Shown here piece after piece: positions 1-32,000 of a stretch of 32,000 nucleotides of DNA. The notes beneath the pieces were generated by a model. That model made no database searches, was not told where the DNA came from, and was given only the letters and a program-made list of their open reading frames with translations. The translations under genes and the position numbers were made by a program. Position 1 is the stretch's first letter; every line of letters begins with the position of its first letter. Source of the DNA: an uncultured Opitutales bacterium (lineage in GTDB: Bacteria > Verrucomicrobiota > Verrucomicrobiia > Opitutales > Intestinicryptomonadaceae); NCBI GenBank assembly GCA_934613415.1, contig CAKTSY010000005.1, positions 180,518 through 212,517 of the forward strand. Reading direction: 5' to 3'.

Positions 1-1423
1 AGACGAAATAGAGCCGATTAAAGAGCTTTTAAAATCGGTAGACGGCACTTTGTGCAAAGCTTTGGCGGAAAATATAGGAACATTTGCCGAATTAAAGGAA
101 CGCCTTAAAAACGCCCTTAACGACGAACTGCCCATAAAGATAGCCGAAGGCGGCGTTATACGAAGCGGCTTTAACCAAGAGCTAGACGACACGCGCAACC
201 TAAGCGTAAATTCAAAAAAATGGCTGTCCGACTTCGAGGCAAACGAACAGGCGCAAACTGGCATTAAAAATTTGCGCGTAAAGCACACGGCCCCATTCGG
301 GTTTTCCATAGAGGTAACAAAATCGTTTTTGCATTTGGTGCCCGCCCACTACATAAGAAGGCAAACCCTTGTAAACGCCGAAAGGTTTACAACCGACGAG
401 CTCCGCAAAAAGGAAACCGAAATTTTAAATTCCGAAGAAAAGGCATTGCAGCTCGAGCAAAAGATTTTCGACGAACTTGTAGACTATGTTCTTGAAAGTT
501 TCGACCCCCTTATAGACACCGCCGAAACCCTTGCAAAGGTAGACGTATTTTGCTCGTATGCCAAGCTTGCGCTAGATTGGGACTATTGCCTGCCCAAAGT
601 AGACAATTCCGACACGCTAGACATTGTTCAGGGCAGACACGTTGTGATAGAACAAATGCTTGCCAACGGCAAAACGGGGCTTTCCGACAAGTTTGTTCCG
701 AACGATACTTTCCTGTCTTCAAGCGGCGAGCAAATTGCGCTTATAACGGGGCCGAATATGGCGGGCAAATCAACCTACATAAGGCAGACGGCGCTTATTG
801 CAATTTTGGCGCAAATGGGTTGTTTTGTTCCAGCAAAAGAGTGCACAATGGGGCTAATCGACAAAGTGTTTAGCCGAGTTGGAGCTTCCGACGAGCTTTC
901 GCGCGGCAACTCGACATTTATGGTCGAGATGAACGAAACGGCAAATATTTTAAACAACGCAACAAATAAGTCGCTTATTATATTAGACGAAATAGGCAGG
1001 GGAACAAGCACCTACGACGGCCTTAGCATTGCCTGGGCAATAGTAGAATATCTGCACGGCGACGAAAAGTCGGGCCCAAAAACTTTGTTTGCAACCCACT
1101 ACCACGAGCTTACAAAGCTTGAAGGCCTTTTAAACAGGCTTGTAAACTACAAAGTTTGCGTAAGGGAATATAACGACGAAATCATATTTGTAAGAACCAT
1201 AGAGCGCGGCCAGGCCGACAAGTCTTACGGCATACAGGTGGCAAAGCTGGCGGGGCTACCCAACGAAGTTATAGAAAGGGCAAAAAGCGTGCTTAGCGAG
1301 ATAGAAAACGAGGGCAACATTGTCGTTTGCAGGCTAGACTCGGCAAAGGGTGCAACACCCAAGCCGCGCCGCGAGCGCAAAAAAGACGCCCAAGGGGGAG
1401 CTACCCAGCTGTTTTTCCTTTAA
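1..1423 (+). CDS. mutS: DNA mismatch repair protein MutS, C-terminal part; the gene starts left of the window
   Basis: The frame is open from base 2, so the TTG at 50 is only the ORF caller's start. Walker A TGPNMAGKSTYIRQ, Walker B LIILDEIGRGTSTYDG and the ATHYHELT motif are present. Confidence 0.93.
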   Translation, partial: DEIEPIKELLKSVDGTLCKALAENIGTFAELKERLKNALNDELPIKIAEGGVIRSGFNQELDDTRNLSVNSKKWLSDFEANEQAQTGIKNLRVKHTAPFGFSIEVTKSFLHLVPAHYIRRQTLVNAERFTTDELRKKETEILNSEEKALQLEQKIFDELVDYVLESFDPLIDTAETLAKVDVFCSYAKLALDWDYCLPKVDNSDTLDIVQGRHVVIEQMLANGKTGLSDKFVPNDTFLSSSGEQIALITGPNMAGKSTYIRQTALIAILAQMGCFVPAKECTMGLIDKVFSRVGASDELSRGNSTFMVEMNETANILNNATNKSLIILDEIGRGTSTYDGLSIAWAIVEYLHGDEKSGPKTLFATHYHELTKLEGLLNRLVNYKVCVREYNDEIIFVRTIERGQADKSYGIQVAKLAGLPNEVIERAKSVLSEIENEGNIVVCRLDSAKGATPKPRRERKKDAQGGATQLFFL

Positions 1424-1484
1424 AATTTGTGGATATTTTTGCTTTAAAGCGGCATATATAAAAAGGCTTTAACCCGAAAATGCA

Positions 1485-2954
1485 ATGAACGAACAGCTTA
1501 AAGACAAAGTGTTGAATTTGCCCCACAAAAGCGGCGTTTATATTATGAAAGACGCTTTCGGGCAGGCGATATACATAGGCAAGGCAAAAGACTTAAAAAA
1601 GAGGGTTTCGCAGTATTTCCAAAAATCGCGCAAGCTGCACAGTTTTAAAATTCCATATATGGTAGACACCGTAGACGATTTGGAATTTTTTGAAACCAAA
1701 AACGAACAGCAGGCACTGATACTTGAAAGCCGCCTTATCGGCGAATGGAAGCCCCGATATAATACCGATTTAAAAGACAATAAAAACTTTTTGCTTTTAA
1801 GGGTTGAATATTTTAGAGAGCTTCCAGTATTTTCGCTTTGCAGAAATAGGATAGACGACAACTGCGCCTATTTTGGCCCCTATCCTACAGCCGCGCGCAT
1901 AAGAGAGGTTTTGGCGTTGCTGAAAAAAAACTTCGGGGTAATTTCGTCGGACGCAAAGCCCCAAAAAGACGCCGACGGCCTTTACACCCTATACAACGAT
2001 GCCCGCGCCGAAATATACGGCGAAAACAAAAAAATATCGGCGCAAGAATATATGCAAAGGGTAGACAAAGCCGTAGAGTTTTTAAAGGGCGACTCGCTTG
2101 AATTGCTGGACGACTTTGAAGAAAAAATGCAAAAGGCTTCGGAAAACCTTAAGTTTGAAGAGGCGGCAAAATATAGGGATTTGATTTTTGCAGTAAGGGA
2201 AACCCTCAAGCTAAACCGAATGAGAAACTCGGCGGCAGACCTTTCGCGAAGTCCGAAAAAAGTGGCGCAAGAGGCAATTGCCAGACTAACCGAATGCTTG
2301 GGAGCAAAAGAGCCGATTTTAACTATGGAATGTTTCGACATTTCGCACATTTCGGGCAGTTTTTGCGTGGCCTCGATGGTAAGGTTCGAAAACGGGCTGC
2401 CGTGCAAGGCAAAATACAGGCATTTTAAGATTAAAAGCTTTGTCGGCAACGACGACTTTAGGGCTATGAACGAAGTTGTAAAACGCCGCTACCTTAGGGT
2501 AGACACCCCGCCCGACTTGCTTGTTATAGACGGCGGTCAAGGACAGTTGTCGGCAACAAACAAAGTTTTTGAAGAAGTGCAAAACCGCCCGAAAATGATA
2601 GTAGGCCTTGCCAAGCGCGAAGAAACCATTGTTTTGGCAACCGACTATTCCGAAATAAAGCTTCCCAAAAGCGACGAAGCCTTAAAACTTATGCAGCGAA
2701 TACGCGACGAAGCGCACCGCTTTGCAAACTCCTTCAACGCCTTTTTAAGGGCAAAAAAGATAAGAGAAAGCGTGTTGGACGATTTCGGAATGGGCGAAAA
2801 GCGAAAGATTGAGCTTTTAAAAAAATTCGGCTCAATAAGCGAATTGAAAAAGGCAACCCCGCAAAGCATTGCCGAAATAAAGGGTATTAGCCTAAACTAT
2901 GCCGAAAAACTTTTAACATTTTTAAACGAACAGACAAATGCGCACAAAAGTTAA
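1485..2954 (+). CDS. uvrC: Excinuclease ABC subunit C (compact, 489 aa)
   Basis: N-terminal GIY-YIG (GVYIMKDAFGQAIYIGKAKDLKKRVSQYF), UVR domain (KFEEAAKYRDLIFAVRE), endonuclease core (CFDISHISG ... LLVIDGGQGQL) and C-terminal HhH pair. Confidence 0.9.
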   Translation: MNEQLKDKVLNLPHKSGVYIMKDAFGQAIYIGKAKDLKKRVSQYFQKSRKLHSFKIPYMVDTVDDLEFFETKNEQQALILESRLIGEWKPRYNTDLKDNKNFLLLRVEYFRELPVFSLCRNRIDDNCAYFGPYPTAARIREVLALLKKNFGVISSDAKPQKDADGLYTLYNDARAEIYGENKKISAQEYMQRVDKAVEFLKGDSLELLDDFEEKMQKASENLKFEEAAKYRDLIFAVRETLKLNRMRNSAADLSRSPKKVAQEAIARLTECLGAKEPILTMECFDISHISGSFCVASMVRFENGLPCKAKYRHFKIKSFVGNDDFRAMNEVVKRRYLRVDTPPDLLVIDGGQGQLSATNKVFEEVQNRPKMIVGLAKREETIVLATDYSEIKLPKSDEALKLMQRIRDEAHRFANSFNAFLRAKKIRESVLDDFGMGEKRKIELLKKFGSISELKKATPQSIAEIKGISLNYAEKLLTFLNEQTNAHKS

Positions 2955-3819
2955 AATAATTAGCGGGCCGACTTGTTCGGGCAAAAGCGCAAGGGCTGTA
3001 GAATATGCTTTGCAAAACAACGCCGAAATTATTTCGTGCGACTCGGTTCAAGTTTATAAATATATGGACATAGGGTCTGCAAAGCTTAGCCCAAGCGAAA
3101 TGTGCGGCATAACGCACCACTTAATAGACGTATGCGCCCCAAGCGAAATGTTCGACGTTTCAAAATATGTAGAATATTCAAAAAAAGCCGTTGCCGATAT
3201 TTTGGCAAAGGGCAAAAACATTGTAGTTGCAGGCGGCAGCCCCTTTTATTTAAAGGCGTGGTTTTGCGCCGTTATCGACAACATACAAGTTCCCGACGAA
3301 ATAAGGCAAAAGGTAAGAAATATAGAGCTTTCGGGGGGAGCAGACGCCTTAAAAGAAGAGCTTTTAAAGCTAGACAATAGCGCCGCAAATTTTGTCGATA
3401 TGGAAAACCCGCGAAGAACCGCAAGAGCCATTGAACGAATTTTGGCAAGCGGCAAAAAACTTGCCGATATTGTAGCCGAATTTAAGGCAAAGCCATGCCC
3501 CTTCGGCGACATAGAAAGAGACGTTGAAATTTTGGATTTCGACAATGCCGAAATTGAAAAGCGCATAGCAAAAAGAACAAAAACAATGCTGGAAAACGGA
3601 CTTTTGGACGAGTGCAAAAAACTGCTTAATTTGAACGTAAAAAACAACCCATCGGCCATGGGGGCAATAGGCTATAAAGAGTGTTTTGCCGCCATAGAAA
3701 GCGGCAATGTAGATGCCGATGCTTTATTTTGCGAAATTTCTAAAAACACCCTTAAACTTGTAAAAAAGCAAAGAAAATTTTTAAGGGGCATTTTGCGCCA
3801 AAATTTTCTTCCGCAATAA
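2938..3819 (+). CDS. miaA: tRNA dimethylallyltransferase
   Basis: P-loop IISGPTCSGKSARAVEYA and overall IPP-transferase layout. Overlaps the uvrC end by 17 nt. Confidence 0.9.
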   Translation: MRTKVKIISGPTCSGKSARAVEYALQNNAEIISCDSVQVYKYMDIGSAKLSPSEMCGITHHLIDVCAPSEMFDVSKYVEYSKKAVADILAKGKNIVVAGGSPFYLKAWFCAVIDNIQVPDEIRQKVRNIELSGGADALKEELLKLDNSAANFVDMENPRRTARAIERILASGKKLADIVAEFKAKPCPFGDIERDVEILDFDNAEIEKRIAKRTKTMLENGLLDECKKLLNLNVKNNPSAMGAIGYKECFAAIESGNVDADALFCEISKNTLKLVKKQRKFLRGILRQNFLPQ

Positions 3820-3857
3820 AAGTTCAAAAATGCAACTCATAAGTCGCCCTCTTGCGG

Positions 3858-4799
3858 CTATTTTTTTACCTGAACTTTTATTACGGTTCTGCCCCCTTGC
3901 ATTTCTTCGGGCACGCCAAGGCTGTTAAATTTAAAGTCGGTTTCCATTTCCTTCGACTGCCCTTTGCGCAATGTAATGGAAGCGTCGCTACCGTATACAT
4001 TTCCGCCGCCCGTGTTGCTTTGTTGAACGGGTAACTTTTCCAGCTTGGGCAAGTCGGTTACCTTTGGGCGCACGGGCGTTTTTGGCACTTCAACAAAATT
4101 GCCGTCTTCGTCTATCGGCTTCGACGACATTGCCTTTGGTAGCGCAATCTTTAGCCTGTCGCGCTTTATCTGCGTATTCGAAATATCGAACAAATCCAAA
4201 ATGCTTTCGTCTTTTTGGTTTAGGTCTGCCCCCGCCTTTTTTATGGCTATGCCCGACTCGCCGTCGGTTGGCTTGCGCGAGTAATATTTGTTTATGTCCG
4301 ACATAGACCTTTCTATGTGGTCGTTATAGTCGGCGCGTATTTTGTTGTGAAAGCGACTGCGTTTTTCGGTGTCGAATCCGCCTTCGTATTTTTTCGACAT
4401 ATTGCGGTCGGCGTTGTCCAGAATAAAATCTTCGGGCACGCCGTTGTAGCGCGAAGTTTGCGAATATTGCGAAAATTCGGGGACTGAATATTTTTTGTCG
4501 GAACCCGAAAAATTTTCGTCTGAAAACGCCGATTTTTGCCCGTTAATAGAGGCCATTTGGGAAGCCCCGCCCCAAGCTTTGTCGGCATTTTCGTTTTTAA
4601 AGCTTTTGTAGCGCATATCCGAGCCTTGAAAGCTTTTTTTAAAGGCGTCGCTTTCCTTGCCGTCGTAGCGTTTGTTAAGTGTGGCGTTTGCGCGCGTAAA
4701 GTCGGTGGCTTTTACCTGAGCAAAAAGCCCGTTTGCCGCCAACACGGCAAATAGCACAAAAACTGACGCCCTAAAAAACATTCTAAGCTTTAATTCCAA
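3858..4799 (-). CDS. Hypothetical secreted protein, low complexity and probably disordered
   Basis: 313-aa ORF with an N-terminal signal-like segment (MFFRASVFVLFAVLAANGLFAQ). An alternative ATG at 4781 would remove the 17-nt overlap with parB. No family recognised. Confidence 0.6.
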   Translation of the reverse strand: MELKLRMFFRASVFVLFAVLAANGLFAQVKATDFTRANATLNKRYDGKESDAFKKSFQGSDMRYKSFKNENADKAWGGASQMASINGQKSAFSDENFSGSDKKYSVPEFSQYSQTSRYNGVPEDFILDNADRNMSKKYEGGFDTEKRSRFHNKIRADYNDHIERSMSDINKYYSRKPTDGESGIAIKKAGADLNQKDESILDLFDISNTQIKRDRLKIALPKAMSSKPIDEDGNFVEVPKTPVRPKVTDLPKLEKLPVQQSNTGGGNVYGSDASITLRKGQSKEMETDFKFNSLGVPEEMQGGRTVIKVQVKK

Positions 4800-5730
4800 T
4801 TATGTCCAATATGCGGGCAAGGTCGTCGTTGCCAACATAGTCGATTATAATTTTGCCCTTTTTGGAGGAATGCTTTATTTCGACATTCGCGTTAAGCTTT
4901 TCTCTTATCTTGTTTTCCAAGTCGTGCAAAACCGCGCTTTGGCGAGTAGAAGAGCCCACCTTTGCGTCGGGCGAAGACGTTTTTGCGCTTTTAATTTTAG
5001 CCACGGCAATTTCGGTTGCCCTAACGTTCATATCGGTTTCTACAATACGGCGCGCAAGAGCCGCCTGCTGGGCTTTGTCGTCTAACCCAAGCAGCACTTT
5101 TGCGTTGCCAACCGACAACCTTCCCGCCGACACCAAATTTTGAACCTCTTTCGGCAGCGTAAGCAACCTTAGCGAATTTGCAACAGCCGAGCGCGATTTG
5201 CCAATTCTACGCGAAAGCATATCCTGGGTAAGCTTAAAGTTTGCCATAAGGTTGGCAAAGCCCAAAGCCTCTTCCATGGGGTTTAGGTCGCTTCTTTGCA
5301 AGTTTTCTATAAGCCCCTTAACCGCCGACGACGCATCGGAAGCCGTTTGCACGTTTGCCATAATGCGTTTTAAGCCTAGCTGCTTGCACGCCCTCCAGCG
5401 TCTTTCGCCGGCAATAAGCTCGAAATTTCCGTCTGCAAGTTTCCTTACCACAATCGGCTGCATTAGGCCCTCCGAAGCAATGCTTTCGGCAAGCTCGTTT
5501 ACCTCTTCGGGCAAAAATTCCCTTCTTGCCTGAAAGGGGCTGGGTACTATTTTGTCTATCAAAATTTCGCTATACAAATTTTGCGCCGAAAATTGCGAAG
5601 CCGGCGCGTTTGCCGCCTGCTTTTCGGGAGCTGCCGCCTGCGCTTTTACCTGCGGCTTTACAACCGCTTTGCCGCCGCCTGCTATTATCGACGAAAGCCC
5701 CCTGCCCAACGATTTTCTCTCTTTAGCCAT
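4783..5730 (-). CDS. parB: Chromosome partitioning protein ParB/Spo0J
   Basis: ParB box LIAGERRWRACKQLG, HTH LTQDMLSRRIGKSRSAVANSLRLL, and conserved N-terminus MAKERKSLGRGLSSII. The start is therefore placed at ATG 5730 rather than the track's 5775. Confidence 0.9.
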   Translation of the reverse strand: MAKERKSLGRGLSSIIAGGGKAVVKPQVKAQAAAPEKQAANAPASQFSAQNLYSEILIDKIVPSPFQARREFLPEEVNELAESIASEGLMQPIVVRKLADGNFELIAGERRWRACKQLGLKRIMANVQTASDASSAVKGLIENLQRSDLNPMEEALGFANLMANFKLTQDMLSRRIGKSRSAVANSLRLLTLPKEVQNLVSAGRLSVGNAKVLLGLDDKAQQAALARRIVETDMNVRATEIAVAKIKSAKTSSPDAKVGSSTRQSAVLHDLENKIREKLNANVEIKHSSKKGKIIIDYVGNDDLARILDIIGIKA

Positions 5731-5743
5731 ATTAAACTTGCTC

Positions 5744-6313
5744 CTATTCCTGCGGGACAAACAACTTTTGCCCAACTCTTAAAGACGTGGGGTCCGAAAT
5801 GTGGTTTGCGTCTTGTATCCAGCTAATTCTAGATTTTAGCTTGCGCGCAATTTTGCTAAGGCTGTCGCCGCTTTGAACAACGTAGGGAACGCCCGTTTGC
5901 GGGTATTCGTTAGAAAATGTTCTTTGCGGCTCGGCCTTGGGTTTTTCGTTTACAGCTCCCGCCAATTTTGCCATTGCGCTGTTTGTCTGCGAAGCCATAG
6001 AATCTAAGTCCTTCTTAACTTCCGAAATTATCTCGCGCTTTAACGCCGCCATTTTGGCGTCTACCGAAGTTTGCAACGAAGCCGACTGCGCCTTAACCGC
6101 ATCGCTTGAAACCGAAGAGTTTTCGGCGGCTCTTATACGAGATGCCAAAGCTTCGTTCTCGCGCCTTAGCTGTTCAACCTCCAGTCTAAGCTGACCTACT
6201 TCGCGGCGCATAAGGGCAACGTCTTGCGTAAGGTCTGCCAAAGTAGATGTTTGGGCGTTAAGGGGTAGTGCCGTTGCTAAAACGGCGGCCGAAAATAAAA
6301 ATTGTCTAATCAT
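5744..6313 (-). CDS. Secreted coiled-coil protein with C-terminal LysM domain
   Basis: Signal peptide MIRQFLFSAAVLATALPLNAQ (start moved to ATG 6313). Heptad-like LRLEVEQLRRENEAL. C-terminal LysM YVVQSGDSLSKIARKL...VGQKLFVP. Confidence 0.75.
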   Translation of the reverse strand: MIRQFLFSAAVLATALPLNAQTSTLADLTQDVALMRREVGQLRLEVEQLRRENEALASRIRAAENSSVSSDAVKAQSASLQTSVDAKMAALKREIISEVKKDLDSMASQTNSAMAKLAGAVNEKPKAEPQRTFSNEYPQTGVPYVVQSGDSLSKIARKLKSRISWIQDANHISDPTSLRVGQKLFVPQE

Positions 6314-6458
6314 AACTGCTATAAAGTTAAGCCAGATTACCGATATTTCAACGCTAAAAAGCAATATTCTTCTACAATTTGCACAAAATTTGGCGCAAAA
6401 ATAAATTTTCGGCAAATTTTTACTTTAAATTGGCGGCGTTTTCCTGAAAATATGCCCT

Positions 6459-7605
6459 ATGATTATAGATTCGCAAATACGCGCCGACATAGACGACATA
6501 AAAAAACGAGCCTCGCACCTGTGGAGGTTTCTTTGACGTAGAAGGAAAGCAAAAACTTATTACCGAAAAGGAAGCCGTTATGGCTTCGGACACCTTTTGG
6601 AACGACCAAAGCGCGGCGCAAAAAACCATAAACGAACTAAATTCGCTAAAGGCTGCAGTTGGCCCGCAGCTTGAACTAAAAACCAAGCTAGACGACCTTC
6701 TTGTTTTGGAAGAGCTTGTAAAAGAATCGGAAAACGACCCCGATTTGGCGCAGGAACTGGCAAACGAATGCCAAGCTTTATACAAGTTTTTGGACGAGGC
6801 GGAAATAAAGTCGTTTTTGTCGGGCCCTTTGGACGCAAACAACGCCATTATTACCATACACGCGGGAGCTGGCGGCACCGAAAGCTGCGACTGGTGCGAA
6901 ATGCTCTTTAGAATGTACACGCGCTGGGTTGAAAAACGCGGCTGGAAGATGGAAATAGACGACCTGCAAGCCGGAGAAGAAGCGGGATTTTCGAAAATTA
7001 CCGCAAGGATTATAGGCGACCATGCCTACGGCTACTGCAAATCGGAACGCGGAGTGCACAGGCTTGTAAGGATAAGCCCTTTCGACTCGAACAAGCGCAG
7101 GCACACCTCGTTTTGCTCGGTAGACGTTATCGCCGAAATTCAGGACGACCTTTTGGATTTCCAAATTCCCGACGAGGATTTGAGGATAGACACCTACCGC
7201 TCGAGCGGCAAGGGCGGCCAGCATGTAAATAAAACCGAAAGCGCGGTAAGGATAACGCACATACCTACGGGCATTGTGGTTTCCTGCCAAAACGAGCGCA
7301 GCCAAATAAAGAACAAAGCCACCGCAATGAAGGAGCTTAAAAGCCGCCTTTACGAGCGTATGCAAGACGAAAAGCGCGCCGAAATGGACAAATTTTACGG
7401 CGAAAAGGGAGAGATTTCGTGGGGCAACCAAATACGAAGCTATGTATTTCAGCCCTACCAAATGGTAAAAGACCTGCGTACGGGAGCGCAAACGGGCAAT
7501 ATGACGGCCGTTATGGACGGCGACATAGACCTTTTTGTAAACGCCTTTTTAAGGGCGGGCTGCCCTACTTGCCGCAACAAAAACATACAGATAGACGACG
7601 AATAG
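6459..7605 (+). CDS. prfB: Peptide chain release factor 2, expressed through a programmed +1 frameshift at 6531-6537
   Basis: The short frame-0 ORF ATG6459...CTT TGA encodes [25 protein letters not shown]. The +1 frame continues [25 protein letters not shown] into the 341-aa ORF, which carries SPF (RISPFDS) and GGQ ([13 protein letters not shown]). Confidence 0.93.
6523..6537 (+). promoter_or_regulatory. RF2 autoregulatory +1 frameshift cassette: internal SD GGAGG, 3-nt spacer, CTT TGA C
   Basis: Read directly as GGAGG(6523-6527) TTT CTT(6531-6533) TGA(6534-6536) C. Same architecture as the classical prfB recoding site. Confidence 0.88.
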
Positions 7606-7643
7606 GATTTACAAAATCAGGCAAATTAAAAATAATTGGCACC

Positions 7644-8309
7644 ATGAATAACCTGCAAAAGAATTTTATCATAGCAATGTGTCTTATAGCGTTTGTCTGC
7701 TGCATATTTGCGGTAAAATATGCACGGCAAAAGACCGAAACAATTTCGCTTGCAGAACGCGTAGAAAGTCAGGAAAGCCTGGCAAAAAGGCAGCAAAAAG
7801 AGGCTCAACAAATTAAGGACATTGCAGAACGCGCCCGAATTAAGGCATTAAGCGACCTTAAAAAAGCCGAGCAAGCCCGCAAAATGCTTGAAAAAACAAA
7901 AGCCCAAAGCGAAAAGAACCAGCAAAAACTTTTGGCAGATTTAAACGCCCAGCTAGAAAGGGAGGCCAACGCCCGAAGCTCGGCCGAAAGCGCGTCTATT
8001 GAGCTTGCTCGCCAAAAAGAGGCTTTGCAAAAGGCGGTAAGCGATGCCCGACAAACCATTGCAAAGCTCCAGCAAACTACTATGGGCAAAAACGACACCG
8101 ACAAATTGCTGGATTTCTATAAAAACCTGATAAGGGAAAAAGACGCCGAAATTGCCGACCTAAAGCAAAAGCAGCAGGAGCTAGACCAGCTAAAGAAAAA
8201 CGCCGAAGCCGCCCAAATTGCAACCGAAAAGGAAATTTTAAATAAGGGCGGCACAATTACACTGCCCAAAAGCCGCAGGCTGCTTTCGCCCAATTTTAGG
8301 GGAATGTAA
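7644..8309 (+). CDS. Membrane-anchored coiled-coil protein, unknown function
   Basis: The internal ATG 7644 gives MNNLQKNFIIAMCLIAFVCCIFAV (one TM) followed by about 190 aa rich in K/E/Q/A. The upstream part of the track ORF (7419-7643) overlaps prfB and is discarded. Confidence 0.6.
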   Translation: MNNLQKNFIIAMCLIAFVCCIFAVKYARQKTETISLAERVESQESLAKRQQKEAQQIKDIAERARIKALSDLKKAEQARKMLEKTKAQSEKNQQKLLADLNAQLEREANARSSAESASIELARQKEALQKAVSDARQTIAKLQQTTMGKNDTDKLLDFYKNLIREKDAEIADLKQKQQELDQLKKNAEAAQIATEKEILNKGGTITLPKSRRLLSPNFRGM

Positions 8310-8335
8310 AAAATTTGCATTACCCGTAAAAAAGG

Positions 8336-8373
8336 AACGCCCGCTTGGCATAACACCAAACGGGCGTGTTTTT
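8336..8373. terminator. Bidirectional rho-independent terminator between convergent genes
   Basis: ACGCCCG c TTGG cataaca CCAA a CGGGCGT, flanked by an A-run on the left and T6 on the right. Confidence 0.6.
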
Positions 8374-8400
8374 TATATACAACCTTAGATAAGAAAGTTA

Positions 8401-8832
8401 CTACAAAGCCGCCAGCATTTTCAGCTCGTTTTCAAGCAAAGTTGCGCTTAGGTTGTCTATTTCGTTGCCCAACTTTTCTATTGAGCGGTTGTTGCGGTTA
8501 TATTCAAGCTCGCAAACAACATTGTTTTGCATTGCATTTACCAATTCGGCGTCGCTGGGCAGAGGCTCTAAAGCGTAGTTTGCATAGCCAAAATACAACG
8601 CCAAAGCGGCAGCCGCCGAAAGCACTGTGCCCCAAAACGCCCTTATTTTTGCGCTTTTGCCCTTTTCGCGCCCTATTTGCGCCAAAAGCTTGTCGGTAAA
8701 TTCGTCGCTTAAGGCTATTTTTTGCAATGCTAAACATTCGTCTATTTTGGCGTCTACAAGCGTTTTTTGCACAAAATCGTCGTTCAACGCCACTTTGTTT
8801 TTCAAAAAAAGTTCGTCTATCTTATTATTCAT
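8401..8832 (-). CDS. Putative single-pass anti-sigma factor
   Basis: Overlaps the stop of the ECF sigma gene by 8 nt. One TM (AFWGTVLSAAAALALYFGYA) lies between two soluble halves. No family motif recognised, so the call rests on context. Confidence 0.5.
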   Translation of the reverse strand: MNNKIDELFLKNKVALNDDFVQKTLVDAKIDECLALQKIALSDEFTDKLLAQIGREKGKSAKIRAFWGTVLSAAAALALYFGYANYALEPLPSDAELVNAMQNNVVCELEYNRNNRSIEKLGNEIDNLSATLLENELKMLAAL

Positions 8833-9403
8833 ATTCCTTAAACGCCTTTCTAAGAGTTTCTCTTGCCCTGTGTATCCACGTCTTTACCGCCCCAACCGAC
8901 GCCGACATAGCCTCGGCAATTTCGTCGTAGCTTAGCTGTTGCTGCTTAAGCAAAAGTATGGCAGTTCGCTGATTTTCGGGCATATCCTTTATCGTATTTT
9001 CAAAAAGCTCTTCAAGCTCGCTTGCAGAAGACGTGTCTTCGAACACCGCGCACGACTCCATATCGGAGGGGTCTACCGCCTCTACGGGCTTTGCGCTTCG
9101 GTGGTTGTTGATAAGCACGCACCTTGCAATAAAGAAAAGATACGTCGAAAACTTTGCCTTTACCTTATACGAAGCCCTTGCCTTGTATAAATTTATAAAG
9201 GTTTGCCAGGTTAGGTCTTCCGACAAGAATGCGTCGTTTGTAGAGCGGAAAAAGTAGTTTATTATGGGATTTTTCCACTTTTGCACCAATATGCGAAAGG
9301 CATTGTCGTCGCCCTTCGATACCGAAAGCATTAAAACGGCGTCTGTATCGGTTATAGTGTCCATTACGTTATTTTCGGACATATCTGCCAAAATCTCGTT
9401 CAT
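8825..9403 (-). CDS. RNA polymerase sigma factor, ECF (sigma-70 group 4) family
   Basis: Region 2-like FRILVQKWKNPIINYFFR and region 4 HTH LSYDEIAEAMSASVGAVKTWIHRARETLRKAF. Confidence 0.85.
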   Translation of the reverse strand: MNEILADMSENNVMDTITDTDAVLMLSVSKGDDNAFRILVQKWKNPIINYFFRSTNDAFLSEDLTWQTFINLYKARASYKVKAKFSTYLFFIARCVLINNHRSAKPVEAVDPSDMESCAVFEDTSSASELEELFENTIKDMPENQRTAILLLKQQQLSYDEIAEAMSASVGAVKTWIHRARETLRKAFKEYE

Positions 9404-9580
9404 TTTACGAGATTAAAAAAGATTTGCCGAAAAAAGTTTCAGTTAAAAATATTTTTACGGCTAAAAAAGTTATAAAAATGCCCTCTTTTTTAAAAATTTT
9501 AAAAAAAGACTGGACTAGACAAAAAAAACTGCTAAGTTTTACCTTTTAATTTTTATAAACATACATAGTAGGAAATCAAA

Positions 9581-9760
9581 ATGAGCGGTTTAGTACAATG
9601 GTCATCTAAAGCAAAGAATAAGCCCCAGACAAAGAGAGCGGGCAAAAAGCCCAATCCCCAGCGTCAACGCGCACTCGCGCTCCGCAAAAGGAAGGCAAAC
9701 GAATCGGCGGTAAAGGCTATTGCTGTTGCCAAACGCAGAGAGCAAAAGGCTCAAGCTTAA
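9581..9760 (+). CDS. Unannotated 59-aa highly basic small protein (below the ORF-track cutoff)
   Basis: ATG 9581 is preceded by AGGA (9570-9573, 7-nt spacer). Translation: MSGLVQWSSKAKNKPQTKRAGKKPNPQRQRALALRKRKANESAVKAIAVAKRREQKAQA (18 K/R, 2 E). It ends 25 nt before rpmB on the same strand. Confidence 0.45.
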   Translation: MSGLVQWSSKAKNKPQTKRAGKKPNPQRQRALALRKRKANESAVKAIAVAKRREQKAQA

Positions 9761-9785
9761 TTTTATAGGAAGGTATCTTAATACA

Positions 9786-10016
9786 ATGGCAAGAATATGT
9801 TCAGTAACAGGTAAGCGTCCCGTAGCCGGCCGCAAAATCATACACAAAGGTCAAAGCAAAAAGAGCGGCGGTATCGGTTTGCAGCTTGTAAAACAGGTTA
9901 ACCGCACTTTTAAGCCCAATGTTCAGCGTGTTCGCGTTCGCACCGAAAGTGGCGCAATTAAACGCGTTTGGGTAAGCGCAAAGGCTCTTAAAGCCGGCTT
10001 GGTAGAAAAAGCCTAA
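9786..10016 (+). CDS. rpmB: 50S ribosomal protein L28
   Basis: MARICSVTGKRPVAGRKI... is the typical L28 N-terminus. The start is moved to ATG 9786. Confidence 0.92.
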   Translation: MARICSVTGKRPVAGRKIIHKGQSKKSGGIGLQLVKQVNRTFKPNVQRVRVRTESGAIKRVWVSAKALKAGLVEKA

Positions 10017-10042
10017 GCTTTTTAGTTCACACCTTTTAAAAA

Positions 10043-10069
10043 ACCGCAATTCATGTTGCGGTTTTTTTG
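10043..10069 (+). terminator. Rho-independent terminator of rpmB
   Basis: ACCGCAA ttcatg TTGCGGT followed by T7. Confidence 0.7.
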
Positions 10070-10129
10070 TGCGCATATTGTGCACATATTCTGCAAGCTT
10101 TACGCAAAAATATTTGCATTTTTATATAT

Positions 10130-10157
10130 AAAAAAAGCGCGGATAAAAAACCGCGCT
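10130..10157 (-). terminator. Rho-independent terminator of the GH28/phosphoesterase operon
   Basis: GCGCGG ataaaaaa CCGCGC. On the minus strand the stem is followed by a T7 run (A-run 10130-10136 on plus). Confidence 0.6.
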
Positions 10158-10193
10158 CTATAAATTTTTGGAATTTGTCCCAAATTTTGTGCC

Positions 10194-11138
10194 CTAGCAA
10201 ATTGTGATTTCCTGAAGCTCTTTTTTAAAGGCGGCGTCTGCACAAGTTTGAACTGCACCGCTTTCGAAAGTATCGTTAATTTGCATATGCAAGTGCCCGC
10301 ACAAAACGCCCTTTACAAGCTTTTCGCGCTTTATTTGGGCTGCAAACATTTCGGTAAACGCCGAAGCCCTCTGGCTTAGCACGCCCTTGTTGCCGAAATT
10401 TTCCGCCAAATATTGCAACTTTTCCAGTGGGGTTGCGCACAAATTGGGGCTTTTGTTTTCGGGGTCCGACAAAAACTGCTCGTAAAACTTTTGCGTATAC
10501 AATGGGGTATGGCACAATATTATTATAGGCAAGCCCCTTTGCACTTCCTTTAAATACAATTCGTACTGGCGCGGCGTAAAATTCATATTGGCGTTGTCTA
10601 TCGAAATTATATTTAGCCCGCCTACTATATGCGAGGAAAATTCCAAGTCGTACTTAAAACACGCCTTTGTTTTTTCTATAACTTCTTTTACGTTATATTC
10701 GGGCGCGGGGTTAACCCACCTAAAATATTCGTGGTTGCCCGAGCTAAAAACGTAGGTGTCTTCGGCAACCGATTCTTTTAAAAATTCGTAGCCTTTTTGG
10801 GTGCCGAAATCTAAAATGTCGCCCGTGCAAAGCAGCGGCATATTGCGTTTTTTTGCATATTGCACAATGGGCTTCCACAAATTTTGCGGGTTGCGCATAA
10901 GCTTGTTTCGCCCGTGGGCTTTGGGCAGGCTTTTGGGGTCTCTTTCGTCGCATATGGCCATATGCAAATCGCTAATATGCAAAAACTTTAAAGGTTTTTT
11001 TAATCCCGCCTCAATGCGAACTTTTGTTATGTTAAAATCAGCATCGTCTTCTTCGGCAAAAGCCTTCGCAAAAAGCACTGTCGACAATATGCCGACAGTG
11101 CCCTTTACTGCGCAATCTATAAAACTACGCCTTAACAT
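10194..11138 (-). CDS. Calcineurin-like metallophosphoesterase with Tat-like signal
   Basis: Motifs LHISDLH, GDILDF, GNHEY, LCHTP and GHLHM in canonical order. N-terminus MLRRSFIDCA... followed by a hydrophobic stretch. Confidence 0.85.
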   Translation of the reverse strand: MLRRSFIDCAVKGTVGILSTVLFAKAFAEEDDADFNITKVRIEAGLKKPLKFLHISDLHMAICDERDPKSLPKAHGRNKLMRNPQNLWKPIVQYAKKRNMPLLCTGDILDFGTQKGYEFLKESVAEDTYVFSSGNHEYFRWVNPAPEYNVKEVIEKTKACFKYDLEFSSHIVGGLNIISIDNANMNFTPRQYELYLKEVQRGLPIIILCHTPLYTQKFYEQFLSDPENKSPNLCATPLEKLQYLAENFGNKGVLSQRASAFTEMFAAQIKREKLVKGVLCGHLHMQINDTFESGAVQTCADAAFKKELQEITIC

Positions 11139-12574
11139 TATTTTTTTACAATCTTGTTGTTGAATTGGTAAACGTCTTTGCAGTCTATAAAGTTTATTGC
11201 GTCGGCGTCGCCTTTGGGTGCTTCAAAAATGCCGTTCATAATGCGTATCGAGTTTACGTCGTCGGCAACAATGGCGTGGCGGAATTCGCCGCCTATGGCG
11301 TTTAGCTGAATGTTGTCTAGCGTTATGTTCTTCGCGTGCCTAATATAAAAGCCGTATCCCGGCAAGTTGCCAAACATTCTGTTTTCTGGGTAGCCTGCAA
11401 TTTGTTCGGGAATTTTCTTTTCCATAAGCTTTTCGGCCTCTCTTTCTGGCATTGCGCCTTTCATATTAAATATGCAGTCGCGAACGATAACGTTTTCCAA
11501 CGCGTGCCCCGGAACAGAAGTTATGCTGTTTGAAAACCAGCTTTCCGAAGTTGCCGTAATGTTGCTTATAATAACGTCTTTTATATAGCTTTTTTGCTCG
11601 TCTTTGTTGCGGTGCCCAACCCTTATAAATATGGGTGTTTGAACATCTGTCATTGCAAGGTTCGAAACCGTTATGCGTTCGGCAAAACCGCCGTCTACAG
11701 CCTCTATTGCAATGCCGCCTATGCCAGTTATCGGTGCGGTTACTCCCGCGCTTTTAAAGTGTGTATCCCATTTGCGGAAGTTCGATTGCGTGCATTTTTT
11801 TAGAACGCAGTTTGAAATTGCAACGTTCCTAAAACCGCCTTGGTTTGCAGTGCCAAATTTTATAAAGTTGCAGTTCGACGAAATTATGCAGTTTGTGATG
11901 GTTATGTTTTCTACAATAAAGTCGCGACTATGGCTTTTTGGGCAAATTGCGTCGTCGTCGCAATCTATAATAGAGTTCGAAATAACTACGTTTTTGGCTT
12001 CAATGTCTATGCCGTCGTTATTCCAGTTTGCATGCGATGTAAGGTGTATGTTGTTTATAAACACGGTGTCGCACCTTTGCAAAAACAAATTCCAGCACGA
12101 AGACGCCGTAATCTTTATGTCTTCTATCCTTACATTTTTGCAGTCGGTTAAAATAAACATGTGCGCCCTGCCGCCTACTTCGCCTATGGGAAAGTCCGCT
12201 CCGCTGCCGTCTACCGTGCCGCCGCCTTTAAGACCTATGTTTGTTGCGCCATTTGCGCTTATAAAACGCCCCTTGCCGAAATTTTTTGCATTTGCCTTTA
12301 ATACCGTATTGGGCGAAAGGTTTAAGGTTACGTTGTCTTTCAAAAACAGCGTTTTGCTTAAAAATACGCCTCCGTCTTTTGGAAAAATAACCTCGCCGCC
12401 GCCCGTAGACGAGCATTCGTCTATTGCCGCCTGCAAGGCTTTTGTGTTGTCGGTTTTGCCGTCGCCTATAACGTTGCAAAATTCAAGATTTACGTTTTTA
12501 GCCTGCAAAGAAAGTGCGGCAAATACCGCGAACAATGCATAGGATACCTTTTTGAACATATTCGATTTCATCAT
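11138..12574 (-). CDS. GH28-like right-handed beta-helix glycoside hydrolase (polygalacturonase/rhamnogalacturonase-like)
   Basis: Signal peptide. Pectate-lyase-3-type N-terminus NVIGDGKTDNTKALQAAIDEC. GH28-type NNDGIDI and CDDDAICPKS. The stop overlaps the start of the phosphoesterase gene by 1 nt (TAATG). Confidence 0.8.
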   Translation of the reverse strand: MMKSNMFKKVSYALFAVFAALSLQAKNVNLEFCNVIGDGKTDNTKALQAAIDECSSTGGGEVIFPKDGGVFLSKTLFLKDNVTLNLSPNTVLKANAKNFGKGRFISANGATNIGLKGGGTVDGSGADFPIGEVGGRAHMFILTDCKNVRIEDIKITASSCWNLFLQRCDTVFINNIHLTSHANWNNDGIDIEAKNVVISNSIIDCDDDAICPKSHSRDFIVENITITNCIISSNCNFIKFGTANQGGFRNVAISNCVLKKCTQSNFRKWDTHFKSAGVTAPITGIGGIAIEAVDGGFAERITVSNLAMTDVQTPIFIRVGHRNKDEQKSYIKDVIISNITATSESWFSNSITSVPGHALENVIVRDCIFNMKGAMPEREAEKLMEKKIPEQIAGYPENRMFGNLPGYGFYIRHAKNITLDNIQLNAIGGEFRHAIVADDVNSIRIMNGIFEAPKGDADAINFIDCKDVYQFNNKIVKK

Positions 12575-12718
12575 ATATATAACAGATTAGTTTATAGAAC
12601 TTTTGCATAATAACCTAATTTTTACAAGGCGTTCAAGTTTAAAATTTACGAAATCTCTTATTAGATAAGTTTGATTATGCTTGCAAAGTGCAGATTGCGG
12701 AAATACAAATCTAGGCAT

Positions 12719-14284
12719 ATGATGAAAAAAATATCGTATTTATTAACTTCGTTATTGTTGTCGGCCGCGGCTTTCGGCTCGATTGAAATGCCTAGCATAT
12801 TCTCCGACAATATGATGTTGCAAAGGAACAAGCCCGTTAAATTTTGGGGCAAGGCAAAACCGAATGCAACCGTTAAAGTGGAATTTGCAGGCCAAAGCAA
12901 AAGCACCACAGCCGATAAAAGCGGTTTATGGTCGTTAAATTTAAACCCATTAAAGGCCAGCACAGAGCTTCGCAAAATTTCTATATACGAAAACGGCAAG
13001 CTAGACAAAACCATAAACGGCGTGCTTGTGGGCGAAGTTTGGTTTACCGGCGGGCAATCTAATATGGAGCTTTCCGTAAAAAACACCGACAATTTAAATG
13101 ACGCCTTGGCCCGCGGCAAATATCCTACAATTAGGTACTTTAACCAAAATGCCGCCAGCGTAAGCAAAGAACCTTTGTTCGACGCAAAAAAAGACAAATA
13201 CGCCCCCTATTGGCAAATGCCCAACGGGAAAAACATAGCCAATATGAACGCAGTTGCCTTCTATTTTGCCGAAGCCCTTAACGACGATTTAAGCGTGCCC
13301 ATCGGCATAATAAAGTCGGCACTGGGCGCAACAAGAATGAGCTGCTGGGTAGACAAAGAAACCATAGGCAAGGTTGAAAGCTTTAAAATAGACCAAAAAA
13401 CTTTGGACGACGCCCTAAAGAATTTCGACTACGAAAGGGATTTCCCCATTTGGCAAAAAGCGCGCAAAGAATACGACCAAGCTTTGGCAAAATTCAAAAA
13501 AGGCGAAGGCAAAAAGCCCAGAAACAGCGAATATTTGGCATATATGCCCATTCCCGAAAGCCCCTTTAGCTATAGAGGTATGCCCACGGGCTGCTTTAAC
13601 GCGGTTGTTGCCCCCTTTGCGGGCTACACTGTCAGGGGCTTTTTATGGTATCAGGGCGAAGGCGACGCATTCGGCTACCGCGTAAAGAGCTTCGAAAAGG
13701 CGTTTACTTCGCTTATAGACTGCTGGCGCAGCCATTGGGGCGACAAAACTTTGCCCTTCTATTTTGTGCAGCTTACAGCCCACAACCGCAGCACCGCCCA
13801 GTGGGGCGACGCGCGTTTTGCCCAGTATTTGGTTTCGCAACACGTTAAAAATACCAATATGGCGGTTACCATCGACTTGGGCATGAAAGAGGAAATTCAC
13901 CCGCCCTACAAAAAACCCATAGGGATAAGGCTTGAAAAGCTTGTGCTTAAAGAAGTCTACGGAGTAAAGAATTTAAACCCCTATTTCCCGAAATTTAAGA
14001 GTGTTTCGGCAGACGGAGACGATATAAAAATAACATTTGAAACCTACGGCAAAAAGCTTGAATGCAAAGGCAAGCCGCGCGGCTTCGAAATTTTGGTAGG
14101 CAAAAAATGGATTAAGCCCAAAAAAGCCGAGTTTAAAGACAACGCCGTTGTTTTGACAGACCCGAAGGCTTGCGATGCCAAAACGGTTAGGTATTTGTGG
14201 GAATCGTGGTGCGGCGACGACGTTTGCATTTTTGCCGACGACGGGCTGCCCGCAATGCCCTATAAGATGGATATAGACAACTAA
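12719..14284 (+). CDS. SASA-family (sialate O-acetylesterase-like) carbohydrate acetylesterase
   Basis: Signal peptide MMKKISYLLTSLLLSAAAFG (start moved to ATG 12719). GEVWFTGGQSNME and RGFLWYQGEGD blocks. Confidence 0.8.
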   Translation: MMKKISYLLTSLLLSAAAFGSIEMPSIFSDNMMLQRNKPVKFWGKAKPNATVKVEFAGQSKSTTADKSGLWSLNLNPLKASTELRKISIYENGKLDKTINGVLVGEVWFTGGQSNMELSVKNTDNLNDALARGKYPTIRYFNQNAASVSKEPLFDAKKDKYAPYWQMPNGKNIANMNAVAFYFAEALNDDLSVPIGIIKSALGATRMSCWVDKETIGKVESFKIDQKTLDDALKNFDYERDFPIWQKARKEYDQALAKFKKGEGKKPRNSEYLAYMPIPESPFSYRGMPTGCFNAVVAPFAGYTVRGFLWYQGEGDAFGYRVKSFEKAFTSLIDCWRSHWGDKTLPFYFVQLTAHNRSTAQWGDARFAQYLVSQHVKNTNMAVTIDLGMKEEIHPPYKKPIGIRLEKLVLKEVYGVKNLNPYFPKFKSVSADGDDIKITFETYGKKLECKGKPRGFEILVGKKWIKPKKAEFKDNAVVLTDPKACDAKTVRYLWESWCGDDVCIFADDGLPAMPYKMDIDN

Positions 14285-14571
14285 TGCAAAAAATCTACAA
14301 AAACGGGCGCGATTTTGCCATAGTAAGCCTTTTGGGCATTTGCAACTACCTGGCTGCGTTCTCGTTTTTGTATTTAAAAAGGGCAAAAATTGCAATGGCG
14401 CGCAACAACCGCCGCGCCTTTGTAGCCAACATAAAAAAGTCAAACGCCTTTGCATCTTGGGGCATTTTACCGTGCACAATTATAAATTTGGCAATTTTGT
14501 ATTTCTTTATTGTTTGGCTTATAAAATTTCTGCAACCTATTGCAAAACAGTTCGGTTTTTACATACCTTAG
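14284..14571 (+). CDS. Possible small two-TM membrane protein (weak call)
   Basis: The ATG overlaps the esterase stop (TAATG). Two hydrophobic segments flank a basic loop (KRAKIAMARNNRRAFVANIKK). No homology recognised; it could be non-coding. Confidence 0.3.
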   Translation: MQKIYKNGRDFAIVSLLGICNYLAAFSFLYLKRAKIAMARNNRRAFVANIKKSNAFASWGILPCTIINLAILYFFIVWLIKFLQPIAKQFGFYIP

Positions 14572-14591
14572 GCACTATTATCAATAAAAGC

Positions 14592-14620
14592 TTGACAATG
14601 TGTGCATAAGAATACAGCAT
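14592..14620 (+). promoter_or_regulatory. Candidate sigma-70 promoter of nusA
   Basis: Perfect -35 TTGACA (14592-14597), 17-nt spacer, weak -10 CAGCAT (14615-14620). Confidence 0.35.
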
Positions 14621-14649
14621 TGTGCGAAAATTAAGTACTCTCGATTAGG

Positions 14650-14677
14650 AGTGGGGCGTTGGCTTCCACTTTTTTTT
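14650..14677 (+). terminator. Weak terminator-like hairpin plus T8 in the nusA leader
   Basis: AGTGG (14650-14654) ... CCACT (14666-14670) followed by T8. AGTGGGG could alternatively pair with CCCCACT at 14690-14696. Confidence 0.3.
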
Positions 14678-14712
14678 GTCAGTACACAACCCCACTAGAA
14701 AAGAGGACACCC

Positions 14713-15966
14713 ATGAGCAACAACAACGGAGTTTTGGCACTTCTCGAATATTACGAGAAAGACAAGAATATAAGCAGAAGCGATATGATAGAAATCATTA
14801 TCGCCGCCATAAAAAACGCTGCGGCAAAACGCTATGCGGGTCAGGAGCTTAAAGTTGAAATCAACCCTAAAACGGGCGCGGTAAAAGCCTGGCAGGTGTT
14901 CACAATAACCGACTCGGTGGCAGACCCTGCAACCGAAATGCACATCGACAAAGCCCGCCTTTATACCGACAACCCCCAAATTGGCCAGCAGCTACTTAAA
15001 GATGTAGACTTAGACGTAATCTTGGGCAGAATAGACGTTAAAAACGTTCAGCAGATTTTGATGCAGAAAATCCGCAACAACGAAAAAGATCGCATTTACG
15101 AAGACTTTAAAGACCAAGTTGGCGACGTTGTAACTGGCATTGTGCGCCGCCGCGAAAAAGGCAACATTATTGTAGACTTAGGCAAGGCCGAAGCTTTGCT
15201 TTTAAAGCGCGAATGCATACCCGGCGAAGACTACGGCGCGGGCGACCAAATTCGTTGCCTTTTGCTTGAAATAGAAAACTCTATGCGCGGCAACGAGATA
15301 ATTTTAAGCAGGGCTTCGTATAAGTTTGTAAGAAGGCTTTTCGAGCTTGAAGCAAGCGAAATTGCCGATGGCTCGGTTACAATAGAAGCCATTGCACGCG
15401 AACCCGGCTATAGAACAAAGATTGCCGTTTCTAGCGCAGACCCGAAAATTGACCCCGTAGGTGCTTGCGTAGGCGCGGGCGGCTCGAGGGTAAAGAGCAT
15501 TGTAAGGGAGCTTAACGGCGAAAAGATAGACGTTATTAAATATAGCGACGACCCGAAAACACTCTTGGAAGAATGTGTAAAACCCGCCCAAGTTAAAAAT
15601 ATAAAGATTTTTGAAGACCAAAAGCGCATATATTTTGAAGTTGCCGAAGCCGACTATTCTTTGGTTATAGGCAAGCGCGGCTCGAACGCAAAGCTTACTT
15701 CTAGGCTTTTGGGTTGGAAGCTCGACATTCAAAAAGAATCTCAGCAAGACACAACTTTGGAAGACAAAGTTCAAAGGGCTGCAGGTTCTTTGGCGCAAAT
15801 TTTGCCGAACTTGTCGGAACATCAGGCAACGTTGTTGGCAAACAGCGGCATTAACAGTGCCGACGCCTTTGAAGGCGTAGAGGAAGCCGACTTGGTTGAA
15901 ATGGGCTTTTCGCCCGCCGAAGCGGCAGAACTTTTAACGCAGGTAAACAAACACCTCGGCAAATAG
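14713..15966 (+). CDS. nusA: Transcription termination/antitermination factor NusA
   Basis: The start at ATG 14713 is preceded by AGAGGA. S1 region and two KH domains (GACVGAGGSRVKSIVREL, VIGKRGSNAKLTSRLLGW). Confidence 0.92.
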   Translation: MSNNNGVLALLEYYEKDKNISRSDMIEIIIAAIKNAAAKRYAGQELKVEINPKTGAVKAWQVFTITDSVADPATEMHIDKARLYTDNPQIGQQLLKDVDLDVILGRIDVKNVQQILMQKIRNNEKDRIYEDFKDQVGDVVTGIVRRREKGNIIVDLGKAEALLLKRECIPGEDYGAGDQIRCLLLEIENSMRGNEIILSRASYKFVRRLFELEASEIADGSVTIEAIAREPGYRTKIAVSSADPKIDPVGACVGAGGSRVKSIVRELNGEKIDVIKYSDDPKTLLEECVKPAQVKNIKIFEDQKRIYFEVAEADYSLVIGKRGSNAKLTSRLLGWKLDIQKESQQDTTLEDKVQRAAGSLAQILPNLSEHQATLLANSGINSADAFEGVEEADLVEMGFSPAEAAELLTQVNKHLGK

Positions 15967-15998
15967 AATTTGTAGGTAGCAAAACCAACAATTAAGGG

Positions 15999-16033
15999 AA
16001 GGCAGGGGTTTTATACCCCGCCTTTCTTTTTTT
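15999..16033 (+). terminator. Rho-independent terminator after nusA
   Basis: AAGGC(A)GGGG ttttata CCCCGCCTT followed by TCTTTTTTT. Confidence 0.65.
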
Positions 16034-16081
16034 GCATTCCGAAAAAATAGATATGCAAAAATTTCGGCAAACTCTTTTATC

Positions 16082-16109
16082 TTTACAAATATTTTGCTTT
16101 AAATATAAC
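16082..16109 (+). promoter_or_regulatory. Candidate sigma-70 promoter of infB
   Basis: TTTACA (16082-16087), 16-nt spacer, TATAAC (16104-16109). Confidence 0.3.
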
Positions 16110-16163
16110 TGTTTACCTTACAAGTAAAATAAGGCGTATTATAAGCGGCAAAAAAAGGAACAA

Positions 16164-18662
16164 ATGAGCGTAAGAATATACGAATTGGCAAAGGAACTTA
16201 ACGTTCCAAACAAAGAGCTTTTGGCATTTATACAAGAGCGCGTTAAGCAGTACGACAATTTGGTGGTAAAGACACCGTCGAGCGGCATTATGCCCATATA
16301 CGCCGATATGATTAAGGCCGACTACCTAAAATTTAAAGCTAAAGCAGCCGAAGCCGCCCCAAAACAAGAGGCTAAAAAGGAAGAACCCAAGCCTCAAGAG
16401 CAGACCACGGCGGCAAATACGGCTCCCCAAAAAGAAGAAGAGCCTAAAAAGCAGGAAGAAGCAAAAGAACAACCCATAGAGGCGAAAGCTGCAGAGGAAG
16501 TTCGCCCCGCGGCAAATAAGCCTGCAGTGGCTGTTCCCCCAAAGCCGGCAAGCAAGCCCGCAGTTGTGCCTGCACAAAAGCCCGTTGCGGTAAATAAGCC
16601 CGCAGTTGTTGTTCCGCCTGCACCAGGCAAGCCTGCAACTTTGGTACCGCCTATGGCAAAACCCGCAGTGCCCAACAAGCCTGCAGTGGCAGTTCCCCCG
16701 GTTTCAAGGCCTGCAACTCTTATACCTCCTAGCAGGCCCGCAACTGTAGTTCCTCCTTCCAACAAGCCTGCAAGCTTAGTTCCTCCAATAAAGGCAAGGC
16801 CGCAAACAATAGTGCCCCCCTCGCCTTCTGCCAACAAACCTGCAGTGCTTTCGCCCAATGCGCAAAGCCAGCAGCAAGCCGAGGCTCCAAAGAATAAAAA
16901 CATTCAAATTAAGCCTCCTATTATTGTAAGAGACTTTGCAAAACTTATAGACCTAAAGCCCTTTAGGCTTATATCCGAACTTATGGATATGGGCATTTTC
17001 GCTTCGATGAACCAAACTCTCGAAGAAAACATAGCCCTGAAAATTGCCGAAAAGCACGGATATGTTTTAGACATAAAGCACAGGGGCGAAAGTGCTCAAC
17101 CCAAAGTTAAGGTTGAAAAACCCAAGTACGACGACCCGAAAGACTTGGCACCAAGGCCGCCCATTGTATGTATTTTAGGGCACGTCGACCACGGCAAAAC
17201 AACCTTGCTAGACACTATCAGAAACACGAATGTTGTTGCCGGCGAAGCGGGCGGTATTACGCAGCACACTGCAGCCTATCAGGTTGAATGCAACGGCAAA
17301 AAAATAACATTTATCGACACCCCGGGGCACGCCGCATTCTCTAAAATGAGGGAAAGAGGCGCAAACGTAACCGACATTGCAATTCTTGTTGTTGCAGCCG
17401 ACGACGGCTTTATGCCCCAAACCGAAGAAGCTTTGGCATTTGCACAAAAAGCTGGCGTTCCAGTAATTGTTGCAATAAACAAGATGGACGCAAAAGGCGC
17501 AAACATAGACAACGTAAAACGCCAAATGCAAGCCCGCGGCATTTCGCCCGAAGACTGGGGCGGCGAAACTTTGTGCTGCCCCGTTTCGGCACTAAAAGGC
17601 ACAAACATTAACGACTTGCTAGAACTTGTTCTTTTGCAGGCCGAAATGATGGAGCTTAAGGCAAACCCGAAAAGACCCGTAGAAGGCACAATTATAGAAA
17701 GCCAAGTTGAACAAGGCAGAGGCGCAACCGCAACTGTTATTGTACGCCAAGGCACGCTTAAGCCGGGCGACACAATTTACTGCTTGGGCAACTACTGCCG
17801 CGTTCGCGCCCTTATAGACGACAAGGGCAAGAAGATGGACAAAGCCCTGCCTGGCACCCCCGCCCTTGTTATGGGTTGGACGGGAGCCCCCGAAGACGGC
17901 GAAACCTTCTACAAAGCAGAGAACGAAAAGAAGGCACGAAGAATTACCGAAGAATATTTGGACGAAAAGAAAAAGCTTGAAAGCCAAAATCTTGCCCCCA
18001 AAGCCGCAAGCCTTGAAGACCTTATGGCGGCAATTGCCAACAAGAACAAAAAGATATTTAAGTGCGTTGTAAAAAGCGATGTAAGCGGCACGGTAGAAGC
18101 CCTTTGCGCCTGCTTAAAAGACATTAAATCTACAAAGGTAGATATGGAAATTATAGGCTCGTCGGTTGGGCTTATAACCAAAAACGATGTGGAAATGGCG
18201 GCAACTTCGCAGGCGAACATTGTAGCCTTCAACGTAAAACCCGAAAACGGCGTTGTTGCCGAGGCAAAACACGCCGGGGTAACCATTATAACCCACAATA
18301 TTATCTACGAATTGCTAAACCAGGTTAAAGACGCAATGAAGAACCTGCTAGACCCCGAATTGCGCGAAAACAAATTGGGTATGGCACAGGTACGCCAAGT
18401 GTTTACGGTTTCAAAATTCGGCAATATTGCAGGCTGCATGGTAACCGAAGGCGTTATGAAAAGAGACAAGCTTGCCAGAGTGTTCCGCAAAGACAAAGAG
18501 CTTTGCAACGGCAGAATCGGCACGCTTAAACGCTTTAAAGACGACGCTTCCGAAGTTAAGGCGGGCTACGAATGCGGTATTAACGTTAACGGTTTCGACG
18601 ACTACAAGGAAGGCGACTCGATTGAGTGCTACGAAATTGTCGAAATTCGCCCCGACTTATAA
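16164..18662 (+). CDS. infB: Translation initiation factor IF-2
   Basis: N-terminal [15 protein letters not shown] domain [26 protein letters not shown]. Conserved C-terminal domains. Confidence 0.95.
16515..16856 (+). repeat. Degenerate in-frame tandem repeat, about 13 units of (K/R)PAxxVPP, forming the IF-2 linker
   Basis: Recurrent aagcctgca / aagcccgca nucleotide units. Protein aa 118-231: [35 protein letters not shown]... Confidence 0.7.
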
Positions 18663-18683
18663 TAAAAAACTGCTTTTTAGGAT

Positions 18684-19037
18684 ATGGGACAGCGTCAATT
18701 AAGGGTAAACGAGCTTGTGTTAAGGCAGCTTAGCGAAAGCCTGCACCAAAAATTCAGACAGGAAAGCGTTACCATAACACTGCTCGAAGCCGATGTTTCG
18801 CCCGACTTAAAAAACGCGCAGGTATACTATTCGGTTATAGGCAATAGAACCGATGTTGCGGCAGCGGCCCGCCTTTTGGCAAAGGCTAAAAACTTTTTAA
18901 GGTTCGAATTGGGGCGCAAAGTTATTTTAAAATACACCCCCGAACTTAATTTTGTCTACGACCCTTCGCCCGACCGTAGCCAAAGGTTAATGCAAATTTT
19001 CGACGAAATTCAAAAAGAGGAAGATGGCAAACACTAG
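18684..19037 (+). CDS. rbfA: Ribosome-binding factor A
   Basis: 117 aa. RVNELVLRQLSE...LKNAQVYYSV pattern and position directly after infB. Confidence 0.9.
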   Translation: MGQRQLRVNELVLRQLSESLHQKFRQESVTITLLEADVSPDLKNAQVYYSVIGNRTDVAAAARLLAKAKNFLRFELGRKVILKYTPELNFVYDPSPDRSQRLMQIFDEIQKEEDGKH

Positions 19038-20007
19038 CTTTTTCGAGAATCTGCACGGCGAATTTTTGAATATTTTAAACGCCGTAAAGGGCAAAAAAGT
19101 TGCAATTTTCGGGCATATGCGCCCCGACGGCGACTGCATTGGCTCGCAAACGGCAATGTATTTGCTGCTTAAAAACTTGGGCGTAAAAGACGTTGTTTGC
19201 GTAAATAAAGACCCAGTTCCCGCAATCTGCCAAAAATTTGCCGCCGCCGAATTTGTGCGCGCCGCAAATTTTAACGACACCGACTACGAAATTATTTGCG
19301 TAGACTGCGCAGACTTTGCCCGAACTTTGGAAAACGCCGAAAACGTCTTTAAAAAGCCCTTGGCTTGCATAGACCACCACATAACAAACAAAACCTATGC
19401 AACCTATAATGTTATAAACCCAAAGGCCGCAGCCACTGCCGAACTTTTGGCGGGGCTTATGCTAGACTTAAACATAAAAATTTCGCCCGAGCAGGCAAAC
19501 GCACTATATTTGGGGCTTGCAACCGACACGCGTCAGTTTACCACAAATTCTACAACCGCAACATCGCTTAAAATTGCGGGGCTTTTGATTGAAAACAAAG
19601 CCGACATTGCCTCGATTTCCATAGAGCTTTACCAGCGCGAAAAGTTTGCAAAGCAAAAGCTTTTGGCAAGATATTTAGAATCTATTAAGCTTTACGAAAA
19701 CGGCAAAATTTGCGGCGGCACTATAACCTTAAACGACTACGCGCAAACAGGGGCAACAAAGGAAGATGCCGACGGGCTTGTAGACTTTGCGCGCGCCATA
19801 GACGGCGTGCAAATTGCCTTTGTTGTAGAGGAATTAAAAGACGGGGCAAAGGCAAGCCTGCGCTCGAAAAGCGAAAAGTTTGCAATGAACGAAGTTGCCG
19901 GCTTTTTCGGCGGCGGCGGCCACGCGTGTGCCGCGGGTTGCAATGTTAAAATTGGCGTTGCCGAATTTACCGCAAAACTACTCGAACAACTTGCAAAAAA
20001 ACTCTGA
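19024..20007 (+). CDS. nrnA: DHH/DHHA1 phosphoesterase (NrnA-type oligoribonuclease/pAp phosphatase)
   Basis: GHMRPDGDCIGS, CIDHHITN and GGGGHACAAG motifs. Confidence 0.85.
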   Translation: MANTSFFENLHGEFLNILNAVKGKKVAIFGHMRPDGDCIGSQTAMYLLLKNLGVKDVVCVNKDPVPAICQKFAAAEFVRAANFNDTDYEIICVDCADFARTLENAENVFKKPLACIDHHITNKTYATYNVINPKAAATAELLAGLMLDLNIKISPEQANALYLGLATDTRQFTTNSTTATSLKIAGLLIENKADIASISIELYQREKFAKQKLLARYLESIKLYENGKICGGTITLNDYAQTGATKEDADGLVDFARAIDGVQIAFVVEELKDGAKASLRSKSEKFAMNEVAGFFGGGGHACAAGCNVKIGVAEFTAKLLEQLAKKL

Positions 20008-20013
20008 TATTGT

Positions 20014-20727
20014 ATGGATACCTACGAGGGAATACTTCTTATAGACAAGCATAAAGACTGCACTTCGCACGATATTGTAGATATGGTGCGACGCTGCTAT
20101 AAAATGAAGTCGGTAGGACACGCCGGCACTTTAGACCCCATGGCAACGGGCCTGTTGATTTTGCTTATAGGCAAAGCCACAAAGGTTTCGCAATATCTGA
20201 TGAGTTCCGATAAAACCTACGAAGGCGAAATGACTTTGGGTTGCACAACCAATACGCAAGACGCCGAAGGCGAAATTACCGCCCAAAACGAAGTTCCGGA
20301 TTTTACCCAAGAACATTTGCTTGAAAAAATGAAGTCTTTTTTGGGCGACCAATACCAAACGCCGCCTATGTTTTCGGCAAAGAAAGTAAATGGAGTACCC
20401 CTCTATAAAATGGCGCGCAAAGGCCAAGAGGTAAAACGCGAGCCGCGCTTTATTAGAATTTCCAAATTCGAGCTACTAAACTGGCAAAAGCCTCTCTTGC
20501 AATTTAGGCTAGACTGCAGCAAGGGAACCTATGTAAGAACCATTGCAAACGACTTTGGGCAAGCCTTAGGGTGCGGCGCAATGCTTAGCGCGCTAAGGCG
20601 CACAAAAAGCGGCTCGTTCGACGTTGCAAACGCAATTACAATAGAAGAACTAAAAACATTGCCGCCCTCGCAGCTTCAAAAAAGGCTAATCCCAATAAGA
20701 GACGCTGTTCCAAGCTTTGCGCTGTAA
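20014..20727 (+). CDS. truB: tRNA pseudouridine(55) synthase
   Basis: Catalytic block [18 protein letters not shown]. Confidence 0.92.
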
Positions 20728-20730
20728 GAA

Positions 20731-21639
20731 ATGACTTTAAAAGCAAAAAGCGGCTCGGTTTTGGCGATAGGCGTTTTCGACGGCCTGCACAAGGGCCATA
20801 TGAAACTGCTAAACACCGCAAAAAAGCTTGCGGGCAAAAACGGCTTTGCCGTGATGACTTTTAACCCCCACCCCACTTTTGTGCTTAAGGGCAAAACCCA
20901 AGCCTCAAAGCTTATTTTTTCGCCGCAAGAAAGGGTAAAAAAGCTGCAACTTATTGGAGCCAACAAAATAAGGCTGCAAAAGTTCGACAAAAATTTTGCG
21001 AACAAAAGCCCCGAAAACTTTATAAAATTTCTAAAAAAACTGCTGCCCGATTTAAAATATATTGTTGTAGGCGAAAATTTTAGATTCGGCAAAAACGCAA
21101 GCGGCAACATAGATTGGCTAAAGACAAATGCCGAACGCTTTGGCATTGTTCCAGTTAGCGTAAAGGGCGTTAAAGTTGGCGGGCAGTTTGCTAGCGCAAC
21201 GCGTTTGAGAACGGCTCTGCAAAACGGCGACTTAAAGACATTCGAAAAGCTTGCAAATGCGCGCTACACCGCCTGCGGCGTGGTAGAAAAAGGCGCGCAG
21301 CTTGGCAGAAAGCTTGGTTTTGCAACATTAAACATAAAACACGCTCCGCAATGTATGCCAAAGTTCGGAGTATACATAACAAAAGTTTTGTCGCAAAAAA
21401 GCAAAAAAGAATATTTTGCGGTTTCAAACTACGGGGTAAAGCCGTCGGTTGGAAATGCCAAAGTGCCCCTAATAGAAAGCCATATTTTGGGCAAAACAAG
21501 GCTTGGCTACGGCTCGGAAATTAGGGTTGAATTTGTAAAGTTTTTACGCGGCGAAAAAAAGTTTAAGAATTTAGACGAGCTAAAAGACGCCATTGCAAAA
21601 GATGTTTGCGCGGCAAAAAAATATTGGAAAATTAAATAG
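20731..21639 (+). CDS. ribF: Bifunctional riboflavin kinase / FMN adenylyltransferase
   Basis: AIGVFDGLHKGHMKLL N-terminal nucleotidyltransferase block. C-terminal kinase part (GFATLNI, FGVYITKV). Confidence 0.9.
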   Translation: MTLKAKSGSVLAIGVFDGLHKGHMKLLNTAKKLAGKNGFAVMTFNPHPTFVLKGKTQASKLIFSPQERVKKLQLIGANKIRLQKFDKNFANKSPENFIKFLKKLLPDLKYIVVGENFRFGKNASGNIDWLKTNAERFGIVPVSVKGVKVGGQFASATRLRTALQNGDLKTFEKLANARYTACGVVEKGAQLGRKLGFATLNIKHAPQCMPKFGVYITKVLSQKSKKEYFAVSNYGVKPSVGNAKVPLIESHILGKTRLGYGSEIRVEFVKFLRGEKKFKNLDELKDAIAKDVCAAKKYWKIK

Positions 21640-21662
21640 CCAAGTTTGAACTTTACCCATGC

Positions 21663-21701
21663 AAAAAAGGCGTTCCCCAAAAACAGGAAACGCCCTTTTT
21701 T
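21663..21701. terminator. Bidirectional terminator between ribF and dnaJ
   Basis: A6, GGCGTTCC ccaaaaaca GGAAACGCC, then T6. Confidence 0.65.
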
Positions 21702-21722
21702 ATTTACAGCTTTTTGCCGCGG

Positions 21723-22868
21723 TTAAAACATATTCTTAAAAAAGCCACCTTTGGGAACGTCGTCGCCGCAGGCCTTGGCAAATTCTTCCAACGCCTTGCG
21801 CTGTTCCGAAGTAAGCTTTTTGGGAACTTCTACTACAACTTTAACGTATTGGTCGCCCACCTGTGTGCTGTTTAAAACAGGCATACCCTGCTCTTTAATT
21901 CTAAACACGGTATCGGTTTGCGTGCCGGCAGGTATATTAAGAACCGCCTTGCCCCTTACGGTTTTAACCTCTATTTTGCCGCCCATGCAGGCAAGCGTAA
22001 ACTTTATAGGAATTTCGCAATACAAGTCGCTACCCTGTCTTTCAAAGAAAGAGTCTTCGGCAACGTGTATTACAATGTACAAGTCGCCGCATGGCCCGCC
22101 GTCGGGGCCCGCGTTGCCGGCGCCGGTTTTCCTAAGGCGCGTGCCGGTGCCAACTCCCGCGGGAACTTTAATTTTTTCCTCTAAGCGTTCGCGAACCAAC
22201 CCTGTGCCGCCGCAGTCTTTGCAGGGCTTTTCTATAATTTTACCCGTTCCCCCGCATTTGGGGCACGTTTGCGTAAAGCGCATAAATCCGTTCGAAGAGG
22301 TAACTTGCCCGCGCCCCTTGCAGGTTGGGCATGTCTTTTTCTCCGACCCGGGTTCGGCACCCGTGCCGTTGCAGGTTTTGCAGTGCACAAGCCTGTTGTA
22401 TTTTACGGTTTTTTCTACGCCGCTAACGGCTTCCTGCAAAGTAATTTCCAAATCAAAGCGCAAATCGTCGCCGGCAACGGGCTCGTTAGATGCCCTGCCC
22501 GACGAAAAGCCGCCGCCGAAAAACTGGTCGAATATGCCGCCGCCGCCCGAAGACGCGCCGCCGCCGAACATTTCCCTGAACAAGTCGAAGGGATCTTGAT
22601 ACGCGCCGCCGTGAGCTCCCGAAAAACCGCCGCCCATTGCGCCCGAAGTGTACGCTTCGTGGCCCATTCTGTCGTAGGCTGCGCGCTTGTCTTCGTCGGA
22701 AAGCACCTGATAGGCTTCCGAAACCTGTTTAAATTTTTCCTCGGCTTCTTTGTTGCCGGGGTTTTTGTCGGGGTGGTATTTTAAGGCTAGCTTGCGGTAG
22801 GCTTTTTTGATGTCTTGCGCAGTAGCGTCTTTTGCCACGCCCAAAATTTCGTAATAGTCCTGACTCAT
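21723..22868 (-). CDS. dnaJ: Molecular chaperone DnaJ (type I)
   Basis: J domain YYEILGV...HPDKN, a G/F-rich region, and four CxxCxGxG repeats ([32 protein letters not shown]). Confidence 0.95.
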
Positions 22869-22871
22869 ATA

Positions 22872-23597
22872 TTATTTATTCTCCGCCTTTTTGCATACTA
22901 CAACCGACGCGGGCCTTATAAGCCTGTCGTCTAGTCTGTAGCCCAAACGCACAACGTTTACAATTTTGTTGGCTTCGTGCTTTTCGCTTTCTATGCAAGA
23001 AACCGCCTCCTCGAATTTGGGGTCGAACTCGTCGCCCTCGTTCGGGTTAATTTCAACAACGCCGTGCTTTTCGAAAATCTGCTTAATTTGTTTTGCAAGC
23101 ATTTCAAAACCCTGCGCCCAAGTGGGCGATTCCAAATGCTTGTGTATGTTGTCCATAGCCAATGCCAAGTTGTCTAAAACGGGAATCATATCTTCTACAA
23201 AGGGTATTACCGCCGTTTTTACCTGCATTGCCATATCTCTTTGCATTCTGCGCCTGTAGGTGTCGAAAGATGCAACTTCGCGTATGTATAAATCCTTATT
23301 TTTTGCGGCTTGAGCCATCGCAAGCTCTAAATGGGCAAGCAATTCGCTTTCGCGTTGTTTGCATTTACATTCGTCGCCTTCGTTTTTTTGCTCTTGCCCG
23401 TTGTGGCAGCATTCGTGCCCGTCGTGATGGTGGTGACTGTGGCAACATTCGCCGCCATCTTCGTGGTGGTGATGGTTGCAGCAGCAATGCTCATCTTGCC
23501 CGTGCTGGGCGTTTTCGGCGCCGTTTTGCGCCGCGTTTTTGTTGTTTGTGTCGGAGGCATTTTCAGCCCCGTTTTTATTGTTAAATTCTTCCGTCAT
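22872..23597 (-). CDS. grpE: Nucleotide exchange factor GrpE with a Cys/His-rich N-terminal extension
   Basis: C-terminal FDPKFEEAVSCIE...LGYRLDDRLIRPASVVV and the long helix YIREVASFDTYRRRMQRD. ATG 23597 is the only in-frame ATG upstream of the helix. Confidence 0.9.
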   Translation of the reverse strand: MTEEFNNKNGAENASDTNNKNAAQNGAENAQHGQDEHCCCNHHHHEDGGECCHSHHHHDGHECCHNGQEQKNEGDECKCKQRESELLAHLELAMAQAAKNKDLYIREVASFDTYRRRMQRDMAMQVKTAVIPFVEDMIPVLDNLALAMDNIHKHLESPTWAQGFEMLAKQIKQIFEKHGVVEINPNEGDEFDPKFEEAVSCIESEKHEANKIVNVVRLGYRLDDRLIRPASVVVCKKAENK

Positions 23598-23618
23598 AAG
23601 ATAGGGTTATCGTCTAAA

Positions 23619-23647
23619 ATACTCAAATTTAAAGAAAATTTTGTCAA
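23619..23647 (-). promoter_or_regulatory. Candidate sigma-70 promoter of grpE-dnaJ
   Basis: On the minus strand: TTGACA (23647-23642), 17-nt spacer, GAGTAT (23624-19). No CIRCE-like inverted repeat seen. Confidence 0.35.
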
Positions 23648-23652
23648 TATAT

Positions 23653-25554
23653 TTAATTTTCCAAATATTTTGCCGAAAGCCGCTCTATGGCAAGTCTGCA
23701 AATTTGCGAAGAAGGTGATATTTGCTTGGCCCGCAAATAGTTCATTAGTGCCCGTGGGTATTCGCCCGCCTTTTCGGCCTTTTCGGCCGCGGCAACAAAC
23801 TTTGCAAAATCGGCAACAAGGGGGGCTAACTGGGCAATGCGGCGCGCCAAAACGGGATCGTTTGCGTCTATTTTCTTCGCGTTTTCAAGTAGCTCCCACG
23901 CAAAATATTCGTTGTTTTGGGCTTCAAATTCTTTAGATTGCGCAATAAGCATATCTATTTTTGCAATGTTCGACACAATTTGCTTTAGCTTTTGCGCCCT
24001 TTTTTCGTCTTTTACAAACGCCATTGCATATTCTATAGATTCCGCCGAAATGTCTCGGTAGGCCCCGCGCGAATATAGCTCGTCGAACTTGGGAACATAT
24101 TTCGAAATACCGTCGCCTAGACCTACAAGCTCTTCGTTAAGGCGTTCTATTGCGGGGTTTAATGGCCAAATTTTTGCGGCTTGGGTTAAGTTTTTGTCTA
24201 TTTCGGGCAAATTGCCCGACAACGCCGCCTGCTTTGCCGCCATAACGCACATATTGCTTGCCCTTTTTGCCGCTTTAACCTTTGCAAGAGTTTCGGCATA
24301 TGGAAAGTCGCTAACCGACTTTTTCATTTCCGACAAAATAGATTCTATTGCGTCAAAGTCGCGCGAGTCGGCAAGCTCTTTTAAGGTTGCCATATTTTTG
24401 TAGATTTTGTGCAAAACCTTTTTCTTTTCGTAGGGGTAGCTAAGCAAATCTGGCTCGTTTTCGCCAAGAGCAAAAGTTTCCATCAACCTAAGCAAAGCTT
24501 CGTATTTTTCGCCCGAATCGAACAGAGTATCTACAGCCTTTAGCCCCGTTTTTATGTCGTTAGACGCCTCTTGGGCTACCGCCTGCAGCGTGTCGGAAGT
24601 CGGCACAAAATTCGAGATTTGAAAAAAATCGTGCATCTGCTTTTTGCCGACTTCCATATTTTGGAAAGACCCCTTGTAGGTGTTTCGGTAAAAGTCGCAC
24701 GCAATTATTGTGTGAGAAAACCTGCGCGACAGCAGCAAATGAACTATTGTAGACTGAAACTGCAAAACCGACTTTGCGCCCACGGCAACAGTTTCGGCCT
24801 GAGACGCCGTGTATTTTGCGCCTGCCTGCGCCGTTTTTTGAACGGCAATAGCCAAATCGGTTGGACCATGCAACGCCATTGTGCTGGAGGCGTTTGTGTT
24901 GCCCTTTTTGCCGCTTCGCTTAAACGCCATATCCGACGCCCTGTTTTCCAGATAGTTCGAAAAATTTATCTGTTTAGATTCCGCTTCTTTTAGGGCCTTT
25001 TTAAGCTCGTTTTCGGTAATAAGTTTCGACATTCTGTCGTCGCGCATTCGCCACGCGGTGTTTAAGGTGTTGGCAATTGCCAAAGATGCGTTGCCGTCGT
25101 AGTCGTATTCGGCGGCGTCGAAAAGCCTTTTTTGCGCATAGTCTATCGAAGCCGGCGTTATTTCTACATTCTTTACCGAAAGCGTCGCCGAGATTTCGCC
25201 TATAATGTCTTTATAGTCCGACAGGCTTTGCGAGGAAAAGTCTACCGCCAAATAACGCTCGAAACGCGCCTTGAACATGCGCGAATTACCTAGCGAAAAT
25301 GTTTTGCCCTTCCAGTTTAATGTGCCGTTTTCAAGGTCTACAGAATCGCTTTTAACATCGAAAAGCCTGTCGGCAAAATTTTCAGAGGTTTTGCTTTCAA
25401 AAATATTGTCTTTAGAGCCTATGCCCACATTGTTTGTTGCAGGCTGCGCCGGTTGTTGCGCCGGGGTAGTTGCAGGCTGGGCTGCAGACGGCGAAACAAC
25501 CTGCCCCATCGCCAACATCGGCAGCAAATATGCAATGTAAAAAATATTTTTCAT
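23653..25554 (-). CDS. Hypothetical secreted protein (633 aa), helical, with a possibly TPR-like C-terminus
   Basis: Signal peptide MKNIFYIAYLLPMLAMGQ followed by a P/A/Q-rich linker. Long uninterrupted ORF. No family recognised. Confidence 0.7.
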   Translation of the reverse strand: MKNIFYIAYLLPMLAMGQVVSPSAAQPATTPAQQPAQPATNNVGIGSKDNIFESKTSENFADRLFDVKSDSVDLENGTLNWKGKTFSLGNSRMFKARFERYLAVDFSSQSLSDYKDIIGEISATLSVKNVEITPASIDYAQKRLFDAAEYDYDGNASLAIANTLNTAWRMRDDRMSKLITENELKKALKEAESKQINFSNYLENRASDMAFKRSGKKGNTNASSTMALHGPTDLAIAVQKTAQAGAKYTASQAETVAVGAKSVLQFQSTIVHLLLSRRFSHTIIACDFYRNTYKGSFQNMEVGKKQMHDFFQISNFVPTSDTLQAVAQEASNDIKTGLKAVDTLFDSGEKYEALLRLMETFALGENEPDLLSYPYEKKKVLHKIYKNMATLKELADSRDFDAIESILSEMKKSVSDFPYAETLAKVKAAKRASNMCVMAAKQAALSGNLPEIDKNLTQAAKIWPLNPAIERLNEELVGLGDGISKYVPKFDELYSRGAYRDISAESIEYAMAFVKDEKRAQKLKQIVSNIAKIDMLIAQSKEFEAQNNEYFAWELLENAKKIDANDPVLARRIAQLAPLVADFAKFVAAAEKAEKAGEYPRALMNYLRAKQISPSSQICRLAIERLSAKYLEN

Positions 25555-25555
25555 A

Positions 25556-25957
25556 TTAAAGTTTTTCTATTTTTTCGGTTATCAATGCGCCGTTTTTTTC
25601 TACTCTAACCGACAATATATATTTTTGCGCGCCGTTAATGTTTTCTGAAATTTTGTTGGGAACAAAAACCGCCAATATGCCGTTTTTTGTCTTTGCAGAA
25701 AGCACCACACCCGAATTTTGTTTGTTGTCGATAAGGGCCAAACGCGAATCTATTTTAGCTTCAACCCTGTATTTGTTTGGGAAGCACGATTTCGGGTTTT
25801 CGGCATACAGCTCGTAGGGGAAATCGGCATCTTGCGGCGACGATTTTTTAACGTAAAGCACGGTTAAAACCGTTAAAACCGCCAATACGGGAATTAGCAG
25901 GGCTATGAAAATCTGCGTGGATTTCGAATTCATAATAATGTGGTAAATTTTCTGCAT
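25556..25957 (-). CDS. Hypothetical single-TM protein
   Basis: TM FIALLIPVLAVLTVLTVLYV. The stop lies 1 nt before the start of the 633-aa gene. Start uncertain (ATG 25957 or 25933). Confidence 0.55.
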   Translation of the reverse strand: MQKIYHIIMNSKSTQIFIALLIPVLAVLTVLTVLYVKKSSPQDADFPYELYAENPKSCFPNKYRVEAKIDSRLALIDNKQNSGVVLSAKTKNGILAVFVPNKISENINGAQKYILSVRVEKNGALITEKIEKL

Positions 25958-26069
25958 TTTTATGTTGTTTGGGTTAATAGTCAAACCAATAAAAAACAAG
26001 CGACTTCAATAGAATTATTCGCAAAAACAATACATTATCTTTTACAAAAACAAAGTATGCAAAAAAAGC

Positions 26070-26098
26070 TTGATAATATTTGCGCCATAAGGCATAAC
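26070..26098 (+). promoter_or_regulatory. Candidate promoter of tRNA-Ser
   Basis: TTGATA (26070-26075), 17-nt spacer, CATAAC (26093-26098), about 24 nt upstream of the mature 5' end. Confidence 0.3.
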
Positions 26099-26121
26099 AA
26101 AAGGGATATTTTATATAACAC

Positions 26122-26209
<88 letters not shown>

Positions 26210-26221
26210 GTTTTTAAGCGT

Positions 26222-26260
26222 AAAAGGCAGATTTGCACTAAGTTGCGAATCTGCCTTTTC
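26222..26260 (+). terminator. Strong hairpin terminator now following tRNA-Ser
   Basis: AAAAGGCAGATTTGCA ctaagt TGCGAATCTGCCTTTT (12-bp stem including one G-U), followed by TTTTC. Confidence 0.7.
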
Positions 26261-26395
26261 TTATGGTACAACACCCCTGTTTGCAAATGCTTCATCATCA
26301 GGGTTCAACTGGTGCGTTTCACGCTCAGATGTGCGACCAAACAGCAACCTTGTCTCCGCAAAATCCGTTGAGGACGAAACTATTATCCATCTTCC

Positions 26396-26650
26396 TTAAT
26401 AGAGCTCAACATTTTTTTTGATGTGATTGTTATTTTCCAAATCGTCATCGAAAAATATATCTACTACACCATTACGCTTGGAAGATAGATAAATTATGTA
26501 CATGAAAGAAATTTCCTCGTTTGGAGATATTGTATATGAATCCGAGATTTCTTCTATTTGCTCTATGTTATACATTTTTATTCGAACATTTCTTGCGGAA
26601 GATTGCCCGACGTTCTTTATAGCGATGTAGCCTGGTTTATTTGATGCCAA
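26396..26650 (-). CDS. Downstream (-1 frame) part of the split small gene; no start signals of its own
   Basis: The frame is open from 26704. The track start is a TTG with no SD and there is no nearby ATG. Beta-strand-like sequence YIAIKNVGQSSARNVRIKMYN...VVDIFFDDD. Confidence 0.45.
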   Translation of the reverse strand: MASNKPGYIAIKNVGQSSARNVRIKMYNIEQIEEISDSYTISPNEEISFMYIIYLSSKRNGVVDIFFDDDLENNNHIKKNVELY

Positions 26651-26664
26651 TGGACGACGAACAT

Positions 26665-26868
26665 TTATTTCAAAATTAGCTTTTTTTTTAAAAGTAGTTC
26701 TTCTTTAAACTTAGAAAGCTTTAAATCATTAAGTTCAATCTCTTGTTTTTTAATTCGTTTATCATATATAAAAAATCCAATGGTGCAAAAAAGGAAACTG
26801 GATATAGAGATGATAAGAGAAATATCACTCTTCCCCAAAGAAGAAAAGATTTCGTATATTACTTGCAC
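26665..26868 (-). CDS. Small single-TM protein, translationally coupled to res (upstream part of the split gene)
   Basis: GTG 26868 is preceded by GAGGA (26880-26876, 7-nt spacer) inside the last res codons and overlaps res by 10 nt. TM ISLIISISSFLFCTIGFFIY followed by a charged helix. Confidence 0.5.
   Translation of the reverse strand: MQVIYEIFSSLGKSDISLIISISSFLFCTIGFFIYDKRIKKQEIELNDLKLSKFKEELLLKKKLILK
26680..26689 (-). other. A9 homopolymer containing the in-frame A_AAA_AAG slippery heptamer (candidate -1 recoding or slippage site)
   Basis: Minus-strand codons are TTA AAA AAA AAG CTA. Slipping -1 reads GCT AAT TTT GAA..., which is exactly the frame of the downstream ORF. Confidence 0.6.
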
Positions 26869-29504
26869 GATATTATCCTCGCTATTTCCGCCTTATATGA
26901 ATCTTTGCGAGCCATAAGGAATAAGCATTTACCATTAGAACGTTCAGCCCATAATTCTCCTATTATTCTCTTCGCTTTTGAGTCATCATTTGAATAAAGA
27001 TGTTCCCCCTTATATTCTATTGCAAAAATGCGTCCATCATTAAGAAGACAGATAAAATCAGGATAAAAACGTGTTTTCGCAGTAGGAAGCCAGAAAGAAG
27101 TATCTTCCTTTTTCTCTATATTCCTAATCCAATATTTCACTTCTGGTAAATTATCTATGAAGTGGGCACACTCTATTTCATCGGAATTCATAGATGCGAC
27201 CTGCGGGAAATAATGCTTTTTAAAATTATTTTCGATTGGATCGCTTACTGGATACTTATCAGGGTTAAATACGAAAGCATAATCATGTTCAGTTCCAGAC
27301 AATTTTATTGGAGTGTCTTTTGAGTCTAACAAAAATTCAAGTTGTTTGTCGAAATATGCCGCTTCAGCCGTCTGTTTATGAATTCTAAAAAGTTCACGAA
27401 TATGGCGAATAAACCCCCACCTTTCCCTTACAAAGTCAGATAACGATGCTTCATACCTAATCATAGATTGTTGTAAAACATAGGTAATGAAAGCAACAGC
27501 GTTTTGTCTGTCTGTATCTGGGTGGATTATATTTCTATCAATCCATGATACTAACTGCGTTTCTGTCCAACTTTCAGGCGGAGTAATAATTCGCAAATCT
27601 TGCTGAATATCGCTTGTAAAATCGAGCTTGATTTTCCCGTCTTCGCCGATCGTTCCAAGAACGATATTGTTGTCTTTTGCATTTGGATTAAAAATGAAGT
27701 TTGTTGAATCGTCCTTATAATCAAGGATATTCCAGTCGCCGTCTATGATTCGCGTATCAGTATCAAGAAGTTCAAATTCACCTTGTACAAGGATTCCAAG
27801 TGTCGGTACTTTAAATGGCTCATTTCTTTCCGATGGTGATGAAAATATTTTTTCAGTAATTTCACGTTGTTGCTTTATTGTTTGTTTAACGATTTCCTTG
27901 TCAGTTTCATCTGAAACTAGATCCAAGATTTCTTTTTCTTGTTCTTCAGACAATACATTTTTTACCGAAAGTTCTTTTGTTTGAGGATTAAATTCTATTT
28001 TCTCTTTTAGTTCCATTGAAAACTTTTCAGTATTTAGTGGAACACTCAACGTACAAATCTTTTTAGGTATTCTACGTGTTTCTAAGGGTAAAGTTGTTTG
28101 TTGTCCTTCCCGAATAAAATCTGAAGCTTCCATTTTCTCAAAACCGCTTTCGATTAACGAATCACGCAACGAGCTAGCTGCTAATTGGAAATTTTCAGAT
28201 ACCGCAAAAGCGTATGCACAATTTAATGCCAACGTTTCCTTTTTTGTAACACGTGGAAGACGTAAAATACGTCCTAAAATCTGTTCTACGGCTGTCTGTG
28301 AACGTTGCTCGGCAAGAGAACACAGGACATAAGCAAATGGACAATCCCACCCCTCTTTTAAGGAATCAACCGTAATTATATAACGAATTTTGCATTCATC
28401 GGACAGCAAATCTTTACCTTTTGCTTCGCTTCTCTCGTATGCTTCCATTGCGATTTCGGCTTTAGGGATTTGACATTCTCCGAGCAGATAATCTTCTATT
28501 TTGTCCGTAGTGATATTTTCGGGGTGTGCTTGCTCCTTATTTTGCGCCTTTATTAGCATTATAGGACGTATATACTCTCCAGTCTTAATCTTTTCTATTT
28601 TAGCTAATTCATTCAGCACGTTAAGTTCCGCGATCGCGTGATTTAAAATGTCTTTCCAATTACGCTTTACTTCAAGGCGTACTGGAAGTTTTATCATATC
28701 TTCGGTAAATAATTCATGAGCGGAAACGTGATGTAATACATTGCTTGGCGTGTTATTACCTTCACCTTTTGAAGGCGTCGCTGTAAACTCTATAATTGCT
28801 GACGGACTAAAAGCCCTAAGCATATCAAACGAAAGCGGACTTCTAGCATTGTGCGCTTCATCAACTATTACAATCGGGTGGCGCATACGCAGGACATTTG
28901 CCAAAGAATATTCAATTAGTCCATTTTCATCTTTTAAAAGTTTTTCTGAAACTTTTGGATCAAGCCCAGAAAAATGCGACATCAAACTTCCGTTTTCGTC
29001 ATAGGCTTTTCGGGATTCTTTGTTTCTTACTCGAAATGCTTGCATTGTGGAAACAATTATGGTTGTTGCGCCATCTAATATGGCTTTAGTCAGCCCATAG
29101 CATTCTTGAATTTCGCGGATTTCAATTTCGCCGAGAGTTGCGGTTAACGCTTGTCGATATGGGTGTTCTCGGTCTTTTAATGCGGTAAGTGTTTGAACTC
29201 TGATCGGATCACTTGGAACAAGCCATAACACACAAGCGTGTTCTTGCTTTAACAAATTGTCTTTTGCAATACGTATGGAATGACATGCCAAAAGCGTTTT
29301 TCCACCGCCAGTAGGAAGCCTGAGGCAAACATATGGCATATTGGCGTCGAATCCGCTTATAGATTTGTAATCTCTATTTTCGCCAAACTTTTCATATATC
29401 GTATCGATAAAGGCTTTTCTGGCGTCGTGTATTTGGGAAACCTTATCGAAATATAAAGATAATGTATCAAGAGTCTCTTGTTGATAATTCTTTAGCAATA
29501 CCAT
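26859..29504 (-). CDS. res: Type III restriction enzyme Res subunit (SF2 helicase plus C-terminal PD-(D/E)xK nuclease)
   Basis: Motif I LRLPTGGGKT, motif II VIVDEAHN, motif III FTATP, then LKEGWDCPF and QILGRILR. C-terminal FYPDFICL...FAIEYKG. Confidence 0.9.
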   Translation of the reverse strand: MVLLKNYQQETLDTLSLYFDKVSQIHDARKAFIDTIYEKFGENRDYKSISGFDANMPYVCLRLPTGGGKTLLACHSIRIAKDNLLKQEHACVLWLVPSDPIRVQTLTALKDREHPYRQALTATLGEIEIREIQECYGLTKAILDGATTIIVSTMQAFRVRNKESRKAYDENGSLMSHFSGLDPKVSEKLLKDENGLIEYSLANVLRMRHPIVIVDEAHNARSPLSFDMLRAFSPSAIIEFTATPSKGEGNNTPSNVLHHVSAHELFTEDMIKLPVRLEVKRNWKDILNHAIAELNVLNELAKIEKIKTGEYIRPIMLIKAQNKEQAHPENITTDKIEDYLLGECQIPKAEIAMEAYERSEAKGKDLLSDECKIRYIITVDSLKEGWDCPFAYVLCSLAEQRSQTAVEQILGRILRLPRVTKKETLALNCAYAFAVSENFQLAASSLRDSLIESGFEKMEASDFIREGQQTTLPLETRRIPKKICTLSVPLNTEKFSMELKEKIEFNPQTKELSVKNVLSEEQEKEILDLVSDETDKEIVKQTIKQQREITEKIFSSPSERNEPFKVPTLGILVQGEFELLDTDTRIIDGDWNILDYKDDSTNFIFNPNAKDNNIVLGTIGEDGKIKLDFTSDIQQDLRIITPPESWTETQLVSWIDRNIIHPDTDRQNAVAFITYVLQQSMIRYEASLSDFVRERWGFIRHIRELFRIHKQTAEAAYFDKQLEFLLDSKDTPIKLSGTEHDYAFVFNPDKYPVSDPIENNFKKHYFPQVASMNSDEIECAHFIDNLPEVKYWIRNIEKKEDTSFWLPTAKTRFYPDFICLLNDGRIFAIEYKGEHLYSNDDSKAKRIIGELWAERSNGKCLFLMARKDSYKAEIARIISCK

Positions 29505-29513
29505 TTTGAAGCC

Positions 29514-31205
29514 TTATTTATCAAATATTGAATAGGGTATCTGACGAAACACTATATTGTTTTTGCGCAACATCATTTCGCTTAACCCGCAAGCCGTTCC
29601 GTATATAATTTTTACACCGTCGTGTTTTGGTAAATTTTTTAGGACTTTTTGAGTAAGACGATTTCCACCGTTTACGGAATTATCGCCGAGAATACCGTTG
29701 TAAAGCAGGTATATAGCAACTCCGTTAGAAACTCCGATAAGAGGAGTTTTAAATTCCGTATTGTTATAAGCAAGCGGAGTTCCAGTGGCCATAAAGAAAA
29801 CGTGTCTGGCTAAGTCGGCATATTTGATGTTCGGATTTATATCGCCGTCAGCCGTGTACATCGGCTCACCGAGTTTTGCGAATTTAAATCCCGTTTGTTC
29901 CTGCAACCCATCGCGTTCTATTACACGTTTTGCGCGCTCCCGAGTAATTGATTCGGCGACTTGCGGCAACATTTCGCAAAGAATGAATTTGCGGTTTCCT
30001 TTGTCTTCTTTATTAAGTTCCAATACCGCTTGCGCCGTTGTTCCGCTACCAGCAAAAGAATCAAGGACAAGGGAGTCTTTAAAACTTGCTATTGACAATA
30101 AGTGAGCTATCAATGCTGATGGTTTTGCATAATTAAATTCCAATCCTAAATCTTCCAATTCTTGAGTTCCAATACTATTGGGAAACTCTTCTATAAAATC
30201 TTGCAATATTTCTTTTTTTTGAATTGAACCATTTTTATCTACAACTTCATCTTTAAAAATTTTTTTCCTGATTGTCCATTTTGATTTGTTGCCATTTTCA
30301 TCAATAAACGGTGATTTTTTTGATATGGAAAAATAAAAACGTCCAATCGCCTTTTCTTTCTTATATCGTTCTATACCCCAAGTCCAACATTTATCCTGCT
30401 GTGATTCTGGAAATACTTGGGCTCCATCAATTTTTTCTTTTGGCATAACATTCCCAGGAGGTATTATTAAAGAACCATCTGGACATTCTATAAAATAACG
30501 TTGATTCTTTCTTACATCGAGTTTTGCCCTAAAAGGGATTTCTCCTTTTAGAAAATAACGAGTTTTGCTATTAAAGATTTCTGTTTCCCATTTATAGACT
30601 GATTCATTTATAATTTTACCAAAAGTATGTTTTTTAACAGAAGATATTTCTCTTGCGTAACATAATACATAATCTTTTTTAGGCTTTAAAAAGTCTCCTT
30701 TGTTCCCACCTTTTTTTGTTATTCGAGCAATGTTGCCAACAAAATTCTGGGAATCAAAAATTTCATCAGAAATCAACTTCAAATTTGCATATTCTATATC
30801 GCCAATGCTTATAAAAATAAATCCATCTACAGTAAGAAACTCTTTCAATAATGAAAGCCTTGGGTACATCATACAAAGCCATTTGTCGTGGCGTGATAAG
30901 TCTTCCATTTCTTTACCTACAACTTGTCCGAGCCATTTTTTTATTTCCGGCGAATTTACATTGTCATTATAAACCCATCCTTCATTGCCGGTATTATACG
31001 GCGGATCTATGTATATACACTTGACTTTCCCTTTGTAGTAGGGGAGCAAGGCTTTTAGCGTAACGAGATTGTCGCCCTCCACTATAAGATTTCCGCTGTC
31101 TTTTTTACCAAAGCTTAAAGACTCATCCTCTTTCAAAATATGAAATGGAATCTCTCTATGGTGATTAACAACGGCTTTTTTTCCTATCCAGTCTAACGTT
31201 GGCAT
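29514..31205 (-). CDS. mod: Type III R-M Mod subunit (beta-class N6-adenine/N4-cytosine DNA methyltransferase)
   Basis: Motif IV IYIDPPYNTG lies N-terminal to motif I VLDSFAGSGTTAQAV (beta permutation). N-terminus MPTLDWIGKK. Ends 9 nt upstream of res. Confidence 0.92.
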   Translation of the reverse strand: MPTLDWIGKKAVVNHHREIPFHILKEDESLSFGKKDSGNLIVEGDNLVTLKALLPYYKGKVKCIYIDPPYNTGNEGWVYNDNVNSPEIKKWLGQVVGKEMEDLSRHDKWLCMMYPRLSLLKEFLTVDGFIFISIGDIEYANLKLISDEIFDSQNFVGNIARITKKGGNKGDFLKPKKDYVLCYAREISSVKKHTFGKIINESVYKWETEIFNSKTRYFLKGEIPFRAKLDVRKNQRYFIECPDGSLIIPPGNVMPKEKIDGAQVFPESQQDKCWTWGIERYKKEKAIGRFYFSISKKSPFIDENGNKSKWTIRKKIFKDEVVDKNGSIQKKEILQDFIEEFPNSIGTQELEDLGLEFNYAKPSALIAHLLSIASFKDSLVLDSFAGSGTTAQAVLELNKEDKGNRKFILCEMLPQVAESITRERAKRVIERDGLQEQTGFKFAKLGEPMYTADGDINPNIKYADLARHVFFMATGTPLAYNNTEFKTPLIGVSNGVAIYLLYNGILGDNSVNGGNRLTQKVLKNLPKHDGVKIIYGTACGLSEMMLRKNNIVFRQIPYSIFDK

Positions 31206-31432
31206 ATTTTTCTAGTTCACTTTAAAAATTTTTTAATATTTTAAATAGCCTAACAAGCTTTGCGTTTTTTTCAAGCCTTGTTTCGGTTTTTATTACTACG
31301 ACAGTTAATTTATTAAAATTAAAGTCTATTATATTTATCTACACACAAAAAATATTGCAACTAAACGCAACTAAGATTTTTTGCAAAATTGCAATATATT
31401 AAGAGCAAGGAAGTTAATAGTTTTCGACCTAT

Positions 31433-31447
31433 TCCCTCTCTCTCCGC
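31433..31447. repeat. Right copy of the direct repeat (putative attR; displaced, degenerate tRNA-Ser 3' fragment)
   Basis: TCCCTCTCTCTCCGC is identical to 26193-26207. Upstream TTCGA...TCCC resembles the T-loop with a small insertion. Confidence 0.7.
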
Positions 31448-31452
31448 GTTTT

Positions 31453-31485
31453 AAATTTCACACGAACCCGTGTGAAATTTTTTTT
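31453..31485 (+). terminator. Perfect 12-bp hairpin terminator directly after the displaced tRNA fragment (probably the tRNA's original terminator)
   Basis: AAATTTCACACG aacc CGTGTGAAATTT followed by T5. Confidence 0.7.
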
Positions 31486-31577
31486 GCCCATTCGCCGCCA
31501 ATCCGCTCCACAATGATCAGTGACAGAAGGTTTGAATAACGGGATATAGGGGGAGATTATGGAAGATTACGGGATAA

Positions 31578-31871
31578 ACAAAGGGTTTGCGGGTGATTTT
31601 TACGCGTGGCACAGGTTTTGGCAAAATATGCCCGAAAAACTGGGAACGCCGTTGGCAGAACATAAGGCAAAACAGCGGTTTTAGCCGCAAAGCGTTGCCG
31701 TGGCAGGCCGACGTTTTGCGGCACACTTACGCCAGCTTTTTTGCCAAGCGTTTTAAAGACCTGCCAAGGCTACAGCTAAATATGGGCCACAGCAACCAAA
31801 TGCTATTAAAAAGCCGCTACATAAACATGCGCAACATTTCCCACCTAGAAGCCCAAAAGTTCTTCAACTAA
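31578..31871 (+). pseudogene. Tyrosine recombinase (phage-type integrase) C-terminal remnant
   Basis: Only about 97 codons are open, bounded upstream by TAA at 31575-31577. Box II-like ADVLRHTYASFF and MGHSNQMLLKSRYI (catalytic Tyr region). The N-terminal roughly 200-300 aa expected for the family are absent. Confidence 0.7.
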
Positions 31872-32000
31872 GCCCTCGCATTTTGCAGCAGCCAAAATAA
31901 AAAATGCCGCAACTAAAAAAAGCTACAGTTTCATATAAATTAAAGGGTATGTCCGCCCCTGTTCGTCGCACGGTGTTCGTTTATACGGCTTAAAGCCAAG

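Follow-up and report, generated by a model that had tools for sequence, protein, structure and literature searches.

The window, the whole stretch of 32,000 nucleotides that was analyzed, carries mod and res genes that are adjacent and co-oriented with a gap of 9 nt and constitute a Type III restriction-modification locus. A third gene, designated orfX, follows res and is split in two at a run of nine adenines (Table 1). The GTG codon of the upstream fragment (ORF1) overlaps the res stop codon (26861-26859) by 10 nt and aligns with the ATG of a prophage-borne paralogue, and the sequence AGGAT is kept at the equivalent place upstream of both res-linked and prophage copies of orfX. ORF1 specifies a short N-terminal tail, one membrane helix, a basic DKRIKKQ motif and a stalk helix. 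It terminates out of frame with the residues KKKLILK, encoded by the codons TTA AAA AAA AAG CTA ATT TTG AAA TAA. The heptamer A_AAA_AAG (26686-26680) is positioned in the zero frame of ORF1. The -1 frame is open from 26704 to a TAA at 26396-26398, and one added A produces a fused protein of 157 aa (...LLLKKKANFEINV...). A first-pass annotation made from the sequence alone had proposed the 67-aa ORF, the placement of its GTG and of GAGGA within the end of res, the open -1 frame and the 157-aa fusion, all of which were confirmed.

Table 1. Features of the mod-res-orfX locus and its surroundings (positions in the window)
Feature	Position	Strand	Remarks
mod, Type III methyltransferase, 563 aa, intact	29514..31205	-	Pfam N6_N4_Mtase; PADLOC MTase_III, E = 2e-154
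res, Type III restriction subunit, 881 aa, intact	26859..29504	-	Pfam ResIII; PADLOC REase_III, E = 6e-136
GAGGA, Shine-Dalgarno-like	26876..26880	-	7 nt 5′ of GTG 26868, within res 3′ end
ORF1 (orfX N-terminal fragment), 67 aa	26665..26868	-	GTG 26868 to TAA 26665
A9 tract (T9 on + strand)	26681..26689	-	Frameshift site and recombination junction
orfX C-terminal 94 codons and stop	26396..26680	-	-1 frame; end of stalk helix and entire 7-strand beta-sandwich; prophage-type sequence
ORF2, 84 aa, TTG start	26396-26650	-	Would begin at residue 74
Intrinsic terminator, hairpin and T-tract	26222..26259	-	Ends the mod-res-orfX transcription unit
tRNA-Ser (UGA anticodon)	26122..26209	+	3′ end serves both the island and the related prophage as attachment site
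att core, proximal copy	26193..26207	+	Exact 15-nt direct repeat TCCCTCTCTCTCCGC, at tRNA-Ser 3′ end
att core, distal copy	31433..31447	+	Second copy of the 15-nt repeat
Truncated tyrosine integrase, C-terminal 94 aa	31587..31871	+	Just beyond the distal att core

The two att cores bound a 5.24-kb island with a GC content of 35.9%, compared to 45.4% in the upstream DNA (1-26100). The integrase remnant aligned with positions 105-167 of the 172 in the Pfam Phage_integrase model (E = 3.6e-4, below the curated cut-off). The att core also is located upstream of mod in three related loci (L001, L034, and L036), and in L036 a prophage tail and att core are directly upstream of mod, which reveals that elements stack in tandem at the attachment site. 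Variable elements were found beyond the att core, and in intact relatives four further genes and an integrase follow orfX. All pairs of the terminator hairpin are retained in eight sequences, and L036 and the prophage loci also have the hairpin conserved. It is the only supported structure in the 187-nt variable spacer 3′ of orfX, in which no Rfam match and no covarying pair were detected.

A search with the conceptually repaired protein retrieved an intact homologue of 157 aa (P0001; 76% identity over the full length), a 145-aa paralogue (P0002), and the truncated protein P0003. Intact homologues were 76-85% identical to the repaired 157-aa sequence, and ORF1 shared 98% of its residues with the N-terminal half of the intact homologues of 157 aa. 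As these homologues are co-linear across the junction, the split is a true frame break in one gene and not the juxtaposition of two chance ORFs. A profile search of 1.84 billion representatives yielded 187 family representatives at E <= 1e-3, nearly all of which are single ORFs of 140-160 aa matched from approximately position 15 to 155. Intact orfX is normally one gene of ~150 codons, and the copy in the window is a disrupted member of the family, divided in two without a single ORF of 140-160 aa. Independent expression of the downstream 84-aa ORF was considered and rejected: the ORF had been noted to be devoid of an ATG or Shine-Dalgarno sequence of its own, its TTG start is not preceded by any SD-like sequence, and the product would be without strand beta-1 (residues 66-71 of the model described below). 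Thus, the 84-aa ORF alone is unlikely to be functional.

PHROG 6723 (159 positions; function unknown) matched the family end to end, over positions 26-158, with E = 4.6e-4 for the repaired 157-aa sequence and E = 3.6e-7 for P0001. No usable family match to the orfX protein was found in Pfam, NCBIfam, or PADLOC. Sub-threshold matches to CARDB (Pfam PF07705) were evident for 12 of 64 family members (best E = 1.9e-4), with none for the window protein. Four family members produced no credible match in PADLOC-DB 2.0, the sole one being to Cmr1 over the membrane helix (E = 0.006), and P0002 gave no tblastn match in a phage genome collection. No description of a restriction-modification-linked membrane or Ig-like accessory protein of the orfX type was found in the literature. 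The family is undescribed, and its only record is the PHROG of unknown function.

An AlphaFold2 model built on a 64-sequence alignment (pLDDT 93.5) bore out the membrane anchor, linker helix, and beta-rich domain anticipated in the first-pass annotation. Residues 2-61 are modeled as a helix that comprises the membrane segment and stalk, and residues 66-156 as a seven-stranded beta-sandwich. Structure searches with the model returned matches limited to generic Ig-like sandwiches and uncharacterized phage proteins. The residues K62, K63, and A64 are invariant in an alignment of 11 sequences; across 64 aligned sequences the consensus is KKA, and A64 hardly varies. The model places the KKA residues at the hinge between helix and sandwich. 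Because the frameshift falls on this hinge, ORF1 corresponds to the anchor and stalk, and ORF2 to the sandwich. A conserved basic motif, (H/Y)D(K/R)KIKKQ, lies directly after the hydrophobic segment which, by the positive-inside rule, suggests that the beta-sandwich is cytoplasmic.

The A9 tract exceeds every other homopolymer in the window and is the sole A/T run of at least nine there, compared to about 12 such runs expected under a first-order Markov model of the window. Long runs therefore are avoided in this DNA and A9 is an outlier. Homopolymers are error-prone on some platforms and one base restores a perfect ORF, so the tract could in principle be a sequencing or assembly error that conceals a true A10 and an intact gene. 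However, the six res-linked contigs that were read at the DNA level, which were assembled independently (ENA and Logan; six sample accessions), without exception possess A9 and are 99.9-100% identical to the window across up to 11.6 kb. The exact 84-aa ORF2 is on record from 18 contigs and at least six samples. Moreover, the in-frame chimera was present in no assembly, and the A8 runs that had been highlighted at 1923-1930 and 30213-30220 are situated within intact genes, namely uvrC, the product of which is recognized as UvrC by Pfam, and mod. The uniform A9 tract and the near identity to the window identify the six contigs as one clone, and as this clone has been assembled independently several times an error is very unlikely. 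L016, another contig that encodes the 84-aa product, is artefactual, as its prophage-type copy is truncated by a Nextera adapter.

The survey of homologous mod-res loci recommended in the first-pass annotation revealed that the third gene is intact in nine loci (L001, L029, and L034-L040). The tract in these loci is A6-G-A3, reading TTTTAAAAAAGAAAGC at the site. Ten prophage-borne copies (L002-L011) have A6, reading GAATAAAAAAGCT. Thus, where the window has A9 the intact res-linked alleles have AAAAAAGAAA and the prophage alleles have AATAAAAAA. The corresponding sequence in L020, a Type III-linked member that is more distant, is GAAGAAAAAAGCT. Relative to the nine res-linked and ten prophage loci, A9 was found only in the allele of the window. 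L029 has another homopolymer frameshift, from A6 to A5. A DNA pattern scan for an A-run of variable length between the left flank of the res type and the shared right flank provided no matches among JGI metagenome contigs or viral contigs.

A three-way alignment of the window with the two groups of relatives established that its allele is a chimera, with the N-terminal half from the island and the C-terminal half from the prophage. The window is of the island type, with no gaps, from the distal att core through mod and res up to codon 63 of orfX. Identity between the att core and the A-run was 99.52% with L037 and 99.53% with L040 (23 and 22 mismatches, respectively, in about 4.7 kb). In contrast, from the A-run to the orfX stop there were no differences in 285 coding nucleotides relative to the ten prophage copies, and prophage-type homology continued past the stop through the terminator to the tRNA-Ser gene. 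Synonymous divergence (dS) from the res-linked type correspondingly rose from 0.055 to the left of the junction to 1.28 to the right. The dN/dS ratio between the C-terminal half of orfX and the res-linked type was 0.21, so this half has been under purifying selection in the intact lineages. The two parents have 23 nt in common around the junction (AAAGCTAATTTTGAAATAAATGT). They also are found together. Besides being the closely coupled final gene of restriction operons, orfX occurs in a prophage that shares the tRNA-Ser attachment site, in which it is the last gene ahead of the same att core and tRNA-Ser. Both paralogues were present at similar coverage in the same samples, ERZ24911475 (7.66x and 7.34x) and SRR20550174.

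The chimera was probably generated by recombination between island orfX and prophage orfX at their sole shared stretch, that is, the A-rich KKKA codons and GCTAATTTTGAAATAAATGT. The recombinant would have kept the N-terminal half of the island gene and acquired the C-terminal half, terminator, and att-proximal DNA of the prophage. The G of AAAAAAGAAA would thereby have been replaced to give an uninterrupted run: when the parents are aligned on GCT, an in-register crossover just to the left of the G in A6GA3 produces A10 in frame (L K K K A), and the window is one A short of this product. A9 might then have arisen by replication slippage from A10, by a crossover one base out of register, or by loss of the G. 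Each of the three routes would suffice, and the data give no preference among them. The layout of the window would result if island and prophage had been arrayed in tandem and recombination between the two orfX copies had removed the DNA in between. This deletion model is consistent with the locus, with the order of events proposed from that layout.

Because a crossover origin accounts for A9, the split is probably a recent and unprogrammed frameshift at a recombination junction that leaves orfX as a null allele or strong hypomorph, possibly a leaky one. The lesion most likely is very recent. Among the possibilities raised earlier for this gene, a decaying pseudogene is closest to the evidence, refined to a very recent lesion at a recombination junction. 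Three observations can be set against a simple frameshift. A9 is kept in every contig of the clone, as it would be in an allele that depended on slippage. The downstream frame bears no further lesion, which says little in a clone without divergence. The heptamer A_AAA_AAG is exactly in the right frame, and both slippage routes would restore the wild-type protein. Selection on ORF2 since the lesion is not readable because the clone has no internal divergence. The spacer was assessed as a neutral clock for such selection and was discarded; the prophage copies showed no differences in the 285 nt of the gene compared to 4.7% in the spacer.

Type III mod genes are well known for phase-variable repeats, and orfX might likewise be a contingency gene that is switched between A9 (OFF) and A10 (ON) by slipped-strand mispairing during replication, with the sampled clone in the OFF state. 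The tract is of a length that slips readily, the A10 product of an in-register crossover would be ON and one step from A9, the A6 to A5 change in L029 is a second homopolymer frameshift, and long runs otherwise are avoided in the genome. Nevertheless, no polymorphism in tract length was found among the chimeric contigs read at the DNA level (six of six res-linked contigs with A9), and each of the 18 contigs on record has the split 84-aa ORF. In-frame chimeric products from A10, A7, and A13 were absent from 15 billion proteins and there is therefore no sign of ON/OFF switching at the consensus level. In addition, the tract of the relatives either is broken by a G or is short, contrary to what selection for a contingency tract would maintain. 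Phase variation thus is an unlikely account of the A9 allele.

Programmed recoding, in which the 157-aa protein would be made in a set ratio with the 67-aa fragment by -1 frameshifting on A_AAA_AAG, by slippage on A9, or both, appears more improbable again. The heptamer in the zero frame and the open -1 frame are both in place, the slip product matches the intact homologue at the junction, A9 is uniform in the clone, and the run attains the minimum of nine A or T associated with transcriptional slippage. Nine adenines is a length at which RNA polymerase slips efficiently, and the mechanism is employed by dnaX of Thermus thermophilus (PMC5009743). However, the arrangement was present in 0 of 19 related loci, the family of 187 representatives is single-ORF, and accordingly neither the heptamer nor the run is conserved among homologues. 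As had been suspected, no stimulatory structure was evident downstream: folds of 61-121 nt were no more stable than shuffled sequences (z = +0.5 to +1.1). The 20 nt upstream (AAGAAGAACTACTTTT) contain no GGAGG-like motif and thus no SD-like stimulator. Heptamers without stimulators operate at 2-10 times a background of 0.055% in E. coli, well below 1% (PMC4066793). The 67-aa product had no counterpart elsewhere in a search of the protein collection, and recombination at this very position accounts for the origin of the site without any need for selection. The proposal that recoding or phase control is an evolved feature of the locus consequently was not upheld: the slippery run is confined to one recombinant clone, without a stimulator or length variation.

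An unprogrammed frameshift at A9 may nonetheless be leaky. Some full-length protein could still arise from transcripts with an extra A produced by RNA polymerase slippage on the tract, and rare -1 ribosomal slips on A_AAA_AAG would encode the same intact protein. Partial rescue of the A9 allele is physically plausible, as nine consecutive A or T residues induce highly efficient slippage of bacterial RNA polymerase in vivo, for the most part with the addition of bases (PMC5009743).

Intact members of the family recur beside DNA-modification systems. In nine of 14 distinct contexts orfX overlaps a restriction or BREX gene on the same strand or is separated from it by no more than about 12 nt, and these contexts represent five architectures: Type I, IIG, ISP-like, III, and BREX. 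The Type III arrangement mod-res-X occurs in the group comprising the window and L001, and again in L020, in which X starts on the res stop codon and is only 37% identical, so that the linkage to Type III systems first noted in the window holds more widely. In Type I loci the order is hsdM-X-(Fic)-hsdS (L019, L031, and L041). Elsewhere X follows an 856-aa methylase and a 397-aa protein (L030), a ResIII+Eco57I fusion enzyme with a HEPN gene beyond X (L026), or an MmeI-like Type IIG enzyme (L043). In the BREX locus (L042), a 423-aa protein encoded 3′ of PglZ and BrxL consists of a TIR_2 domain followed by the orfX linker and sandwich (hhalign probability 99.5%, E = 2e-22 against the family), and the TIR domain thus replaces the membrane anchor. 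The remaining contexts are mobile-element edges or unclear. Weak relatives are located on enterobacterial plasmids near CBASS-like and TIR genes.

The exchange of an anchor for a TIR domain on a common domain is the modular logic of abortive-infection effectors. From the restriction linkage and this exchange, the role favored for orfX is therefore that of a putative accessory sensor/effector, or membrane tether, beside restriction enzymes. Ig-like sandwiches in the BREX protein PglZ have been hypothesized to act as sensors of invaders (PMC12839542). A fuller proposal is tentative and stands well short of even confidence: intact orfX may be an undescribed accessory module of DNA-modification immunity, composed of an Ig-like cytoplasmic sensor or adaptor on a stalk that is fused to a membrane anchor or TIR domain and is co-transcribed with Type I, IIG, ISP-like, and III enzymes and with BREX. 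The module might act as a second-layer abortive-infection effector or tether the restriction complex at the site of phage DNA entry, and in the strain studied here might be held at a low, slippage-dependent level by A9. If orfX does function in defense, restriction systems would have an accessory layer that current defense-finding tools leave unannotated. The family, the protein of which is small and widespread, is a reasonable candidate for follow-up in the defense field. The A9 allele also is a useful negative example for recoding scans, as it presents a textbook heptamer that is an accident of recombination, and it illustrates that paralogues can, through exchange, give rise to a hypermutable homopolymer.

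The site resembles the -1 frameshift sites of E. coli dnaX and IS3-family elements in that A_AAA_AAG is in the zero frame and the downstream frame is -1. Whereas those sites are conserved and are flanked by an upstream SD-like sequence and a downstream hairpin or pseudoknot that act as stimulators, the orfX site has neither stimulator nor conservation. The nine adenines, to which an added A restores the frame, also recall transcriptional slippage on A9/T9 in T. thermophilus dnaX and in the rescue of genes in Buchnera and Blochmannia. In the latter, poly(A) frameshifts are unprogrammed lesions that are partly rescued by transcriptional slippage (PMC5009743). Unlike these systems, the run in orfX is a novelty of one clone that marks a recombination junction rather than serving as a conserved device for expression. 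Phasevarions are phase-variable Type III restriction-modification loci, which the orfX locus resembles in that a Type III locus contains a frame disrupted by a simple repeat. However, the orfX tract is in an accessory gene and not in mod, and no ON/OFF length polymorphism was found.

In its genomic setting orfX is akin to PrrC and PdpSau as a small accessory gene that is embedded in or coupled to restriction genes, or placed at the end of a prophage. PrrC is the product of an abortive-infection gene embedded in a restriction operon, the prr Type I locus. PdpSau is encoded by a prophage and has a membrane helix at the N terminus and a C-terminal part in the cytoplasm (PMC10127798), an organization that the predicted orfX protein would share. 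No relationship of sequence or fold between orfX and either protein was found; PADLOC detected none, and the fold is a generic Ig-like sandwich. Pycsar and CBASS effectors fuse one sensor domain to transmembrane helices or to TIR. Although the vicinity of orfX contains no nucleotide cyclase or other signal generator, and its CARDB-like Ig fold is not nucleotide-binding, the family parallels these effectors in the placement of one linker and beta-sandwich on a membrane helix in most members or on a TIR_2 domain.

The spacer between the stop codon of orfX, the small membrane-protein gene that follows mod and res, and the att core was compared between the window and the ten prophage loci L002-L011, which carry an intact orfX paralogue. 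The window spacer differs from the prophage copies at 7-13 positions, and the prophage copies differ from one another at a mean of 8.9. The adjoining 285 coding nucleotides are without a single difference in 11 of 11 sequences, synonymous sites included. RNA covariation was sought in the spacer and none was found, nor did the spacer match any Rfam entry.

Just one A/T run of nine or more nucleotides is present in the whole window compared to about 12 expected under a first-order Markov model. Thus, long homopolymers are strongly avoided in this DNA. Separately, the C-terminal part of MutS is encoded at window positions 50-1423. An independent second homopolymer frameshift, from A6 to A5, is found near position 1394 of L029, in the otherwise intact res-linked orfX allele that encodes the truncated homologue P0003. 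The source of this allele is one 1.4-kb Logan contig, and the change could be either a mutation or an assembly error.

The publicly deposited contig of locus L016 begins with a Nextera adapter (positions 1-54) joined to the middle of an orfX of prophage type, which is an assembly artefact; the 84-aa ORF, the C-terminal part of the split orfX in the window, is called in L016 because of this fusion. The hsdM region of the Type I locus L019 includes a masked stretch that is recorded as consecutive N at the DNA level and translates as X.

Further loci with orfX or with matches to its domains are listed in the table. The membrane helix is absent from the TIR_2 protein of L042. Each of the two 159-aa proteins has a small ORF in front of it; the Enterobacter protein has an S-4TM effector, a nucleotidyltransferase and a TIR protein as neighbours, and an Abi-family gene is near the Pantoea protein. 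In the large protein P0115 (1480 aa), seven matches to the beta-sandwich part of the orfX profile were detected, and therefore the domain exists as tandem repeats too.

Coordinates of the att repeats, spacer, integrase fragment and loci with orfX or orfX-family matches
Feature	Location	Strand	Details
Direct repeat TCCCTCTCTCTCCGC	window 26193-26207 and 31433-31447		exact, 15 nt; island boundaries
Spacer, orfX stop to att core	window 26210-26395; L002-L011 about 8439-8626		187 nt
Tyrosine integrase, C-terminal fragment	window 31587-31871	+	94 aa; Pfam positions 105-167 of 172; E = 3.6e-4
TIR_2 + orfX-family linker + beta-sandwich protein	L042 5110-6381		423 aa; downstream of BREX PglZ and BrxL
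Type I locus, Prevotella sp. CAG:1185	L019 7983-9814		orfX, then 459-aa Fic/DOC protein, then hsdS
Hypothetical protein, Enterobacter kobei p11778_1	L046 3367-3846		159 aa; weak beta-sandwich match, E = 7e-4
Hypothetical protein, Pantoea soli plasmid	L045 4773-5252		159 aa; weak beta-sandwich match, E = 3e-6

The direct repeats, one copy of which is the tRNA-Ser 3' end, delimit a 5.24-kb island that carries mod, res and orfX and has a GC content of 35.9% compared to 45.4% for window positions 1-26100. The tyrosine integrase fragment lies a short way beyond the distal repeat, on its outer side, and may be a relic of a different element that formed part of a tandem array. The island itself has the appearance of an integrative element that has lost its integrase module.
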